A program made the position numbers and the translations under genes. A stretch of DNA of 64,000 nt from an uncultured Chloroflexia bacterium. GTDB lineage: Bacteria; Chloroflexota; Limnocylindria; Limnocylindrales; CSP1-4. Positions within the stretch are counted from its first letter, which is position 1. Every line of letters begins with the position of its first letter. Below, one piece after another: positions 1 through 64,000 of this stretch. The notes under the pieces are model-generated. The model ran no database searches. It saw nothing but the letters and a program-made list of their open reading frames with translations, and had not been told where the DNA came from. The stretch is taken from positions 490,535-554,534 of the forward strand of contig CAVQIZ010000005.1 of assembly GCA_963712735.1 (NCBI GenBank), read 5' to 3'.

Positions 1-1
1 C

Positions 2-301
2 GTGGTGGCAGCACGCATCCGCGGAGCCTGGGATCGCTCCCGGGCGCGCAACGGCGGCTCAGACAATGCGGCGCTGAGCGGGGAGCGGCTCATCCGTGCC
101 TGCGCTCTCGAGCCGCGGGCACGAGACTGTCTCAAGGACGTCTCGCAGCAACTCGACCTGACCGCTCGCAGCATCCATCGGATGATGCGCGTGGCCCGGA
201 CCGTGACGGACCTGCGAGGCCACGAACGAGTCGGCGTGGACGAGATCCTCGCGGCCACATCGATGCGCGACCGCTCCATGGAAGCGGACCTCATCGCATG
301 A
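2..301 (+). CDS. comM: YifB/ComM family Mg-chelatase-like AAA+ ATPase, C-terminal fragment (gene begins before the window)
   Basis: RARNG...NAAL and LDLTARSIHRMMRVARTVTDL match the C-terminus of YifB/ComM; ATGA overlap with dprA is the usual arrangement. Confidence 0.8.
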   Translation: MVAARIRGAWDRSRARNGGSDNAALSGERLIRACALEPRARDCLKDVSQQLDLTARSIHRMMRVARTVTDLRGHERVGVDEILAATSMRDRSMEADLIA

Positions 302-1509
302 GGCCAGCGCACGACCCGCTGACCGAGCGAGAAGCCTGGATCGCGCTGGCGGCCACACCAGGAGTCGGCGAGCGGACGTTCGAGCGCCTGCTCGAGGTCC
401 ACGGCAACGCTCGCGATGCCCTCGCGTGGGTGCTGGAGCTGCCGTCTGCGCGCGCCGACCGGCACCTCGCCGGCACGCTCGAGCTGCGGGTGCAGCGCGG
501 CCTGGGGGCCGCCATCCGCGCCTCCGCTGCCGACCCTGGCCGCAGCGAGCGATCGATGCAGGCATTGGGAGGCTGGGTGCTGACCCCGCTCGATGCCGGC
601 TACCCCGCCCTCCTGCATGGCATCGAGGAGCCGCCAGCGGTGCTGTACGGAGTCGGTGACGCCGCTTCGCTCTCGCAGCGACGGATGGTGGCCGTGGTCG
701 GCACGCGTCAGCCGACCGTGGCGGGCCGCGATCTGGCCGCACGCATCAGCCGGCGGCTGGTGGAGACCGGGCTAGCGGTGGTCTCCGGGCTCGCCCTCGG
801 CATCGATGGTAGCGCGCACCAGGCCGCCATCGATGGCGACGGCACGACCGTGGCCGTGGTCGGCGGTGGTCTCGACGCTCCCGGCCCGGCCAGCCACCGA
901 CGCCTCGCGCGCAGCATCCTCGTGCACGGCGCCATCATCTCGGAGCTGGCGCCGGGAGTGCGCCCCACGAAGGGCACGTTCCCCAGGCGCAACCGCATCG
1001 TCAGCGGGCTGGCCGACGCCACCATCGTGGTCGAGGCCCCCGCACGGAGTGGTGCGCTCATCACGGCGCGCCACGCGCTCGAGCAGGGACGCCGCCTGCT
1101 GGTGGCCACCGGCCGACCACTGGATCCCCGCGTGGCCGGCAACCTGGCGCTGCTGCGCGAGTCCCCGGCGATGCCGCTCATCGGGCTGGACGAGATGGTC
1201 GCCGACCTCGACCTCGGATGCGTCGTGGACGGGAGCGGTGGTGGCGGGCGAGCAGACACACGGTCGGCACCAGCGACGCTGGGGGCAGCCGCAGCGCTGC
1301 AGCTGCTCGAGCCGACGCAGCGAGCCGTCGCCGAGGCTCTGTCGAGCGGGCCGCACTCGGTGGATGGGCTCTGTCGCGCCACCAGCCTGGATCCAGCTGC
1401 CGTGGTCGCGGCCCTGACGATGCTGCAGTTGCGGGGTTGGGCGCGAGTCCTGGGTGCCACGCATCTGCCGGCCGGCCCACTGCTGCTGGACAGCGTCGGC
1501 AGCAGATGA
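298..1509 (+). CDS. dprA: DNA-processing protein DprA (Smf)
   Basis: Motifs VAVVGTR, VVSGLALGIDGSAH, FPRRNRIVSGL, VVEAPARSGALITA; C-terminal winged-helix. Confidence 0.95.
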   Translation: MRPAHDPLTEREAWIALAATPGVGERTFERLLEVHGNARDALAWVLELPSARADRHLAGTLELRVQRGLGAAIRASAADPGRSERSMQALGGWVLTPLDAGYPALLHGIEEPPAVLYGVGDAASLSQRRMVAVVGTRQPTVAGRDLAARISRRLVETGLAVVSGLALGIDGSAHQAAIDGDGTTVAVVGGGLDAPGPASHRRLARSILVHGAIISELAPGVRPTKGTFPRRNRIVSGLADATIVVEAPARSGALITARHALEQGRRLLVATGRPLDPRVAGNLALLRESPAMPLIGLDEMVADLDLGCVVDGSGGGGRADTRSAPATLGAAAALQLLEPTQRAVAEALSSGPHSVDGLCRATSLDPAAVVAALTMLQLRGWARVLGATHLPAGPLLLDSVGSR

Positions 1510-1566
1510 GAGAGTCCGACACGCCCGGTTCGGGTCCCGCTGGTCGTCGCAGCGTAGGATGGGAGC

Positions 1567-1977
1567 ATGATCAGGAACGTCATCTTGCACCTGGTGGGCG
1601 AGCTGCCCATGAAAGCCGACATCGAGTCCCTGCCCACGGCGGCCGATGCCGGGCTGCTCTGCACCAACCTGCGCACGCTCGAAGGACGCAAGCCCGTCTC
1701 CACCGAGTACCTCGACTCGGTCTTCCTGCTGCCGTACACCGTCATCCGCTTCATCGAGATCCCGCGAGCCTCGATCCACGCTGCCGGACTCGACCACGAT
1801 CTGCCGGTGGGCCCGGTGGAGCTGCCGGCCGAGGCCGGCGCCGTCCCCGACGGCACGCACGTCATCGTCACGCCGGCACCGAGAGCCGCCGACGCGATGG
1901 GGCGGTCGGCCGAGGACGAGGCGCTCGAGCAGTTCGAGCTGGACGCCGAGCTGTTACGGCGCATCCGCGAGGCGTGA
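1567..1977 (+). CDS. Hypothetical protein (small beta-rich domain plus acidic tail)
   Basis: 136-aa ORF with GC3-rich codons filling the dprA-topA gap; TAGGAT box 6 nt upstream. Confidence 0.7.
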   Translation: MIRNVILHLVGELPMKADIESLPTAADAGLLCTNLRTLEGRKPVSTEYLDSVFLLPYTVIRFIEIPRASIHAAGLDHDLPVGPVELPAEAGAVPDGTHVIVTPAPRAADAMGRSAEDEALEQFELDAELLRRIREA

Positions 1978-2018
1978 CCTCCCCCGAAGCCCGAGCGGGT
2001 GGTGCGCCCGCGCACCAC

Positions 2019-2027
2019 TGCTACACT
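2019..2027 (+). promoter_or_regulatory. Extended -10 promoter element (TGc-TACACT) 8 nt upstream of the topA ATG; probably leaderless
   Basis: TACACT at 2022-2027, no Shine-Dalgarno before ATG 2036; the same layout recurs at many genes in the window. Confidence 0.55.
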
Positions 2028-2035
2028 CCGCGCCG

Positions 2036-4504
2036 ATGACGAAGAACCTGGTGATCGTGGAGTCGCCGGCCAAGGCACGCACGATCGAACGCTATCTCGG
2101 GGACGGCTACAAGGTGCTGGCCTCGTATGGTCATGTGCGCGACCTGCCAGAGAACCCCGGCAAGGGCAAGCTGGGCGTCGACGTGGAGCACGACTTTGCG
2201 CCCGAGTATGTGGTCAGCGAAGACCGCCGCAAGCAGTTGAATGCCATCACCAAGGCTGCCGCGACATCTGACCTGGTCTATCTCGCGACCGACCTCGACC
2301 GCGAGGGCGAAGCCATCGCCTGGCACGTGGTGGAAGCCGTAGACATCCCAGAAGACAAGCGCCGCCGGGTCACCTTCAGTGAGATCACCAAGAGCGCGAT
2401 CACGGCTGCCTTCGCCGAGCCACGCGACATCGACATGGGTCTCGTCGACGCCCAGCAGACGCGCCGCATCATGGACCGCATCGTCGGCTACACCCTGAGC
2501 CCGCTGATCAGCCGCAAGGTGCGCAGCGGCCTCTCCGCCGGCCGCGTTCAGTCGGTGGCGGTCCGGCTGGTGGTCGAGCGCGAACGCGAGATCGAGGCGT
2601 TCAGCGCGCGCGAGTACTGGACCCTGGACGCGCTGCTGGAGACGCCGGCAGGGGAACGCTACCGCGCCGCCCTGGTGAAGGTCGACGGCACGCGCCTCGC
2701 CACCGGCGGCGAGGTCAAGAAGAACGAGGTCCCCATCGCGGACCAGGCCACGGCGCAGGCGTACGTCGAGGCGCTGCGAGGCCAGACAGCCACCGTCACC
2801 TCGGTCAAGGTGCGCAGCAGCAAGCGCAACCCGGCTCCGCCTTTCACCACCAGCACGATGCAGCAGGAAGCCAGCCGCAAGCTCGGCTACGGGCCCAGGC
2901 GCACGATGTCGGTGGCACAGCGGCTCTACGAGGGCATCGAGATCGACGGCGAGCCCACCGGCCTCATCACCTACATGCGGACCGATTCGGTCAACCTGGC
3001 CACGTCCGCCCAGCACGAGGCGCAGGACGTCATCCGCTCGCGATACGGCAACGAGTACGCCGTCGAGGGCGGCCGCGGATACAAGACCAAGGTCAAGGGT
3101 GCGCAGGAGGCGCACGAGGCCATCCGTCCGACAAGCTTCATGCGCCATCCCGACTCGCTGCAAGGCCGCATCAAGGACGACGAGTTGCGCCTGTATCGAC
3201 TCATCTGGCAGCGTGCCCTGGCGTCGCAGATGGCCCAGAAGCAGATGGAGACGACCGCCGCCGAGCTCAGCGCGGGCCGCTTCGAGTTGCGCGCCAGCGC
3301 CACGCGCACGACCTTCGACGGCTTCACGCGGGTCTATACCGAGGGCCGCGACGACGGCGCCGAGGAAGAGGCGGAGAGCCGGCTTCCGGCACTGTCCGAG
3401 GGCGACCGTTCAGCCGTCGCCGACGTGGAGGGCGAGCAGCATTTCACCGAGCCGCCGCCGCGCTACACGGAGGCTACGCTCATCAAGGCGCTCGAGGAGA
3501 ACGGCATCGGGCGGCCTTCCACGTACGCCGCCACCATCTCCACCATCCAGGACCGTGGCTACGTCACCGTCAAGGAACGGCGCCTGCGGCCAGAGGCGGT
3601 CGCCCGCGTCGTGACCGACGTGCTGGTCGAGCACTTCGGCGACTACGTCGACTACGACTTCACCGCACGCATGGAGGCCGAGCTCGACGAGGTCGCCGCC
3701 GGCCGGCGTGGCTGGGTGCCGCTGCTGCACGAGTTCTACGACCCGCTCATCGCGCTGGTCGATGAGAAGCGCAAGACGCTCACGCGCAAGGAGTTGACCA
3801 CCGAGGAGACCGACGAGGTCTGCTCGGAGGGTCACCCCATGGTCATCCGGCTCGGCCGCAACGGCCGCTTCCTGGCCTGCTCCATGTACCCCGACCACAA
3901 GGAGACACGCGACATCCCCGGCGAGGAGCCGGACATGCCCGCGGTGGAAGGTGCCGGCGAGGCCTGCCCCAAGTGCGGCCAGGGCACGCTGGTGGCCAAG
4001 CGAGGACGCTTTGGCGCCTTCGCGGGCTGCGACCGCTATCCCGACTGTGACTACATCCATCGCACCGGGCCGCCACCGCCACCACCCTTGCCCTTCGAGG
4101 TGCAGTGCCCCACCTGCGGCGAAGGCCACCTCACCGCACGGCGTGCCCGCCGGACCGGCAACGTCTTCTACGGCTGTGACCGCTATCCCAAGTGCGACTT
4201 CACCACCAACTTCGAACCCCTCGGGGCCGTGCACGACAGCGACGCCGGAGCCGTCGGCCTCAAGGACGAGAGCGGCATCTGCCTTCGCTGTGGCGCCGCC
4301 ATCGACCTGCCCGCGGATCGCGCCGCGCTCGTGGGCATGTCCCTCGCCGGGGGCGAGCCGGACCCGGCGGCGCTGGCGCCATCGCGCAAGCGTCGAGCCG
4401 CCGGTGGCGGGCGCAAGGCGGGCACCAGAGCCAAGGCTGGCACACGCAAGCGCACGACGACCCGGGCGGGCGCCGACGCCGGAAGCGACGATCCCGGCAG
4501 CTGA
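2036..4504 (+). CDS. topA: DNA topoisomerase I (type IA) with C-terminal Zn ribbons and a Lys/Arg-rich tail
   Basis: MTKNLVIVESPAKA Toprim start, ATDLDREGEAIAWH, SAGRVQS, catalytic GLITYMRTDS, CPKCG-type Zn ribbons. Confidence 0.98.
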   Translation: MTKNLVIVESPAKARTIERYLGDGYKVLASYGHVRDLPENPGKGKLGVDVEHDFAPEYVVSEDRRKQLNAITKAAATSDLVYLATDLDREGEAIAWHVVEAVDIPEDKRRRVTFSEITKSAITAAFAEPRDIDMGLVDAQQTRRIMDRIVGYTLSPLISRKVRSGLSAGRVQSVAVRLVVEREREIEAFSAREYWTLDALLETPAGERYRAALVKVDGTRLATGGEVKKNEVPIADQATAQAYVEALRGQTATVTSVKVRSSKRNPAPPFTTSTMQQEASRKLGYGPRRTMSVAQRLYEGIEIDGEPTGLITYMRTDSVNLATSAQHEAQDVIRSRYGNEYAVEGGRGYKTKVKGAQEAHEAIRPTSFMRHPDSLQGRIKDDELRLYRLIWQRALASQMAQKQMETTAAELSAGRFELRASATRTTFDGFTRVYTEGRDDGAEEEAESRLPALSEGDRSAVADVEGEQHFTEPPPRYTEATLIKALEENGIGRPSTYAATISTIQDRGYVTVKERRLRPEAVARVVTDVLVEHFGDYVDYDFTARMEAELDEVAAGRRGWVPLLHEFYDPLIALVDEKRKTLTRKELTTEETDEVCSEGHPMVIRLGRNGRFLACSMYPDHKETRDIPGEEPDMPAVEGAGEACPKCGQGTLVAKRGRFGAFAGCDRYPDCDYIHRTGPPPPPPLPFEVQCPTCGEGHLTARRARRTGNVFYGCDRYPKCDFTTNFEPLGAVHDSDAGAVGLKDESGICLRCGAAIDLPADRAALVGMSLAGGEPDPAALAPSRKRRAAGGGRKAGTRAKAGTRKRTTTRAGADAGSDDPGS

Positions 4505-4532
4505 TGGCGGGCCGGCGGGGCAGAGCAGCGCG

Positions 4533-5546
4533 ATGAGCGAGCAGGGCAGTCGCGACGGCGCCTCGGCCGCCTCGGCGTTCCTCTCGTCGCTCGACGCACG
4601 GGATGCCTCCCCGCATACGCGGCGAGCCTATCGCACCGCTGTCGAGCAGTTCCTCAGCTGGCTGGGAGCGGTCGACGGCGTGGAGTGGACGCGACCACCT
4701 CGCCGGACCCTGCGGGCCTACCTGGCGGAGCTGGACGGGCGTGGCCTCTCGCGCTCCACCATCAGCAGCCGCATCGCGGCGCTGCGCTCGTTCTACCGCT
4801 TCGCACGACGGCAGGGCTGGGTCGCCGGCGACCCCTGGGCCGCCATCGTGACGCCTCGTCGCTCGTCACGACTCCCACGCGTCATGGAGGTCGAGGATGT
4901 CGAGCGGCTGCTCGACAGCATCCCCGGCTCGGGCGGGCACGCGGTCGGCGCTGCCTGGGACGTTGGCGTCTCCGAGGCGCTCGAGCTGCGGGATCGAGCC
5001 ATCGTGGAATGCGCCTACGCTGCGGGCCTTCGCATCAGCGAGATCGCGGGTGCCAGGCTGGCCGATGTGGACCTGCGGCGGGGCGAGATCCGCGTCCTCG
5101 GTAAGGGACGCAAGGAGCGGTTGGGCATGCTGGGCGCACCCGCCCGCGATGCGCTGGCGATGTACCTGCAGGGCGGCCGGCCTTGCCTCGCGGCCGCCGG
5201 CGACGGATCGCGGTCGGATGACGCGCTCTTCCTGAGCAGCCGTGGTGGCGCCCTGGGCACCCGCGGCGTGCGCAAGCGCATCGACCTGCTGGTGCGCCGC
5301 GCAGGGCTCCCCGAGCGCACCACGCCACATACGTTGCGCCACTCGTTCGCCTCCCACCTGCTCGAGGGCGGGGCTGATCTGCGCGTCGTGCAGGAGCTGC
5401 TGGGCCACGCCAGCCTGTCGACGACGCAGGTCTACACCCACGTCAGCCCCGGGCGCCTGCAGGCGAGCTATCGCGCCGCCCATCCGCGCGCGACCGCCGA
5501 CCGCGCTGCGCCGAGACCAGACGCGGAGCCAGACGACCGCTCGTGA
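4533..5546 (+). CDS. xerC: Tyrosine recombinase XerC
   Basis: RDRAIVECAYAAGLRISE, GKGRKER, HTLRHSFASHLL, LGHASLSTTQVYTH; directly downstream of topA as is typical for xerC. Confidence 0.85.
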   Translation: MSEQGSRDGASAASAFLSSLDARDASPHTRRAYRTAVEQFLSWLGAVDGVEWTRPPRRTLRAYLAELDGRGLSRSTISSRIAALRSFYRFARRQGWVAGDPWAAIVTPRRSSRLPRVMEVEDVERLLDSIPGSGGHAVGAAWDVGVSEALELRDRAIVECAYAAGLRISEIAGARLADVDLRRGEIRVLGKGRKERLGMLGAPARDALAMYLQGGRPCLAAAGDGSRSDDALFLSSRGGALGTRGVRKRIDLLVRRAGLPERTTPHTLRHSFASHLLEGGADLRVVQELLGHASLSTTQVYTHVSPGRLQASYRAAHPRATADRAAPRPDAEPDDRS

Positions 5547-7102
5547 GCAAGGGAGCGCTCGCTCGCGCCGGCCTGATCGTCACCGGCGCCTTCCTCGCCT
5601 CTCGTGTCCTGGGTTGGCTGCGCGTCCTCGTACTGGGCAACCTGTTCGGCAAGCCCGATCAGATCGCCGACCTGGACGCCTACTACGCCGCCTTCCGCAT
5701 CCCGGACCTGACGTTCGAGCTGGTCGCTGCCGGCGCCATCGCCTCGGCCCTCATCCCGGTGCTCTCGGGGCTGCTGGCCAACGGCGAGCGGGAGCGTGCC
5801 TGGCGCGTGGCCTCCACCGTCATGAACCTCATGCTCTCGGCGCTCCTGGCCTTCGCCGTCGTGTTCGCCGTCTTCGCGCCGGTCATCGTGCCCCTGCTCG
5901 TGCCCGGCTTCGACGAAGCTACCACCGCGCTCACGGTCGATCTCACCCGGCTCATGCTCGTGGCGCCCATCTTCCTGGCGGCCGGCTCGGTGGTCAGCGC
6001 CATCCTGCAGACGCAGGACCGTTTCGGCGCTGCTGCCCTGGCGCCGGTCATCTATAACGCCAGCATCATCGCCGGCGCGCTGCTGCTCTCGCCGGTGCTG
6101 GGCATCTATGGCGTCGCACTGGGTGTCGTCATCGGCGCCATCGGGCACCTGCTGGTTCAGCTGCCGGCCCTGCGTGGGCGCTTCGACTACTCACTGGGTG
6201 CCGACGTGAGCGACCACGCTGCCCGCCAGACGTTCTGGCTGATGCTGCCGCGCGCCATCGGCATGGGCGCCAACCAGATCACGTTCCTGGTGAACACGGC
6301 CCTCGCCAGCACCGTAGCGGTCGGCGCCGTGGTGAGCTACACCGTCGCATTCAGCGTGCTGCAGATCCCGCTCGGGGTCATCGGCCTGCCGCTTGGCATC
6401 GTGCTGCTGCCGTCGATGTCGCGCGCGCTCGCGCTCGGACAGGAAACCGAGTTCAGCGAGCTCGTCACCCGGGCGCTACGCCTGCTGCTGTGGCTGATGG
6501 CGTTCGTGGCGGCGGTCGGCATCGTGACTCGCGACCAGGTCGTGGACCTGCTCTTCGGCTGGGGCTTCGACGAGCCCACCCTGGCCGCCACAGCGGCGGC
6601 ACTGGGCGTCTTCCTGCTGGGTTTGCCGGCGCACGCGATGAACGTCATCCTGGCGCGCGCGTTCTACAGCGGCAAGGACACCATCACGCCGGTGAGCGTG
6701 GCCATCGTCTCGGTGGGCGTCAACGTGGCGATCTCGCTGGCCACGGTGGAGGCGTGGGGCATCCGCGGCCTGGCGCTGGGCATCGCCGTCGGTGCCTGGT
6801 TCGAGGCGGCCTCGCTGACGTTCCTGCTGCGCCGCCGCCACAGCAGCTTCCATGCCCTGCCGGTGGTGAGCGGGGCGCTGCTGTCGCTGGCGGGTGCGCT
6901 GATGGCTGCGCTGGTCGCGGCCGGCGTGCTGGCTCTCTACCCGGTTCCCGCCGACCTGCCACGGGTCGCGAGCCTGCTCCTCCAGCTCAGCATGGCCACG
7001 GGTGCCGGACTGGCCCTGTACGTCCTGTACAGTCGCCTGGTGCGACTCCCTGAGCTCGGCCGGGCCCTGGACCTGGCTCGCGCCGCCCGTCGCGGCCGAT
7101 GA
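5543..7102 (+). CDS. murJ: Lipid II flippase MurJ (MviN)
   Basis: SRVLGWLRVLVL, DAYYAAFRIPDL, RAFYSGKDTITP; multiple hydrophobic TM segments. Confidence 0.95.
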   Translation: MSKGALARAGLIVTGAFLASRVLGWLRVLVLGNLFGKPDQIADLDAYYAAFRIPDLTFELVAAGAIASALIPVLSGLLANGERERAWRVASTVMNLMLSALLAFAVVFAVFAPVIVPLLVPGFDEATTALTVDLTRLMLVAPIFLAAGSVVSAILQTQDRFGAAALAPVIYNASIIAGALLLSPVLGIYGVALGVVIGAIGHLLVQLPALRGRFDYSLGADVSDHAARQTFWLMLPRAIGMGANQITFLVNTALASTVAVGAVVSYTVAFSVLQIPLGVIGLPLGIVLLPSMSRALALGQETEFSELVTRALRLLLWLMAFVAAVGIVTRDQVVDLLFGWGFDEPTLAATAAALGVFLLGLPAHAMNVILARAFYSGKDTITPVSVAIVSVGVNVAISLATVEAWGIRGLALGIAVGAWFEAASLTFLLRRRHSSFHALPVVSGALLSLAGALMAALVAAGVLALYPVPADLPRVASLLLQLSMATGAGLALYVLYSRLVRLPELGRALDLARAARRGR

Positions 7103-8169
7103 GCGCCGGCACGACCCGGACGAGCGTGGTCGACGACGCTGGTACGCCTCCCGATGGCTGGTATGAGCGAGCGGTGGCGCTGCCCGGTGGGCACGCCATG
7201 CAGTCGGCCACCTGGGGCAGCTATCGAGCCGGCCAGGGCTTCGAGCCCCACTACCTGACCTTTGCGGACGACCGCGTCGCCCTTGCCCTGCTTCGCCGCA
7301 GCGCGGGGCTACCCGGTGTGGAGGCCAGCGTCAGGCGCGGCCCCGCCCACGCCGGCGAGCCGGCGGCGCTGGCCGCCGCACGAGCAGGAGCGTTGGCCAG
7401 GTGGGCGACGGATCACGGCGCACGCGACCTCTACCTGGACCCGGAGCGGCCCGCCGATCCCGGGTACGCGGCGGCCATGCACGCACTCGGCTTCAGGGAG
7501 ACCGATGGCCTCGATCCTTCGATCCACGTGATGCGGCTCGACTTCCCGCCGGGAGCCGATGCTGCAGCCGTGCGAGCCGGCTTCTCCAAGTCGACGCGTC
7601 AGCGCATCGGCGCGGCTGCGCGTGGCGGCACCGCCGTCAGCGAGGATCCCGAGGGCGAGCACCTGGAGGCGTTCGCGGCGCTGATGCGCGAGCGTGCCGA
7701 GGTCGTCGGCATGCAGCTCCAGCAGGGCACCGACTACCTGCGTGGCTGGCGGGCGCTGCTGGCAGACGGCCTGGCGAGGCTGCTGGTGGCGGTGCACGAG
7801 GATGAGCTCGTAGGCGGTCTGTTCCTCTACGATCACGGAGGCATCTGGGCCACCGTCTATTCTGCCGACCGGGCGTCGCGCCGCCATGACCTGCCGGGCA
7901 CGATGCATCTTGTGCGCGCCACCGCCATCGAAGGCGCGCTGGCTGCTCAGCGCGACGCCATCGAGCTCGGCGGCGTGGACCTGCCCGGCCATCGCACGCC
8001 ACCGCGTCCGGGTGACCCCAACCGTGGTCTCTACGAGCACAAGCGCGGGTTCGGGGCGCGCTGGGTCGAGCGCGAGCCGGCGCGACGCATCGTGCTGCGA
8101 CCCGCAGCCGAGCGACTGGCACGGACCCGCCGTCGCGTCATCGATGTCCTTCGCGGGATGCGAAGATAG
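7099..8169 (+). CDS. FemABX-like aminoacyl-tRNA-dependent peptidyltransferase (GNAT fold), copy 1
   Basis: HAMQSATWG N-terminal motif, FSKSTRQRIGAAARGG, GLYEHKRGFG C-terminal motif; located between murJ and murE. Confidence 0.8.
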   Translation: MSAGTTRTSVVDDAGTPPDGWYERAVALPGGHAMQSATWGSYRAGQGFEPHYLTFADDRVALALLRRSAGLPGVEASVRRGPAHAGEPAALAAARAGALARWATDHGARDLYLDPERPADPGYAAAMHALGFRETDGLDPSIHVMRLDFPPGADAAAVRAGFSKSTRQRIGAAARGGTAVSEDPEGEHLEAFAALMRERAEVVGMQLQQGTDYLRGWRALLADGLARLLVAVHEDELVGGLFLYDHGGIWATVYSADRASRRHDLPGTMHLVRATAIEGALAAQRDAIELGGVDLPGHRTPPRPGDPNRGLYEHKRGFGARWVEREPARRIVLRPAAERLARTRRRVIDVLRGMRR

Positions 8170-8217
8170 GGTGGGTGGACCGGGACGATCCCGCCGCCGC
8201 CCTGCCAGGAGGCCCGA

Positions 8218-9267
8218 TTGGACACTGAGCTCGAACAGCTGCGCATCGATGACGTCGCCTGGGATGCCTTCGTCGAGTCATCGACGACACCCTTCCCGCT
8301 GCAACTCTCGGCCTGGGCGCATGCCAAGCGGCTCACCGGTTGGACGGTCGCACGGGTGATAGCCGACGGGGGGTCCGGCCCCATCGGGGGTCAGCTGCTC
8401 ATGCGCCGGTTGGGCCCGGGGCCGTTCTCGCTCGCCTACCTGCCGCGTGGACCCATCGCCACCTCGTTCGACGAGGCCAGTCTGACCGCCTTCACCTCCG
8501 CCCTGCGCGAGGTCGCCAAGTCACGCCGACTGACCCACATCACGGCAGAGCCGGGACTGGAGGGACGGGCCCACGACGGGCTCTTCAGCGCGGCCGGCTG
8601 GCAGCCGGCCCAGGCCCTGCAGCCGCCGACGTCGCAGATCATCGACCTGCGCAAGTCCGAGGAGGAGCTCTGGTCGGACGTGTACAAGTCGAGCCGGCGC
8701 TACGCCAACGGCGCCCGCAAGCGAGGCTGTACGGTCCGCGAAGGCGGCGAGGACGACCTGCCGGTCTTCTACCAGATCCTCGTCGAGACCGCCCGTCGCA
8801 GCGGCTGGATCCCGCGCGCGCAGGAGGCATATCGGGGCGTCTACCGCGCCTTCGCGGCGGAAGGTCGCGCCCGCATCCTCATCGGCTCGCTGCCCGACGG
8901 CACGGCGGTGTCGAGCAAGCTCATCCTCAGCTGCGGCGAAACCGATTTCCAGTTCTACGGCGGTCTGACGGATGTCGGGGGCAAGGAGCGCTCGGGCCAC
9001 TTCTTCGAGTGGGAGGCCATCATCCGCAGCAAGGCCAGGGGAGCCTCGTTCTTCGACATGTGGGGTCGTTCGACCAAGGGCATCGCCCACTTCAAGCAGG
9101 GCTTCGGCGGTCGTGTCGTGGAGTACGGCGGGGCCTGGGACCTCGTGATCAATCCGACCGTGCGGGCACTGTCGCTGCGCGGGCGCGATGCGGTGGTGTG
9201 GCTGGCGCGCCGCCGTCGAGGCCTGGATGCGAGCGACGATGCGACGCCGGCGCCGAGCGGTGACTGA
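8218..9267 (+). CDS. FemABX-like peptidoglycan bridge peptidyltransferase, copy 2
   Basis: PLQLSAWAHAK, LAYLPRGP, YKSSRRYANGARKRG, GIAHFKQGFGG; AGGAGG SD before TTG 8218. Confidence 0.88.
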   Translation: MDTELEQLRIDDVAWDAFVESSTTPFPLQLSAWAHAKRLTGWTVARVIADGGSGPIGGQLLMRRLGPGPFSLAYLPRGPIATSFDEASLTAFTSALREVAKSRRLTHITAEPGLEGRAHDGLFSAAGWQPAQALQPPTSQIIDLRKSEEELWSDVYKSSRRYANGARKRGCTVREGGEDDLPVFYQILVETARRSGWIPRAQEAYRGVYRAFAAEGRARILIGSLPDGTAVSSKLILSCGETDFQFYGGLTDVGGKERSGHFFEWEAIIRSKARGASFFDMWGRSTKGIAHFKQGFGGRVVEYGGAWDLVINPTVRALSLRGRDAVVWLARRRRGLDASDDATPAPSGD

Positions 9268-10834
9268 GTACCGACTCGGCGCGCTCGTCGACCTGTTGCA
9301 GCAGCGCGGCCAGCTTGCCGCCGAGCCACTGCCGGCACACGGGGGCGAGTCGGACCCGCCCGTCGGAGCCGTGCGCTACGACTCGCGCAGGGTCGGGCCA
9401 GGCGACATCTTCGTCGCCCGCCGCGGACGGCATGCCGACGGCCACGATCACGTGCCCGCAGCCGTAGCTGCGGGGGCCGCTGCCGTCATCGTGGAGCGTC
9501 CACTGCCCGGGGTCACGGTCCCCCAGCTGGTCGTGTGCGACGCTCCCACCGCCCTCGGGCTGGCCGCGGCCTGGCGCGCCGGCGACCCGTCGTGGGCGCT
9601 CGGCATCGTCGGTATCACCGGCACCGATGGCAAGACCACGACCGCCTACCTCGTGCGCAGCATCCTCGAGGCGACCATGGGGCCCTGTGGCCTGCTGGGC
9701 ACGACCGACGTCATCGTCGGTGGAGAGAGCCTGGGCAACGCGGCCCGCACCAGCACGCCGGAGGCTCCCGAGCTGCAGACGTTCCTGGCGGACATGGTCA
9801 GCGCCGGCGACGACTGGGCCGTGGTGGAGTCGAGCTCACACGGCCTGGCGCAGCAGCGCGTGGGTGGCGTGGCCTACGACGTGGCCGTGTTCACCAACAT
9901 CACGTCCGAGCACCTGGAGTACCACGGCTCGCTGGACGCCTACCGGGCGGCCAAGCGCAGCCTGTTCGCGCGCCTCGCCACAGGCGCCGAGAACCCGGAG
10001 AAGGGCTGGGGCAAGCACGCGGTCGTCAACGCCGACGATGCCGAGGGTGAGGCGATGGCGAGGGCAGCGGTCGCCGCCGGCGCGCGCGTGTGGCGCTACG
10101 GTCTGGCCGGTGACCTGTGCAGTCGCGAGGCGGCCGCCCTGGACCTGGCCGCCATTGGTCTCGAGGAACGCGGTGACCGCATGCGCGTGGCCATGCAGGC
10201 CGGAGCGTGGCAGGGTGCCGTCGATCTGCGCCTGGCTGGACGTTTCAACGTAGCCAACGCGCTCGCGGCCATGGGAGTCGCGGCGGCCCTGCGCCTGGAC
10301 CTCGATGCCGCGGCGGGGGCGCTCGCCGGGCTCGACGGTGTGCCCGGCCGCATGCAGCGCATCGACGAAGGTCAGCCGTTCAGCGTGATCGTCGACTATG
10401 CCCACACGGCCGACTCGCTGGCCAAGGTCCTCGACGAACTGCGTCCCAGCGAGCGCCGAGGCGGGCTGATCGCTGTCTTCGGCTCGGCCGGCGAGCGCGA
10501 CCCCAGCAAGCGCGAGCCCATGGGACGCGTCGCGGGCGAACGCTGTCGAGTGGTCATCGTCACCGACGAGGACCCCCGCGGCGAAGACCGCGGCACCATC
10601 CTCGCCGCGATCGCGGCTGGAGCCGAAGCAGCCGGGCGGACGCGCGACGAGGACCTGTTCGTCATCCCCGAGCGCGCAGAGGCCATCCGTGCGGCCATGC
10701 GGCTGGCACATCCCGGTGACGTCGTGCTGCTGGCGGGCAAGGGTCACGAGAAGACCATCGAGGCGGCGGATGGGGAGATCGCCTGGGACGAGGCCGCGGT
10801 CGCGCGCGAGGCCATCCGCATGCGCGGCGACTGA
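9260..10834 (+). CDS. murE: UDP-N-acetylmuramoyl-dipeptide:diamino acid ligase MurE
   Basis: GITGTDGKTTT P-loop, TPEAPELQ, ESSSHGL, FTNITSEHL, VPGRMQ, VDYAHT, LLAGKGHE; specificity motif reads EDPR; start set at GTG 9260 overlapping the upstream stop. Confidence 0.95.
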   Translation: MTEYRLGALVDLLQQRGQLAAEPLPAHGGESDPPVGAVRYDSRRVGPGDIFVARRGRHADGHDHVPAAVAAGAAAVIVERPLPGVTVPQLVVCDAPTALGLAAAWRAGDPSWALGIVGITGTDGKTTTAYLVRSILEATMGPCGLLGTTDVIVGGESLGNAARTSTPEAPELQTFLADMVSAGDDWAVVESSSHGLAQQRVGGVAYDVAVFTNITSEHLEYHGSLDAYRAAKRSLFARLATGAENPEKGWGKHAVVNADDAEGEAMARAAVAAGARVWRYGLAGDLCSREAAALDLAAIGLEERGDRMRVAMQAGAWQGAVDLRLAGRFNVANALAAMGVAAALRLDLDAAAGALAGLDGVPGRMQRIDEGQPFSVIVDYAHTADSLAKVLDELRPSERRGGLIAVFGSAGERDPSKREPMGRVAGERCRVVIVTDEDPRGEDRGTILAAIAAGAEAAGRTRDEDLFVIPERAEAIRAAMRLAHPGDVVLLAGKGHEKTIEAADGEIAWDEAAVAREAIRMRGD

Positions 10835-10841
10835 AACGCGG

Positions 10842-12338
10842 TCAGCCCTTCCCCAGCACCGCCTTCACCATCTTGCCCATGGGCTCGTCGGTGTACCAGT
10901 TGCCCTGGTTGGATAGCAGCACGATCGACACACCTGACTGTGGGAAGTGCCACATCGACGATTCGTAGCCGCGGATGCCTCCCCGGTGGCCGTAGGCACG
11001 GTGGCCCCAGAACACGGCCACGTCCGTGCCCAGACCGTAGAGGCCCGGCTGCAGCATCGTCGTCATCTCCGCGAGCGACTCGGGCGAGAGCACCGTGCCG
11101 CCGTAGAGGGCATCAGCCCAGATGGCCAGGTCCTTCGCCGTGGAGGCCATGGCGCCCGCAGCGTCAGCCACCGTGACTGCTGCCATGAAGGGAACCAGGA
11201 TGGAGTCACGCGTGTGGTCCATGTAGCCGCTGCCGGTGTTCCAGTGCCCGTGGGCGGCGTCTGCCGCGGGTACCTCGGCGGGCTGGTAGACGGTGTGCTG
11301 CATCCCCAGCGGCTCGAAGAAACGCTGCCGCAGCTGCTGGTGGATGGGCGTGCCCTCGACGGCTTCGGCGACCCGGCGCAGGATGAGGTAGTTCGTGTTC
11401 GAGTAGTGGTAGTCCCTGCCGGGCTTGAAGTAGCCGCTCTTGACGAGGCCCATCATCTCGTCGTAGGTCCACTCGTGATCGCGCGCCCTGATGCCCTCGG
11501 CCGCTGGTTCCCGGTACCACGCGTCGGTGACGACACCGTACTGCGGATGCTCCCAGAAGTTGTAGATGCCGCTGGTGTGGCTGAGCAACTGGCGCAGCGT
11601 CACGTTCTTGCTCCGCGGAGCGTCCTCGAAGTAGGTCCCGAAGGGCACGTCGAGGTCGACCTTGCCCTCCTCGGCCAACTGCAGGATGAGTGCGGCGATG
11701 AACGTCTTGGTGACACTGGCGATGGCGAACTGGGTGTCCTGCGCGATGGGGCGGGCGGGCTCCATCTCCGCCTTGCCAGCCGAACCCAGCCACGTCTCGC
11801 CCGAGGGCAGCATCACGGCCGCCTGCAGCCCGGCCACACCCTGCTTCGCCACGGTGTTGCGCAGGATGCGCTGCAGCTTCCGCGTCGTCGCAGCGTCCAG
11901 ACGCACGTCCGTATCCGCGCCCGCCGGCTCGACAGGTGGTGAGCTCTCTGCGGCGCCCGGCGTAGCCGCCAGAGCCGCGAGCGACGGTAGCGCCTGCGCG
12001 GCCACTCCGGGCGTGCTGCTGGGCGCCGTCGGCTCGACTGCCGACGATGGCGCCGCGCGCGCTAGGAGCTGGGCGAGAGGCGTCGACCCCGGGCTCGCCG
12101 ACACCACAGGCGAAGGCGTCGGCACGACGCTCGGCGGCCGAGCCGGGGTCTCGACCGTCAGCGCAGCCTGCGCCCGTGAGTCGGGCGCCCCCACCCCTTC
12201 ACTCCGGGCCCCCGGTCCCGTCGTCGGCTCCGTTTCGCCGGCCACGGTCGTGCAGGAGACGAGCACGCTCAGCGAGAGCGCCAACAGCGCGTAGGGGAGG
12301 CGCGTACGCCCGCGGGCGGGCTGTGACCACGGCTTCAC
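10842..12338 (-). CDS. Serine hydrolase, beta-lactamase/AmpC/D-Ala-D-Ala peptidase family, predicted lipoprotein with Pro/Ala/Ser/Thr linker
   Basis: SxxK (ASVTK), YxN (YSN), HRGG; lipobox-like LVSC; TACCGT box 8 nt upstream of GTG 12338. Confidence 0.88.
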   Translation of the reverse strand: MKPWSQPARGRTRLPYALLALSLSVLVSCTTVAGETEPTTGPGARSEGVGAPDSRAQAALTVETPARPPSVVPTPSPVVSASPGSTPLAQLLARAAPSSAVEPTAPSSTPGVAAQALPSLAALAATPGAAESSPPVEPAGADTDVRLDAATTRKLQRILRNTVAKQGVAGLQAAVMLPSGETWLGSAGKAEMEPARPIAQDTQFAIASVTKTFIAALILQLAEEGKVDLDVPFGTYFEDAPRSKNVTLRQLLSHTSGIYNFWEHPQYGVVTDAWYREPAAEGIRARDHEWTYDEMMGLVKSGYFKPGRDYHYSNTNYLILRRVAEAVEGTPIHQQLRQRFFEPLGMQHTVYQPAEVPAADAAHGHWNTGSGYMDHTRDSILVPFMAAVTVADAAGAMASTAKDLAIWADALYGGTVLSPESLAEMTTMLQPGLYGLGTDVAVFWGHRAYGHRGGIRGYESSMWHFPQSGVSIVLLSNQGNWYTDEPMGKMVKAVLGKG

Positions 12339-12508
12339 GATGGACGACGGTACACCCAGTCCACCGCCCGTGCCGTCGCGTGGATGTCGTTGCGGTCGAG
12401 GTGAGATTGCGTTCGCTTCACTCTCGCTGCCGGCTCTCGCAGGCCGAGCCATCGATGGCGAGCGAGGACTAGACTGCTCCCACCTTGAACCGCCACGCTG
12501 GAGATCGG

Positions 12509-13084
12509 ATGAGATTCGCCAAGACCGCCACGGCCGTCCTCGCCCTGGCACTGCTGCTTCCGGCCGGCACCGTGGCGGCCCAGGACGCCAGCCCTGTCCC
12601 CAGTGCGGAGCCGCCAGTGGGCGTGGCGCTCGACCTCATCCCGACCGAGGCAGGCGGACTCGTTCTGCGCGAGCAGGCCATGACCTTCAGCGGCCAGGAG
12701 ATGCGTGACAACTCCGACGCCGATGAGCTCGTGCTACTTGATACCGCGATCGCCGCTGCCGGCGACCCCGAGATCGACTCGATGGGCGTCGCCGCAGTCC
12801 TTGCCAGCACCGCCGATGGGCAGGGCGGCATCATGCTCCAGGCGATCGAGATCCCCGGCCTGGCCCCTTCGGACGGCATCGCCTTCTGGACTGCCATGCT
12901 CGACCTGGCCAACGAGACCTCGACCAGCGAGGAGGTGGACGTGGCCGGCAAGACGGCGGTCGCCTACACCAGCCCTGACGACCCTGACATGACGGCTCAT
13001 CTCTATGCTGTCGAGGGCGCAGCCTGGCTGATCATCGCCAGCGACGCGGCGCTGCTCGAGGACGTGCTCAGCGAGCTGCCCTGA
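12509..13084 (+). CDS. Secreted hypothetical protein
   Basis: Signal peptide MRFAKTATAVLALALLLPAGTVAA|QD; GGAG SD; acidic mature region. Confidence 0.75.
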   Translation: MRFAKTATAVLALALLLPAGTVAAQDASPVPSAEPPVGVALDLIPTEAGGLVLREQAMTFSGQEMRDNSDADELVLLDTAIAAAGDPEIDSMGVAAVLASTADGQGGIMLQAIEIPGLAPSDGIAFWTAMLDLANETSTSEEVDVAGKTAVAYTSPDDPDMTAHLYAVEGAAWLIIASDAALLEDVLSELP

Positions 13085-13148
13085 TCCTGTCCTCGCTTCT
13101 GCCCGCGCCGGGCCTGCCGCTGGGCAGGTTCGTTACACTCGGCAAGAG

Positions 13149-15401
13149 ATGACCAGCCCCCCCACCGAGCACATCCAGACCGCCACCGCTCCGTCGGCGC
13201 ACGGGCCGGCTCGTTCGAAGCGCCGTGCGAGGCCCGTGCCCGCGGAAGACTTCTCACCGGCGGGGATGCAACGGCAGCTCGAACTAGTGGAGCAGGAGGT
13301 CCGGCAGCGCTATCCACAGGCGGACCTGACGCCGCTGGCACAGTCGTTCGCCTTTGCCGTCGACGCGCATGCCGACCAGAAGCGCGTCAGCGGCGAGCCC
13401 TATGTCAGTCACCCTCTCGCGGTGGCCAGGATCCTCGCCGAGCTGGGGCTGGACCCGGTGGCGGTCACGGCCGCTCTGCTGCACGACATTCCCGAGGACA
13501 CCGAGTACTCGCTCGCCGACCTGGAGGAGCGCTTCGGCCCGGATGTCGCGCGGCTCGTCGACGGGGTCACCAAGCTGGGCAAGTTCAGCACCCTGACCCA
13601 TGAGCAGCAGCAGGCAGAGAACATCCGCAAGATGTTCCTGGCCATGGCGGAGGACATCCGCGTCGTGCTCATCAAGCTGGCCGATCGGCTCCACAACATG
13701 CGCACCCTCGGGGCTCTGCCGCCAGCCAAGCAGATGCGTATCGCCCGCCAGACCGCGGAGATCTACGCGCCCCTGGCCGAGCGCCTCGGCATCTGGCAGA
13801 TGAAGTGGGAGCTCGAGGACCTCTCCTTCAAGTACCTCGACCCAGAGGCATACCGCGAACTGGCGAGCCAGCTGGAGACGCACCGCACCGCGCGTGAGGC
13901 CTATGTGGACCGGGCCATGGACGTGCTGCAGTCGGCGCTGCTGGAAGCCGGCATCGAGGCCGAGCTCTCCGGGCGACCCAAGCACATCTACAGCATCCAC
14001 AAGAAGATGCAGCGCAAGCGCGCGGAATTCGGCGAGATCTACGACGTCCATGCCCTGCGCGTGCTGGTCGAGAACGTGCGCGAGTGCTACGCGGCACTGG
14101 GCGTGGTGCACTCGCTGTGGCGCCCCATCCCCGGGCAGTTCGACGACTACATCGCGATGCCCAAGAACAACATGTATCAGAGCCTCCACACCGCCGTCGT
14201 CGCCCTCGACGGCAAGCCACTGGAGGTGCAGATCCGATCGCACGACATGCACCGGGTCTCGGAGGTCGGCATCGCTGCCCACTGGCGCTACAAGGAAGGG
14301 TCGCGCTCCGACCGGGCCTACGATGCCAAGCTGGCATGGGTCCGCCAGCTCATGGAGTGGCAGCGCGACGTGTCGGACGCCACCGAGTTCATCGAGGGCG
14401 TCAAGCTGGACATCTTCCAGGACCAGGTGTTCGTCTTCACGCCGGCTGGCGATGTCAAGGACATGCCGGCCGGCGCGACACCGCTCGACTTCGCCTACCG
14501 CATCCATACGGAGGTCGGCCACGCCTGCATCGGCAGCAAGGTCAACAACCGTCTCGTGCCGCTGGACTACAAGCTCAAGAACGGCGACATCGTCGAGATC
14601 GTCACCACCAAGAGCGCGCACGGACCGTCGCGCGACTGGCTCAACATCGTCACCACCAGCCATGCGCGCGAGAAGATCCGCCAGTGGTTCAAGCGCCAGC
14701 AGCGTGACGAGAACATCACCCACGGCAAGCAGCTGCTCGATCGCGAGCTGCATCGCCTGGCGCGCACCAGCCTTGACAAGATCGACCACGACAAGCTCGA
14801 GGAGCTGGCCGACCAGCACAACCTCAAGACCGTCGACGACTTCTTCGCCGCCATCGGCTACGGGCAGATCGGCGCCCAGCAGATCGTCTCCCGGCTGGGT
14901 GTGGTGGACGACGTCGACGAGGTCCAGCTGCCGCAGGTGGCGCCGCCACCACCGCAGCCCGGCGGCGTGCGCGTCCGCGGGGTGGGCGACCTCCTGGTCC
15001 GCTTCAGCAAGTGCTGCCACCCCATCCCGGGCGACCCCATCATGGGCTTCATCACCCGTGGCCGCGGTGTCACGGTCCACCTCGCCACCTGCCCCACGGT
15101 AGTCAACGAACGCGCGGTGGAGCGGCTCATCGACGTCGAGTGGGAGACCGCGGCCCAGCAGACGTACGCCATCGCCATCCTCATCGAGGCCTACGACCGC
15201 ACCGGCCTGCTGAGCGAGATCAGCAACGTCATGGCCGAGGACAAGATCAACATCGTGGCCGCCAGCGTGAAGGTGCACAAAGACCACCGCGCCACCGTGC
15301 AGGCGACGCTGGAGGTCTCGTCGGTGGCGCAGCTGTCACGCGTCATGGCACACCTCGAGCAGCTCAAGGACGTCTACTCGGTGCAGCGCGACCGGTCTTA
15401 G
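13149..15401 (+). CDS. relA: Long RelA/SpoT homologue (Rel): hydrolase, synthetase, TGS, ZFD and ACT domains
   Basis: SGEPYVSHP, LLHDIPEDT, IKLADRLHNMRT, GRPKHIYSI, YQSLHT, EVQIR, AAHWRYKEG, KVNNRLVPL, CCHPIPGD. Confidence 0.97.
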   Translation: MTSPPTEHIQTATAPSAHGPARSKRRARPVPAEDFSPAGMQRQLELVEQEVRQRYPQADLTPLAQSFAFAVDAHADQKRVSGEPYVSHPLAVARILAELGLDPVAVTAALLHDIPEDTEYSLADLEERFGPDVARLVDGVTKLGKFSTLTHEQQQAENIRKMFLAMAEDIRVVLIKLADRLHNMRTLGALPPAKQMRIARQTAEIYAPLAERLGIWQMKWELEDLSFKYLDPEAYRELASQLETHRTAREAYVDRAMDVLQSALLEAGIEAELSGRPKHIYSIHKKMQRKRAEFGEIYDVHALRVLVENVRECYAALGVVHSLWRPIPGQFDDYIAMPKNNMYQSLHTAVVALDGKPLEVQIRSHDMHRVSEVGIAAHWRYKEGSRSDRAYDAKLAWVRQLMEWQRDVSDATEFIEGVKLDIFQDQVFVFTPAGDVKDMPAGATPLDFAYRIHTEVGHACIGSKVNNRLVPLDYKLKNGDIVEIVTTKSAHGPSRDWLNIVTTSHAREKIRQWFKRQQRDENITHGKQLLDRELHRLARTSLDKIDHDKLEELADQHNLKTVDDFFAAIGYGQIGAQQIVSRLGVVDDVDEVQLPQVAPPPPQPGGVRVRGVGDLLVRFSKCCHPIPGDPIMGFITRGRGVTVHLATCPTVVNERAVERLIDVEWETAAQQTYAIAILIEAYDRTGLLSEISNVMAEDKINIVAASVKVHKDHRATVQATLEVSSVAQLSRVMAHLEQLKDVYSVQRDRS

Positions 15402-15450
15402 CGCGGGGGCGAGGCGCCGGGGCGATCGTGCGCCGCTAGACTCGTCGGCG

Positions 15451-16755
15451 ATGTCCAAGTTCCAGGCCCCCAGGGGCACTCGCGACCTCCTGCCGCCGGA
15501 GCGAGCCGTCTTCCTACGCCTGGAGCAGGCTGCCCGCGACCTCGCCATGCGCTATGGCTACGCACCCATCGAAACGCCTCTCTTCGAGGCCTCGGCCGTC
15601 TACGAGCGCGGTGTCGGTGAGGCCACCGACGTGGTCGAGAAGGAGCTCTTCCGTGTCCAGGCCGGGCGCGGCGAGTCCGAGCGCGAGCGCTGGGCCCTGC
15701 GACCCGAGCCGACCGCCGGCATCGTGCGTGCCTACGTACAGCACGGCATGCGCACTTGGCCACAGCCGGTGAAGCTGACCCTCAGCGGGCCGATGTTCCG
15801 CTACGACCGTCCCCAGGCGGGGCGCTACCGTCAGTTCTGGCAGTTCGACGTGGAGGCGATCGGCGATGCGGGTCCCGCCATCGATGCCGAGATCATCGAG
15901 CTGGCGATGACCTTCTTCGACACTGTCGGGCTGGGCGACGTCGAGGTCATGGTCAACTCCATCGGTGACGGCACCTGCCGACCGGCGTACGTGGAGGCGC
16001 TGCGCGGCTACTTCGCCGGCCATGCCCAGGACCTGCCGGAACTTGAGCGAGCACGTCTCGACACCAACCCGCTGCGGCTGCTCGATTCCAAGGACGAGCG
16101 CATGCAGCCGCTCATCGAGGCCGCCCCCACCATCAGCGCACACCTGTGCGACGCGTGCCAGGCGCACTTCGACGGGCTGCTCGAGCACCTCGCGTCCGTG
16201 TCGATCGAGCCGACCATCGCACCATCGCTCGTTCGTGGGCTGGACTACTACACGCGCACCGCCTTCGAGTTCTATCGCGCGGGCGCCCACGGCCAGCAGC
16301 AGGCGCTGGGCGGAGGCGGACGGTACGACGGTCTCGTCGAGCTGCTGGGCGGCCAGCCCACGCCCGGCATCGGCTTCGGCATCGGTCTTGATCGGGTCGC
16401 CATCGCGCTCGAGGAGGCGGACACCAAGCCGGCTGCCGAGGCCTGGAGGCCGGTGGTGGTCGTGGTCGGTACCGACCCCGAGGACACCGTCGTGCGGCTG
16501 CAGCTGGCGACCGAGCTTCGCGGCGCGGGCATGTCCTGCCGTGCAGACCTGACCGCGCGGCGGCTGGGCAAGCAGCTCGACGGCGCAGCGCGCGCGGGCG
16601 CCCATTTCGCTGTCATCTGCGGCGACGAGCTCGACGCCGGCCACGTCCTGGTCAAGGACCTCGATGCCGGCACTCAGCGCCAGGTCGATGTGACCGAGCT
16701 GGCCCGTGACCTCGCCCGGGCGCACGCCCAGCACCGTCACGGCGAGGGGGCTTGA
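15451..16755 (+). CDS. hisS: Histidine--tRNA ligase
   Basis: APRGTRDLLP, LRPEPTAGIVR, FRYDRPQAGRYRQFWQ, LVRGLDYYTRT, GGGRYDGL. Confidence 0.98.
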   Translation: MSKFQAPRGTRDLLPPERAVFLRLEQAARDLAMRYGYAPIETPLFEASAVYERGVGEATDVVEKELFRVQAGRGESERERWALRPEPTAGIVRAYVQHGMRTWPQPVKLTLSGPMFRYDRPQAGRYRQFWQFDVEAIGDAGPAIDAEIIELAMTFFDTVGLGDVEVMVNSIGDGTCRPAYVEALRGYFAGHAQDLPELERARLDTNPLRLLDSKDERMQPLIEAAPTISAHLCDACQAHFDGLLEHLASVSIEPTIAPSLVRGLDYYTRTAFEFYRAGAHGQQQALGGGGRYDGLVELLGGQPTPGIGFGIGLDRVAIALEEADTKPAAEAWRPVVVVVGTDPEDTVVRLQLATELRGAGMSCRADLTARRLGKQLDGAARAGAHFAVICGDELDAGHVLVKDLDAGTQRQVDVTELARDLARAHAQHRHGEGA

Positions 16756-16774
16756 CCACGGCTCGACCCGGCCC

Positions 16775-17839
16775 ATGACCCTCTCGTTGCATGACGCAGG
16801 CGAGACCGACCGCGCCGGCTGGAACGCGTTCCTGGCCTCCCGGCCGGAGGGTGACGTGCTGCAGTCGTGGGCCTGGGGCCTGGCCGGTGCGGGCGAACCC
16901 AACGAGCGTTGGTCGCGCATCCTGGTCATCGACGGCGGCGGGCACGTACGCGGCGTGGCCCAGATCCTGGACCGGGCCACCCTGCTCGGCCGCAGCGTTC
17001 TCTACGTACCGCATGGTCCGGTGTGGGATCGCGACGCGCCCGATGCAGCCGAGGTGCTGGCACGCCTCCTGAGCGGCATCAAGCTCCATGCCAAGTCGCG
17101 TCGCGGCATCGTGCTCAAGCTGGACCCGCGCGGGTCCGGCGACGCAGCGAGCGATGCCGCCGTCGGACGGGCGCTGCTGGCGACCGCACAGCGTTCCCCG
17201 CACGACCTGCAGGCACCCACCACGCGCCTGGTCGACCTCCGGGCCGGCGCGGACCCGGTGGCGAGCTGGAGCAAGGATGCCCGTGCGGAGCTCAGGCGAG
17301 CCGAGCGCGAGGGCACCACGGTCATCCTCGATCGGCGGGGCGACAGCGCGCTGCTCGACACGTTCCACGACCTGCTCTCGGAGACTTCCGAGCGGGCGGG
17401 CTTCCGCATCCGTTCGCGCGACTTCCTGTCGCGCCTCGCGGAGCCGCTGGCCGCGAGCGGGGACTGGTTCATGGCCATCGCCGAGCACGAGGGCACGCCG
17501 CTGGCAGGTGCCATCGCACCCCGCTGCGGAGACCGCGCGTACTACCTGTACGCCGCGTCTGCGCGCGACCCGGAGCTTGCCCGCAGGCGTGGCCCGTACG
17601 CCGCGATGGCAGGACTCCAGCGCGGGCTGCGCGACGCTGGCACGAGCAGCCTCGACCTCTGGGGCGTTCGAGAGCGGGATGACCAGAGCGTCGATGCGGC
17701 CTGGGAGGGCTTCAGCGTCTTCAAACGCCGCTTCGGCGGTAGTGCCCTGCGCCATCCGGGCACCTTTGACATCGTCATCGATCCCGCCTGGAACCGCATC
17801 CGGGATCTGCGCGAACGTCTTCGCGGCGCCCTGCGATGA
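16775..17839 (+). CDS. FemABX-like peptidyltransferase, copy 3
   Basis: DVLQSWAWG, LYVPHGPV, WSKDARAELRRAEREG, GFSVFKRRFGG. Confidence 0.85.
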   Translation: MTLSLHDAGETDRAGWNAFLASRPEGDVLQSWAWGLAGAGEPNERWSRILVIDGGGHVRGVAQILDRATLLGRSVLYVPHGPVWDRDAPDAAEVLARLLSGIKLHAKSRRGIVLKLDPRGSGDAASDAAVGRALLATAQRSPHDLQAPTTRLVDLRAGADPVASWSKDARAELRRAEREGTTVILDRRGDSALLDTFHDLLSETSERAGFRIRSRDFLSRLAEPLAASGDWFMAIAEHEGTPLAGAIAPRCGDRAYYLYAASARDPELARRRGPYAAMAGLQRGLRDAGTSSLDLWGVRERDDQSVDAAWEGFSVFKRRFGGSALRHPGTFDIVIDPAWNRIRDLRERLRGALR

Positions 17840-17888
17840 CACCGGCGGCAGGAAGGCCGCGCCGCGCCCAGCTACCATGTCATTCCCG

Positions 17889-19727
17889 ATGAAGACCTCC
17901 TACCGCAACATGACCTGTGCCGACGCCCGTCCCGGCGACGTCGGCAAGCCCGCCACCCTGGCCGGGTGGGTCAACCGCCGGCGCGACCTGGGCCAGCTCA
18001 TCTTCCTCGACCTGCGCGACCGCTACGGCATCACCCAGGTCGTCATCGACAACGCCGATTCGCCCGCTGCCCACGCCGTGGCCGAGGGCGTACGCAGCGA
18101 GTACGTGGTTCGCGTTAGCGGCACCATCACCAAGCGCCTCGCGGGCATGGAGAACGACAAGCTCGCCACCGGCGAGGTGGAGCTGCGTGCCAGTCACGTC
18201 GAGATCCTCTCCACGGCCAAGACGCCGCCCTTCGTCATCAACGAACCGGCTGCCGAGGTCGACGAGGCCCTGCGGCTCAAGTACCGCTACCTGGACCTCC
18301 GTCGCGAGCCACTCCAGCAGCGCATCATCGCCCGGGGCCGGCTCGTCCAGGCCATCCGCGAAACCCATCAGGCGGCCGGCTTCGTGGAGGTCGAGACGCC
18401 CCTGCTGATCAAGTCCACACCCGAGGGCGCGCGTGACTTCATCGTGCCGTCGCGCTTGCAGCCGGGCAATGTCTATGCCCTGCCGCAGAGCCCACAGCAG
18501 ATGAAGCAGCTGCTGATGGTGGCCGGCTTCGACCGCTACTTCCAGATCGCACGCTGTATGCGAGATGAAGATCTCCGGGGTGACCGTCAGCCTGAATTCA
18601 CCCAGCTGGACCTGGAGATGAGCTTCGTCAACGACGGCGACGTCATGGCCTGGGTCGAGGAGATGGCGCTGGCGGTCACGCGGGCGGTGGTGCCCGATCG
18701 ACCGCTGCTCGATGACCCCTTCCCCCGCTTCACCTACCGCGAAGCCATCGACCGCTTCGGCTCGGACAAGCCCGACGTGCGCTACGGCATGGAGCTTCAC
18801 GACCTCGGCGAGCTGGCAGCCGCCTCCGGCTTCCGTGTCTTCGACGGCGTGCTCGAGGAGGGCGGCCGCGTCTTCGGTCTCGCCGCGAGCGGCATGGGAG
18901 GCGCGACGCGCAAGCAGATCGACGAGCTGACGGTGCTGGCACGCAAGGCCGGCGCCAGCGGCCTCGTGTGGCTGGCACTCGACGGCGCGGGTGGCATCCG
19001 CGGCTCCATCGTCAAGATCGTGGGCGAGGAGATGGCACACAAGCTGGCCGCTGCCACGGGTGCGACCGCCGGCGACCTGGTGCTGATCGTGGCCGATGCG
19101 GACATCACCGCCCAGGAAGTGCTCGGCTCCCTGCGCGTGGAGCTGGCCGAGCGAAACGCCCTCTACGACCGCGACGTGCTGAGCTACGTCTGGGTCTACC
19201 AGTTCCCCATGTACCAGTGGGACGCCGATCATGCCCGCTGGGACGCGACACACAACCCGTTCAGCGCCGTTCTGCCTGAGGACGAACCGCTCCTGACCAC
19301 CGTCTCGGGTGACCCCCTGGTAGCGAGCGTCGAGGATCCCGCCGGTCGCGCCCGCGCCCAGCAGTACGACCTGGCGCTCAACGGCTGGGAGCTCGGCGGG
19401 GGCTCGGTGCGCTTCCACACGCGCGAGATGCTGTCACGCTCGTTCTCGCTCATGGGCCACACGGCAGCCGCGCAGCAAGCCCAGTTCAGCGGCATCCTCG
19501 AGGCGTTCGAGTACGGCGCTCCACCCCACGGCGGCATCGCACTCGGCGTCGACCGCTGGATCGCGCTGTTGACGCGCCAGTCCAACATCCGTGAGGTGAT
19601 GGCCTTCCCCAAGACCTCCTCGGGGTCCGACCTGATGCTGGAGGCCCCGTCGCCGGTGGCCGTCGAGCAGCTCGACGAGCTCGGCCTGGCCCTCAAGCCG
19701 GTGAGGCCGACGGCGACTCGGACCTAG
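17889..19727 (+). CDS. aspS: Aspartate--tRNA ligase
   Basis: GWVNRRRDLG, FLDLRDRYG, STPEGARDF, LPQSPQQMKQLLM, DRQPEFTQLDLE, GAPPHGGIALG; start chosen at ATG 17889 because TACCAT (-10) overlaps the ATG at 17877. Confidence 0.98.
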   Translation: MKTSYRNMTCADARPGDVGKPATLAGWVNRRRDLGQLIFLDLRDRYGITQVVIDNADSPAAHAVAEGVRSEYVVRVSGTITKRLAGMENDKLATGEVELRASHVEILSTAKTPPFVINEPAAEVDEALRLKYRYLDLRREPLQQRIIARGRLVQAIRETHQAAGFVEVETPLLIKSTPEGARDFIVPSRLQPGNVYALPQSPQQMKQLLMVAGFDRYFQIARCMRDEDLRGDRQPEFTQLDLEMSFVNDGDVMAWVEEMALAVTRAVVPDRPLLDDPFPRFTYREAIDRFGSDKPDVRYGMELHDLGELAAASGFRVFDGVLEEGGRVFGLAASGMGGATRKQIDELTVLARKAGASGLVWLALDGAGGIRGSIVKIVGEEMAHKLAAATGATAGDLVLIVADADITAQEVLGSLRVELAERNALYDRDVLSYVWVYQFPMYQWDADHARWDATHNPFSAVLPEDEPLLTTVSGDPLVASVEDPAGRARAQQYDLALNGWELGGGSVRFHTREMLSRSFSLMGHTAAAQQAQFSGILEAFEYGAPPHGGIALGVDRWIALLTRQSNIREVMAFPKTSSGSDLMLEAPSPVAVEQLDELGLALKPVRPTATRT

Positions 19728-19760
19728 CGGTCCCAGGAGCCCAGCGAGCCGGGCAAGCTG

Positions 19761-20414
19761 CTACGGTCCGGCGGGTTCGCGGCCCAGCTCGGGCTCAGGC
19801 TGATCGGCCGCTGCGGCCCCCCACTCGGGCGGCGGTCCGCCCACCGGCTCCGGTGGCCCGGCATAGTCGGGCAAGTCGTCGAGCGCGACCTCGCGGCCCA
19901 GGACCGAGCCCGGATCGCCCAGCTCCACCGCGGCGACCGGGATGCCCTCCAGCGCCTCCTCGGCCGTCCCGCCGGGAGCGGCCAGCACATCAGCGACGAG
20001 CGCCGCGGGCAGCAGCACGGGCCAGCCCGACTCTCCCGCCCGCCGCGGGCGCGTGACCGATCCCGGAGAGCGACCGTGGGCCTCGATGAGCGACGTCACG
20101 GTCTCTGGGTCAGCCCAGGTCATGCGGCCGGGCCACAGCAGCACGGCACTGGTCTCACGCACGGTCGCGCTGGCGGCCTCGGCCCCCAGCCGGTAGGTCT
20201 GGACCTCTGACGCGCGACCCGGATCGACCACCAGCGCCGGCGATTCCTGCAGGGTCGCGGCGATGCGTCCATCCGGATCGGCCGCCACGACCACGATGGG
20301 GATGGCCCCACCGGCCCAGGCGGCGTCCACGATGCGGCGAACGGACGTCCGGCCGGTGGCATCGGCCAGAGCCTCGTCGACACTGTCAGGAACGATGACG
20401 GCTGCGACGGTCAT
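19761..20414 (-). CDS. MobA/MocA-like nucleotidyltransferase-fold protein (degenerate)
   Basis: RRIVDAAWAGGAIPIVVV, LLWPGRMTWADPETV and GWPVLLP resemble the NTP_transf_3 family, but the N-terminal LAAG/GxxK motif is missing. Confidence 0.55.
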   Translation of the reverse strand: MTVAAVIVPDSVDEALADATGRTSVRRIVDAAWAGGAIPIVVVAADPDGRIAATLQESPALVVDPGRASEVQTYRLGAEAASATVRETSAVLLWPGRMTWADPETVTSLIEAHGRSPGSVTRPRRAGESGWPVLLPAALVADVLAAPGGTAEEALEGIPVAAVELGDPGSVLGREVALDDLPDYAGPPEPVGGPPPEWGAAAADQPEPELGREPAGP

Positions 20415-21352
20415 GAGCGCTTGGACGAGCCGGCAGCCGGCCGCTCGTCGTCCTCCTCGCGTGTCCACTCGGGCGGTGCGGCCCAGGCCCAGGGTGAGCG
20501 CTGCGCCCTGGGCTCGACCGACGTCGGCAGCTCGATACCATCGCGCTCGTGGGCCGCGTTCGTGCGTGGCACCGTCGCCGGCCGCGAACTGCTCGCCGGC
20601 GCCTCAGCCGGGCGCTCGGTAGCGGGTGGCTCGCCGTCGGCAGCGGCGCCCGTGCCGGCGCCCCCGCCAGCGCGGGGAGGTGCGTCCGGTGGCCGGGCGT
20701 CGGGGGAGGGGAGATCACCGGCAGGCTCGGGTGTCACGGCAGCGACGGCGGTCCCGGTCACGTCGCCAGCGATGTCGTCCGTTCTCGGTTGGCCCAGCGA
20801 CGACGAGTGCCCGATGCGCAGCGCCAGCTCGCTCGCCGGCGCGCTGCTGGTCGCCCGCCGGGGCAGCGAGCGCGGCAGCTGCGCGACGAGCGCCTGGGTC
20901 GTCGGTGAGACGCGCGGGACACGCGTGCCCGGGCGCAGCTTCTGTCGCTGGTCCCAGCGCCAGCGTCGCGGCGAATTGATGAAGACACCGCCGATGATGC
21001 CGTAGCCTGCGGCCAACGTTGCCAGCAGCAGGGGCGCGCCGGCAACGCGGAAGAGATCCGTACCGAACCAGCCCAGCACGAGGGCGAAACCGAGGAACAT
21101 CGCGGCAGGGGTCGCGGCGGCAGCCAGCGGCCAGCCCACGCCCCCGAAGAGCCAGTACAGCCAGCTGCCGCCGATGGCAAGACCGAGCAGAGCGAGGATG
21201 GTGGCGACCGGGCCGAAACCGACGCCCCGGTCGTCCCAGACGCCGACTGCCAGGTACATCAGGACGCCCACCAGGAATGCCTGCGACGCGGACAGCAGCA
21301 GCTCCACGGCCACGACGTCAAGGGGGCGGGCGACGGGTTCGCGAACCTTCAC
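20411..21352 (-). CDS. Hypothetical membrane protein (about 4 N-terminal TM helices, Pro/Ala-rich tail)
   Basis: Hydrophobic stretches followed by a low-complexity region; TATGCT box 6 nt upstream of GTG 21352; overlaps the next gene by ATGA. Confidence 0.7.
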   Translation of the reverse strand: MKVREPVARPLDVVAVELLLSASQAFLVGVLMYLAVGVWDDRGVGFGPVATILALLGLAIGGSWLYWLFGGVGWPLAAAATPAAMFLGFALVLGWFGTDLFRVAGAPLLLATLAAGYGIIGGVFINSPRRWRWDQRQKLRPGTRVPRVSPTTQALVAQLPRSLPRRATSSAPASELALRIGHSSSLGQPRTDDIAGDVTGTAVAAVTPEPAGDLPSPDARPPDAPPRAGGGAGTGAAADGEPPATERPAEAPASSSRPATVPRTNAAHERDGIELPTSVEPRAQRSPWAWAAPPEWTREEDDERPAAGSSKRS

Positions 21353-21402
21353 CGCGCCAGCATACGGGTACTCGGCCGCCGCGTGCGACAATCGGGTCTC
21401 CC

Positions 21403-23334
21403 ATGGGAACCGTGCCCTCGAACCACCTGTCTACCGAGACCACCCGCAGTGACCTGCGCGACGTGGCCATCGTGGCGCATGTCGATCACGGCAAGACCAC
21501 GCTCGTGGATGCCATGCTGCGCCAGTCAGGCGCCTTCCGTGTCGACCAGGTCGTGGCCGAGCGGATCATGGATTCGATGGACCTGGAGCGTGAGCGTGGC
21601 ATCACGATCCTGGCCAAGCAGACCGGTATCGACTACCGCGGGGTCCGCCTCAACATCGTGGACACCCCGGGGCATGCCGACTTCGGAGGCGAGGTCGAAC
21701 GCAGCCTGCTGATGGTCGACTCGGTGTTGCTGCTGGTCGACGCCGCCGAGGGACCGCTGCCCCAGACCCGCTACGTGCTGTCCAAGGCCATGGAACGGCG
21801 CCTCCCCGTCATCGTCGCCATCAACAAGATCGATCGCAGCGACGCTCGGCCCGCGACCGTGGTGGACCAGGTGTATGAGCTCTTCATGGACCTCGGCGCC
21901 GACGAGCACCAGATCGAGTTCCCCATCGTCTACACCAACGCCCGCGCCGGGACCGCCACCCCGGACCTGGCGCAGCCGGGCACCGATCTGCGACCCCTGA
22001 TGGACCTGCTGCTGAAGCACACGCCGGCACCGGTCTACGAGCCGGGGCACCCACTGCAGCTGCTCGTGACCAACCTCAGCGCCAACGACTACGTGGGGCG
22101 CATGGCCATCGGCCGTGTCCGCAACGGCAGCATCCGCATGGGCCAGCGCATCACCGTCCTGCGTCAGGAGGAGGAGACCACCGACGGCGCCGTGGAGCCG
22201 GGCCGCGTCGTTCGCCTGACCGGATCCGTCACCTCACTCACCCACGCGCAGGGCATCGAGCTGGTGGAGATCGAGGAAGCCGGCCCCGGGGACATCGTCG
22301 CCGTCGCGGGGCTGCCGGAGATCACCATCGGCGACACCATCACCGAGCCCACCGACCCGCGACCACTGCCACGCCTGACGGTGGACGAGCCCACGTTGCG
22401 CATGACCTTCGGGGTCAACACCTCGCCGCTCTCGGGGCGCGACGGCAGGTTCCTCACCTCGCGCCAGATCCGTGCCCGACTGGAGCGTGAGGTGCTGGGC
22501 AACGTCAGCATCGAGTTCCTACCCACCGGCTCGGCCGAGACGTTCGAGGTCCGCGGTCGTGGCGAGCTGCAGCTGGCGGTGCTCATCGAACAGATGCGCC
22601 GCGAGGGCTTCGAGCTGCAGGTGTCGCGCCCCGAAGTGCTGCTGCACCAGGTGGACGGCGAGATCCACGAGCCCTACGAGCGCGTGAGCGTCGATATCCC
22701 GCCCGAGCACATCGGGACCGTCACCGCCTCGCTGGCGGCACGTCGCGCACGGGTCGAGCAGATGACCACCGATGCCGACGGGCGCACGCGCATCGAGGCC
22801 ATCATGCCCACGCGTGGCCTGGTCGGCTATCGCGGGCAGTTCCTGACCGAGACCCGAGGGACCGGACTGCTGCACCAGATCGGGGAGGGCTACGGGCCAT
22901 GGGCCGGCGAGGTGGAGCATCGCACCAGTGGTGTGCTCGTCTCGGACCGCGCGGGCACGTCCAACGCCTACGGGCTGTTCAACCTGCAGGAACGGGCGAA
23001 GCTGCTCATCGGAGCCGGGGTGCAGGTCTACGAGGGCATGATCGTGGGGGAGAACTCACGGCCGGGTGACATGGACGTCAATCCCACCAAGGAGAAGAAG
23101 CTCACGAACATCCGAACCCACAGTCACGACGATGCGCTGCGCCTCACGCCTCCGCCGCCGATGACGCTGGAGTCGGCCATCGAGTTCATCGCAGCGGATG
23201 AGCTCGTGGAGGTGACGCCCACCGCCATCCGCCTGCGCAAGCGCCTGCTCTCACAGCACGACCGACGGCGTGAGCGCGGCCGCGATGATGACCTGCGCCG
23301 TAGCCACGAGCGGGAGGGCGCAGCGGCCCGCTAG
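21403..23334 (+). CDS. typA: Translational GTPase TypA/BipA
   Basis: [80 protein letters not shown]. Confidence 0.97.
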
Positions 23335-23358
23335 GCCCCTCGCGCTACGATTGCGCCG

Positions 23359-24534
23359 GTGACCGTCTATCTCGACCACGCTGCCTCGACACCGCTGCGC
23401 CCGGAGGTGCTTGAGCAGATGCTGCCGCACCTGCAGGGCCCCGGAGGCAATCCCTCTTCGCCACATGCACCGGGCCGCCGCGCACGCCGGGCACTCGACG
23501 AAGCCCACGAGCGCCTGGCGAGCAGCATCGGGGCCGAACCGCGAGCCATCGTCTTCACCTCCGGCGGGACCGAGGCCATCAACCTCGCGCTCAAGGGTGT
23601 CGCCTGGGCGGGCAAGGCCGAAGGCCATCGCATCGTCACCAGCGCGGTCGAGCACAAGGCCGTGCTGGAGTCATGCCTGCTGCTGGAGAAGTTCGGCTTC
23701 GAGGTCAGGCGCCTGCCGGTCGACCGCTACGGCCGGGTCGACGCCGATGACCTCTCCGCCGCCCTGGACGAGAAGACCATCCTGGTGAGCCTGCAGCTGG
23801 CCAACAACGAGGTTGGCACGATCCAGCCCATCAGCGAGCTCATCGCCTGCGTTCGCGCCGCCTCGAACGCCCGCATCCATCTCGACGCGGTGCAGGCGGC
23901 GGCGTGGCTGCCGCTCGATGTCGGGCTGCTCGATGCCGACCTGGTATCGCTGGCGGCACACAAGGTCGAGGGTCCCCAGGGCACCGGTGCACTCTGGGTC
24001 CGCCGTGCCACGGCGTTCCTGCCGCAGCTGCATGGGGGCTCCCAGGAGCGCTACCGCCGTGCCGGCACGGAGAACGTGGCCGGGGCCGTGGGGATGGCCG
24101 TGGCCTTCGAGCTGGCGGCGGCCGAGCGCGAGACCATCGTGCCCCGTGTGCGCTCGCTGCGTGATCGGCTGGCTGAGACCCTGCTGCGCATCGACGACGT
24201 CGAGCTGACCGGGCATCCCGTCGAGCGCTTGCCCAACGTGCTCTCGGTCATCGTGCGCGACGTCAGCGGCGATGACATCGTCATCGGCCTCGACCTCGAT
24301 GGTATCGCCGCCTCGACCGGCTCGGCCTGTACGTCCGGTTCGAGCGAGCCCTCGCACGTGCTCAGCGCGATGGGCTATCCGCCGGCAGAGGCCCATGGGG
24401 CCCTGCGGCTGTCCCTCGGGCGCAGCAGCAGCGCGCGTGACGTCGAGGCAGTGCAGCGCGCGCTGCCCGCGATCATCGAGCGCCTACGCGCCGGTGCCTT
24501 GCGACTGCCCGGGCCAGGGGAGCCGGTCGCATGA
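23359..24534 (+). CDS. iscS: Cysteine desulfurase (IscS/NifS group I)
   Basis: [21 protein letters not shown] lysine in AHK, catalytic STGSACTSG; coupled to mnmA by ATGA overlap. Confidence 0.9.
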
Positions 24535-25640
24535 CGCGTGAGCGCATCCTCGTGGCCATGTCTGGCGGAGTCGACTCATCCGCTGCTGCGGCCCTGCTGC
24601 GGGACCAGGGTCACGACGTGGTGGGCGTCTGGATGCGACTGCACGATGGAGCGGACACGTACAGCGCCAGCAACCGCTCCTGCTGCTCGCTCGATGCCGC
24701 CGAGGATGCCCGACGCGTCGCAGGGCAGCTGGAGATCCCCTTCTACGTGCTCAACCTTGAGCGGGAGTTCAGCGCCGGTGTGCTGGAGCCCTTCTTCGCT
24801 GCCTACCTCGACGGCCGCACGCCGAGCCCATGCGTGGACTGCAACTCGCTGGTCAAGTTCGGGGCGCTCCTGGGGCGCGCCCGACACCTCTACGGCTGCG
24901 ACGCCGTCGCCACCGGACACTACGCCCGCATCGGCACCTCGATCGACGACGCCGGCCGGAAGCGCTACCGACTGCTGGCCGGACTCGATGCCGACAAGGA
25001 CCAGAGCTACTTCCTCTACGGCCTCGGCCAGGACCAGCTGACGCACACGCGCTTCCCGCTGGGCGAGCTCACCAAGCCGCAGGTGCGCGACCTGGCGCGT
25101 CGCCACGGGCTGGCCACGGCCGACAAGCCCGAGAGCCAGGAGGTCTGCTTCGTCCGCGAGGGCGACTACCGCGCCGAGCTGCAGAAGCGCGCCGACTGGC
25201 AGCCCACCCCGGGGCCACTGGTCGATGCCGACGGCAGCACCGTCGGTGAGCACGCCGGCGCACCCGCCTACACCATCGGGCAGCGCAGCGGCCTGGGCGT
25301 CGCCCTCGGTGAGCGCCAGTACGTGGCTGCCATCGACACCCGACAGAACCTGGTCACGCTCGGCCGCCGCGAGGACCTCTACCGGCAGAGCTTCGAAGTG
25401 TCGGACGTCTCGTTCATCGACGAAGCGCCGGACACGGCGTTCAGGTGCCGCGTCCGCATCCGCCATCGCGCCGAGCCGGTGCCCGGACGCGTCCAGCCAG
25501 CTGACGCGCGTGGCTGGAGCGTGCTGCTCGACCGCCCGGCGTGGGCCCCCGCCCCGGGCCAGGCGGCGGTCTTCTACGATGACGCCGATGGCGTGATCGG
25601 CGGTGGGCGCATCGCCGCCGGCGCTGCTGTCGCCGCCTAG
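24531..25640 (+). CDS. mnmA: tRNA 2-thiouridine(34) synthase MnmA
   Basis: [12 protein letters not shown]-loop, [47 protein letters not shown]. Confidence 0.97.
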
Positions 25641-25657
25641 CCGTCCGCAGCCACGAC

Positions 25658-25990
25658 GTGGACCAGGGCCTCGCCACCTTCGTGCTCGAGCCGGTCTTCG
25701 TGCTGTCGCTGCTCGTCGGCGCCTTCCACACGAGCGTCTATGTCTTCGTACGCGGCAACCTCGGCTGGCACCTGCCGGGCGTGCTGGTGGCGGCGATCCT
25801 CGGGGCCCTCGCGGGCCAGGCCATCGGCGCCCGCGTTGGGGACTTCCTCAGCATCGGCGACTACAGCCTGCTGTGGGCCTCGGCGCTGGCTTGGCTGGGA
25901 ATCGGCATCGCCATCGTCGCCAGCGGGCTCGCCACGCGTCCGCCTCCACCGCCGTCGACGGGCGGCGAGGTGCGACCCCGCCGGGACTGA
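25658..25990 (+). CDS. Small hypothetical membrane protein (3 TM, Gly/Ala-rich)
   Basis: Three hydrophobic segments with GxxxG-like AILGALAGQAIG; GC3-rich codons. Confidence 0.65.
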   Translation: MDQGLATFVLEPVFVLSLLVGAFHTSVYVFVRGNLGWHLPGVLVAAILGALAGQAIGARVGDFLSIGDYSLLWASALAWLGIGIAIVASGLATRPPPPPSTGGEVRPRRD

Positions 25991-26032
25991 CTGTAGAACT
26001 GACGGACATGGGGTACGACTCGCGCGCAGCGG

Positions 26033-26791
26033 TCAGTCCAGGCGGGACACGTCCGGCTCGACCCCTTCACGTGGAGCGGCATCGGGCGGCAGATCGTGGG
26101 GGTGAACCTCCAGCGCCGCATCCACGCCTCCGATGCCCAGCACGGCCGGCTTGATGGGCGCGTCCGGCACACGCTGTCCCTCGCGCCAACGCTGGAAGAG
26201 CGCGATGGAGGTGGCGAGGATGGCTGACAACACGAACCCGAAGACCATCGCCAGCCAGGGCCGATCCTGGATCAACGCACCGCCGATGAAACCGGGCAGA
26301 GCCGCCTGGAAGGACCAGATGACCGCGGCCAGGGCGTCGTAGATGACGAATCGAGGCCAGCTGAAGTGCAGCACCCCGGCCCCGATGGCGACGGCCGTGC
26401 GGCCGCCGGGGATGAAGCGACCGACGATGACGAAGGTGCCACCTCGCTTGTCGAACTGCTCCTGCACCGCAGCAAGCTGCTTGGTGTTGCCTCGTAGGAC
26501 CTTCTGCACCAGCGGCCGGCCTGCCGCCCGCCCGATCCAGTAGGCCACGTTGTCGCCGATGAAGGCGCCCAGCCCTGCCGCGAGCATGATCCAGACGACG
26601 TTCAGCCTGCCCTGGCCGGCCAGCACGGCCGCCGCCGTGATGGTGGCCTCCGCCGGCACGATCGGCGCCAGCACATCGATGGCCGCCATCCCCATGATGA
26701 CCAGGTAGGTGAGCGGCGAATCGGTGACCAGCGCGGCCAGCGAATTGATCAGCCCCGTGATCCAGGTGAGGAAGTCGGTGAGGATGCCCAT
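26033..26791 (-). CDS. dedA: DedA family membrane protein
   Basis: APIVPAEA, GAFIGDNVAYWIGR, VGRFIPGGRT, GVLHFSWPRFVIYD. Confidence 0.9.
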   Translation of the reverse strand: MGILTDFLTWITGLINSLAALVTDSPLTYLVIMGMAAIDVLAPIVPAEATITAAAVLAGQGRLNVVWIMLAAGLGAFIGDNVAYWIGRAAGRPLVQKVLRGNTKQLAAVQEQFDKRGGTFVIVGRFIPGGRTAVAIGAGVLHFSWPRFVIYDALAAVIWSFQAALPGFIGGALIQDRPWLAMVFGFVLSAILATSIALFQRWREGQRVPDAPIKPAVLGIGGVDAALEVHPHDLPPDAAPREGVEPDVSRLD

Positions 26792-26888
26792 CGGTGCCGG
26801 CTAGCCTACCGTGCCCACGGCACCGCGCTCGGCTGACCCACGCGCATGCGGCTGCGTCGCGCCTGGGGCGGCCTCATACTGTCGCTCC

Positions 26889-36386: not shown

Positions 36387-37697
36387 GCGGGCCCCTGCCG
36401 CCAGGCCGTGGCGACGGCCGTGTCGGTATCGTCGAGGGCTGGGAGCTGCGCAAGGCGCACAAGCAGGACGCCAACTCCGGCGCCTTCAAGGGGCTCGCCT
36501 TCGTGCTCGTCGCCCTCATCCTGCTCGTGGTCGGTGGATGGTTCGCCGCTCGGCCTCTCATCGGCCCCGCTGCTGCCGGCCTCTTCGAGGACAACCCGGG
36601 ACTGGTGAACGTGCCGCTCGTCTCCGATGTGCTGGCAGCCGAATTCGGCGACAGGATCGACCGCCTCCGAAGGCATCGAGGGGGCCGACGTCGAGTTCGT
36701 CATCGAGCCCGACGCAGCGACACTTGACGATATCGTGGCCAGCCTCGTCGACGAGGGTCTGCTCAGCGATCCACTGGCGTTCCGCTACGCCATCGTGAAG
36801 GACCGCGTCGATGAGCTCCTGCGGCCGGGCACCTACACCTTGTCCGCGCCGATCACACCGGCCAGCATCGCTGGCCGCCTGGCGTTGGCACCGGACCCGC
36901 CGACGCCGATGACCGTGCTGGACATGCGCTTCGGGCGCCGCATCGAGCAGATCGTGGCCTACCTGCAACAGGAAGTCGAGAAGGGCGAACTGGACCTCGA
37001 CCCCAAGGAGTTCCTGCGCCTGGCACGCAATCCCACCAAGGCCATGCGCGAGGGGTACCGCTTCCTCGCCCAGGCGCCGAGCGGCAGCAGCCTGGAGGGC
37101 TTCCTGCAGGGCGGTACGTACGAGGTGCCCGTGGACATCACGGCCGAGGAGCTGGTCTTCCTGATGCTCGATGAGTGGGACAAGACCACCACCAAGTACG
37201 TGGCCCAGGCCCGCAAGCAGGGCATCTCGTTCTATGACGCGCTCATCATCGCCAGCCTCGTGGAGCGCGAGGCGAAGGTGGACAGTGACCGGCGCAAGAT
37301 CGCCGGCGTGTACTGGAACCGGCTTGACCCCACGGTCAACCGCGAGACCGGCGGCCTGTTGCAGGCCGATCCGACGGTCGTCTACGCCACCGACTCCATG
37401 GCTCTTGCGAGCACCGACGTCGCCAAGTGGGACGACTATCTGTTCTGGGACCTGCTCGGCGTGAGCGACTACACCAGCGTCGCGGTCGATCGCGAGTACG
37501 CCTCGTTCCAGACCTACCAGAACGCTGGCCTGCCTGACTGGCCTATCGTGACCCCGTCGCCGGCATCGCTGGCAGCGGCGCTCGATCCGATCACCAAGTC
37601 CAAGCTGCTCTATTTCTACGCTTGCCCCGACTCGGACACGCACAGCTTCGCCAAGAAGCTGAAGGGGCACCAGAGCAACATCGCCAAGTGCCAGTAA
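36383..37697 (+). CDS. mltG: Endolytic transglycosylase MltG; one frameshift near 36660, probably a sequencing error
   Basis: N-terminal TM in one frame (36383-36660), then LEGFLQGGTY, IIASLVEREA, IAGVYWNRL, LQADPTVVY and YNTY-like FQTYQNAGLP in the next frame. Confidence 0.88.
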
Positions 37698-37740
37698 CCA
37701 GACACACTCCACCCCAAGCCCACGGAGAAGCACACCACTC

Positions 37741-38298
37741 ATGATCTCGACCGGAGACCTGCGCAAGGGGATCGCCATCGAGCTCGATGGCGAGCTCTGG
37801 CAGATCCTCGACTTCCATCACATCAAGATGGGCCGTGGGTCCGCCCAGATCCGCATCAAGCTGCGCAACGTCAAGCGTGGCCAGACCGTCGATCGGACCT
37901 TCCAGGCCGGTGAGAAGTGGCCGCGGGCGATCCTCGACAAGCGTCCTGTGCAATTCCTCTACAGGGACGGCGATGACTTCCACTTCATGGAGGACGAGTC
38001 GTACGAGCAATTCCACCTCACGGCTGACCAGCTGGGCGAGGTGACCGACTACCTCATCGAGGGCATGACGCTGGACCGCACGACCTACGAAGGCGAGACC
38101 ATCGGCGTGGAGCTGCCCATCTCGGTGGAGCTGAAGGTGGTCGAGACCGAGCCCGGCTTCGCTGGAGACACGCAGTCGGGCGCCAAGAAGCCCGCGACCC
38201 TGGAGTCGGGCCTCGTGGTGCAGGTGCCGATCTTCGTGGACGAGGGCGACACCATCAGGGTCGACACACGGACCGGGGAGTACCAGACCCGCGTCTAG
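37741..38298 (+). CDS. efp: Elongation factor P
   Basis: DLRKG, HIKMGRG loop, LRNVKRG, VVETEPG, KPATLESG, VPIFVDEGD, VDTRTGEY. Confidence 0.97.
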   Translation: MISTGDLRKGIAIELDGELWQILDFHHIKMGRGSAQIRIKLRNVKRGQTVDRTFQAGEKWPRAILDKRPVQFLYRDGDDFHFMEDESYEQFHLTADQLGEVTDYLIEGMTLDRTTYEGETIGVELPISVELKVVETEPGFAGDTQSGAKKPATLESGLVVQVPIFVDEGDTIRVDTRTGEYQTRV

Positions 38299-38307
38299 CG
38301 GTCAGCC

Positions 38308-39687
38308 ATGGCGACGCGAGGTCTGTGGGACGAGCCGCCACTATCGGCCGAACCCGCCGCGACGTCCGGCCCGCACGAGCCCGCCGCTCCGGCCGGTCCT
38401 GCGGTCCTTTCCGTCTCCAGCGCCACGCGTCTCATCCGCGAGGCCCTGCGGCGCCATCCGCGCCTCAACCCGGTGTGGGTCGAGGGCGAGATCGGCAGCG
38501 TTTCGGTAAGCGCCGCCGGCCACTGCTACTTCACGCTCAAGGACGAACGGTCCCAGCTGCGCTGCGTCGTCTTCCGGGAGGAGCGCCTGGCCCTGCCCCT
38601 GGAGCCGCGCACTGGCCTGCGCGTGGTCGCCCAGGGTCGGGTGGATGTCTTCGAACAGCAGGGTGCCTACCAGCTCTATGTGGAGAGCTTGCAGCCCGCG
38701 GGCGTGGGCGACCTGGCGCAGCGCTACGAGGCGCTCAAGTCGCAGCTGACCGCCGAGGGGCTGTTCGACAGCACACGCAAACGCCCGCTGCCGGCCTGGC
38801 CGCGCACGATCGGGGTCGTCACCTCGGCGCGCGGTGCGGTGCTGCACGACATCCGGCGTGTCGTCGGGCGTCGCTGGCCGCTGACGCGGCTCATCCTCAG
38901 CGCCTGCCAGGTACAGGGGCCCGGCGCCGAGCGGTCGATCGTGCGCGCACTCTCGAGACTGGGACGCTGGACGGATCCCACGACCGGTCGAGCCGTCGAC
39001 CTCGTGATCGTGGCTCGCGGTGGCGGCTCGCTCGAGGACCTGTGGCCCTTCAACGAAGAGGCCGTGGTGCGAGCCATCGCCGGACACGCCCGGCCGGTGA
39101 TCGTCGGAGTCGGCCACGAGACCGACGTCACGCTCGCGGAGTTCGCTGCCGACCGCCGTGCGGCAACACCGTCGGTGGCCGCCGAGCTCGCGGTGCCCGA
39201 CGGCGCCGAGCAGCGGCGGCACCTGCATGCCCTGCACGCACGCCTGGCCGGCAGCGCCGCGAGACGGACCTCCGGCACCCGCACCGCGCTCGACGCCGAG
39301 CGACGGGCGCTCGAGACATTCCGGCCGGCAGCCTACCTCGCTGCGGAGCGCGAACGCATCGGCCTCCTGCTGGACCGAGCCACGCGTGCGCTGGAGGGAC
39401 GACTCGCCGGCCACCGGGCGATGCTGGCACGCTCGGGCGATCAGCTGCCAGCACGGCTTGCGGAGCGGACGCGGGCGGCCCGCTCCCAGCTGACGCGCAG
39501 CGCCGCCGGGCTGGAGGCCCTGAGCCCCTTCGCCACGCTCGAGCGGGGCTACGCCATCGTGCGCGAGCCCGGAGGCCGGGTGGTCATGGATGCGACCGGG
39601 CGACGAGCCGGCGACCGCCTCGAGGTCCGGCTCGCGCGGGGCGCGTTGGACGTGTCGGTCGATAGCGTGCGAGACTCCGCCACGTGA
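38308..39687 (+). CDS. xseA: Exodeoxyribonuclease VII large subunit
   Basis: WVEGEIGS, GHCYFTLKD, IGVVTS, IVARGGGSLEDLWPFNEE, GVGHETDVT, RAATPSVAAE, LERGYAI. Confidence 0.95.
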   Translation: MATRGLWDEPPLSAEPAATSGPHEPAAPAGPAVLSVSSATRLIREALRRHPRLNPVWVEGEIGSVSVSAAGHCYFTLKDERSQLRCVVFREERLALPLEPRTGLRVVAQGRVDVFEQQGAYQLYVESLQPAGVGDLAQRYEALKSQLTAEGLFDSTRKRPLPAWPRTIGVVTSARGAVLHDIRRVVGRRWPLTRLILSACQVQGPGAERSIVRALSRLGRWTDPTTGRAVDLVIVARGGGSLEDLWPFNEEAVVRAIAGHARPVIVGVGHETDVTLAEFAADRRAATPSVAAELAVPDGAEQRRHLHALHARLAGSAARRTSGTRTALDAERRALETFRPAAYLAAERERIGLLLDRATRALEGRLAGHRAMLARSGDQLPARLAERTRAARSQLTRSAAGLEALSPFATLERGYAIVREPGGRVVMDATGRRAGDRLEVRLARGALDVSVDSVRDSAT

Positions 39688-39992
39688 CCGACACACCCAC
39701 ACCTGCTGCGGACCTCGTGGCCGCCGACGATCGGGCCGCGCCCGCCGATGTCGCTGCGCTGCCGTTCGACAAGGCCCTGGACGAGCTGCGCGATGTCGTC
39801 GCGCGCCTGGAGCACGGAGGCCTGCCGCTCGAGGAGTCGATCGCGCTCTACGAACGCGGCGCCCTGCTGCACCAGCACTGCAGCGAGCTGCTCGACGCTG
39901 CCGAGCTGCGCGTGCAGCGCCTCGTCGACGACAGCGGCGGCGGCAGTCCACGCGTGGTCGACATGCGCCCGGACGATGAGGACGACCTCTAG
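39684..39992 (+). CDS. xseB: Exodeoxyribonuclease VII small subunit
   Basis: FDKALDELRDVVARLEHGGLPLEESIALYERG; GTGA overlap with xseA. Confidence 0.93.
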   Translation: MTDTPTPAADLVAADDRAAPADVAALPFDKALDELRDVVARLEHGGLPLEESIALYERGALLHQHCSELLDAAELRVQRLVDDSGGGSPRVVDMRPDDEDDL

Positions 39993-39994
39993 CC

Positions 39995-41982
39995 ATGGTG
40001 ACGCTGCGCGACCTTCGCGGTCCGGAGGACCTGACCGACATCAGCCACGCCGAAGCACGTGCCCTGTGCACCGAGATCCGGCGCGAGATCATCGACACGG
40101 TGGCCACGACCGGCGGCCACCTCGGAAGCTCCCTCGGCGTGGTCGAGCTGACCGTGGCGCTCCACCGCATCATGTCCAGCCCCACCGACCGCATCGTCTG
40201 GGATACCGGCCACCAGGCCTACGCGCACAAGCTGCTCACGGGCCGGCTGGAGCGCTTCGGGACCCTGCGCCAGCTCGGTGGGGTGGGCGGCTTCCCGCGC
40301 CGCAGCGAGAGCGAACACGACGTCATGGACGGCGGGCACGCCGGCACCGGCATCTCCATCGCGGAGGGCCTGGCACTGGCTCGCGACGCCCGCGGCAGCG
40401 ATGAGCGCATCGCGGTGGTGGTGGGGGACGCGGCCCTCATGAGCGGACTCTCCCTGGAGGCCCTCAACGACATCGGCCACCGCAAGACGCGCCTGCTGAT
40501 CCTGCTCAACGACAACGAGATGAGCATCAGCCCCTCGGTCGGCGCGGTCAGCCAGTACCTGAGCCGGATCAAGCTCTCCCGCCACTGGCGTCGCTCACGC
40601 CGCCGCTTCGACTCGGATGTGGCCCGCATCCCTCGCTTCGGCCCCTTGCTGCTCGAATGGTCGCGGCGCATCCGCCACGCCGTGGTGGACTTCAGCCAGC
40701 CCGGGCGCCTGTTCGAGGACCTCGGCGTCACCTACGTGGGGCCCGTGCCGGGACACGACCTGGTCGCCCTCGACAACACGCTGCGCAAGGCCTTCCTGGA
40801 GGAGGATGCCCCCATCATCGTCCACGTCCGCACGCGCAAGGGCTACGGCTACCACCCTGCCGAGGCAGACAAGGTCGGGCTTCCACGGTGCTGCACTGCC
40901 CCCGATGCCCGAGCTGGCCGCAGCCTACCCTGCCCGTCAACGGCGTGACCTCCAGCGAGGGCGACGCGGCGCCGCCAGTCCAGGAGCGCACCGCGCGCAA
41001 GGTCCCCAACTACACCGCCGTCATGGCCGACGAGCTCGATCCGCATCGCCGAGCAGGACCCGCGCGTCGTGGCCATCACGGCGGGCATGCCCACCGGCAC
41101 CGGCGTGGCCGCCTTCGGCGAGCGCTTCCCGCATCGCACCTACGACGTCGGCATCGCCGAGCAGCACGCGATGACCCTGGCGACCGGCATGGCTCTCGCC
41201 GGCCAGCGGCCGTTCGTGGCGCTGTACTCCACGTTCCTGCAGCGCGCCTTCGACCAGGTCGTGCACGACGTCTGCCAGAACGACGCTCCCGTCGTCATCG
41301 GCATCGATCGTGCCGGTCTGGTGGGCGAGGACGGCACCAGCCACCAGGGCATCTTCATGCTGTCGGCCCTGAGGCAGCTGCCCAATCTCGTGCTGGCTGC
41401 CCCGCGCGACGAGCAGGACTTGCGTCGTCTGCTGCACACGGCCTTCAGCCAGCAGCACCCCTTCGCCCTGCAGTATCCGCGCGACGCCGGCTTCGACCTG
41501 CCGCCGGTCGATGCGCTGCCGCTCGAGGTCGGCCGAGGCGAGATCCTGCGCGAGGGTGACGACATCGTCATCATCGGACTGGGCCCCATCATCGCGCGTG
41601 GGATGGCCGTGGCGGACCGAGCTGGCGAAGCTCGGCTGGTCGGTGGGCGTCGTCGATGCCCGCTTCGCCCGGCCGCTCGACCGCGAGCTGATCATCCGCA
41701 GCGCCCAGGGCACGCAGCTGGTCGTCACGCTCGAGGAGAGCGTGCTGCCCGGAGGCTTCGGCGCGGCCGTGCTGGAGGTGCTTGCCGATGCCACGCCGGC
41801 CACGCCCGTCCCGCCCGTCAAGCGCATCGGCTTGCCTGACGGGTCGTTCGTGGATCACGGGTCGGTCGAGTGACCTGCGGGCGCTCGTGCGCGTGGACGA
41901 AGCCGGCATCCAGGCACAGATCGAGGAAGCCATCGCTGCCCATCGACTGCAGCCTCGTGCCCGAGCCGCCGTCGAGGCCTGA
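39995..41982 (+). CDS. dxs: 1-deoxy-D-xylulose-5-phosphate synthase; about 5 frameshifts (near 40878, 40925, 41038, 41620, 41868), probably sequencing errors
   Basis: GGHLGSSLG, WDTGHQAYAHK, GDAALMSG, NDNEMSIS, DVGIAEQHA, YSTFLQRAFDQ, DRAGLVGEDG and DARFARPLD spread over successive frames. Confidence 0.9.
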
Positions 41983-42763
41983 CGGCTGGGCACACCCGAA
42001 GAGTCGCAAGCAGCGCCTCGACCAGCTCCTCGTGGAGCGTGGCCTGGTCAGCACTCGCAGCCGGGCCCAGGCGCTCCTGCTCGCAGGGCACGTCCGCGTG
42101 GGTCATGGCGATGCGGCCCGCCGCGATCGCCGGCCCGGTGAGACCGTCGCCGTCGACACCGAGATCAGCCTCGACGTGGCGCGGCAGTATGTGTCGCGGG
42201 GAGGGCAGAAGCTGGCCGGCGCGCTCGATGCCTTCGGCGTGGACCCGGCTGGCCGCGTGTGTCTCGACCTCGGTGCCTCCACCGGCGGCTTCACCGACTG
42301 CCTGCTCCAGCGCGGTGCGGCTCGCGTGTACGCCCTGGACGTGGGCCGGGGACAGCTGGCCGAGGCCCTGCGCCAGGATGAGCGCGTGATCGTGATGGAG
42401 CGCACGCACGGGGCCCGGCTCGACCCGGCGGCCGACGACGCGATCGCGTTGCCCGAGCAGGCCCGCCTCGCCGTGGCCGACGTCTCCTTCATCTCCCTGA
42501 CCCGCCTGCTGCGCGGGCTGGCCGCACACGTGGCGCCCGGGGGTGACATCCTGCCCATGGTGAAACCGCAGTTCGAGCTCAGCCCGCGCGAGGTCCCCAG
42601 GGGCATCGTGCACGACCCAGCCCTGCGCGCCCAGGCCGTCGCACGCGTGCGCGACCACGCCCGCTCGCTCGGCCTGGAGGTCGTGGCCGAGGCCGAGTCG
42701 GTGCTGGTAGGCCCGGCCGGCAACCACGAGTTCTTCCTGCACCTGCGGGTACCGACCACGTGA
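41957..42763 (+). CDS. tlyA: TlyA family rRNA 2'-O-methyltransferase (S4 domain plus methyltransferase)
   Basis: RLDQLLVERG, YVSRGGQKL, LDLGASTGGFTD, DVGRGQL, DVSFISL, KPQFE, GPAGNHEF; start codon approximate. Confidence 0.92.
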   Translation: MPEPPSRPDGWAHPKSRKQRLDQLLVERGLVSTRSRAQALLLAGHVRVGHGDAARRDRRPGETVAVDTEISLDVARQYVSRGGQKLAGALDAFGVDPAGRVCLDLGASTGGFTDCLLQRGAARVYALDVGRGQLAEALRQDERVIVMERTHGARLDPAADDAIALPEQARLAVADVSFISLTRLLRGLAAHVAPGGDILPMVKPQFELSPREVPRGIVHDPALRAQAVARVRDHARSLGLEVVAEAESVLVGPAGNHEFFLHLRVPTT

Positions 42764-43602
42764 AGCGCATCGGCTTCGCCTTCAACCCCACGGCCCCCGC
42801 GGCGGAGACGCTGCGCGATCGCGGCCTGGCATGGTGTGCCGCCAACGGCATCGAGGCCTGGGCACGCCCGTCCGACGAGCCCTCCCGCCGATCCCAGGTG
42901 CTAGCAGCCACGGAGGCCATCGTGGTGCTGGGCGGCGACGGCACCTTCCTGCGCGCGGCACAGACCGCGGCCGACGTGGGAGTGCCCATCCTCGGCGTCA
43001 ACGTGGGCAAGGTCGGCTTCCTCTCCAAGGTCGAGCACCACGCGCTGGAGAACGTGCTGGAGCAGCTGCGCGACGGCGAGTTCGAGCTGGAACCACGCCT
43101 GATGCTGGAGGTGCAGGTGGTGCACTCCGACGGCAGCACGCAGGGCTGGGTCCACAGCGCGCTCAACGAGGCCGCCGTGGTGCGCGGCGGCCATGCCCAG
43201 GTCATGCGCGTCATCGTCGATGTGGGTGACTCGCGCGTGGCGACGTACGTCTGCGACGGCGTCGTCATCGCCTCGCCCACGGGCTCCACCGGCTACAGCT
43301 TCAGCGCCGGCGGGCCCATCCTCGAGCCCACCAGCCGCAATCTCGTGGTCACGCCCATCGCCGCCTACCTCACGCCGTTGCGGTCGAGCGTCGTGGGCTC
43401 ACAGCACGTCGTCAGCGCCACCATCCAGGCGGCCTACGATTGCCTCGTCAGCATCGACGGCCGCGAGGACATCCCGCTCGACGTCGGCGACCGGGTCGAC
43501 GTGCGCGCCCGCGAGCGACCCATCAGCTTCGTTCAGCCGCGCGGGGCCACGCGCTTCTGGGACCTGCTGCGCCAGAAGGCGACGCTGCTGCCCGACGGGT
43601 GA
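42760..43602 (+). CDS. nadK: NAD kinase
   Basis: VLGGDGTFL, GVNVGKVGFL, ALNE, DGVVIASPTGSTGYSFSAGGP. Confidence 0.96.
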   Translation: MKRIGFAFNPTAPAAETLRDRGLAWCAANGIEAWARPSDEPSRRSQVLAATEAIVVLGGDGTFLRAAQTAADVGVPILGVNVGKVGFLSKVEHHALENVLEQLRDGEFELEPRLMLEVQVVHSDGSTQGWVHSALNEAAVVRGGHAQVMRVIVDVGDSRVATYVCDGVVIASPTGSTGYSFSAGGPILEPTSRNLVVTPIAAYLTPLRSSVVGSQHVVSATIQAAYDCLVSIDGREDIPLDVGDRVDVRARERPISFVQPRGATRFWDLLRQKATLLPDG

Positions 43603-43606
43603 GGCC

Positions 43607-44551
43607 ATGACCGCCAGCCGACCGGCCCGAGCGCCAGCAGCACCCCGCGACCTGGTCGCGGCCGTCTCTGCCTATGCCGACTACCTGCGCGTGGAGCGCG
43701 GCCTGGCCGCGGCCACCATCGCCGCCTATGACACTGACCTGCGCCTGTTCGGTCGTGATGCGCCAGCGATCGAACGCTGGGCCACCTCGCCCGAGCCGGC
43801 ACGTGGCTATCTCGCAGCCATGACCCGACCGCCCCGCGTGCTGCGGCCCACCAGCCTGCGTCGCAAGGCCGCCTCCATCCGCGCCTTCTATCGCTTCTGC
43901 TACGCGGAGGAGCTGATCGACGCCGATATCGCCGCACTCATCGACCTGCCGCGACAGATGCAGCGCCTGCCCGACACGCTCGATGCACGCGAGGTGGTGG
44001 AGCTGCTCGATGCGAGCGGCGGCGACGACCTCGTGGGTCGGCGCGACCGGGCACTGCTGGAGCTACTCTACGCGGCCGGGTTGCGCGTCAGCGAGGCGCT
44101 GGCGCTCGATCGCCACGACCTGTCCACCACGGGCGGCTTCGTGCGCGTCATCGGCAAGGGCGACAAGGAGCGGCTGGTGCCCGTGGGTGACATCGCGCTC
44201 GACGCGGTGGCCAGCTATCTCGCGGAGCGAGACCGGCTGAGCCCGGATCACCCTGCCGAGGGTGATCGGGGTCGCGAGCCGCTGTTCCTGTCGCGACGGG
44301 GTCGGCGCCTCGATCGCATGGCCGCCTGGCGGGTCATGCGCCAGGCCGCCGTGCGCGCCGGGCTGACCGGGCGTGTCACGCCGCACACGTTGCGGCATAG
44401 TTTCGCCACACACCTGCTCGAGGGTGGAGCCGACCTGCGCGTGGTCCAGGAATTGCTGGGCCATGCGAGCATCACCACCACTCAGCTCTATACGCACATC
44501 ACCGGCGAACGCATCCGCCAGGTCTACGCCCGGGCTCACCCGCGCGCCTGA
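43607..44551 (+). CDS. xerD: Tyrosine recombinase XerD
   Basis: RDRALLELLYAAGLRVSE, GKGDKERLVP, PHTLRHSFATHLL, LGHASITTTQLYTH; position between nadK and scpAB is typical for xerD. Confidence 0.88.
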   Translation: MTASRPARAPAAPRDLVAAVSAYADYLRVERGLAAATIAAYDTDLRLFGRDAPAIERWATSPEPARGYLAAMTRPPRVLRPTSLRRKAASIRAFYRFCYAEELIDADIAALIDLPRQMQRLPDTLDAREVVELLDASGGDDLVGRRDRALLELLYAAGLRVSEALALDRHDLSTTGGFVRVIGKGDKERLVPVGDIALDAVASYLAERDRLSPDHPAEGDRGREPLFLSRRGRRLDRMAAWRVMRQAAVRAGLTGRVTPHTLRHSFATHLLEGGADLRVVQELLGHASITTTQLYTHITGERIRQVYARAHPRA

Positions 44552-44576
44552 CGACAGAGAGAGGAGAAGGAGCGCA

Positions 44577-45362
44577 TTGGGAACCTACGCCGAATCGCTG
44601 CTGACACCAGATGAACGAGTGCTGCGACGAGAACGTCAGCACCCCATCGCCCTCATCCTCGACAGCTGGCTGACCATCATCCTGTGGACCGCCACCATCG
44701 TCCTGCTGATCGTACGGGTCATCGTGCCCGACGAGGTCGCCGGTCGTGACCTCTTCGGCTCCGGCACGTGGTTCGCGGACCTGGGCACCCTCGCTACCCT
44801 GATCACGCTCGTCGGCGGCATCATCGTGCTGGCCTGGCGCTGGTGGTGGTGGCGGACCCAGGAGTTCCTCGTGACCAACTACCGCCTCGTGCTTGCCTGG
44901 GGCGTGCTCAACAAGAACTCGTCAGACAGCTCGCTGGAGAAGATCAATGACGCGCAGCTGGAGATCAGCGTGCTGGGACGCATCCTCGACTACGGCACGC
45001 TCAAGGTCCTGACCGCGGCACCCCTGCAGGGAGCCGACCTGCTGGACCGGCTCCACCATGCCAAGGCCTTCAAGAAGACGATGATGACCGCCAAGCACGA
45101 CCTGCAGAGCAACGGGGATGGCGAGGACTATCAGCGCCAGCGCGCCCGTCCGGCTCCCGAGCCCGAGCCGGCTGTACCCGCTGCGGTTGCAGCGGCAGCA
45201 CCTGCGCGCATCGATGTCTCAGGCGGTGCCGACCCCACCAAGGCCGACACGCCGGAGGAGGTGACCGCCGTGCTGTCCGAGCTCTCACGGCTGCGCGATG
45301 CCGGCAGCATCGGCGAGGAGGAGTTCGAGGCCAAGAAGCAGGAACTCCTGGGCCGGCTGTGA
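44577..45362 (+). CDS. Membrane protein with a bacterial PH domain (bPH_2-like) and a C-terminal SHOCT domain
   Basis: Two TMs; FLVTNYRLVLAWGVL and SVLGRILDYGTL (bPH_2-like); LSELSRLRDAGSIGEEEFEAKKQELL (SHOCT); strong AGGAGAAGGAG SD before TTG. Confidence 0.8.
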   Translation: MGTYAESLLTPDERVLRRERQHPIALILDSWLTIILWTATIVLLIVRVIVPDEVAGRDLFGSGTWFADLGTLATLITLVGGIIVLAWRWWWWRTQEFLVTNYRLVLAWGVLNKNSSDSSLEKINDAQLEISVLGRILDYGTLKVLTAAPLQGADLLDRLHHAKAFKKTMMTAKHDLQSNGDGEDYQRQRARPAPEPEPAVPAAVAAAAPARIDVSGGADPTKADTPEEVTAVLSELSRLRDAGSIGEEEFEAKKQELLGRL

Positions 45363-45381
45363 GCAGCGGCCGTAGCGCCTG

Positions 45382-46062
45382 ATGGACCAGGCCACCGTCC
45401 AGCTGCTCTTCTCCGCCTTCATCGTGGTGGCCACCATGCTGCTGGTGGGCTTTCCCGTGCACGAGTTCATGCACGCCTGGACGGCCATGAAGCTGGGCGA
45501 CAACACGGCCCGCTGGATGGGCCGGGTGTCGCTCGATCCGCGCGTCCACTTCGACCAGACCGGTGGGCTCATCCTGGCCGCCACGGCCATCTTCAGCGCC
45601 TTCGGGGGTGGTCTCCTCTTCGGCTGGGCCAAGCCCACCCCGGTCAACCCGGTCAACCTTCGCAACGGCCGGCAGGGTCACGCCCTCGTCGCCCTCGCTG
45701 GTCCCGCCAGCAACCTCGTGGTGGCCGTGCTGGTGGCCCTGGTCATGCGTGCCATCCTGTGGGCCAATCCGCAGGTCTCTCCGCTGCTGGAGCTGGCCTG
45801 GACGACGCTGTCGCTCCTGCTCTCGCTCAACATCCTGCTCTTCATCTTCAACCTCATCCCCATCCCGCCACTCGACGGCTGGAGCGTGCTGAAGGGCATC
45901 GTCCCGCGTGAGGTGGCGCGCCGCATGACGGAGCTCGAGGTGCAGTACGCGGCCGTCCTGCCGATGGTGTTCCTTGGCTTCATCGTCGTCATCTTCGTGA
46001 CCGGCGGGTCCTTCATCTCGCCGCTCATCCGCGGCATCCGCGACCTGCTGCTGGGCATCTAG
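45382..46062 (+). CDS. Site-2 protease family (peptidase M50) membrane metalloprotease
   Basis: HEFMH (HExxH), GWAKPTPVNP, ALAGPASN, FNLIPIPPLDG. Confidence 0.92.
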   Translation: MDQATVQLLFSAFIVVATMLLVGFPVHEFMHAWTAMKLGDNTARWMGRVSLDPRVHFDQTGGLILAATAIFSAFGGGLLFGWAKPTPVNPVNLRNGRQGHALVALAGPASNLVVAVLVALVMRAILWANPQVSPLLELAWTTLSLLLSLNILLFIFNLIPIPPLDGWSVLKGIVPREVARRMTELEVQYAAVLPMVFLGFIVVIFVTGGSFISPLIRGIRDLLLGI

Positions 46063-46064
46063 CC

Positions 46065-46561
46065 ATGCGCTGGTGGAGCACGAAGGTGCGCCAGGCCGTG
46101 CGCCACCTCAGGGGGCGCGTCAGCCCGGCCGAACGCGACGGCCCTGGCGGACTGGCTGACCGCAGCGCAGCTGCGGACTGTTCGAGGCGATGCACCCCGC
46201 CGATCAGCGCCATGGCCTCGACGTGGCGGCGGCCCTGCGTGACGGCGGCCGCGACGACCCCGAGCTGCTGCTGGCAGCGCTGCTGCACGACTGCTCCAAG
46301 GGTCCCGGCGTGCGACTGCCGCATCGCGTGGCGTGGTCGCTGGGCGAGCGCTACGGCGAGCCCGTGCTGCATGCCTTCGCCCGCCTGCCCGGGCTTCGCG
46401 CGAGGCCTTCGCCCGCCTCCGCGCATCACGCCGACGACTCCGCCGACCTGGCCCTCGCCGCCGGCTGCAGCGAACGCACGGCCTCGCTCATCCGCTACCA
46501 GGCTGACCCACGCGACCCGGACGCCGGCGTCGCGCTGCAACTTGCCGATGAGGCATCCTGA
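46065..46561 (+). CDS. HD-domain protein (frameshifted near 46140-46190 and about 46400)
   Basis: MHPADQRHG, AALLHDCSKG and H...A.L motifs; N-terminus MRWWSTKVRQ lies in another frame. Confidence 0.7.
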
Positions 46562-46583
46562 TAGGCCAGCATGGAGACCCGCG

Positions 46584-47442
46584 ATGACTGACACGATCGC
46601 CACACCGGCCGCAGGCCCGCGAGGTGGGCATCGCCGTGCTGCCGCCGCTGCGTCGCCCGGTCCGTGGCGACACCAGCGTTCGCATCACCGACGGCGACCA
46701 TCCCGATCGTGCCGCCCATGTCAGCGTGGAGGGCTACGACGGCCCCCTCGCCCTGCTGCTGGGCCTCATCGAGCAGCGCGAGCTGGACATCCTCGAGGTG
46801 CCCCTGGGCGACCTCGCGGGCGCCTACCTGGAGGCACTGGCCTCGCTCGACGAGGAGCAGATGTCGCACATCAGCTCGTTCGTCACGGTCGCCAGCCAGC
46901 TGATCCTCATCAAGAGCCGCGCCATCCTGCCGCGTCCACCGCTGGTCGCCATCCCGGTCGAGGAGGGGCCGGACCCCGAGTCCGCGTTGCGCGAACGGCT
47001 CATCCTGTACCGCCTGTACCGCGATGCCGGCCGCGATCTGCGCGGGCGCCTCGAGAGCGCCTGGGAGGTCTTCCGCCGCGAACCCATCGCCGCCGTGGCG
47101 TCGGCCAAGGCCGGCTCGCGACCGGACGAGGGCCCGCCGCTGGACCCGGCCGTGCTGGTCGAGGCCCTGGACCGTGCCCTGCGGGCCGTGCCGCCCCCGA
47201 CGCCGCCACCGGACGTGGTGCCACGCCTGGTGACGCTCGACGAACGGGCGCGCATCATCCGCGCCGCGCTCATCGATACTCCCGTGGTCGTGCTGCAGGA
47301 CCTGCTCGAGGATCTGAGCGACAGGGTCGTGGTGGCGGTGACGTTCCTGGCCATGCTGGAGCTGGTCAAGGGCCGTGAGCTGAGCGTGGAACAGGACGAA
47401 CCCTTCGGCCCCATCGTCTGCCGCTCGATCGTCGCGTCATGA
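46584..47442 (+). CDS. scpA: Segregation and condensation protein A; probable 1-nt frameshift near 46620
   Basis: YDGPLALLLGLI, LILIKSRAILP, VVTFLAMLELVK, QDEPFGPI; GGAG SD before ATG 46584. Confidence 0.9.
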
Positions 47443-48207
47443 CCGATCGCCGATCTCGCTGCCCGTCGGGCCCGGTCGCGACGAGGACGAGCCGGTCGAC
47501 GAGAGGCGCCCGATCGCGCGGACGAGCCGGTGGCCAGGCTCGACGTGGAGATCACGCCCGATGAGGTCGTGCTCCCGCCTGCCGACGAGACGAGGACGAG
47601 GCCGGCGCCAGCGTGGCCGACCTGGAGGCCCTGCTCTTCGTCGCCGAGCGCCCCCTCAGCTCGCTGGAGAGCTCGCCACGGTCGCCCGGCTCTCGGCCGA
47701 CGAGGTGGACGAGCGACTGGGTGACCTGGAGGTCCAGCTGCGCGATCGCGGCATCCGCCTGGTGAGCGCAGGAGACCGGGTGATGCTGGGCACGTCGCCC
47801 GAGAGCGGTGCCCTCATCGCGCGCTACCTCGGCGCTGACAGCGTGCGCCTCTCGCCGGCGGCGCTCGAGACGCTGGCCATCATCGCCTACCGTCAGCCCG
47901 TGACCCGCGGGGTCATCGAGCGCATCCGCGGCGTCGATTCGGGCCACGTGGTGCGAGGGTTGCTGCATCGCCGACTGGTGACCGAGCAGGGCCGGGCCGA
48001 GTCGCCCGGTCGCCCCATCCTGTACGGCACCAGCATGGAGTTCATGGAGCGCTTCGGCTTGACGTCGCTGGACGACCTGCCGCCGATCGAGGCGGAGATC
48101 GCCGCCCAGCTGGCGCAGGCGGAAGAGGATGTCGAGGACCGCGGCCGAGCGGGGCTCGACGAGGCGGTCGCGCCGGCGGGGACGAGGCCACGGCCGAGGA
48201 TGGCTGA
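47439..48207 (+). CDS. scpB: SMC-Scp complex subunit ScpB; several frameshifts
   Basis: LEALLFVAERP, LSPAALETLAIIAYRQPVTR, IRGVDS, GRPILYGT, FGLTSLDDLP; ATGA overlap with scpA; likely true end ...DEATAEDG* at 48205-48207. Confidence 0.85.
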
Positions 48208-48977
48208 GACCATCCGCGTGCAGAAGGCGCTGGCCGACGCGGGCGTGGCCTCGCGGCGTGGCGCCGATGCCCTCGTCGCCGCCGGGCGCGTCACCGTCAA
48301 TGGCCTCGCGGCGGTGACCGGACAGCGGCTCGACCCGCGTGTCGACGCCCTGGCCGTGGACGGCCGCCCCGTCGTGCCGGCGGGCAGGCGCACGTACCTG
48401 GTGCTGCACAAGCCCCCCGGTGTCACCAGCACGGTCTCCGACCGCCACGCCGAGCAGACGGTGCTCGACCTCGTCCCCGCCGAGTTGCGACGAGCCGGCA
48501 CGCGCCTGTACCCGGTCGGCCGCCTGGACAAGGATTCGGAGGGTCTCATCCTGTTGACCGACGACGGCGACTGGACCCAGCACCTGCTGCACCCACGCTA
48601 CGGGGTCGAGCGCGAGTACGCCGTCGGGCTGCGGCGTCCGCTCGATGCGGCCCAGGCACGGGCGCTCGAGGACGGTATCGCGCTCGACGAGGGCGTCGCC
48701 ACGCTGGTCAGCATGCGCCAGGCGACTCGCACCGAGGCGTCGCGCATCGAGCGACCGGGCGACCCGGCCGACGCCCTGTACTGGTATCGGGCTGTGCTGA
48801 CGCAGGGCTGGAAGCGGCAGTTGCGGCGGATGTTCGCCGCGGTCAGCGCGCCCGTGGAGCGGCTGGTCCGCGTCCGGATCGGGACCCTGCGACTCGACGA
48901 CCTGGCGCCCGGGGACGTGCGACCCCTCACGAGCGCTGAACGCGAACGCCTCGCGAGCCACGCGGAGCGGCCGTTGA
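48200..48977 (+). CDS. rluB: rRNA pseudouridine synthase, RsuA/RluB family
   Basis: RVQKALADAGVASRR S4 domain, HKPPGV, PVGRLDKDSEGLILLTDDG, GWKRQLRRM, LVRVRIG; 3' end uncertain (in frame with cmk as assembled). Confidence 0.9.
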
Positions 48978-49663
48978 GCGGGCTGCGGGTCGCTCTCGAC
49001 GGCCCCGGCTCCAGCGGCAAGTCGTCGGTCGGTGCCGCGGCGGCCGGCAGGTCGGCTACCGCTTCCTCGACACGGGCGTGCTCTACCGCGCCATCACCCT
49101 GCTCAGCGTCCTGCGTGACATCGACCCCGATTCCGCGGCGGAGCTGGTCGCGCTGGTGCCGGAGATCGAGCTGGTCGCCGACGCTGACGGTGCCATGCGG
49201 CGGGCGACGGTCGCCGGCGAGGACGTGACCAGCCAGCTGCACGTCCCCGCGGTCGACCGCTGCGTCAGCGCCGTGTCAGCACAGGCGGAGGTGCGCGCGG
49301 CGCTGCTGCAGGACGCAGCGAGACATCGCCGCTCCCGGGCGCATCATCCTTGCCGGTCGTGACATCGGCACGGTCGTGCTGCCGGACGCGGAGCTGAAGC
49401 TCTATCTCGACGTGTCGGTCGAGGAGCGCGCACGCCGACGAGCAGAGGAACGCGGGCTGGCGCCCGACTTCGCCCGAGGCCGCCACCATCCTTGCCGACC
49501 TGCGCCGGCGTGACCACCTCGACGGCAGCCGTGCCGTGGCACCGCTGCGCATCCCCGACGATGCGGTCATCGTCCGCTCCGACGGCCGACGCTTCGACGA
49601 CACCGTGGCGGAGGTCGTCGACATCATCCGCCGACATGAAGGACAGGAGGCACCCCGACGTGA
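48974..49663 (+). CDS. cmk: Cytidylate kinase; frameshifts near 49045, 49315, 49475 and 49640
   Basis: [50 protein letters not shown] and RRRDHLD in successive frames. Confidence 0.88.
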
Positions 49664-50339
49664 GCGATCACGAGGGCCTGACCCTCTACTCGCGCCTCAT
49701 CGCCGGCCTGTGCCGCTTCGGCCTGCAGTCGATCGCGCGTGTGCGCGTCGAGGGCGTGGACGGTCTTGCCCACCCACGGCCCACTCATCCTCGCCGCCAA
49801 CCACATGAGTAACGCCGACCCGCCCTTCATCGGCGGCTGGCTGGCGCCCGCCCTGGAGCGGCGGCCGACGTTCTTGGCCAAGGACGCGCTCTTCGTGGGC
49901 CCGCTCGGCATCCTCATCCGCTCGCTGGGCGCTGAGCCGGTCAAGGCCGGCGGCAGCGACATCAGCGCCTACCGCGTCGCCAAGGGCATCCTCGACCGGG
50001 GCGGCGTGGTGGCCATCCTGCCTGAGGGGACGCGCTCGTTCGACGGCGTCCTGGCGCAGCCGAAGCCCGGGGTCTCGCTTGCTGGCTACGCGAACGGGTG
50101 CACCGGTGCTGCCCATCGGCATCTCGGGCACCGACGAGGTCATCGGCCGCGAGCAGGTGCTGCCGCACATCGGCAGCCGCATCATCCTGCGCGTGGGCCG
50201 GCCGTTCACGCTGTCCATCCCGCCCGGGGCAGACCGCCGCGCCGCCCTCGCTGCGGCCGACGTCGAGCTGATGCGTCGCATCGCCGCACTCGTCGAGCCG
50301 CGCCACCGCGGCGACTGGGAACCCTGGCCCGGGGCGTGA
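49660..50339 (+). CDS. plsC: Lysophospholipid acyltransferase (PlsC family), copy 1; frameshifts near 49772 and 50080
   Basis: NHMSNAD (HX4D), FLAKDAL, PEGTRS, PVLPIGISGT. Confidence 0.85.
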
Positions 50340-51013
50340 GCCGCCACGACACCCTGCCGGCTTATCCCCGCGCCATCTCGCTGACCTCGCGTGCGGTGAT
50401 GTCGTCGATCTGCCGTGTCCGCACCGAAGGCCTGGCGCGACCTGTGCCCAGTGGACCGCTCATCGTGGTCTCGAACCACCTGAGTGACACCGATCCGCCT
50501 CTCCTGTGGGGCTGGCTCGCCCCGGCCATCGGGCGGCCCTTCCGCTTCCTGGCCAAGGCCAGCCTGCTGCACGGCCCGGTGGGCGCGGTGATGCGATCGT
50601 TCGGTGCCATCCCGGTGCGTGACGACGGCGCCGACGCCTCCGCCATCCGCATGGCCCTGGCCGCCCTCGCCGCCGGCGACAGCCTGTTGCTGGCGCCGGA
50701 GGGCACCCGTAGCCACGACGGCCGCATGGGTCGACCACGGCCGGGAAGCGCCCTGCTGGCCATCCGCAGCGGTGCCACCGTGCTGCCGGTCGGAATCTCG
50801 GGAACAGACCGGCTCCTGGCTCGCGGACGACGACTGCCGCGCGTCGGCACCTTCGTCACGCTGCGCATGGGCGCGCCGTTCCTGCTGACCAGGCACGACG
50901 GGGCTGAGCGACGCACCGCGCTGGCAGCCGCGGACGAGCAGATCATGCGCCGCATCGCCACGCTCGTCGACCCACGCCACCGCGGCGAGTGGGAGCCCTG
51001 GCACGACGCATGA
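50336..51013 (+). CDS. plsC: Lysophospholipid acyltransferase (PlsC family), copy 2
   Basis: NHLSDTD (HX4D), FLAKASL, PEGTRS, VLPVGISGT; GTGA overlap with copy 1. Confidence 0.88.
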   Translation: MSRHDTLPAYPRAISLTSRAVMSSICRVRTEGLARPVPSGPLIVVSNHLSDTDPPLLWGWLAPAIGRPFRFLAKASLLHGPVGAVMRSFGAIPVRDDGADASAIRMALAALAAGDSLLLAPEGTRSHDGRMGRPRPGSALLAIRSGATVLPVGISGTDRLLARGRRLPRVGTFVTLRMGAPFLLTRHDGAERRTALAAADEQIMRRIATLVDPRHRGEWEPWHDA

Positions 51014-51078
51014 GGCCCAGGGCACTCCTCCGATCCGGTAGACGATGCAACCGGATGGATCCGGGACGTCATAGGCGC

Positions 51079-51924
51079 ATGAAGACCCACACCCTCGCCA
51101 CTCCGTTCCTGGCTGCCTGCCTGCTGGCAGCAGCTTCAGCCAGCGTCAGCCTCGGGGCTGACGGTCCGGACTCGGCCATCGCGAGTCCTGCGACCGGTCC
51201 CGTCTACGTCGACTCGGCCGGGCTGCGGTACCTGGAGAGCTGGCCCGTGCAGGTCCAACTGGAGGTCCGCGGCTCGCTGCCGACACCCTGCCACCAGCCC
51301 GTCTCGGAGGTGCAGGACCTGGGCGACTCGGTCGATGTCCTGCTCTGGAGCGTGGCCGACCCGGAGGTGGCTTGCATCGCCGTCCTCGAACCGTTCGAGC
51401 TGGTCATCGACCTCGGCTCGTATACCGCTGCCGACAAGCCGGTGCTGCTCAACGGTGAGGTCGTGGCACAGGTGGTCGTCGGGAGTAGCGCATCCGAGCC
51501 CGCACTGGCCGGCGGCGGCTGGTCGTTCGGCATGTGCCTGGGCTACTGCGCCGCGGACCTGCGCCTGGAGGGTGACGACATCGTGGTCAGCGGACGTGAC
51601 CGCGAGGAAGCAGCTTCCCTGTACGAGAACCGGGGCACGCTCACCGAGCAGGGGCGCGAGCAGCTCGATGAGGCCCTGGCGCGACTGGTGGCCGGCGAGC
51701 TCGAGCCGGTCTACGGCTGCCCCGACTGTGCTGACGGCGGGGCCGCCTACCTGGAGCTGGTCCTCGACGGCAGGGTCCAGCGCGTCGAGATGGAGTTCGG
51801 GGACCCTCCGCCGGCCCTGGCCGACCTGTACGCCACCACGATGTCCCTCATCGACGCCCTCGAGACGTGCACAGACACGCCGCTGGTGGACGTCGCCGAA
51901 AGCTGCGAGCCCTACCAGCGCTGA
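51079..51924 (+). CDS. Secreted two-domain Cys-containing hypothetical protein
   Basis: Signal peptide MKTHTLATPFLAACLLAAASA; motifs GSLPTPCH...ACIAVLEPF and SFGMCLGYC...YGCPDCADGG. Confidence 0.75.
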   Translation: MKTHTLATPFLAACLLAAASASVSLGADGPDSAIASPATGPVYVDSAGLRYLESWPVQVQLEVRGSLPTPCHQPVSEVQDLGDSVDVLLWSVADPEVACIAVLEPFELVIDLGSYTAADKPVLLNGEVVAQVVVGSSASEPALAGGGWSFGMCLGYCAADLRLEGDDIVVSGRDREEAASLYENRGTLTEQGREQLDEALARLVAGELEPVYGCPDCADGGAAYLELVLDGRVQRVEMEFGDPPPALADLYATTMSLIDALETCTDTPLVDVAESCEPYQR

Positions 51925-52004
51925 GGGCCGGGCGGCGTCCACGGGCAGGTACGCCGGGCCGGCTTCATGCCATCGTCAAGCAGCGATGCGATACTTGCCG
52001 TCTC

Positions 52005-52952
52005 ATGGGAACCGTCGCCGAAGTCCGCATCGCCCGCCGCACCGGTTTCTGCTACGGCGTGCGCGAAGCCATCGACGCGGCGCGCATCAGTGCTGCCGAG
52101 GGCAAGACCACCCACACGTTGGGCCAGGTCGTGCACAACGAGGGCGTCATCAAGGGACTGCGTGAGCAGGGCATCGTCTCGGTCAAGGAGCTTGACGAGG
52201 TCGCCCCGGGCTCGGCTGTCGTCATCCGCGCCCACGGCGTCACGCCGGAGGTCATGGCCCAGGCTGAGGACAGGGGCCTGGACGTCATCGACGGCACCTG
52301 CAGCTGGGTGACGCAGGAGCAGAAGGAGCTGGCCCGGCTCGTCGAAGAGGGCTACACCGTCGTCCTGCTCGGCACGCCCAACCATCCCGAGGTCGTCGGC
52401 CTGCTCGGCTTCGCGCCTGACGCCATCCTGGTGGACGAAGAGGAAGACTGGGAGCGCATCCCGCGACGCAAGCGCATGGCGCTGCTGACGCAGTCGACCC
52501 AGCCCCCGTGGAAGTTCGAGAAGCTTGCGGGCTACCTCACCACGCGCGCCCACGAGCTGAAGATCGTCAACACCGTCTGCCCGGTGACCATCCGCCGCCA
52601 GCAGGACACGACCGATCTGGCCGATGCGGTCGACCTGGTGGTCGTGGTGGGAGGGCGCAACAGCGCCAACACCAAGGAACTCACGCGCCTGGTGGGCATC
52701 GTGGGCAAGCCGGCCGTTCAGGTCGAGCGCGCGTCGGACATCGAGGACGCGGCCGTCTTCGACGGCCACACCATCGTCGGGGTGACCGGAGGGACGTCCA
52801 CACCCATCGAGGACCTGGAGCACGTGGCTGCTCGCATCTATGAGCTGGCCGGCACGAGTGCCATCCGCCCCCAGGCTGCCCGCTTGGCACACGAAGCCGT
52901 CACCGCAGTCGCCGAGTCGGCCTACCGCAGCACCTCGCTGAGCGCCGCCTAG
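52005..52952 (+). CDS. ispH: 4-hydroxy-3-methylbut-2-enyl diphosphate reductase
   Basis: GFCYGVREA, VVHN, IRAHGV, DGTCSWV, HPEVVG, TQSTQ, NTVCPVT, GGRNSANT, GVTGGTSTP. Confidence 0.97.
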   Translation: MGTVAEVRIARRTGFCYGVREAIDAARISAAEGKTTHTLGQVVHNEGVIKGLREQGIVSVKELDEVAPGSAVVIRAHGVTPEVMAQAEDRGLDVIDGTCSWVTQEQKELARLVEEGYTVVLLGTPNHPEVVGLLGFAPDAILVDEEEDWERIPRRKRMALLTQSTQPPWKFEKLAGYLTTRAHELKIVNTVCPVTIRRQQDTTDLADAVDLVVVVGGRNSANTKELTRLVGIVGKPAVQVERASDIEDAAVFDGHTIVGVTGGTSTPIEDLEHVAARIYELAGTSAIRPQAARLAHEAVTAVAESAYRSTSLSAA

Positions 52953-52955
52953 CTC

Positions 52956-54557
52956 GTGCCCACCCGCCGCACCCGCCGTCGCCCTCGCAACGTCGATCAG
53001 GACACGTCCGCCGCCGGCCTACCCGTCGTCGCCATCGTGGGCCGTCCCAACGTGGGCAAGTCGACACTGTTCAATCGCATCGTGGGCCAGCGCCGTGCCA
53101 TCGTGGAGGACCGCGCTCGCACCACGCGTGACCGCCTCTACGGCGTGGCCGAGTGGAACGGCCGGCGCTACGTCGTCATCGACACCGGCGGCATGGAGAT
53201 CGACCCCGGCGACGCCATCGAGGAACGCGTGCAGGAGCAGGTCCGCCTGGCCATCGAGGAGGCGGAGGTGATCGTCTTCGTCGTCGACGCGGCCACCGGC
53301 CAGACGCCGGCCGACCAGGAGGTCGCCGAGACACTCCGCCGGGCCGAGGCTCCGGTGGTCATGGCCATCAACAAGGCCGACAACGAGCGACTCGAGATGC
53401 AGGGAGCCGAGTTCCTGCGCCTCGGTTGGGATGACTGGTATGCCGTCTCCGCTCTGCATGGCCGCGGCACGGGTGACCTGCTCGATGCCATCGTGGCGGC
53501 GCTGCCGGAGGAGTCGTTCGACGAGCTGGAGCGGAAGCGCCGCGAAGCCGAGACCGACGAGCTGGCCGAGGAGATCGAGGCCGGCATCCTGCCGCCGGCG
53601 GGCGAGGAGGAGGCTGCCGCTGCGGAGGCGGGCACGGCCTGGTTCGACGACGATGCACCCACCCCGCGGATCGCCATCGTGGGCCGGCCCAACGTGGGCA
53701 AGTCTTCGCTGCTCAACCAGCTGCTGGGCGAAGAGCGCGCCATCGTCAGCGACATCCCCGGCACCACGCGGGACGCCATCGACACCACCCTCGAGTGGAA
53801 GGGACGCGAGCTGCGGCTGGTGGACACCGCGGGCCTGCGCCGCCGGGGCAAGGTCGCTGCGGGGCCGGCGGCGGAGCGCTACTCGGCGTTGCGCGCGCTC
53901 AAGGCTCTCGGTCGGGCCGATGTCTGCGTGCTGGTGCTCGACGCACGCGACGGGCTGGCGGCGCAGGACGCCCACGTCGCGGGCTACGTCGTGGACGAGG
54001 GCGTGGGCCTGGTCATCGCCATCAACAAGTGGGACCTCGTGGAGAAGGACGACAAGACGTTCGAGGAGTACGTCGCCCGGGTCCGGGCGGAAGCTCCGTT
54101 CCTCCACTTCGCGCCGGTCATCGCCATCAGCGCACTGACCGGGCAGCGGGCGGCCAAGGTGCTCGACGAGGCGCTGGTCATCGCCGCCGAGCGCCGACGC
54201 CGCATCCCCACGGCCACGCTGAACAAGGTGCTTTCCGAGGCGGTGTCCCGACACCAGCCGCCGCCGGTCAAGGGTCGGCGGCCCCGCTTCTACTACGCCA
54301 CCCAGGCCACCATCGAGCCACCCACGTTCGTGCTCTTCGCGGCGGACGCCAAGTCGGTGCACTTCAGCTACGAGCGCTTCCTCGAGAACCGCATCCGCGA
54401 CGCCTTCGACTTCGAGGGCACGCCGCTACGGCTGATCTTCCGCGAGCGCTCACGCGTCGAACTGGAGCCGCGCAGGCGCAAGCCCAAGCCCACCAGGGGT
54501 CGAAAAGCGGTGAAGGGGCAGAAGCCGACCCGGAAGACTGCTCGCAAGGGCTCCTGA
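52956..54557 (+). CDS. der: Ribosome biogenesis GTPase Der (EngA)
   Basis: Two G domains ([13 protein letters not shown] and [13 protein letters not shown]), DTGG/DTAG, NKAD/NKWD, KH-like C-terminal domain. Confidence 0.97.
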
Positions 54558-55583
54558 TGCCGGCTGCTGGGCCACGGCTCGCCGTCGTCGGGGCTGGTAC
54601 CTGGGGCACCACGCTGGCCGTGCTGCTGTCTGCGCGCGAGGCGGTCTCGCTGGTCGTGCGTGACGCCGCGCATGCCCGGCGCCTGCGTGCCGACGGCGAG
54701 AACCGTCGCTACCTGCCGGGCGTGGCACTGCCGGAGCAGATCGTGGTCGCGTCCGATGCGTCGGTCCTGGAGTCCGCGACCGAGCTCATCGTGCTGGCGG
54801 TCCCTTCGGTCGCCATGCGCCCCACGGTGAGGGCCATCGCCGGCGCCGTCCCGGATCGATTCCGTGCTGCTCTCGGTGGCCAAGGGTATCGAGCGCGATA
54901 CGCTGCTGCGGATGACCCAGGTCGTGGCCGAGGAGGTACCCGACGCCCGATCGCGTGTGGCAGCGCTGTCCGGCCCCAACCTGGCGCTCGAGATCTCGCG
55001 CGGCCTGCCTGCGGGCGCCGTGGTAGGCGCGGCAGAAGACGACGTCAGTCGCCGCGTGGCGGAGATCGTGGGCAGCCGCACCTTCCGCTTGTACCGCAAT
55101 CGCGACGTCGTCGGCGTCGAGCTGGCCGGTGCCCTCAAGAACATCGTCGCCATCGTGGCCGGTGCGGTGGACGCGCTGGGAGCAGGGGACAACGCCAAGG
55201 CGGCCATCACCACGCGCGGCCTGGCCGAGATCACGCGCCTGGGTGTCGCCATGGGTGCCAACCCACTGACGTTCGCCGGGCTTGCCGGCATCGGGGACAT
55301 CCTGGCAACCTCGAGCTCAGCGCTATCGCGCAATCACCGGCTCGGCGTGGAGCTGGCTTCGGGGCGGGCATGGACCGACATCGAAGGCACCTTGCCGGGC
55401 GTGGCCGAGGGCGCGTACACCGTGCGCGCTGCCCTGGCCCTGGCCGAGCGGCACGGCGTCGAACTGCCCATCGCCCAGGAGGTGCACGCGGTGCTGTACG
55501 AGGGCAAGGACGTGCGTTCGTCGGTCGCAGACCTGCTGGCACGCGAGTCGAAGGACGAGCTATCCGGGCTGCCCACCACATAG
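54557..55583 (+). CDS. gpsA: NAD(P)H-dependent glycerol-3-phosphate dehydrogenase; one frameshift near 54857
   Basis: VVGAGTWGTTLA, NRRYLPG, LAVPS, then SVAKGIE, LSGPNLA, GALKNIVAI, GLAGIGD, SRNHRLG, EG..T in the next frame. Confidence 0.93.
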
Positions 55584-55783
55584 GCCGGTGGCATCGCCTC
55601 AGGTCGAGGGCGGATGGAGGAGGTGGGGTGAGCTGAGGCGCAGTACGAGTCACCCATGGGTGGCGCCGCGCGGCTCTGCGAACGTGGGGGTCTGACCTTC
55701 CGCATGGGGCCGCCACGATGCACGCGAGCTTCTCGTTCACCCTCGAGACCGGGCCTGTCGGTCGATCGATAGAGGAGGAGCCG

Positions 55784-56593
55784 GTGCCCACGCGGCCGTC
55801 AGCAGGTCGGGGAGCCGGCCAGCTGTGGTTCTTGGGCCTGACCGCCATGACCCTGCTCTTCGCTGCCCTGCTGATCCTCGCCCAGCTGACCCGCGGCGGA
55901 AGCCTCGCTGCCAGCGTGGCTCCCATCCTGTTCGCCTACGCCATCGGCATCGCCGTGCTTGGCGTCGGTGCGCTCGCCTACGTCACGTACGGCGCCCGAG
56001 CGCTCGGCTCCCTTGCTTCGGAAGGGCCCGCCGGCGATCCGGTGGCGGCCGGATCCGGGCTGCGGGTCGCGCCCGCCGTGCCACCGCGCGGGCAGGCGCT
56101 TCCGACTCAGACACGCTCGGAGCCCGTGGGTCCACCGTCCGTGGGTCCGCCGTCCGTGAGTCCGCCGTCCGAGCAGTCGCAGCGTGCCCCTGCTCCGGTC
56201 GGGCCCGCCTCCCTCCCGGTCGCGTCGGCGCTGTCCCAGGCTCCCGCAGCGGTCAGCTCGAGCGCGGCGCGCCGGGCAGCCGTCCAGACGATCCGCATGC
56301 CGAGGCCCGTCGTCGCCGGCACGGCGTCTCCCCGACCGTATCCGTTCCCCGCTCCGCGGGTCGAGCAGGTCGCCCTGCAGGTTCGCGTCGCCGGCCTCCG
56401 ATCGGCGGCGTGGGGTCCCCGGCCACCGACGCTCGTCGATCGGCTCCTGGGCCGCGGCACGCACCGCTCGTACCCGCCGCAGGAACGACGGTCCGGACTG
56501 ATGGGCCCCGTGCCCACGCCAGGGCCGATGTCTCCGGCTCCCGCGACCACTCCGACCAGGGCTCCAAGCGCGGTGATGCTGGCTCACCGCTGA
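55784..56593 (+). CDS. Hypothetical membrane protein (2 TM) with a long Pro-rich tail
   Basis: GAGGAGG SD before GTG 55784; two hydrophobic segments. Confidence 0.6.
   Translation: MPTRPSAGRGAGQLWFLGLTAMTLLFAALLILAQLTRGGSLAASVAPILFAYAIGIAVLGVGALAYVTYGARALGSLASEGPAGDPVAAGSGLRVAPAVPPRGQALPTQTRSEPVGPPSVGPPSVSPPSEQSQRAPAPVGPASLPVASALSQAPAAVSSSAARRAAVQTIRMPRPVVAGTASPRPYPFPAPRVEQVALQVRVAGLRSAAWGPRPPTLVDRLLGRGTHRSYPPQERRSGLMGPVPTPGPMSPAPATTPTRAPSAVMLAHR
56126..56170 (+). repeat. Three 15-bp tandem repeats encoding VGPPS-VGPPS-VSPPS
   Basis: gtgggtccaccgtcc / gtgggtccgccgtcc / gtgagtccgccgtcc. Confidence 0.9.
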
Positions 56594-56623
56594 CCAGCCG
56601 CACACAGGTGCGCCCGGTGACAG

Positions 56624-56632
56624 TGCTAGACT
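56624..56632 (+). promoter_or_regulatory. Extended -10 element (TGc-TAGACT) for tRNA-Pro
   Basis: TAGACT at 56627-56632, 15 nt before the tRNA 5' end. Confidence 0.55.
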
Positions 56633-56647
56633 CCGGACGTCGCCGAT

Positions 56648-56724
56648 CGGGGCGTGGCGCAGCCTGGTAGCGCACTTGACTGGGGGTCAAGAGGTCGCTG
56701 GTTCAAATCCAGTCGCCCCGACCA
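56648..56724 (+). tRNA. tRNA-Pro (anticodon GGG)
   Basis: Acceptor stem CGGGGCG/CGCCCCG, D-arm GCGC, anticodon stem CTTGA/TCAAG with loop CTGGGGG, GTTCAAATC T-loop, encoded CCA. Confidence 0.98.
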
Positions 56725-56739
56725 CATACTGAGCGTGAC

Positions 56740-56773
56740 ATGGCCCTTGGAGGAGACTCCGAGGGCCATTCTC
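56740..56773 (+). terminator. Stem-loop downstream of tRNA-Pro (probable terminator or processing hairpin)
   Basis: ATGGCCCTTGGAG-GAGA-CTCCGAGGGCCAT: 13-bp stem with one G-U pair, GNRA loop, followed by TCTC (weak U tract). Confidence 0.65.
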
Positions 56774-56994
56774 ATGGGCGGCGTATGACTGCGCACCAGG
56801 TCCGGGACAGGCCGGCATGCTCGGCGGGCCCGATAGCAGGTGCGAGGCGCAGGCACGAGCTCAAGGAGTTCCTGGGCGCGACGGCGACGAGGCTCGCAGC
56901 CACGCCTGTCGGCGACGAATTGCTGGCGTACAGGACCGACGCTCCCCTTCCACGCCCAACGTCAGCTCGATGGCGACCATGTGGGCTGGCGCCC

Positions 56995-57822
56995 TTATCT
57001 GGACACACTTGTGAGGCGGTCGAGCAAGGCCCCATCTCGGATGGCTGCCAGATCTGCACGACCGTTGACTGCTTCACCCGCCTCCATCCTGACCCAGCCG
57101 AGACCCTCCGGCCGCACGATCTCGAAGCCACAGTCTCGAAGCAACTCGACCACTTCGAGGGACTCGTAGCCGTACTGTCCAGTGAGATCCGAGTCGGATT
57201 CGAAGTAGACGGCGCGCGTCGCAGCGAGGGTCCTAGTCGCCCCCTTGAAGACCGGGAGCTCGAACCCCTCGACATCGACCTTGAGAAGATCCACTTCGGC
57301 AGCGTCGAGGATGTCGTCCAGCCGCTCGACGCGGACCTCGATACCGTAGTCTCCGATGTGGTTCATGTCGTCCGCCTTGAGGTCGCTGAACCGTATCGTT
57401 CCGGACTCGGCACCCGCCGCAAGGTTCAGCGCCTCGATGTTCCTACACCCATTCAGTTCGATGTTCCCCTTGAGGTAGCCGAATACCCGCGGATGCGCCT
57501 CGATCGCGACGACCCGACCGGCGTCGCCAACGAGACCAGCGGCGTGGATGGCCAGCGCGCCGACGTTCGCGCCGACATCGACGACGGTGTCGCCTGCGGC
57601 GAGGACCTGTTCAAGGAAGCGATGATCCTCGGACCGGTCAGTGCGATCCATCCAGTATTGCTCCGTGATCGCGGATGGATAGAGGCGAAGGCGGACGTGG
57701 TCATTTAACCGGAAGGACACTCGTTCCGAGACGCGCACGGCTCGCAGGAGACGAGAGACCGTGAAACGGGTCGGGCTTCGGTGACTGCGGACGATCCTGA
57801 TCGTCTCCCGAGGTGAGCGCAT
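56995..57822 (-). CDS. FkbM family SAM-dependent methyltransferase
   Basis: VVDVGANVG, VVAIEAHP, LLKVDVEGFELPVFKGA; more A/T-ending codons than the core genes. Confidence 0.9.
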   Translation of the reverse strand: MRSPRETIRIVRSHRSPTRFTVSRLLRAVRVSERVSFRLNDHVRLRLYPSAITEQYWMDRTDRSEDHRFLEQVLAAGDTVVDVGANVGALAIHAAGLVGDAGRVVAIEAHPRVFGYLKGNIELNGCRNIEALNLAAGAESGTIRFSDLKADDMNHIGDYGIEVRVERLDDILDAAEVDLLKVDVEGFELPVFKGATRTLAATRAVYFESDSDLTGQYGYESLEVVELLRDCGFEIVRPEGLGWVRMEAGEAVNGRADLAAIRDGALLDRLTSVSR

Positions 57823-58148
57823 TCGCCATTCCCCCCTGCTCCGGCCGTTGGATGAGTGTCGGTCTCCCTACAGTGCATCAGGCTACAGAAGCCTTGATGG
57901 GAAGCTACCAGACGATAGGCCCGAACTCACACTCGAACCCGGCGACGCTCATTCGGTTGCTGGCGGCAACACGATCACATCAGTGGGATACCGCCCACGA
58001 CGATCCGACCGTAGTGCTCGCGCATGTTGTCCTGCTGCTGGCCGGCCAAGTCGTGCGAGGCGAACCCAGGCGTCGTCGAGGAGACTTGACCTCGCGCCCT
58101 TCAGTGTGCTCGTGTGCGGTCGTCTTGGCTCGCGTTCGAGCCTCGGGA

Positions 58149-59153
58149 TCAATACCCGGTTCCGGTTCCCGCCTCCGCAAGGAGTACCGCTCAGCCTCGA
58201 GGTAGTTCTCGTTCATCGCTCTGGTCTCCAAATAGGTCATGAGGAGTCGGCTGACCGGCACGCGCGCACTGATGAGCAGGCGCCTCCGCCGCTCAGAGTC
58301 GCCCGCAAGGTGACTTCGCGCAACCGCCTCATCGAACGTCATGGAGACGAGCGTGTATCGACGGCCGGCATCGGGCGGGCCGTCCGCTGAGATGCCGCGC
58401 CACAGAAGCACCCGCTCCTGACCCAGCTGCACGAAGAGCGCCCGCAGGAACGCGAGCCGGGTGCACACATGGGTCGCCCGATGCTTGCGAGACCATGCAC
58501 CCTCGAAGGTGGCCGGGTCCCGCACGATGGTGCCCGCGTACGCAGCAAGACCGAGCTCGGCGATGACGATGCGGTGCCCCTTGACGATCTCGCCCGCGTA
58601 CGGATGGCAGACGAACTGCCGAGTGAAGGCCTGGTCCATCTCCCACAGACCTCGGTCCCGCATGAATGACTCGAGGTCCGCCATCAGCAACTCGTCCCCG
58701 CGACGCGTGGCCGGGTCCGGCAGCGGCCGCTGCGAGGCGAGGAAGCGCGAATGCACACCCAGCCAGGTGTCGGCACGCGCCGTCAGTTCGCCGATCCATC
58801 CCTCCGTTTCGCGGCGGTCGTTCAGGTCAGGTTCCATCAGCAGCGGGCGACCGAGGCGCTCGACGATGTCCCGGAACTCGTCGATCGCCTCATCGCTGGC
58901 ACGATGCGATCCGAGGGCGAACTGGTAGTGGTCGACTGCCTCGATCGGGATCCTCCCACGTCGCCCCTGCGTCCTTGAAGGCGTCCACGCGCAAGACCAC
59001 GAAACCGGTATCGAGGTGGAGGTCGAGGATGGTCACCGGCGTCCGACGCGGGTCCAGCATGCGTCCGGTGTTGCCGATGACGAGGTGATGTAGGTCTCCG
59101 GGCTCGAACTCGGAATCTGGCGCGCTTTCGGGGTCGGTCTGGTAGATGGACAT
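58149..59153 (-). CDS. Hypothetical protein of about 335 aa with a C-terminal ADP-ribosyltransferase-like (R-S-ExE) domain; rebuilt across two 1-nt frameshifts (near 58950 and 58190)
   Basis: Joining frames gives MSIYQTDP...ATWE|IPIEAVDHYQF...LLWRGIS...LVSMTFD...RVPVSRLL...YLEAE|AVLLAEAGTGTGY*. Confidence 0.6.
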
Positions 59154-59505
59154 CGCTCGCCATGATGGTATCGGGGTGAGAGCGTGAGACGACAGAAGTC
59201 CGCATCCGCTCCCGATGGCGCCATGACGGCGGAAGCACCTGTCCCACGGCTGCGACATCTGCGCAGGCACCTACTGCTGTGGGCAGCCTTGGCATCGCCG
59301 TGGTCTCGCCGATGTGACTCGCCATGTCCACGCGCCCGACACTCGGCATCGTCCTCGGCTTGAGATCGGCCGGTCTCGCGGTCACGCTGCCCGAGCGCTG
59401 GGCCACCTTCCCGTCGGTCTTGGTGAGGACCCGGAGACGCCGGCGCTCGCCGCTGCCGGGTCGTGGCCCGGAACGGGTGGACCGAAGTGGGAGAATCGCC
59501 GTGAT

Positions 59506-59580
59506 CGCGGGAGGCGATGAGGCACGGCCCGCACCTTGGCCGCCTGAGCCGCGCCGAGCCACTGGCGAACCCGACTCGCG
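59506..59580 (+). ncRNA. c-di-GMP-II-like riboswitch, copy A (variant)
   Basis: P1 CGCGGG/CUCGCG; P2 GGC/GCC; kink-turn GAU-GA...GAG; P3 GGCACGGC/GCCGCGCC; pseudoknot CGCC/GGCG; 3' AACCCGA; TGg-GAGAAT -10 upstream and GAGGGGGG SD downstream. Confidence 0.8.
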
Positions 59581-59593
59581 TATGAGAGGGGGG

Positions 59594-59653
59594 ATGTCTC
59601 TGCACCTCTCGGGCGGGCCCTTCGAAGGCGTCGACCTAGTGCACGAGGACTGA
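59594..59653 (+). CDS. 19-aa small ORF (MSLHLSGGPFEGVDLVHED) or truncated gene downstream of riboswitch copy A
   Basis: Strong SD GAGGGGGG immediately upstream; no similarity recognised. Confidence 0.35.
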   Translation: MSLHLSGGPFEGVDLVHED

Positions 59654-59792
59654 AGGGAGACGTTCCGGGGCAAGCCGTGGACATGGCCAGCTAGCCCCGC
59701 GAGGCGTGCGCCGCAAGAAGCGGGCCGCAACTCCCCTCGAGGGTGGACCGCGGTGCTGAAGGGCTTGGCGTCGAGCGAGCGACAGAGGTGCA

Positions 59793-59866
59793 CGCGGGCG
59801 GCGACGAGGCACGGACATAGCCTTGCCGCCGGGACCGTGCTGAGCCGCTGGCGCACTCGGCCCGAG
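59793..59866 (+). ncRNA. c-di-GMP-II-like riboswitch, copy B (more divergent variant)
   Basis: P1 CGGG/CCCG; C-GGC/GCC; kink-turn GAC-GA...GAG; P3 GGCACGG/CCGUGCU; pseudoknot CGCC/GGCG; 3' CACUCGG; GAAGGGA SD then ATG 59882. Confidence 0.72.
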
Positions 59867-59881
59867 CAGAAGGGATCTGTC

Positions 59882-60613
59882 ATGCACACACTGCAGCGTT
59901 TGCTGGCGGGAGCCGTCGTCATGTCGTTGCTTGGACTGACCGGCGTCGGCGGCGCCAGCGCGGAGGACGAGGACTGGTACAGGTACGACCCGGAGTGGCC
60001 GGTGTGGCACCAGAAGGTGCGGCAGCTCGAGGCAGGGATCGCCGACAATGAGGTGGCGCAGGCGGTCACACGGGTAAGACTCGCCAGCCTCTCCGATACC
60101 TATCGCGGGGCCATCTACCGCCTCTTCAGCCCAGTAGGCTGGGCCACGAGCCTTCAGGCTGCCGAGAACCGGCTGCGCATCCTCCAGATCAAGCGCGAGT
60201 CCCTGGTAGACGAATGGGACCGCGCTCGCAACGAGGTGGTGCGTATCGAGACCGACCCGGAGCGCGAGAGGTTGGCCCAGCTGCGAATGGCAACCCGTCT
60301 GTCAGTCGGCACCGCCTACCCAGAAGACTACGGGGTCGACCCGAGCCAGTTCGTCTTCGGGCCCAACATCGGCTACAGGGTGTCGTGTGCGGCCATGAGC
60401 CGGGACGAGGGCAGAGAGGACCTGGAGATCGGCAGGAAGCCCATCGGCGCAGCTAGCCGCGAGGAGATCGCCGAAGTCATCGCAGGTCCGCTGGAGGGCT
60501 GCGTACCCAACGAGAAGTTCAACGCGAAGCTGATCATCGAGGCGATGACCGTCGATCGCCGAGAGGTCATCGCAACGTACGAGGGCACGCTGCGCACGTA
60601 TCCAGGGAGATGA
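59882..60613 (+). CDS. Secreted hypothetical protein with a coiled-coil region
   Basis: Signal peptide MHTLQRLLAGAVVMSLLGLTGVGGASA|ED; heptad-like helices (LQAAENRLRILQIKRESLVDEWDRARNEV). Confidence 0.75.
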   Translation: MHTLQRLLAGAVVMSLLGLTGVGGASAEDEDWYRYDPEWPVWHQKVRQLEAGIADNEVAQAVTRVRLASLSDTYRGAIYRLFSPVGWATSLQAAENRLRILQIKRESLVDEWDRARNEVVRIETDPERERLAQLRMATRLSVGTAYPEDYGVDPSQFVFGPNIGYRVSCAAMSRDEGREDLEIGRKPIGAASREEIAEVIAGPLEGCVPNEKFNAKLIIEAMTVDRREVIATYEGTLRTYPGR

Positions 60614-60789
60614 TCGACGGGCCCAGGCCCACCACCGGTCTGCTCCACGCGATCCCTCGTGGGGCGGGCCGCGGGAGCTCGCGCCATGCGCACGGTCTAT
60701 CAGCAGACGCACCATGGCCAACCTGGTCGGCTCAGCCGCGGCCGCGTCGGGACGGAACCGGTCGGGTCAGTCGCTCACTCATACCAGTA

Positions 60790-60862
60790 GCGGGAGGCTG
60801 CGAGGCACGGCCCGTCGATTATGGCCGCCAACCGTGCTGAGCCACCGGCGAACCCGACCCGC
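60790..60862 (+). ncRNA. c-di-GMP-II-like riboswitch, copy C (variant)
   Basis: P1 GCGGG/CCCGC; A-GGC/GCC; kink-turn UGC-GA...GAG; P3 GGCACGG/CCGUGCU; pseudoknot CGCC/GGCG; 3' AACCCGA; GGGGGGA SD then ATG 60884. Confidence 0.82.
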
Positions 60863-60883
60863 GCACATCTTGGGGGGACTCTC

Positions 60884-61417
60884 ATGCGTACCCAGCGACT
60901 GTGGTCGGTGGCGACGGTCACCCTGGTGCTCCTGGCCGGGCTCACCGCGGCCGCCGTGGCCCAGGAGGCAGACGAGCACGCGCTCGTCACGCACGTGACG
61001 GGGACCATCATCGGCACGTCCTACGACGACTCGATGGCGAACGTGACGTACGCGCCCGGCGACGGTCACCACGTGGAGGGCGCCCAGTACACCGAGACCA
61101 ACGTCTGGGGCGACCCACGTCTTCCCGCCGACAAGAGGATGATCCTCAACTTCACCACCTATCCGGATGGCGACGGTCAATTCATGGTCACTCACACAAG
61201 CATCCGCCTCGACGGACCGGATGGTGCGTGGGCGGGCACCGGGGTCGGCCTGGCGTACCCGGACGGCACCAGCGAGGGCCAGGACGTGCTCGTCGGCGAA
61301 GGAGCCTACGAGGGCCTCACCGCCGTGCTCTACTGCGGAACGGACATGGGCTGCAGCGGGTCCATCTTCGAGGGCCAGATGCCCGACCAGCCGGGGCCTG
61401 TACCGCCGGTCGAGTGA
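60884..61417 (+). CDS. Secreted beta-rich hypothetical protein
   Basis: Signal peptide MRTQRLWSVATVTLVLLAGLTAAAVA|QE; Gly/Thr-rich strands, LVGEGAYEGL motif. Confidence 0.78.
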   Translation: MRTQRLWSVATVTLVLLAGLTAAAVAQEADEHALVTHVTGTIIGTSYDDSMANVTYAPGDGHHVEGAQYTETNVWGDPRLPADKRMILNFTTYPDGDGQFMVTHTSIRLDGPDGAWAGTGVGLAYPDGTSEGQDVLVGEGAYEGLTAVLYCGTDMGCSGSIFEGQMPDQPGPVPPVE

Positions 61418-61462
61418 CGAGCGGACACCTGCCGGCGGAGCCGCGATGGCGTGGCCCCCCGT

Positions 61463-61663
61463 CTATGCCGCCGGACGGCTCCGGTCGTGCTGTGCCGGGC
61501 CCGCGTGGAACGCGGGGTGGCCGTCACGCGCGGCGCAGCCCTGGCTCCAGCGGTGGGTTCCGGCGCACAGGTAGCACCACGCCGTCGCCTGTGCCGGCCA
61601 GCCCGCCTTGCGCTCCTTCTGCCCGATCTCTCGTCCGTACTTGCCCGATGCGTGCTTCGTCAT
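61463..61663 (-). CDS. Possible 66-aa small protein with Cys/His motif (WCYLCAGTHRWSQGC)
   Basis: GAGGG SD 6 nt upstream of the ATG; CxxC-x3-H-x5-C pattern. Confidence 0.4.
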   Translation of the reverse strand: MTKHASGKYGREIGQKERKAGWPAQATAWCYLCAGTHRWSQGCAARDGHPAFHAGPAQHDRSRPAA

Positions 61664-61820
61664 GGCCGTCCCTCAATCGCTGCGATACCGATCCGATCGC
61701 TATCGAGATCGATGGTCCGACGGGCGGCTCCCCGCGTCATGGTCACAGCACGGCAGACTCGGACGCCCATCGATTGCCGCGATCACGCAAGGCCTGGCGG
61801 CGAGCGCCAGTGACCCAGCC

Positions 61821-62246
61821 TCAGGGCACGCGGTAGCCGCAGTCGAAGCATTCGAAGGCGGACGGCCTGCGACGCCAGCGCGCCACGCTGAACAGCAGCA
61901 CGCCGATGAGGATCGCGACCAGCGCGATGGTGGAGAGATTGGCGCCCAGGATGCCGGTGTCGCCGCCGACGTAGACGATGATCAGCGAGACGATGCCGAT
62001 GAGCATGAACATGCCTGACCAGAAGAGGTTCTCCTCGGCATCACTGCGGATCGTCTGCATGCGGTAGCCACCGCAGTTGGGGCACTGGACGCCGGACGCA
62101 TCACGACCGCTGCGGAAGACCGCCAGCGCAGCCTCCCGCCGCGCGTCCAGGCTGCCGTAACCAGCCGAGCCAGCAAGGGACACGCCGCAGCGCGAGCAGA
62201 ACGCGGCGTCGGGTGTGACCGTGGCACCACAACGACCACAGCGCAT
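61821..62246 (-). CDS. Membrane protein with an N-terminal zinc ribbon and a CxxC-2TM-CxxC split zinc site
   Basis: CGRC-x10-CSRC, then CPNC, two TM helices, then CFDC at the C-terminus. Confidence 0.7.
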   Translation of the reverse strand: MRCGRCGATVTPDAAFCSRCGVSLAGSAGYGSLDARREAALAVFRSGRDASGVQCPNCGGYRMQTIRSDAEENLFWSGMFMLIGIVSLIIVYVGGDTGILGANLSTIALVAILIGVLLFSVARWRRRPSAFECFDCGYRVP

Positions 62247-62506
62247 CAGGGAGGCCTCCCGTCGTCCCATGTCACCCGTGCCGGCCAGCGAGCCCGCTCG
62301 GATGCGACCCAGGCCACCGTGGGCTTGGCGTCCCGCGCGCTCCGATCGCCCGGCCGCTGCTGGCGCGCCGGTGCAGGACCAGGAGCAACGAGGTGGCAGC
62401 ACTCACGCGTGACCCTCCCGGATGCGGACACTCACATGATGCGCTCGCCACCCGCACAAGGGAAGCCGGCAGCCCCATGACGACCTGCGGGGTACCATCG
62501 GCGACA

Positions 62507-64000
62507 GTGGACACCAAGACAGAGGAACCTCGTCAGGCCCCTCGCGGCGACCCGGATGCAGCACAGCGCAGACTCGATGAAGCGCAGCGCAGCGCCATGG
62601 GCGACATGCCCTCGACGGAGCTTCGGGCCGCGCTGCACGAGATGGCCGACATGGTGGCCGACTACCTCGACGGCGTCGAGGACTACGCCGTCCTGCCGCA
62701 CGTCCGCCCCGGCGAGCTGAGCGACCGACTCGGCGGCCCCGCGCCGGAGGACCCCGAACCGCTCGAGGACATCCTGCGCGACCTGCGCACCGACGTGATC
62801 CCCAACGTCACGCACTGGCAGAGCCCGAACAACATGGCCTACTTCAGCTCCACGGCCTCCGGCATCGGCATCCTCGGTGAGCTCATCAGCAGCGGACTCA
62901 ACTCCAATGCATTCATCTGGCGTGTCTCGCCGGTGGGGACGGAGCTGGAAGGCATCACCATCGCCTGGCTACGCCAGGGACTGGGGTTGCCGGACGACTT
63001 CGACGGCGTCTTCAACGACACCGCCTCGATCAGCACCCTCTCCGGGCTCGCCTGTGCCCGCCAACAGGCCACCGGCAACGCTTCGCAGGCAGGCCTGCGC
63101 GCTTCGCGCACCGCTGCGCATCTACATCTCCTCGCAAGCCCATTCATCGGTCGAGCGTGCGGCCATGATCCTGGGCATCGGCCGAGACGGCGTGCGCGCT
63201 GTCGAGGTCGACCGAGCAGCTCGCCATGGACCCGGGTGCGCTCCGCACGGCCATCGCGGAGGACCGCGCCGCGGGCTGGCTGCCGGCGGGCATCGTGGCC
63301 ACCATCGGCACCACCTCGACCACCGCCATCGACCCCGTCGAGGCGATCGCCGACGTCGCCGCGGACGAGGGTCTGTGGCTGCACGTCGATGCCGCCTACT
63401 CCGGCCCCGTCGCCCTGATTCCGGGGATGCGACAGCTCTTCGCCGGCTGGGAGCGTGCGGATTCGATCGTGGTCAACCCGCACAAGTGGATGTTCACCCC
63501 GTTCGATTGCTCGCTGCTGCTGACCCGCAAGATGGAGACGCTGCGGGCGGCACTCAGCCTCGTCCCCGAGTACCTGCGCGCCTACGACGGCAAGGTGGGC
63601 GCACGGGACTACTCCGAGTACGTGCCACAGCTGGGCCGCAAGGCACGCGGCATCAAGATGTGGATGCAGCTGCGCTACTTCGGCCTGTCGGGCCTGCGCC
63701 ACCGGCTGCAGCAGCATCTTGACCTGGCCCAGGAGCTCGCCGGCTGGATCGAGCGGGATACCGATGCGCAGCTGCTCTACCCGGTGCCACTCGGAACGGT
63801 CTGCTTCCGCATGCGACCGGCGCGCTTCGCCGGCAGGGAAGGGGAGCCGGTGGTGGCCGCGGCCATCGACGGGCTCAACGAGGCGGTGATGAACCACGTC
63901 AACGACTCCGGTGAGATCTTCCTGTCGCACACGAAGATCGACGGCACCTTCGTGCTGCGCCTCGCCATCGGCAACATCCGCACCGAACGGCGCCACGTCG
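62507..64000 (+). CDS. Group II PLP-dependent decarboxylase (aromatic-L-amino-acid decarboxylase-like); partial, frameshifts near 63105 and 63210
   Basis: HWQSPNNMAYF, SPVGTELE, SQAHSSVERA, ATIGTTST, HVDAAY, NPHKW (PLP Lys), LRLAIGN; TACCAT 8 nt upstream of GTG 62507. Confidence 0.9.

Follow-up and report, generated by a model that had tools for sequence, protein, structure and literature searches.

Variant c-di-GMP-II riboswitches of family RF03170 as probable translational leaders of secreted-protein genes in a soil Limnocylindria genome

The window, the whole 64-kb stretch of DNA that was analysed, belongs to a Limnocylindria MAG from uncultured soil Chloroflexota, and it carries three homologous elements of ~85 nt, all on the + strand, each of which is matched over its full length by Infernal to a single Rfam model, RF03170: copy A (59501-59585; 63.4 bits, E 8e-11), copy B (59788-59871; 44.9 bits, E 2e-6) and copy C (60784-60868; 43.3 bits, E 5.5e-6). 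The first-pass annotation had drawn three related elements at 59506-60862, and the sequence agrees with them as written. The P1 helix, 3-nt bulge, GA/GAG kink-turn, P3 hairpin and CGCC/GGCG pseudoknot that it described are likewise present, with the reservation that P1 is as described in A and C and degraded in B.

Within the aptamer core of copy A (59507-59579, + strand), P1 pairs 59507-59511 with 59575-59579 and P2 pairs 59513-59515 with 59558-59560, the kink-turn places GAUGA (59516-59520) opposite GA (59556-59557), P3 pairs 59521-59528 with 59548-59555, and the pseudoknot joins CGCC (59541-59544) to GGCG (59564-59567). The same parts are shared by all three copies, with P1 in the form GCGGG/CCCGC, P2 in the form GGC/GCC, a kink-turn, a P3 hairpin and the CGCC/GGCG pseudoknot. 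A kink-turn signature of a 3-nt bulge plus GA opposite GA occurs in A, B and C; across the 26 copies of this genome the bulge triplet varies (GAU, GAC, UGC and others), and G19, A20 and the opposing GA show little or no variation, a pattern that, read from the sequence, corresponds to a kink-turn. Copy C departs from A in a P3 and loop that are 2 nt shorter and in a J segment that reads ACC, not ACU. In copy B, P1 has shrunk to CGGG/CCCG, that is, 4 bp plus a mismatch, and there are additional pocket changes.

Copies A, B and C end 8-15 nt before a start codon with an SD between, in keeping with the purine-rich SD and start codon that had been noted behind each element. The genes originally placed there needed some revision: no full-length gene follows copy A, only an ORF of just 19 codons (MSLHLSGGPFEGVDLVHED; ATG 59594, stop 59653, + strand) behind the SD GAGGGGGG (about 59586-59593, + strand), and gene B begins at 59882 rather than 59883. 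Copy A and its 19-codon ORF are probably either what is left of a cassette or the opening half of a tandem A+B leader, and we propose that in copy A the aptamer is intact and has either lost its gene or acts in tandem with B. The 202-nt A-B spacer resembles none of the other cassettes or genes, which leaves the lost gene a conjecture. Gene B (59882..60613, + strand; SD AAGGGA 59870-59875, ATG 59882) encodes a 243-aa protein with a signal peptide and no Pfam family, an ORFan with a sole homologue among 5.8 billion proteins and a poor AlphaFold single-sequence model (pLDDT 48). At the syntenic locus L174, the homologue of gene B retains merely an unrecognisable aptamer remnant, and copy B appears to be a decaying, degenerate copy whose function is doubtful.

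Copy C appears to be a typical working unit. Gene C behind it (60884..61417, + strand; SD GGGGGGA 60872-60878, ATG 60884) encodes a secreted protein of 177 aa that BLASTP clustering assigns to a paralogue family of ~180 aa marked by the motifs W.DPRLP, GPDGAW.G, GEGAYEGL and I(F/Y)EG..P, a family that accounts for 11 of the 26 riboswitch-associated genes of the genome. Its 42 metagenomic homologues are all hypothetical proteins without a Pfam family. AlphaFold predicts an all-beta barrel (pLDDT 88), whose nearest structures in the PDB, none at E < 1e-3, are DUF3224 (2q03/2ooj) and barrels of the Diels-Alderase type. A start codon with an SD lies 8-36 nt past all 26 genome copies on the same strand and the same cis position is occupied by 77 of the 98 homologues elsewhere. 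Most of the downstream genes encode small signal-peptide proteins without a Pfam family, and many of the products have small-ligand-binding folds (beta-barrel, SRPBCC, SnoaL).

On the basis of sequence and covariance-model scores, A, B and C are cis-acting aptamers of the c-di-GMP-II clan (CL00127) and belong to its variant family RF03170 (c-di-GMP-II-GCG). This is the top-scoring family for all three; A lies above its gathering score of 47.9 bits, and B and C are slightly under it yet full-length. The sister family RF03169 (c-di-GMP-II-GAG), which has the same scaffold and sits in the same clan, has a cut-off of 40 bits that A passes (54.1) and that C (38.6) and B (30.8) do not reach; it was rejected as the best clan family because all three copies score higher with RF03170, and the only genome copy that scores better with RF03169 is rs14, which has A at position 70. 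The canonical class-II family, RF01786, has a gathering score of 53.5 bits, which is missed by A (44.6) and C (26.5), with B unlisted, and is reached by 0 of the 26 genome copies (best 47.8). Membership of RF01786 was rejected on these scores and on the changes at A70 and A14-U60. The earlier reading of a class II c-di-GMP riboswitch therefore holds for the architecture and the clan and gives way to the variant family RF03170 where the canonical threshold is concerned. R1, a model made from the copies of this genome itself, scored A at 91.7, B at 67.7 and C at 86.5 bits and found nothing else above 14 bits in the window. Because the family is already in Rfam, the three copies do not constitute a new RNA class.

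Pocket residues follow the 3Q3Z numbering, transferred by an ungapped alignment with which four residue identities given in PMC13715770 agree; the residue roles come from that paper too. The first-pass annotation had aligned the 3' part of the element without gaps to the Clostridium acetobutylicum RNA, and this is borne out, as U60, A61, A69, A70 and G73 agree with PMC13715770. In the canonical pocket A70 intercalates, the A14-U60 pair lies under the ligand backbone, A69 and G73 read the two guanines, and A61 and A13 form ceiling and floor, respectively (PMC13715770). The corresponding residues of copy A, on the + strand, are A13 (59512), G14 (59513), C60 (59560), A61 (59561), A69 (59569), C70 (59570), G73 (59573) and A74 (59574), and copy C has the same set. 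Copy B bears the changes A13 to C, A61 to G, A68 to C and C71 to U and has G at position 74. All three copies thus carry C70 instead of the intercalating A70 and a G-C pair instead of A14-U60, together with G73 and with A at position 69, where the RF03170 consensus has G; A13, A61, A69 and G73 are all retained in A and C, and B has C13 and G61. The unpaired pocket nucleotides are the most conserved positions of all, and C occupies position 70 in 91 of 98 homologues and G-C occupies 14-60 in about 80 of 98. A few paralogues (rs14, L094:5381 and L126:362) have A70 on the same scaffold. Given the replacement of A70 by C and of A14-U60 by G-C, c-di-GMP is not established as the ligand.

The comparison with RF03170 extends to the P1-P2-kink-turn-P3-pseudoknot layout, to C at the A70 position, to G73 and to the cis-regulatory site before genes. 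The RF03170 consensus reads GGCGA-G-CCCG (G69) with a CGGUCGCC loop, whereas A, B and C, in common with 25 of the 26 genome copies, read GGCGA-A-CCCG (A69, like the canonical class) with UGGCCGCC; the G69 form occurs in only one genome copy (contig C2:459047). With RF01786, represented by C. acetobutylicum 3Q3Z, the elements share the fold, A13, A61, A69, G73, the kink-turn and the pseudoknot, and they differ from it in having C for A70, G-C for A14-U60 and scores under the gathering threshold.

A small accessory regulon had been anticipated, and this proved too modest. The genome holds ~26 copies (22 above the RF03170 cut-off and 4 near it), and of 24 further genomes in the genus 23 hold 1-31 copies each. 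Within the class the family occurs in 105 of the 301 genomes sampled and, counted by genus, in 30 of 57. Matches to the sequence pattern in Streptomyces, Bradyrhizobium, Myxococcota and others were discarded as chance, none having been confirmed by the covariance model. The 26 own copies are 77% identical per column, and 91.7% of their cells pair. In the 98 homologues taken from elsewhere, pairing holds in 92.9% of cells and compensatory changes occur in 12 of 20 pairs (116 cells), a result matched by 0 of 500 shuffles, although these pairing figures lean towards the structure because the alignment was fitted to the model; slid controls pair only 28-48%. The covariation among homologues that the first-pass annotation had named as a check is therefore found, and it upholds P1 and P3 across genera, while the pseudoknot, at 95-97% paired yet invariant, is without covariation support because it never varies. 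By nucleotide comparison, similarity between cassettes of this genome is mostly limited to the aptamer itself, from about +4 to +80, and the aptamer fronts at least 8 unrelated gene families, which implies that the aptamer is the conserved part.

Upstream alignment by eye revealed a promoter-like module before copy A (59478..59497, + strand; GGACC-N7-GAGAATC, with the -10-like GAGAAT at 59491-59496) that recurs before eight other genome copies; if it serves as a promoter, the transcript would start a few nt before P1. Before copy C lies another such module, also aligned by eye (60754..60782, + strand; GGAACC, about 18 nt, ACTCAT), which is common to six other copies and might be likened to an ECF-type promoter. 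Copy B has no promoter-like module upstream, and a scan of 59200-61700 for sigma-70 promoter and intrinsic terminator consensus sequences returned nothing. The distance from the P1 end to the AUG has a median of 21 nt (range 11-56), and no terminator-like site is seen, a layout that makes translational control plausible.

The direction of the switch was approached by predicted accessibility. When the aptamer fold was forced in 77 leaders, accessibility rose from 0.46 to 0.55 for the SD (p 4e-5) and from 0.48 to 0.62 for the AUG (p 9e-4), a gain that follows in part from the constraint itself, which takes C-rich pairing partners away, and that is reversed in 7-12 of them. Folded thermodynamically on their own, the 26 leaders of this genome gave a mixed picture of ON versus OFF; the 77-leader set leans, in these models and in part trivially, towards ON. 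The P1-3' flank pairs with the start context at -6.1 kcal/mol, compared with -4.9 +/- 0.2 for shuffled flanks, and cross-paired leaders, at -6.0 kcal/mol, are as complementary as native ones. The complementarity is thus family-wide and not leader-specific, and the equality of native and cross-paired leaders means that it provides no covariation-type proof of an AUG-sequestering helix. In the mechanism that we envisage, each mRNA would begin with its aptamer, the SD would occupy the gap before the start codon, and a ligand, putatively a guanine-containing dinucleotide second messenger, would lock the short 5-bp all-G-C P1 and the pseudoknot. The locked fold would withdraw the C-rich 3' strand and the GCGCA flank from the G-rich SD and the AUGCG start region, and translation from the freed region would be turned ON. 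Taken as a whole, we consider it probable that these RNAs are cis-acting riboswitches of the RF03170 variant with a dinucleotide ligand, switching translation ON in leaders of secreted-protein genes.

For the ligand itself, c-di-GMP is the leading candidate, with a chance that we place slightly below even, and a different cyclic or linear dinucleotide is a substantial if lesser prospect. The full-text literature that we searched contained listings of the c-di-GMP-II-GCG and -GAG variants and no ligand report for them, nor any ligand report on c-di-GMP-II in Chloroflex*. The authors who defined the variants reportedly suggested that their ligand may be another signalling molecule. About 13 GGDEF matches occur in the genome, and GGDEF is found in 105 of 105 riboswitch-positive genomes of the class, a co-occurrence that discriminates weakly and has little power because GGDEF is present in 288 of the 301 class genomes; the one family without GGDEF is also without the riboswitch, and family f3 has GGDEF but no riboswitch. 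A canonical c-di-GMP-I riboswitch and one c-di-AMP synthase are also encoded, so other ligands and redundancy are possible.

The elements could be ordinary class-II c-di-GMP riboswitches with a canonical pocket that diverged merely through high G+C, an explanation that we regard as unlikely. It would account for the common fold and the retention of A13, A61, A69 and G73 in A and C, for the abundance of GGDEF enzymes, for secreted or surface-type targets resembling those of known c-di-GMP riboswitch regulons (PMC9481103), and for the few same-scaffold paralogues with A70. Moreover, genes of the SRPBCC family are preceded by A69/C70, G69/C70 and A70 versions in different genomes, so the letters at positions 69 and 70 may not change the ligand. 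Such divergence sits poorly with the failure of all 26 copies to reach the RF01786 gathering score and with the prevalence of C70 and G14-C60 among homologues.

That same prevalence would be expected if the pocket had changed its specificity towards a ligand other than c-di-GMP, whether a cGAMP isomer, c-di-AMP, a linear dinucleotide or an unrelated metabolite, which we judge more unlikely still. The c-di-GMP-I riboswitch already in the genome and the small-ligand-binding folds of many downstream proteins are compatible with it, as is the shift in cGAMP isomer preference caused by the equivalent A-U to G-C change in an engineered derivative (PMC13715770). In that derivative of c-di-GMP-II, the change moved the Kd for 2',3'-cGAMP from 460 to 139 nM and that for 3',3'-cGAMP from 11 to 33 nM (PMC13715770). 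In c-di-GMP-II-Bh (BhP1-5delC), A-U to G-C at the first P2 pair is among the small pocket changes that retune dinucleotide choice (PMC13715770), although this is a laboratory construct that keeps the intercalating adenine and says nothing on cGAMP binding by the natural RNAs. Against such a ligand, the genome has no SMODS-type CD-NTase, and no gene for biosynthesis or transport that would suggest a metabolite is among the 77 downstream genes inspected.

That the elements sense no ligand, and were copied together with paralogous genes as a promoter/leader cassette or as a structured leader, constitutive or bound by protein, is highly improbable, for although promoter-like modules and even signal-peptide sequence are common to many copies and per-column identity is high, most cassette similarity ends at the aptamer borders, P1 and P3 are kept by compensatory changes, the unpaired pocket nucleotides are the most conserved, and the same aptamer precedes unrelated genes in two phyla.

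A parallel is offered by the c-di-GMP riboswitch regulons of surface and secreted proteins in Clostridia, an example being the tandem c-di-GMP-II elements upstream of a surface anchor protein (PMC9481103). Both systems place many copies of one second-messenger-type aptamer, sometimes clustered or in tandem, before genes for exported proteins; here, in contrast, the host is a member of the Chloroflexota, the layout points to translation and not to a terminator, the pocket is of a variant kind and the targets have no known family. As a tentative extension, to which we assign a rather low probability, the A69/C70/G73 pocket with G14-C60 could be a natural sensor of a non-c-di-GMP dinucleotide, a cGAMP isomer or a linear form, that switches on a lineage-specific secretome in soil Limnocylindria, one that may comprise dozens of small beta-barrel, SRPBCC and SnoaL-type proteins with a common signal peptide and a C-terminal ...EPPAE tail.

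What is notable is the setting, with 26 copies in one genome and hundreds in a class of uncultured soil Chloroflexota, standing before a coherent set of exported proteins to which no function has been assigned. The large regulon and the short translational leaders offer ligand hunters many natural variants and a simple reporter design. Were c-di-GMP the ligand, its signalling in Limnocylindria would have its main RNA-level output in these leaders; with another ligand they would be a new messenger sensor, and should they sense a non-c-di-GMP dinucleotide, they would form a new circuit from messenger to secretome within an uncultured lineage of phylum level.

Three elements of ~85 nt lie within 59300-61100 of the window and carry the segments that the first-pass annotation had described at 59506-60862; both direct reading of the sequence and full-length matches to a single Rfam family bear out their presence as written. 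At curated thresholds, an Rfam scan of the whole window returned only one tRNA and one riboswitch, the latter being copy A (59501-59585, + strand), for which RF03170 (c-di-GMP-II-GCG; gathering score 47.9) gives 63.4 bits. About 2.8 kb separates the tRNA gene (56648-56721, 64.4 bits) from the three cassettes downstream of it, a stretch that holds many overlapping ORFs and no obvious genes. A more permissive scan of 59300-61100 gave full-length RF03170 matches for copy B (59788-59871, + strand; 44.9 bits, E 2e-6) and copy C (60784-60868, + strand; 43.3 bits, E 5.5e-6). Copy A is thus a member of RF03170 by Rfam's own standard, and copies B and C are clear homologues a few bits under the gathering score. 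Because the Rfam clan filter hides lower-scoring relatives, clan members were also searched singly against the host genome. The canonical c-di-GMP-II family (RF01786, cut-off 53.5) scored copy A at 44.6 and copy C at 26.5 and did not list copy B, and its cut-off was reached by no copy genome-wide (top score 47.8); the GAG variant (RF03169, cut-off 40) scored A, C and B at 54.1, 38.6 and 30.8, in each case below RF03170. The elements are therefore assigned to the catalogued variant and not to the canonical family, so that of the earlier designation as class II c-di-GMP riboswitches the architecture and the clan hold, while the family does not. All three copies are genuine riboswitch aptamers, and the variant family to which they belong is an already known orphan.

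The host genome (3.9 Mb in 8 contigs, ~85% completeness) has 22 RF03170 matches above the cut-off and 4 slightly under it. Within the genus, 23 of 24 other genomes carry 1-31 copies, and within the class the family occurs in 105 of 301 sampled genomes and 30 of 57 genera; a sister family with 1.1-Mb genomes had zero copies. Pattern scanning across 185,579 species genomes and a subsequent search with R1, a covariance model derived from the host's own 26 copies, confirmed 98 further copies, nearly all in Limnocylindria, with weaker confirmed copies in Acidimicrobiia (Ilumatobacteraceae, Microthrixaceae). Pattern matches in Streptomyces, Bradyrhizobium and others proved to be chance.

Pairing is maintained in 91.7% of cells across the 26 host copies, with compensatory changes at six P3 pairs, and in 92.9% across the 98 homologues. 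The covariation sought among homologues was found in 116 cells at 12 of 20 pairs, which lie in P1, in P2 and along the whole of P3, a level matched by none of 500 shuffles and set against slid partners that pair in only 28-48% of cells, in an alignment whose fitting to the model brings some bias towards structure. The CGCC/GGCG pseudoknot (95-97% paired) is consistent with the sequences but not proven by them, because it is invariant. The kink-turn signature is seen as a variable 3-nt bulge with an invariant GA opposite GA. In BLASTN comparisons of the 26 cassettes, similarity mostly begins and ends at P1, sometimes extending to the signal peptide; thus, the aptamer itself is the conserved unit.

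The family has two scaffolds. The multi-copy scaffold (GGGAGGC...GAGCCACUGGCG) includes A, B and C, and the single-copy scaffold (GGGAAGC...GAGCAGUGGCGAGCCCG, with G69) has a conserved place in front of the gene for a ~97-aa DUF5658-like membrane protein. Throughout the genus this second scaffold is present as one copy in each genome, invariably upstream of the DUF5658-like gene (loci L038-L052 and L059), whose product carries the motif AHIADY..RHGL.AELNP; the host copy lies at 459047-459132 (+ strand) of contig C2, and its gene shows an apparent frameshift after ~65 codons. Host cassettes are arrayed in twos or threes, as are B and C, with an aptamer for each gene (C3:293446/294253/297132; C3:428676/431216; C7:425967/430774/431523; C5:569297/575287).

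In the Clostridium acetobutylicum c-di-GMP-II RNA (3Q3Z), the A14-U60 pair is the platform on which the ligand backbone stacks, the ceiling is A61 with A13 at the floor, one guanine is read by A69 and the other by G73, and A70 intercalates between both ligand bases (PMC13715770). The 3' half of the elements (GAG-CC-A-CU-GGCG-A-A-C-CC-G-A) aligns to this numbering without gaps, and the reference string quoted in the first-pass annotation has the correct letters at U60, A61, A69, A70 and G73, supporting the register. On it, the pocket of copies A and C reads A13, G14-C60, A61, A69, C70, G73 and A74, departing from the canonical class at just two features, the A-U pair and the adenine that intercalates; copy B is changed further, to C13, G61, C68, U71 and G74, and its P1 is weakened. 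The RF03170 consensus (GGCGA-G-CCCG) has G at position 69, where 25 of the 26 host copies have A. Of the 98 homologues, 73 have A and 25 have G at position 69, 91 have C and 5 have A at position 70, and 96 keep G73. The invariant consensus letters suggest that 'GCG' in the family name denotes positions 69, 70 and 73, in which case copies of the A, B and C type would be an 'ACG' sub-form. SRPBCC genes are preceded by A69/C70, G69/C70 or A70 versions depending on the genome, a hint that these letters need not alter the ligand.

The elements end 8-15 nt upstream of the start codons (ATG at 59594, 59882 and 60884 for A, B and C, all + strand), and the purine-rich Shine-Dalgarno (SD) sequence reported directly behind each is present in the gap. 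With the AUG a median of 21 nt downstream of P1, and neither a terminator signal nor room for one between aptamer and gene, control of translation initiation would be the natural reading. P1 is only five base pairs long, all of them G-C. Both its 3' strand and the CCC run before it are rich in C, the SD is rich in G, and in many copies the post-P1 flank (GCGCAUG) is complementary to a common start context (UCAUGCGU). Constraining 77 leaders to the aptamer fold raised predicted accessibility from 0.46 to 0.55 at the SD and from 0.48 to 0.62 at the AUG, a gain partly built into the calculation. The flank-to-start duplex reached -6.1 kcal/mol versus -4.9 with shuffled flanks and was no stronger in native than in cross-paired leaders. 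These predictions lean towards an ON switch, in which a ligand-stabilised aptamer fold would render the SD and AUG more accessible and so turn translation on. Three distinct promoter-like modules precede the same aptamer among the 26 host copies, all ending 5-8 nt upstream of P1: CCTCTTGNA-N17-TANNNT; GGACG-N6-GAGAATC, which before copy A (59478-59497) reads GGACC-N7-GAGAATC; and an ECF-like GGAAC(C)-N16-18-ACTCAT, as before copy C (60754-60782). Their variety suggests that different transcriptional inputs may feed one shared riboswitch gate.

Gene C (60884-61417) belongs to a ~180-aa secreted paralogue family that accounts for 11 of the 26 downstream genes in the host. The remainder are unrelated and include gene B, an SRPBCC protein, a SAM methyltransferase, a Kelch-like repeat protein and several signal-peptide proteins. 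Across all genomes, the 51 complete downstream proteins comprise six SRPBCC, two methyltransferase, two SnoaL-like and one DUF5658 protein, and ~39 match no Pfam family. Gene C has 42 metagenomic homologues, none named; its AlphaFold model (pLDDT 88) shows a signal peptide followed by a 9-10-stranded beta-barrel, for which the fold search gave no significant neighbour, the nearest solved folds being DUF3224 proteins and small Diels-Alderase barrels (TM ~0.45-0.58). Secreted proteins under riboswitch control, although their mature folds are unrelated, have in common a near-identical signal peptide (MRTLRLSLVGTVI..LLGGLG.A..AQ) and an extreme C-terminal tail (...P.P(D/E)P.EP(P/S/A)AE-COOH) with no transmembrane segment behind it, as in gene C, its homologues P0002-P0042 and the genes behind host copies rs01, rs04, rs08, rs11 and rs17 (contigs C3, C5 and C7). 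The tail resembles a C-terminal tag common to these proteins.

Gene B (59882-60613) is an ORFan with one homologue, and structure prediction gave it no usable model. That homologue, at the syntenic locus L174 (ENA ERZ25039603 contig_52922), keeps only an unrecognisable aptamer remnant (GAGCCAGCCGGCC..CTCGAGCCCGCGG; 3857-4000), with two intact riboswitch-gene cassettes close by, which fits a copy B in decay. The locus shares a Zn-ribbon protein and a PLP-dependent decarboxylase with the window end. Its gene order also differs; the remnant and the altered order point to rapid cassette turnover. Behind copy A come a 19-codon ORF and then a spacer of 202 nt for which no match was found, and a promoter-like module lies upstream of A and not of B; for these reasons copy A may be a cassette that has been orphaned, or else A and B may form a tandem leader in which A is the first aptamer.

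In the literature searched, neither the GCG nor the GAG variant has a reported ligand; the paper defining these variants reportedly suggested that their targets might be other signalling molecules. The host has ~13 GGDEF matches and one DAC (c-di-AMP synthase), and no SMODS-type CD-NTase was found in its genome. GGDEF proteins occur in each of the 105 genomes in the class that carry the riboswitch, but also in 288 of all 301 sampled. We regard c-di-GMP as a ligand with somewhat less than an even chance of being correct. Another dinucleotide is a serious though lesser possibility; in an engineered relative, changing A-U to G-C at the first P2 pair shifts the cGAMP isomer preference (PMC13715770). 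Anything else seems unlikely. A single canonical c-di-GMP-I riboswitch (RF01051; C3:174630-174710, - strand; 54.9 bits, cut-off 35) coexists with the 26 variant class II copies in the host. We consider the finding of moderate importance, because the regulon that these aptamers define is large and coherent.

Follow-up and report, generated by a model that had tools for sequence, protein, structure and literature searches.

An A-C-G pocket sub-type of the c-di-GMP-II riboswitch fold in Chloroflexota

Three models of the c-di-GMP-II (GEMM-II) riboswitch clan (CL00127) are found in Rfam: RF01786, RF03169 (c-di-GMP-II-GAG) and RF03170 (c-di-GMP-II-GCG), the GAG and GCG variants having reportedly been defined by Weinberg et al. 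in PNAS in 2017. Our literature search, whose reach did not extend to that variant-defining paper, returned neither a validated ligand for GAG or GCG nor measurements of binding or expression for any representative of ACG, GAG or GCG. The junction consensus is AGUgGUGCAACCGg in RF01786, AgUGGCGAGACCGa in RF03169 and AgUGGCGAGCCCGa in RF03170, and the structure lines of all three are identical, with 14 unpaired positions from the 3' strand of P2 to the 3' strand of P1, so that they can be aligned without gaps. The preliminary description of this locus had relied on such a gapless alignment and had guessed that the names GAG and GCG refer to positions 69, 70 and 73; the equal junction lengths bear out the former, and the Rfam consensus lines, in which the canonical triplet is AAG, bear out the latter.

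Positions are given here in a numbering that we take to be that of the Clostridium acetobutylicum aptamer 3Q3Z. It agrees with the published ligand contacts of 3Q3Z, namely A13, A14, U37, G39, U60, A61, C68, A69, A70, C71, C72, G73 and A74 (PMC7288161), and with the residue roles in solved complexes, where A69 and G73 recognise G-alpha and G-beta, respectively, and A70 intercalates, position 70 contributing stacking and a ribose contact without base-specific hydrogen bonds (PMC13715770). Moreover, a 21-mer of the reference sequence is present in 32 loci of Clostridium type, which score as RF01786.

In this study, we analysed a 64,000-nucleotide stretch of Chloroflexota DNA (the window), which carries three aptamers on the + strand: copy A (59501..59585), the divergent copy B (59788..59871) and copy C (60784..60868). 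All of them gave significant covariance-model matches to RF03170, copy A with 63.4 bits (E 8e-11), above the gathering score of 47.9, and copies B and C just below it, with 44.9 bits (E 2e-6) and 43.3 bits (E 6e-6), respectively. The only other Rfam models competing for these sites were RF03169, which scored 5-10 bits lower, and RF01786, which gave 44.6 bits for copy A and 26.5 for copy C, did not list copy B and nowhere reached its gathering score of 53.5. With our lineage model (R1), copies A, B and C scored 93, 70.9 and 91 bits. These Rfam matches confirm the proposed membership in the c-di-GMP-II clan.

The pocket residues A69, C70 and G73 are located at 59569, 59570 and 59573 of the + strand in copy A, at 59855, 59856 and 59859 in copy B, and at 60852, 60853 and 60856 in copy C. 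Copy A also has A61 at 59561, A68 at 59568 and A74 at 59574, a P3 loop with U37 at 59537, G38-G39 at 59538-59539 and C40 at 59540, and a pseudoknot between 59541-59544 and 59564-59567. The pocket strand reads ACUGGCGAACCCGA in copies A and C and GCUGGCGCACUCGG in copy B. As had been noticed before, U37, G39, A69 and G73 are kept in all three copies, C replaces A70 (now in a fixed register), and C40 and C62 are common to all three in place of G. The resulting triplet, A-C-G, is neither GAG nor GCG and has no Rfam family of its own. The earlier account of the pocket was incomplete for copy B, which deviates more than any other of the genome's 26 copies and additionally lacks A13, G38, A61, C71 and A74 (replaced by C13, U38, G61, U71 and G74) and carries C68. 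In copy C, the linker 3' of the pseudoknot strand is shortened. A shifted register, with the AA of GGCGAACCCG as A69 and A70 and an extra C inserted, was rejected because the three Rfam models have equal junction lengths, positions 40 and 68 covary (C-G and U-A), and one copy reads GGCG-G-AA-CC-G in the unshifted register.

Directly 3' of copy A is a G-rich Shine-Dalgarno (SD) sequence, GAGGGGGG (59586-59593, + strand), with a 19-codon ORF (region 59586..59653, + strand; ATG at 59594, stop ending at 59653) that is either a remnant or a leader peptide. The whole spacer between copies A and B (59586-59787) gave only aptamer matches, and no protein or DNA homologue, in blastx and blastn searches of the fetched loci. 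Copy B ends 10 nt before gene 1 (59882..60613, + strand; SD AAGGGA at 59870-59875, + strand), which encodes a 243-aa protein with an N-terminal signal-peptide-like segment; it has no Pfam family in a Pfam scan and no paralogue among the riboswitch-controlled genes. Copies A and B both precede this gene, and tandem c-di-GMP-II arrangements are common (PMC9481103). Copy C is followed by gene 2 (60884..61417, + strand; SD GGGGGGA at 60872-60878, + strand), which encodes a 177-aa secreted protein and belongs to a paralogous family with at least 11 riboswitch-controlled genes in the genome. AlphaFold2 predicted an all-beta barrel for its product (mean pLDDT 87.4), with weak fold matches only, to DUF3224- and AbyU-like barrels (TM 0.4-0.55). 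A scan of 59100-61600 found no sigma-70 promoters or intrinsic terminators.

The ACG pocket is not confined to this locus. In the 3.9-Mb genome, a Chloroflexota MAG that is apparently Limnocylindria-like, there are 26 aptamers, 23 with ACG and one each with AAG, AUG and GCG. RF03170 was the best-scoring Rfam model for 25 of them, and its gathering score was exceeded by 22; none reached that of RF01786 (53.5), the best scoring 47.8. All 26 lie in sense orientation in a 5' leader; an SD and a start codon come next in every case, the start at a median distance of 14 nt from the model end, and the downstream proteins mostly have signal peptides. Judging from these leaders, it is most likely that the genome uses about 23 ACG aptamers to control secreted proteins, within a regulon of about 26 members. 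Pattern matching with loose criteria across a collection of genome contigs mostly picked up chance matches in genomes of high GC content, and by nhmmer only 19 of 118 loci held real aptamers.

Across the genus and other Chloroflexota, the ACG pocket was found in 99 of 136 distinct aptamers and recurred in distant families, and C70 was the majority state (113/136, 83%). C70 was also present in two of the 24 above-threshold Clostridium members of RF01786, both with U73. Sister genera within the same family mostly have GAG. Genomes of the lineage contain 20-30 copies, with AAC, GAC, GAA, AGC and AGA at positions 68-70, and thus offer a natural mutational series in one scaffold. In seven clusters of orthologous genes the aptamer type changes between genomes or paralogues, ACG standing before one and AAG or GAG before another, as for SRPBCC proteins (six ACG, one AAG and one GAG) and a methyltransferase (three ACG and one GAG). 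True GCG aptamers, on the other hand, form a separate single-copy element in the genus, whose P2 has 2 bp and whose loop reads GGUCGCC, and all nine precede a gene for a DUF5658 membrane protein.

P1, P2, P3 and the loop-to-3'-tail pseudoknot of the c-di-GMP-II fold were all found, together with covariation. Among the 136 distinct sequences, whose alignment was fitted to the P1/P2/P3 model so that pair counts lean towards this structure, double-sided changes occurred in all eight pairs of P3, four of six pairs of P1 and 14 of 24 pairs overall, paired cells reached 87% vs 20-45% for slid controls, and none of 500 shuffles attained the observed values. The pseudoknot was outside the fitted model; its G-C pair 42-66 is replaced by A-U in one Chloroflexota family (f16). 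In the pocket, positions 37 and 69 covary (U-A in 99 aptamers and C-G in 16, variants with G69 carrying C37), positions 40 and 68 occur as C-G (30), U-A (12) or C.A (81), and G73 is near-invariant. No covarying partner was found for position 70 (maximum MI 0.12). Conservation is far higher in the pocket residues than in the stems, where changes are compensatory. Mere repeats or MITE-like copies were rejected as an explanation because the stems vary in this compensatory way and the elements are invariably sense-oriented and lie just ahead of a start codon.

Evidence on the expression platform came from relatives. At the 3' end, ACG aptamers of family f16 have AACCCGAUCC...GGAUCGGGUU and then a U tract, forming terminator hairpins of -17 to -25 kcal/mol in which the aptamer 3' strand (positions 68-79) doubles as the 5' arm; AAG aptamers in other families have an identical design. 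Locking this strand in the aptamer would therefore prevent the hairpin. Within the genus, no statistically supported anti-SD or anti-start helix was found: for base pairing between positions 64-79 of the aptamer and the ribosome-binding site, the values were -10.7 vs -10.15 kcal/mol in the control (p = 0.24), and the SD was paired in only 38 of 102 leaders in plain MFE folds. A start-codon helix (the P1 3' flank GCGCAUG with AUGCG) that was attractive in single folds was rejected, being barely above the in-ORF control (-5.98 vs -5.02 kcal/mol; 46% of copies vs 33% at or below -6 kcal/mol).

A survey of cyclase genes, as proposed in the preliminary description, revealed 11-12 GGDEF genes, at least nine of them intact (GG(D/E)EF plus the guanine-specifying Asp of GHxxGD), and one DAC gene. 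No SMODS-type CD-NTase was detected in the genome, which is 85% complete, so such a gene could be missing from the assembly. Hypr-type GGDEF proteins (cGAMP synthases) were rejected as a source, as Ser or Thr is absent from the GHxxG[D] position in all of them and one has Asn there.

On balance, we think it probable that these elements are a Chloroflexota A-C-G sub-type of GEMM-II aptamers, acting as translational ON switches for c-di-GMP or a close relative, in which C70 is tolerated or tunes affinity. Each aptamer, with P1, P2, a kink-turn junction, P3 and the pseudoknot, sits in the leader of a gene encoding a small secreted protein, whose ribosome-binding site begins a few bases past P1, and the control point would most likely be translation initiation. 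From the comparative data we infer that the ligand is most likely c-di-GMP or a related guanine-containing cyclic dinucleotide made by the GGDEF cyclases of the genome, that its binding most likely turns the genes ON also in the translational versions, and that C70, in place of the adenine stacking between the ligand bases, would leave the ligand unchanged. The conservation of C70 in 113 of 136 aptamers counts against this reading, since it indicates selection for C over A, unlike a neutral change. Further departures from the solved pocket are G14-C60 and C40.A68. In addition, the sister genera mostly have GAG; if the signal of GAG is not c-di-GMP, the argument from a shared regulon would extend to ACG as well.

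The ACG copies may have a changed ligand or affinity. One possible but less probable reading, in line with the different ligand considered in the preliminary description, is that A-C-G together with G14-C60 and C40.A68 was selected for a different signalling nucleotide. Candidates would include 3',3'-cGAMP, c-di-AMP, a 2',3'-linked dinucleotide, linear pGpG or an unknown compound. The high frequency of C70 and its recurrence in distant families are consistent with this, as are the coexistence of pocket types within one genome and the exclusive association of true GCG with DUF5658 genes, which implies that pocket types can be functionally separate. Replacing the A-U pair beneath the ligand backbone with G-C in an engineered Bacillus GEMM-II aptamer increased the affinity for 2',3'-cGAMP about 3-fold and lowered that for 3',3'-cGAMP about 3-fold (PMC13715770), and all aptamers studied here have G-C at this pair. 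The literature searched also gave no confirmed ligand for the GAG and GCG relatives. Nevertheless, the computational results did not support altered specificity: A69 (paired with U37) and G73, which read the ligand bases, are canonical; position 70, besides its lack of a covarying partner, makes no base-specific hydrogen bond in solved complexes (PMC13715770); ACG, AAG and GAG aptamers precede orthologous or paralogous genes, ACG and AAG with a terminator design in common; C70 is the majority state in the lineage and occurs in Clostridium members of RF01786 as well; and neither a SMODS CD-NTase nor a Ser-type (Hypr) GGDEF was seen in the genome.

Another possibility, to which we give an equally modest weight, is a special case of the favoured reading, in which A70 or C70 and the 40-68 state set the affinity or kinetics for a single ligand, c-di-GMP, and the signal level needed for switching would differ between members of the regulon. 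Mixed pocket states inside single genomes and paralogue families, the occurrence of A68 and G68 against a fixed C40 (81 vs 30) and the tandem copies A and B before gene 1 point in this direction. However, recent mutations that are neutral or slightly deleterious could account for the minority states just as well.

It is also conceivable, if rather doubtful, that GEMM-II pockets in Chloroflexota are combinatorial (A69 with U37 or G69 with C37; A or C at position 70) and comprise at least two true specificity classes, with ACG as an undescribed natural ligand class, for either a nucleotide other than c-di-GMP or a distinct mode of c-di-GMP binding, and the single-copy GCG/DUF5658 element responding to another signal. 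Finally, it is very improbable that ligand binding was lost, leaving constitutive structured leaders or protein-binding sites duplicated with secreted-protein genes: although copy B precedes an intact gene without five of the usual residues, and the expression-platform helix has no statistical support in the genus, the pocket is far more conserved than the compensatorily changing stems, relatives couple the aptamer to terminators overlapping the pocket strand, and the same aptamer precedes unrelated gene families and so was not simply co-duplicated.

ACG adds a third pocket state to GAG and GCG, and it predominates in a whole group of soil Chloroflexota. Any ligand has to accommodate several comparative constraints, namely that 37-69 covaries, that 70 is unpaired, that ACG, AAG and GAG are interchangeable before orthologues and that GCG precedes a gene of its own. 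Should ACG bind c-di-GMP, the adenine that intercalates would be dispensable; if not, a well-studied fold would have a new natural specificity; and if ACG represents a separate ligand class, the large paralogous set would help to identify the ligands of the GAG and GCG variants. The regulon of uncharacterised secreted beta-barrel proteins in this uncultured lineage points to a change of the cell surface or secretome under second-messenger control.

Compared with RF01786 and 3Q3Z, copies A and C have the same fold and the same A13, U37, G39, A61, A69, C71, C72, G73 and A74, and the association with secreted or surface proteins and, in relatives, the terminator-versus-P1 ON logic are also shared. 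They differ in A70, which is C, so that the ligand-residue set A69/A70/G73 is not retained, in A14-U60, which is G-C, and in G40-C68, which is C.A. RF03169 has the same scaffold and precedes orthologues of genes that have ACG here, but it combines G69-C37 with A70, whereas the window copies combine A69-U37 with C70. The closest resemblance by model score is to RF03170, with which the helices, junction lengths, pseudoknot, G14-C60, C70, G73 and GC-rich scaffold are shared. However, its consensus has G69 with C37 and U40-A68, where the window copies have A69 with U37 and C40.A68 (C68 in copy B); its triplet is G69-C70-G73 instead of A69-C70-G73, and its loop is CGGUCGCC (C37, U40) instead of UGGCCGCC (U37, C40). 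Judged by sequence and model score, the window leaders are most likely real riboswitch aptamers of the catalogued GCG family, with a pocket combination that is unnamed in Rfam.

The register of the binding pocket was fixed from the clan consensus and structure lines returned by scans of the window (RF03170, c-di-GMP-II-GCG), a Clostridium beijerinckii locus (RF01786, canonical c-di-GMP-II) and a Chloroflexia locus (RF03169, c-di-GMP-II-GAG). The structure line is identical in the three models, each of which has exactly 14 unpaired positions from the P2 3' strand to the P1 3' strand (canonical, AGUgGUGCAACCGg; GAG, AgUGGCGAGACCGa; GCG, AgUGGCGAGCCCGa). Ligand contacts reported for structure 3Q3Z are A13, A14, U37, G39, U60, A61, C68, A69, A70, C71, C72, G73 and A74 (PMC7288161). 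G-alpha is read by A69 and G-beta by G73, and A70 is stacked between the ligand bases with a ribose contact (PMC13715770). Taken with the equal junctions, these contacts and roles place the 14 positions at 61-74 and identify the family names as the residues at 69/70/73 (canonical AAG), as the preliminary description had guessed. The junction is ACUGGCGAACCCGA in copies A and C and GCUGGCGCACUCGG in copy B, and the pocket is A69-C70-G73 in all three. Thus, both the gapless alignment and the A-C-G pocket claimed from the sequence are correct in a register fixed by the models, and the alignment also bears out U37, G39, C40 and C62 in the three copies. A shifted register, in which A69 and A70 would be kept and an extra C inserted, is ruled out by the equal junction lengths, and is also contradicted by the covariation of positions 68 and 40 (C-G 30, U-A 12, C.A 81) and by one copy of the same genome that reads GGCG-G-AA-CC-G in the unshifted frame. 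A-C-G is a real pocket state that has no name in Rfam.

To place this state among other aptamers, a covariance model built from 17 copies was searched against loci of the same genome, 22 congeneric genomes and other Chloroflexota loci, which yielded 136 distinct aptamers: 99 ACG, 13 GCG, 11 GAG, 9 AAG and a few with other pockets. The genome holding the window (3.9 Mb in 8 contigs, 69% G+C, 85% complete) has 26 RF03170 matches, 22 of them above the cut-off. RF03169 matches the same 26 sites and RF01786 matches 23 of them, none reaching the RF01786 cut-off; the pockets are ACG in 23 copies and AAG, AUG and GCG in one each. Among near-relatives, those with names are Chloroflexota MAGs listed as "uncultured Chloroflexia", "Candidatus Limnocylindria" or "Candidatus Limnocylindrales". 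A search of the species-representative collection with the ACG-specific pattern GGCCGCC...GAGCCACTGGCGRACCCG gave matches in at least 112 stretches, and nearly all carriers among the matches listed are Chloroflexota MAGs. A-C-G thus dominates one Chloroflexota lineage.

RF03170-type matches were present in 45 of 301 evenly sampled Chloroflexota genomes (33 of 172 genera), and 40 of these genomes, all from outside the genus, were fetched for pocket reading. The sister genera have mainly GAG. ACG recurs in four distant families (f16, f3, f47 and f49); there, the pseudoknot shows covariation (GGCCACC with GGUGA), and each of the four 40-68 states is represented. Other families have AAG. Eight Clostridium genomes gave 27 RF01786 hits, 24 above threshold. 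The preliminary description had taken C70 as a sign of candidate altered specificity, and its frequency answers in two parts: C70 is common, not exceptional, in the GC-rich branch of the clan, but it is rare, though present, in the canonical branch, where A69-C70 occurs in only 2 of the 24 hits, and then with U73. These two members, from L343 and L353 of the eight Clostridium-type genomes, have a canonical scaffold scoring above the RF01786 cut-off and the sequence GUGCACCCUGCC; their pocket state is absent from the RF01786 family consensus.

The structure is under selection, as judged from covariation in the 136 sequences. Double-sided changes were observed in 8 of 8 pairs of P3 and 4 of 6 pairs of P1, paired cells amounted to 87% versus 20-45% with slid partners, and none of 500 shuffles reached the observed values; a caveat is that P1, P2 and P3, though not the pseudoknot, entered the fit of the alignment. 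Positions 37 and 69 covary strongly (U-A 99, C-G 16, U.G 4), and no position shares more mutual information with position 69 than position 37 does. The two seem to form a maintained Watson-Crick-type pair adjoining the ligand, and A69G in the GAG and GCG variants thus goes with U37C. Position 70 has no covarying partner in the same sequences (maximum MI 0.12), as expected for an unpaired stacking base.

Within the window, an Rfam scan of the whole stretch at gathering thresholds gave copy A as the sole riboswitch (59501-59585, + strand; RF03170, 63.4 bits). A permissive scan of 59300-61100 added copy B (59788-59871, +; 44.9 bits, E 2e-6) and copy C (60784-60868, +; 43.3 bits, E 6e-6), both matching RF03170 slightly below its gathering score of 47.9. 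About 2.8 kb before the cluster there is a tRNA gene (56648-56721; 64.4 bits). Each copy is followed within a few bases by a Shine-Dalgarno-like G run and a start codon. Directly 3' of copy A is a 19-codon ORF (59594-59653, +; ATG at 59594) with the strong SD GAGGGGGG. Gene 1 (59882-60613, +; ATG at 59882; 243 aa) starts 10 nt past copy B and gene 2 (60884-61417, +; ATG at 60884; 177 aa) 15 nt past copy C; both products have a signal-peptide-like segment at the N-terminus, and a Pfam scan assigned them to no family. The 203-nt stretch between copies A and B showed no recognisable gene and no detectable homologue among the loci fetched; with its 19-codon ORF, it may represent the leftover of a gene, encode a leader peptide or simply separate two riboswitches in tandem. 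Copies A and B may form a tandem acting on gene 1; alternatively, copy A may be orphaned. Copy B lacks A13/A74 (replaced by a C-G pair), G38, A61 and C71, has the lowest score among the 26 copies of the genome and may be decaying or specialised. Most ACG copies have a conserved GUA just 5' of P1 and GCGCA(UG) just 3' (e.g. 60787-60789 and 60863-60867), with no Watson-Crick pairing between these flanks.

All 26 aptamers of the genome lie in sense orientation immediately before an ORF that has an SD, and the median distance from model end to start codon is 14 nt in a larger sample. The downstream products are mainly proteins of 110-320 aa with signal peptides, others being an SRPBCC protein, a methyltransferase and a Kelch-repeat protein. 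The chief family under riboswitch control comprises at least 11 paralogues, gene 2 and at least 10 others. Its members are secreted, about 180 aa long, share the motifs SDPRL, GPDG.W.G and G.G.YEGL and belong to no Pfam family; a fold prediction of good confidence (pLDDT 87) gives an all-beta barrel, with only weak matches to DUF3224- and AbyU-type barrels.

Clustering of 121 identifiable downstream proteins set the true GCG type apart as a distinct element that has a target of its own. This type (C37, U40-A68, G69, C70, loop GGUCGCC, 2-bp P2) occurs once per genome, in 9 of 9 cases before a ~97-aa DUF5658 membrane protein; here it lies outside the window, at 459047-459132 of contig C2, with congener loci L035, L042, L045, L046, L048 and L056. 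Seven gene clusters, with sequences checked by eye, are common to ACG and AAG or GAG aptamers, such as the SRPBCC cluster (ACG 6, AAG 1, GAG 1), the methyltransferase cluster (ACG 3, GAG 1) and secreted-protein paralogues, of which one is preceded by ACG and another by AAG. The 69/70 states were thus exchanged while the regulated genes stayed unchanged, which would most simply be explained by a common signal for ACG, AAG and GAG. The survey of cyclase genes suggested in the preliminary description gave one DAC and 11-12 GGDEF proteins; nine of the latter combine an intact GG(D/E)EF with the Asp of GHxxGD that specifies guanine, and none carries the Ser of cGAMP-making Hypr enzymes. No SMODS domain was found in this 85% complete assembly. 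With this gene set, c-di-GMP would be the obvious available ligand. Two GGDEF domains are split over adjacent frames (C1:160018-160489 and C7:1037528-1037994), consistent with long-read assembly indel errors or pseudogenes; the preliminary description had likewise pointed to indel errors in its contig. The altered specificity proposed earlier receives no support from the comparative evidence, as the readers are kept, position 70 is unpaired and gene clusters are shared. On the other hand, no validated ligand for the GAG or GCG variants was found in the literature searched, which weakens the argument for a common signal and c-di-GMP and leaves some room for altered specificity of the ACG type.

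With regard to the mode of control, the f16 design should be a clear terminator-type ON platform. ACG aptamers of this family (L374, L376, L379 and L387) terminate in AACCCGAUCC, after which come GGAUCGGGUU and a U tract; hairpin energies are -17 to -25 kcal/mol. The same design is seen in AAG aptamers of other families, e.g. CAACCGGCCACG...CGUGGCCGGUUGUUUUUU. Since the pocket and P1 3' strand doubles as the 5' arm of the hairpin, ligand binding should lock this strand into the aptamer, the terminator could not form and the gene would be ON. No terminator was found in the window's genus and the SD directly follows P1, so control there is presumably translational. The aptamer would govern translation start through the SD next to P1, with the ON direction somewhat favoured by analogy with the terminator versions. 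Neither the pairing of GCGCAUG with AUGCG (P1 3' flank with start region) nor that of positions 64-79 with the RBS was clearly better than controls, and no specific sequestering helix was demonstrated by either comparison.

The family itself is already catalogued (RF03170), and Rfam-based annotation would label these aptamers c-di-GMP-II-GCG. The ACG set is chiefly valuable as a rich natural series from which the ligands of variant GEMM-II pockets could be established. Compared with the solved complex, the ACG type retains both base-specific readers, A69 with U37, and G73, whereas it has C70 at the stacker position, G14-C60 instead of A-U in the base pair beneath the backbone of the ligand, and a different neighbouring 40-68 pair, which is C.A in most copies.

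Follow-up and report, generated by a model that had tools for sequence, protein, structure and literature searches.

The stretch of DNA analyzed here (64,000 nucleotides, referred to as the window) carries three riboswitch aptamers, called copies A, B, and C, of which the middle one is aberrant at the floor of its ligand pocket. Copy B has the sequences GGG-C-GGC and CG-G-CCC in places where copies A and C have GGG-A-GGC and CG-A-CCC or CG-A-CUC, respectively. The locus thereby raises the question whether this C and G record a compensatory double change, the retuning of a working sensor, or the decay of an aptamer. Our reading is that copy B is an aptamer under relaxed constraint whose C-G floor arose as a single-step by-product, an account that we consider somewhat better than an even bet.

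The only above-threshold match that an Rfam scan of the window returned for the c-di-GMP-II-GCG family (RF03170, a variant aptamer reportedly proposed by Weinberg et al. in 2017) is copy A. A permissive scan of 1.8 kb (59300–61100) added copies B and C, each of which spans all 85 model positions (1–85) and scores below the gathering score of 47.9 bits that copy A exceeds. All three copies lie on the + strand, and RF03170 is the best-scoring model for each of them in the competition within clan CL00127, which assigns copy B to this family and not to RF01786; the c-di-GMP-II-type identity given to these aptamers in the first-pass annotation is confirmed. As reference we used the 26 RF03170 matches of this genome (22 above the gathering score, with copy B 24th of 26 by score), a genus set enlarged by 113 matches from 17 same-genus genomes (139 distinct elements aligned; covariance model R1 built from the 26 own copies), and a pooled set of 270 elements that adds 131 from a 401-genome sample of the phylum. 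The three copies and their surroundings comprise the following features:

59501..59585, + strand: copy A aptamer (RF03170), cmscan 63.4 bits with E 8e-11, family model R1 94.2 bits
59594..59653, + strand: 19-codon ORF MSLHLSGGPFEGVDLVHED behind a G-rich Shine-Dalgarno sequence, the only frame directly after copy A
59788..59871, + strand: copy B aptamer, cmscan 44.9 bits with E = 2.3e-6, R1 67.0 bits
59793–59798 with 59861–59866, + strand: helix P1 of copy B, accompanied by P2 as GGC/GCC and the inner six P3 pairs as GCACGG/CCGUGC
59870..59884, + strand: Shine-Dalgarno sequence AAGGGA and ATG (59882) of the gene that would be controlled by copy B, read from the sequence and spaced as in the other copies
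59882..60613, + strand: gene behind copy B, 243 aa with an N-terminal signal-peptide-like segment, no Pfam match
60784..60868, + strand: copy C aptamer, cmscan 43.3 bits with E = 5.5e-6, R1 88.4 bits
60881..61417, + strand: gene behind copy C (from the ORF list), a 178-aa secreted protein without Pfam match

Judging by these alignments, copy B is a genuine paralog of the 26-copy family with its c-di-GMP-II fold. Like RF03170 in general, it has helices P1, P2, and P3 in the order and spacing of the family (cmscan alignment), a complete pseudoknot between CGCC in the P3 loop and GGCG in the 3' joining strand (4 of 4 pairs), and a place just upstream of a ribosome-binding site, with 15 nt from the end of P1 to the ATG at 59882 and thus a 5'-leader placement like that of most of the 26 copies. 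It differs from RF03170 in scoring below the gathering score and in carrying C12 and G61 where the family has A. Tandem riboswitches of the same class have been described, among them 59 c-di-GMP-II doublets and 9 triplets (Sherlock et al. 2022, PMC9481103), and copies A and B resemble these in lying on one strand about 210 nt apart, with only the 19-codon ORF between them, as candidates for a common leader. Unlike typical tandem aptamers, they are more widely spaced and copy A has a Shine-Dalgarno sequence and start codon of its own. Copy A may either have lost its own gene or be part of one leader common to copies A and B; a search of the A–B spacer (59586–59787) for homology to any fetched locus found none.

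The pocket positions are numbered after 3Q3Z, the crystal structure of the canonical c-di-GMP-II riboswitch (Smith et al. 2011). The unpaired A before P2 is position 12 of the Rfam model and corresponds to A13, the P2 pairs join positions 13–15 with 58–60, and positions 61–74 keep their 3Q3Z numbers. In 3Q3Z and the engineered c-di-GMP-II-Bh, the pocket floor is a noncanonical pair atop P1 (A·G in Bh), and the lower ligand base stacks on A8 of Bh, which is A13 of 3Q3Z (PMC13715770). The side of the pocket is lined by the first P2 pair A14-U60 and its ceiling is A61, with A69 reading the upper base, A70 intercalating, and G73 reading the lower base (PMC13715770). Elements with A69-A70-G73 score best with RF01786, those with G69-A70-G73 with RF03169 (GAG), and those with C70 with RF03170, and this sorting of triplet types independently supports our position mapping. 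Together with the structurally described floor, it bears out the placement of positions 13 and 74 at the pocket that had been given in the first-pass annotation.

The residue roles that we assign to copy B are inferred by homology to the 3Q3Z and c-di-GMP-II-Bh structures. Copy A has A12, A61, A68, A69, C70, and G73 together with A74 in its pocket, and the pocket residues of copy C are identical. Copy B shares fold and pocket layout with canonical c-di-GMP-II aptamers (RF01786, 3Q3Z, Bh), and of the canonical contacts A69, A70, G73, A13 floor, and A61 ceiling it keeps A69 and G73, with C70, C12, and G61 at the others. All three copies of the window differ from the canonical type in having C instead of the intercalating A70 and G-C instead of the lateral A14-U60 pair, whereas the Watson-Crick floor and the G ceiling set copy B alone apart. 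We take the name of RF03170 to denote a G69-C70-G73 triplet, by analogy with GAG for RF03169 and AAG for RF01786; compared to this, copies A, B, and C (59569–59573, 59855–59859, and 60852–60856 of the window) and about 141 of the 270 pooled elements carry A69-C70-G73, and most genus copies including copy B thus have A and not G at position 69. The triplet that dominates the genus is neither the parental AAG nor one of the named GAG and GCG variants. All four types (ACG, GAG, AAG, and GCG) occur in the phylum, and they alternate within one tandem array (L041).

This riboswitch family is greatly expanded, with 26 copies in the present genome (L001–L026), further loci across the genus (L027–L098), and up to 31 copies in a congener; tandem gene arrays are frequent. 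The genes that follow the copies encode small secreted proteins in nearly all cases, and most of the 26 copies end 10 to 25 nt before a G-rich Shine-Dalgarno sequence and a gene of roughly 170 to 250 aa with a signal peptide. A consensus scan for promoters and terminators found nothing. Given the position before Shine-Dalgarno sequences and the lack of terminator-like sites nearby, the switches probably act on translation initiation, like canonical c-di-GMP-II riboswitches. Modeling of Shine-Dalgarno accessibility with and without the aptamer in 15 copies gave no consistent ON or OFF direction. GGDEF domains, with 13 matches in this genome and 5 to 10 in each congener searched, are absent from a small-genome sister family that is also devoid of these riboswitches, and this distribution fits a cyclic-dinucleotide ligand; no report of a ligand for the GAG or GCG variants was found in the literature searched.

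Two further features of the family are worth recording. One element of this genome (L018; contig 2 of G000, 459047–459132) and its counterparts in the genus genomes searched form a distinct subtype that is present about once per genome, is of the proper GCG type with an AGC/GC- P2 and a UCGGUCGCC or UCGCCGAAC loop, and in this genome precedes a gene for a membrane protein and not a secreted one. Upstream of most genus copies there are also two conserved promoter-like blocks, 10 to 45 nt before P1, of the form TGGACGCCCGCGAGAGAATC-N7-GCGGG and GGAAC-N15/16-CGACTCATAC-N5-GCGGG. In the window they are located as follows:

about 59470–59500 (copy A), 59705–59745 (copy B), and 60745–60788 (copy C): upstream promoter-like blocks, conserved in most genus copies

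The block of copy B is degenerate (GGTGGACC...GCTGAAG) and displaced by about 30 nt further upstream.

Copy B itself departs from copies A and C or from the wider family at the following positions, which include all differences listed in the first-pass annotation (A13 and A74 at 12/74, as well as 38, 61, 68, and 71) and bear these out as real:

59799, + strand: C at the pocket floor (Rfam position 12 = 3Q3Z A13), able to pair with G74 at 59860
59860, + strand: G at position 74, the floor-pair partner; among 139 genus copies, 73 have G here and 63 have A
59847, + strand: G at position 61, the pocket-ceiling adenine of the c-di-GMP-II fold; A in 267 of 270 pooled elements, with copy B as the sole G
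59824, + strand: U at position 38; G in 137 of 139 genus copies, and 38/72 is G-C in 258 of 269 elements
59854..59857, + strand: C68-A69-C70-U71; C68 (59854) results in C·C with position 40 (59826), and U71 (59857) turns the 39-71 G-C into G·U
59865, + strand: A at position 79, a G·A mismatch inside P1 (G7·A79); C in 114 and A in 5 of 139 genus copies

The two floor positions differ greatly in how unusual they are. Position 12 is A in 131 of the 139 genus copies and C only in copy B and one truncated match, while G74, going by these frequencies, is a common state and not a derived one. The other departures of copy B lie beside the pocket and in the helices. In about 95% of elements, G occupies positions 38 and 39 and C occupies positions 71 and 72, and we infer that these bases form the pairs 38-72 and 39-71, in keeping with the 3Q3Z base triples G·G-C and A·C-G given in PMC7583470, though these columns vary too little for proof. 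U38 would then break the 38-72 pair in copy B; U38·C72 is shared with one other of 269 elements, and G·U at 39/71 is found in copy B alone. The combinations at 40/68 are C·A (160), U-A (55), C-G (32), G-C (11), and C·C (3, copy B among them), and the covariation of these two positions adds one pair to the pseudoknot. The outer part of P3, which is weak, reads ACA in copy B where other copies have CCC. Even the nearest paralog of copy B is only 81% identical, and its four nearest (80% to 81%) have A·G at 12/74 in three cases and A·A in one.

How far these departures exceed ordinary divergence can be read from 30 core columns with a conservation of at least 94% across the genus. Four of these (12, 38, 61, and 71) are altered in copy B, compared to no deviation in 83 of the 139 elements and four or more in only 12, several of which belong to the separate single-copy subtype. 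Of the 48 elements whose variable sites have diverged to a similar extent, 26 are free of such deviations and 10 show a single one, so that 36 have at most one. The predicted P1 formation of copy B lies in the lowest 11% of the genus, in a calculation for which pair probabilities are poor across the whole family given the pseudoknot in the fold. A C12-dependent alternative helix (GGCGGC/GCCGCC) can be drawn for copy B and is suggestive only. The structure used throughout is the Rfam-based one, as an RNAalifold consensus on the 26 copies proved nonnative.

Relaxed constraint on copy B is what several of these results point to: C12 is a singleton set against a common G74, private changes have accumulated at conserved sites, the score has dropped below the gathering score, predicted P1 formation is low, and the locus is unstable, with no orthologue in 20 relatives (see below). 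Arguing in the opposite direction, the scaffold is intact (P2, six P3 pairs, and all four pairs of the pseudoknot), the threaded nested fold has an ordinary energy (-14.9 compared to a median of -14.2 kcal/mol), the Shine-Dalgarno sequence is normal and followed by an intact gene whose shared part has a dN/dS of 0.37, and a C-G floor is tolerated elsewhere. Furthermore, copy B has changed at 13% of conserved columns and at 30% of variable ones, which means that a loss of constraint, should there have been one at all, cannot date back far. Decay of copy B, which had been offered as an alternative in the first-pass annotation, nevertheless fits the data best.

The course of events that we envisage would start from a copy already carrying G74, as half of all copies do, in which a single A-to-C substitution would have replaced the conserved purine-purine floor by a C-G pair stacking onto P1. 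The roughly six further substitutions private to copy B would weaken one conserved contact each: the ceiling of the pocket through A61G, the GG/CC contact beside the pocket through G38U and C71U, the 40/68 pseudoknot pair through A68C (now C·C), P1 through C79A (now a G·A mismatch), and outer P3 through the change from CCC to ACA. Copy B would bind the ligand of the family, presumably a cyclic dinucleotide, weakly or not at all, and it would do so in an accessory and rearranging part of the genome. Established directly are the base states of copy B, how often each of them occurs, and the helices of the family, whereas weakened binding and translational control are proposed.

The locus of copy B is unstable. 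No homolog of its 243-aa protein was found in 20 related genomes, and among 5.8 billion proteins there is only one partial homolog, from a metagenome, that matches the C-terminal 153 aa with 85% identity (dN/dS = 0.37 over the 153 codons common to both genes). From window position 61460 onward, the metagenome contig in question (L100) matches with 91% identity, and of the copy B gene it contains the 3' two-thirds alone, with homology starting inside the gene and unrelated sequence upstream. No aptamer was found before this truncated gene, and with it no orthologue of copy B; a GAGCCAGCCGG...GCCCGC stretch on the contig that was considered as an aptamer remnant is not supported by the covariance model. 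At the syntenic place, neither copy C nor its gene is present (window 60625–61460 compared to L100 4578–4771). The region of copy B is, by this comparison, accessory and rearranging. On L100, a C-like riboswitch and gene lie upstream of the truncated copy B gene, so that the order of cassettes differs. Just upstream of the accessory stretch with the three riboswitch cassettes lies a tRNA gene (56648–56721, 64.4 bits), which could be the border of an integrated island.

The strongest competitor of relaxed constraint, which we regard as a real but distinctly less probable possibility, is that copy B still works as an aptamer but has been retuned. A Watson-Crick floor, a G ceiling, and looser tertiary contacts would then shift its affinity or selectivity, and the ligand level to which its gene responds would differ from that for genes downstream of A-type copies. 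The intact secondary structure, pseudoknot, Shine-Dalgarno sequence, and gene are as expected for such an element, and pocket residues do vary among the paralogs of the phylum, as seen from their four triplet types. Further support for retuning comes from a second lineage. The other C-G case among the pooled elements (L248) belongs to another family of the phylum (genome G036) and scores best as canonical c-di-GMP-II with 54.9 bits. When relatives of G036 were searched and the matches aligned, CAG-C-GGC...CCG-G-CUG was found both in G036 and in another species from the same genus; the element of this second species precedes an orthologous secreted-protein gene and shows a compensatory change from U-A to C-G in P3. 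A third species from another genus has the same C-G floor with a wholly different P3, and a fourth relative (L339), which is the nearest, has A12·G74.

The C-G floor clade thus comprises three canonical-type c-di-GMP-II elements in two genera (L328, L332, and L330), and we conclude from their alignment that a Watson-Crick floor is viable and conserved in one lineage. It follows that a C-G floor alone is no proof of decay, and the intact scaffold of copy B together with this conservation is what keeps retuning in play. The clade resembles copy B in pairing C12 with G74 and in carrying C68, and the combination of C68 with G74 recurs both there and in other elements that look functional. Unlike copy B, these elements keep A61, G38, C71, C72, A69, and A70, their C68 pairs with a G40 that copy B does not have, and their floor is conserved across species alongside the compensatory changes in P3. 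For copy B, this means that C68 lacks the partner seen where C68 is conserved; in addition, G61, U38, and U71 are singletons among 270 elements that no lineage shows selection to keep, P1 contains a mismatch, and there is no known orthologue in which conservation could show.

The first-pass annotation had suggested looking for C13 with G74 in homologs, and the outcome is divided: the combination is conserved in the three elements of the other family, and it was found nowhere in the genus beyond copy B. A pattern scan of 185,579 species genomes for elements without A12 yielded one true element (G12·A74) among the 80 matches listed, most of which were chance matches in GC-rich genomes. A bolder version of the argument would regard the Watson-Crick floor as a recurrent and selected retuning of the pocket in copy B and, independently, in the other-family clade, with copy B as a working sensor of shifted affinity or ligand preference that could generate a two-threshold or two-signal response together with copy A about 210 nt upstream; this seems unlikely to us.

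That positions 13 and 74 changed together under selection, so that P1 was extended by a Watson-Crick pair in a true case of compensatory covariation, is highly improbable, and the family counts already contradict it. It is true that a C-G pair can form here and would stack on P1, that this pair offsets the one lost at G7·A79 and keeps the number of contiguous pairs, and that the C-G combination occurs in two independent lineages. The supposedly simultaneous change is countered by the frequency of G74 itself (14 of the 26 own copies and 73 of the 139 in the genus), which leaves only C12 unusual. Among the own copies, 25 have A at position 12 and only copy B has C, whereas at position 74, 14 have G, 10 have A, and 2 have U, and 13 of the 14 copies with G74 have A12. 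Because G74 was common beforehand, a single A-to-C change suffices for the C-G pair of copy B.

The larger sets agree. Across the genus, 12/74 is A·G in 68 copies, A·A in 60, A-U in 2, and G·A in 2, with one case each of C-G (copy B), C·A (the truncated match), U·G, and A·C. The pooled 270 elements have A·A in 116, A·G in 102, G·A in 30, A-U in 4, A·C in 3, C-G in 2, G-C in 2, and single cases of the rest; G74 with A12 in 102 of them argues that G74 predates C12. Purines face each other in about 92% of these elements, and G12 is found with A74 (30) or C74 (2) and never with G74. C12 also accompanies A74 and C74, which speaks against a joint change. A standard pair occupies 12/74 in only 2.9% of genus cells, compared to 96% for P1, 99% for P2, 86% for P3, and 95% for the pseudoknot in the same alignment, and this does not square with covariation into a Watson-Crick extension of P1. 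Genuine covariation is seen elsewhere in the molecule, for P3 across the 139 genus copies and for the pseudoknot across 269 elements (e.g., 42-66 with G-C in 213 and A-U in 44). These numbers identify 12/74 as a conserved purine-purine pair. The A12·G74 of L339 points to a one-step origin of the C-G floor in the other lineage as in copy B, again without any need for a double change.

Assembly or sequencing errors as the source of the differences are scarcely credible, since, although the metagenome-derived genome is 85% complete and in 8 contigs, at least seven substitutions are scattered over the 75 nt of copy B together with a length difference, and copy B lies inside a 647-kb contig with intact flanking genes and, at 81% identity to its nearest paralog, shows a pattern unlike base-calling error or a paralog chimera.

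Taken by itself, the finding is modest: copy B is one aberrant paralog of a catalogued riboswitch family, and its apparent compensatory change dissolves on comparison with the other copies. That comparison separates pocket positions where change is tolerated (74 and, rarely, 12) from those where it is not (61, 38, 71, 72, and 73). It also shows that a single genus harbors more than 100 natural pocket variants, including a copy with a Watson-Crick floor and a G ceiling, and that a clade with a C-G floor exists elsewhere in the phylum. Together, the variants of the genus and the C-G clade constitute a ready-made mutational series for the binding of candidate ligands.
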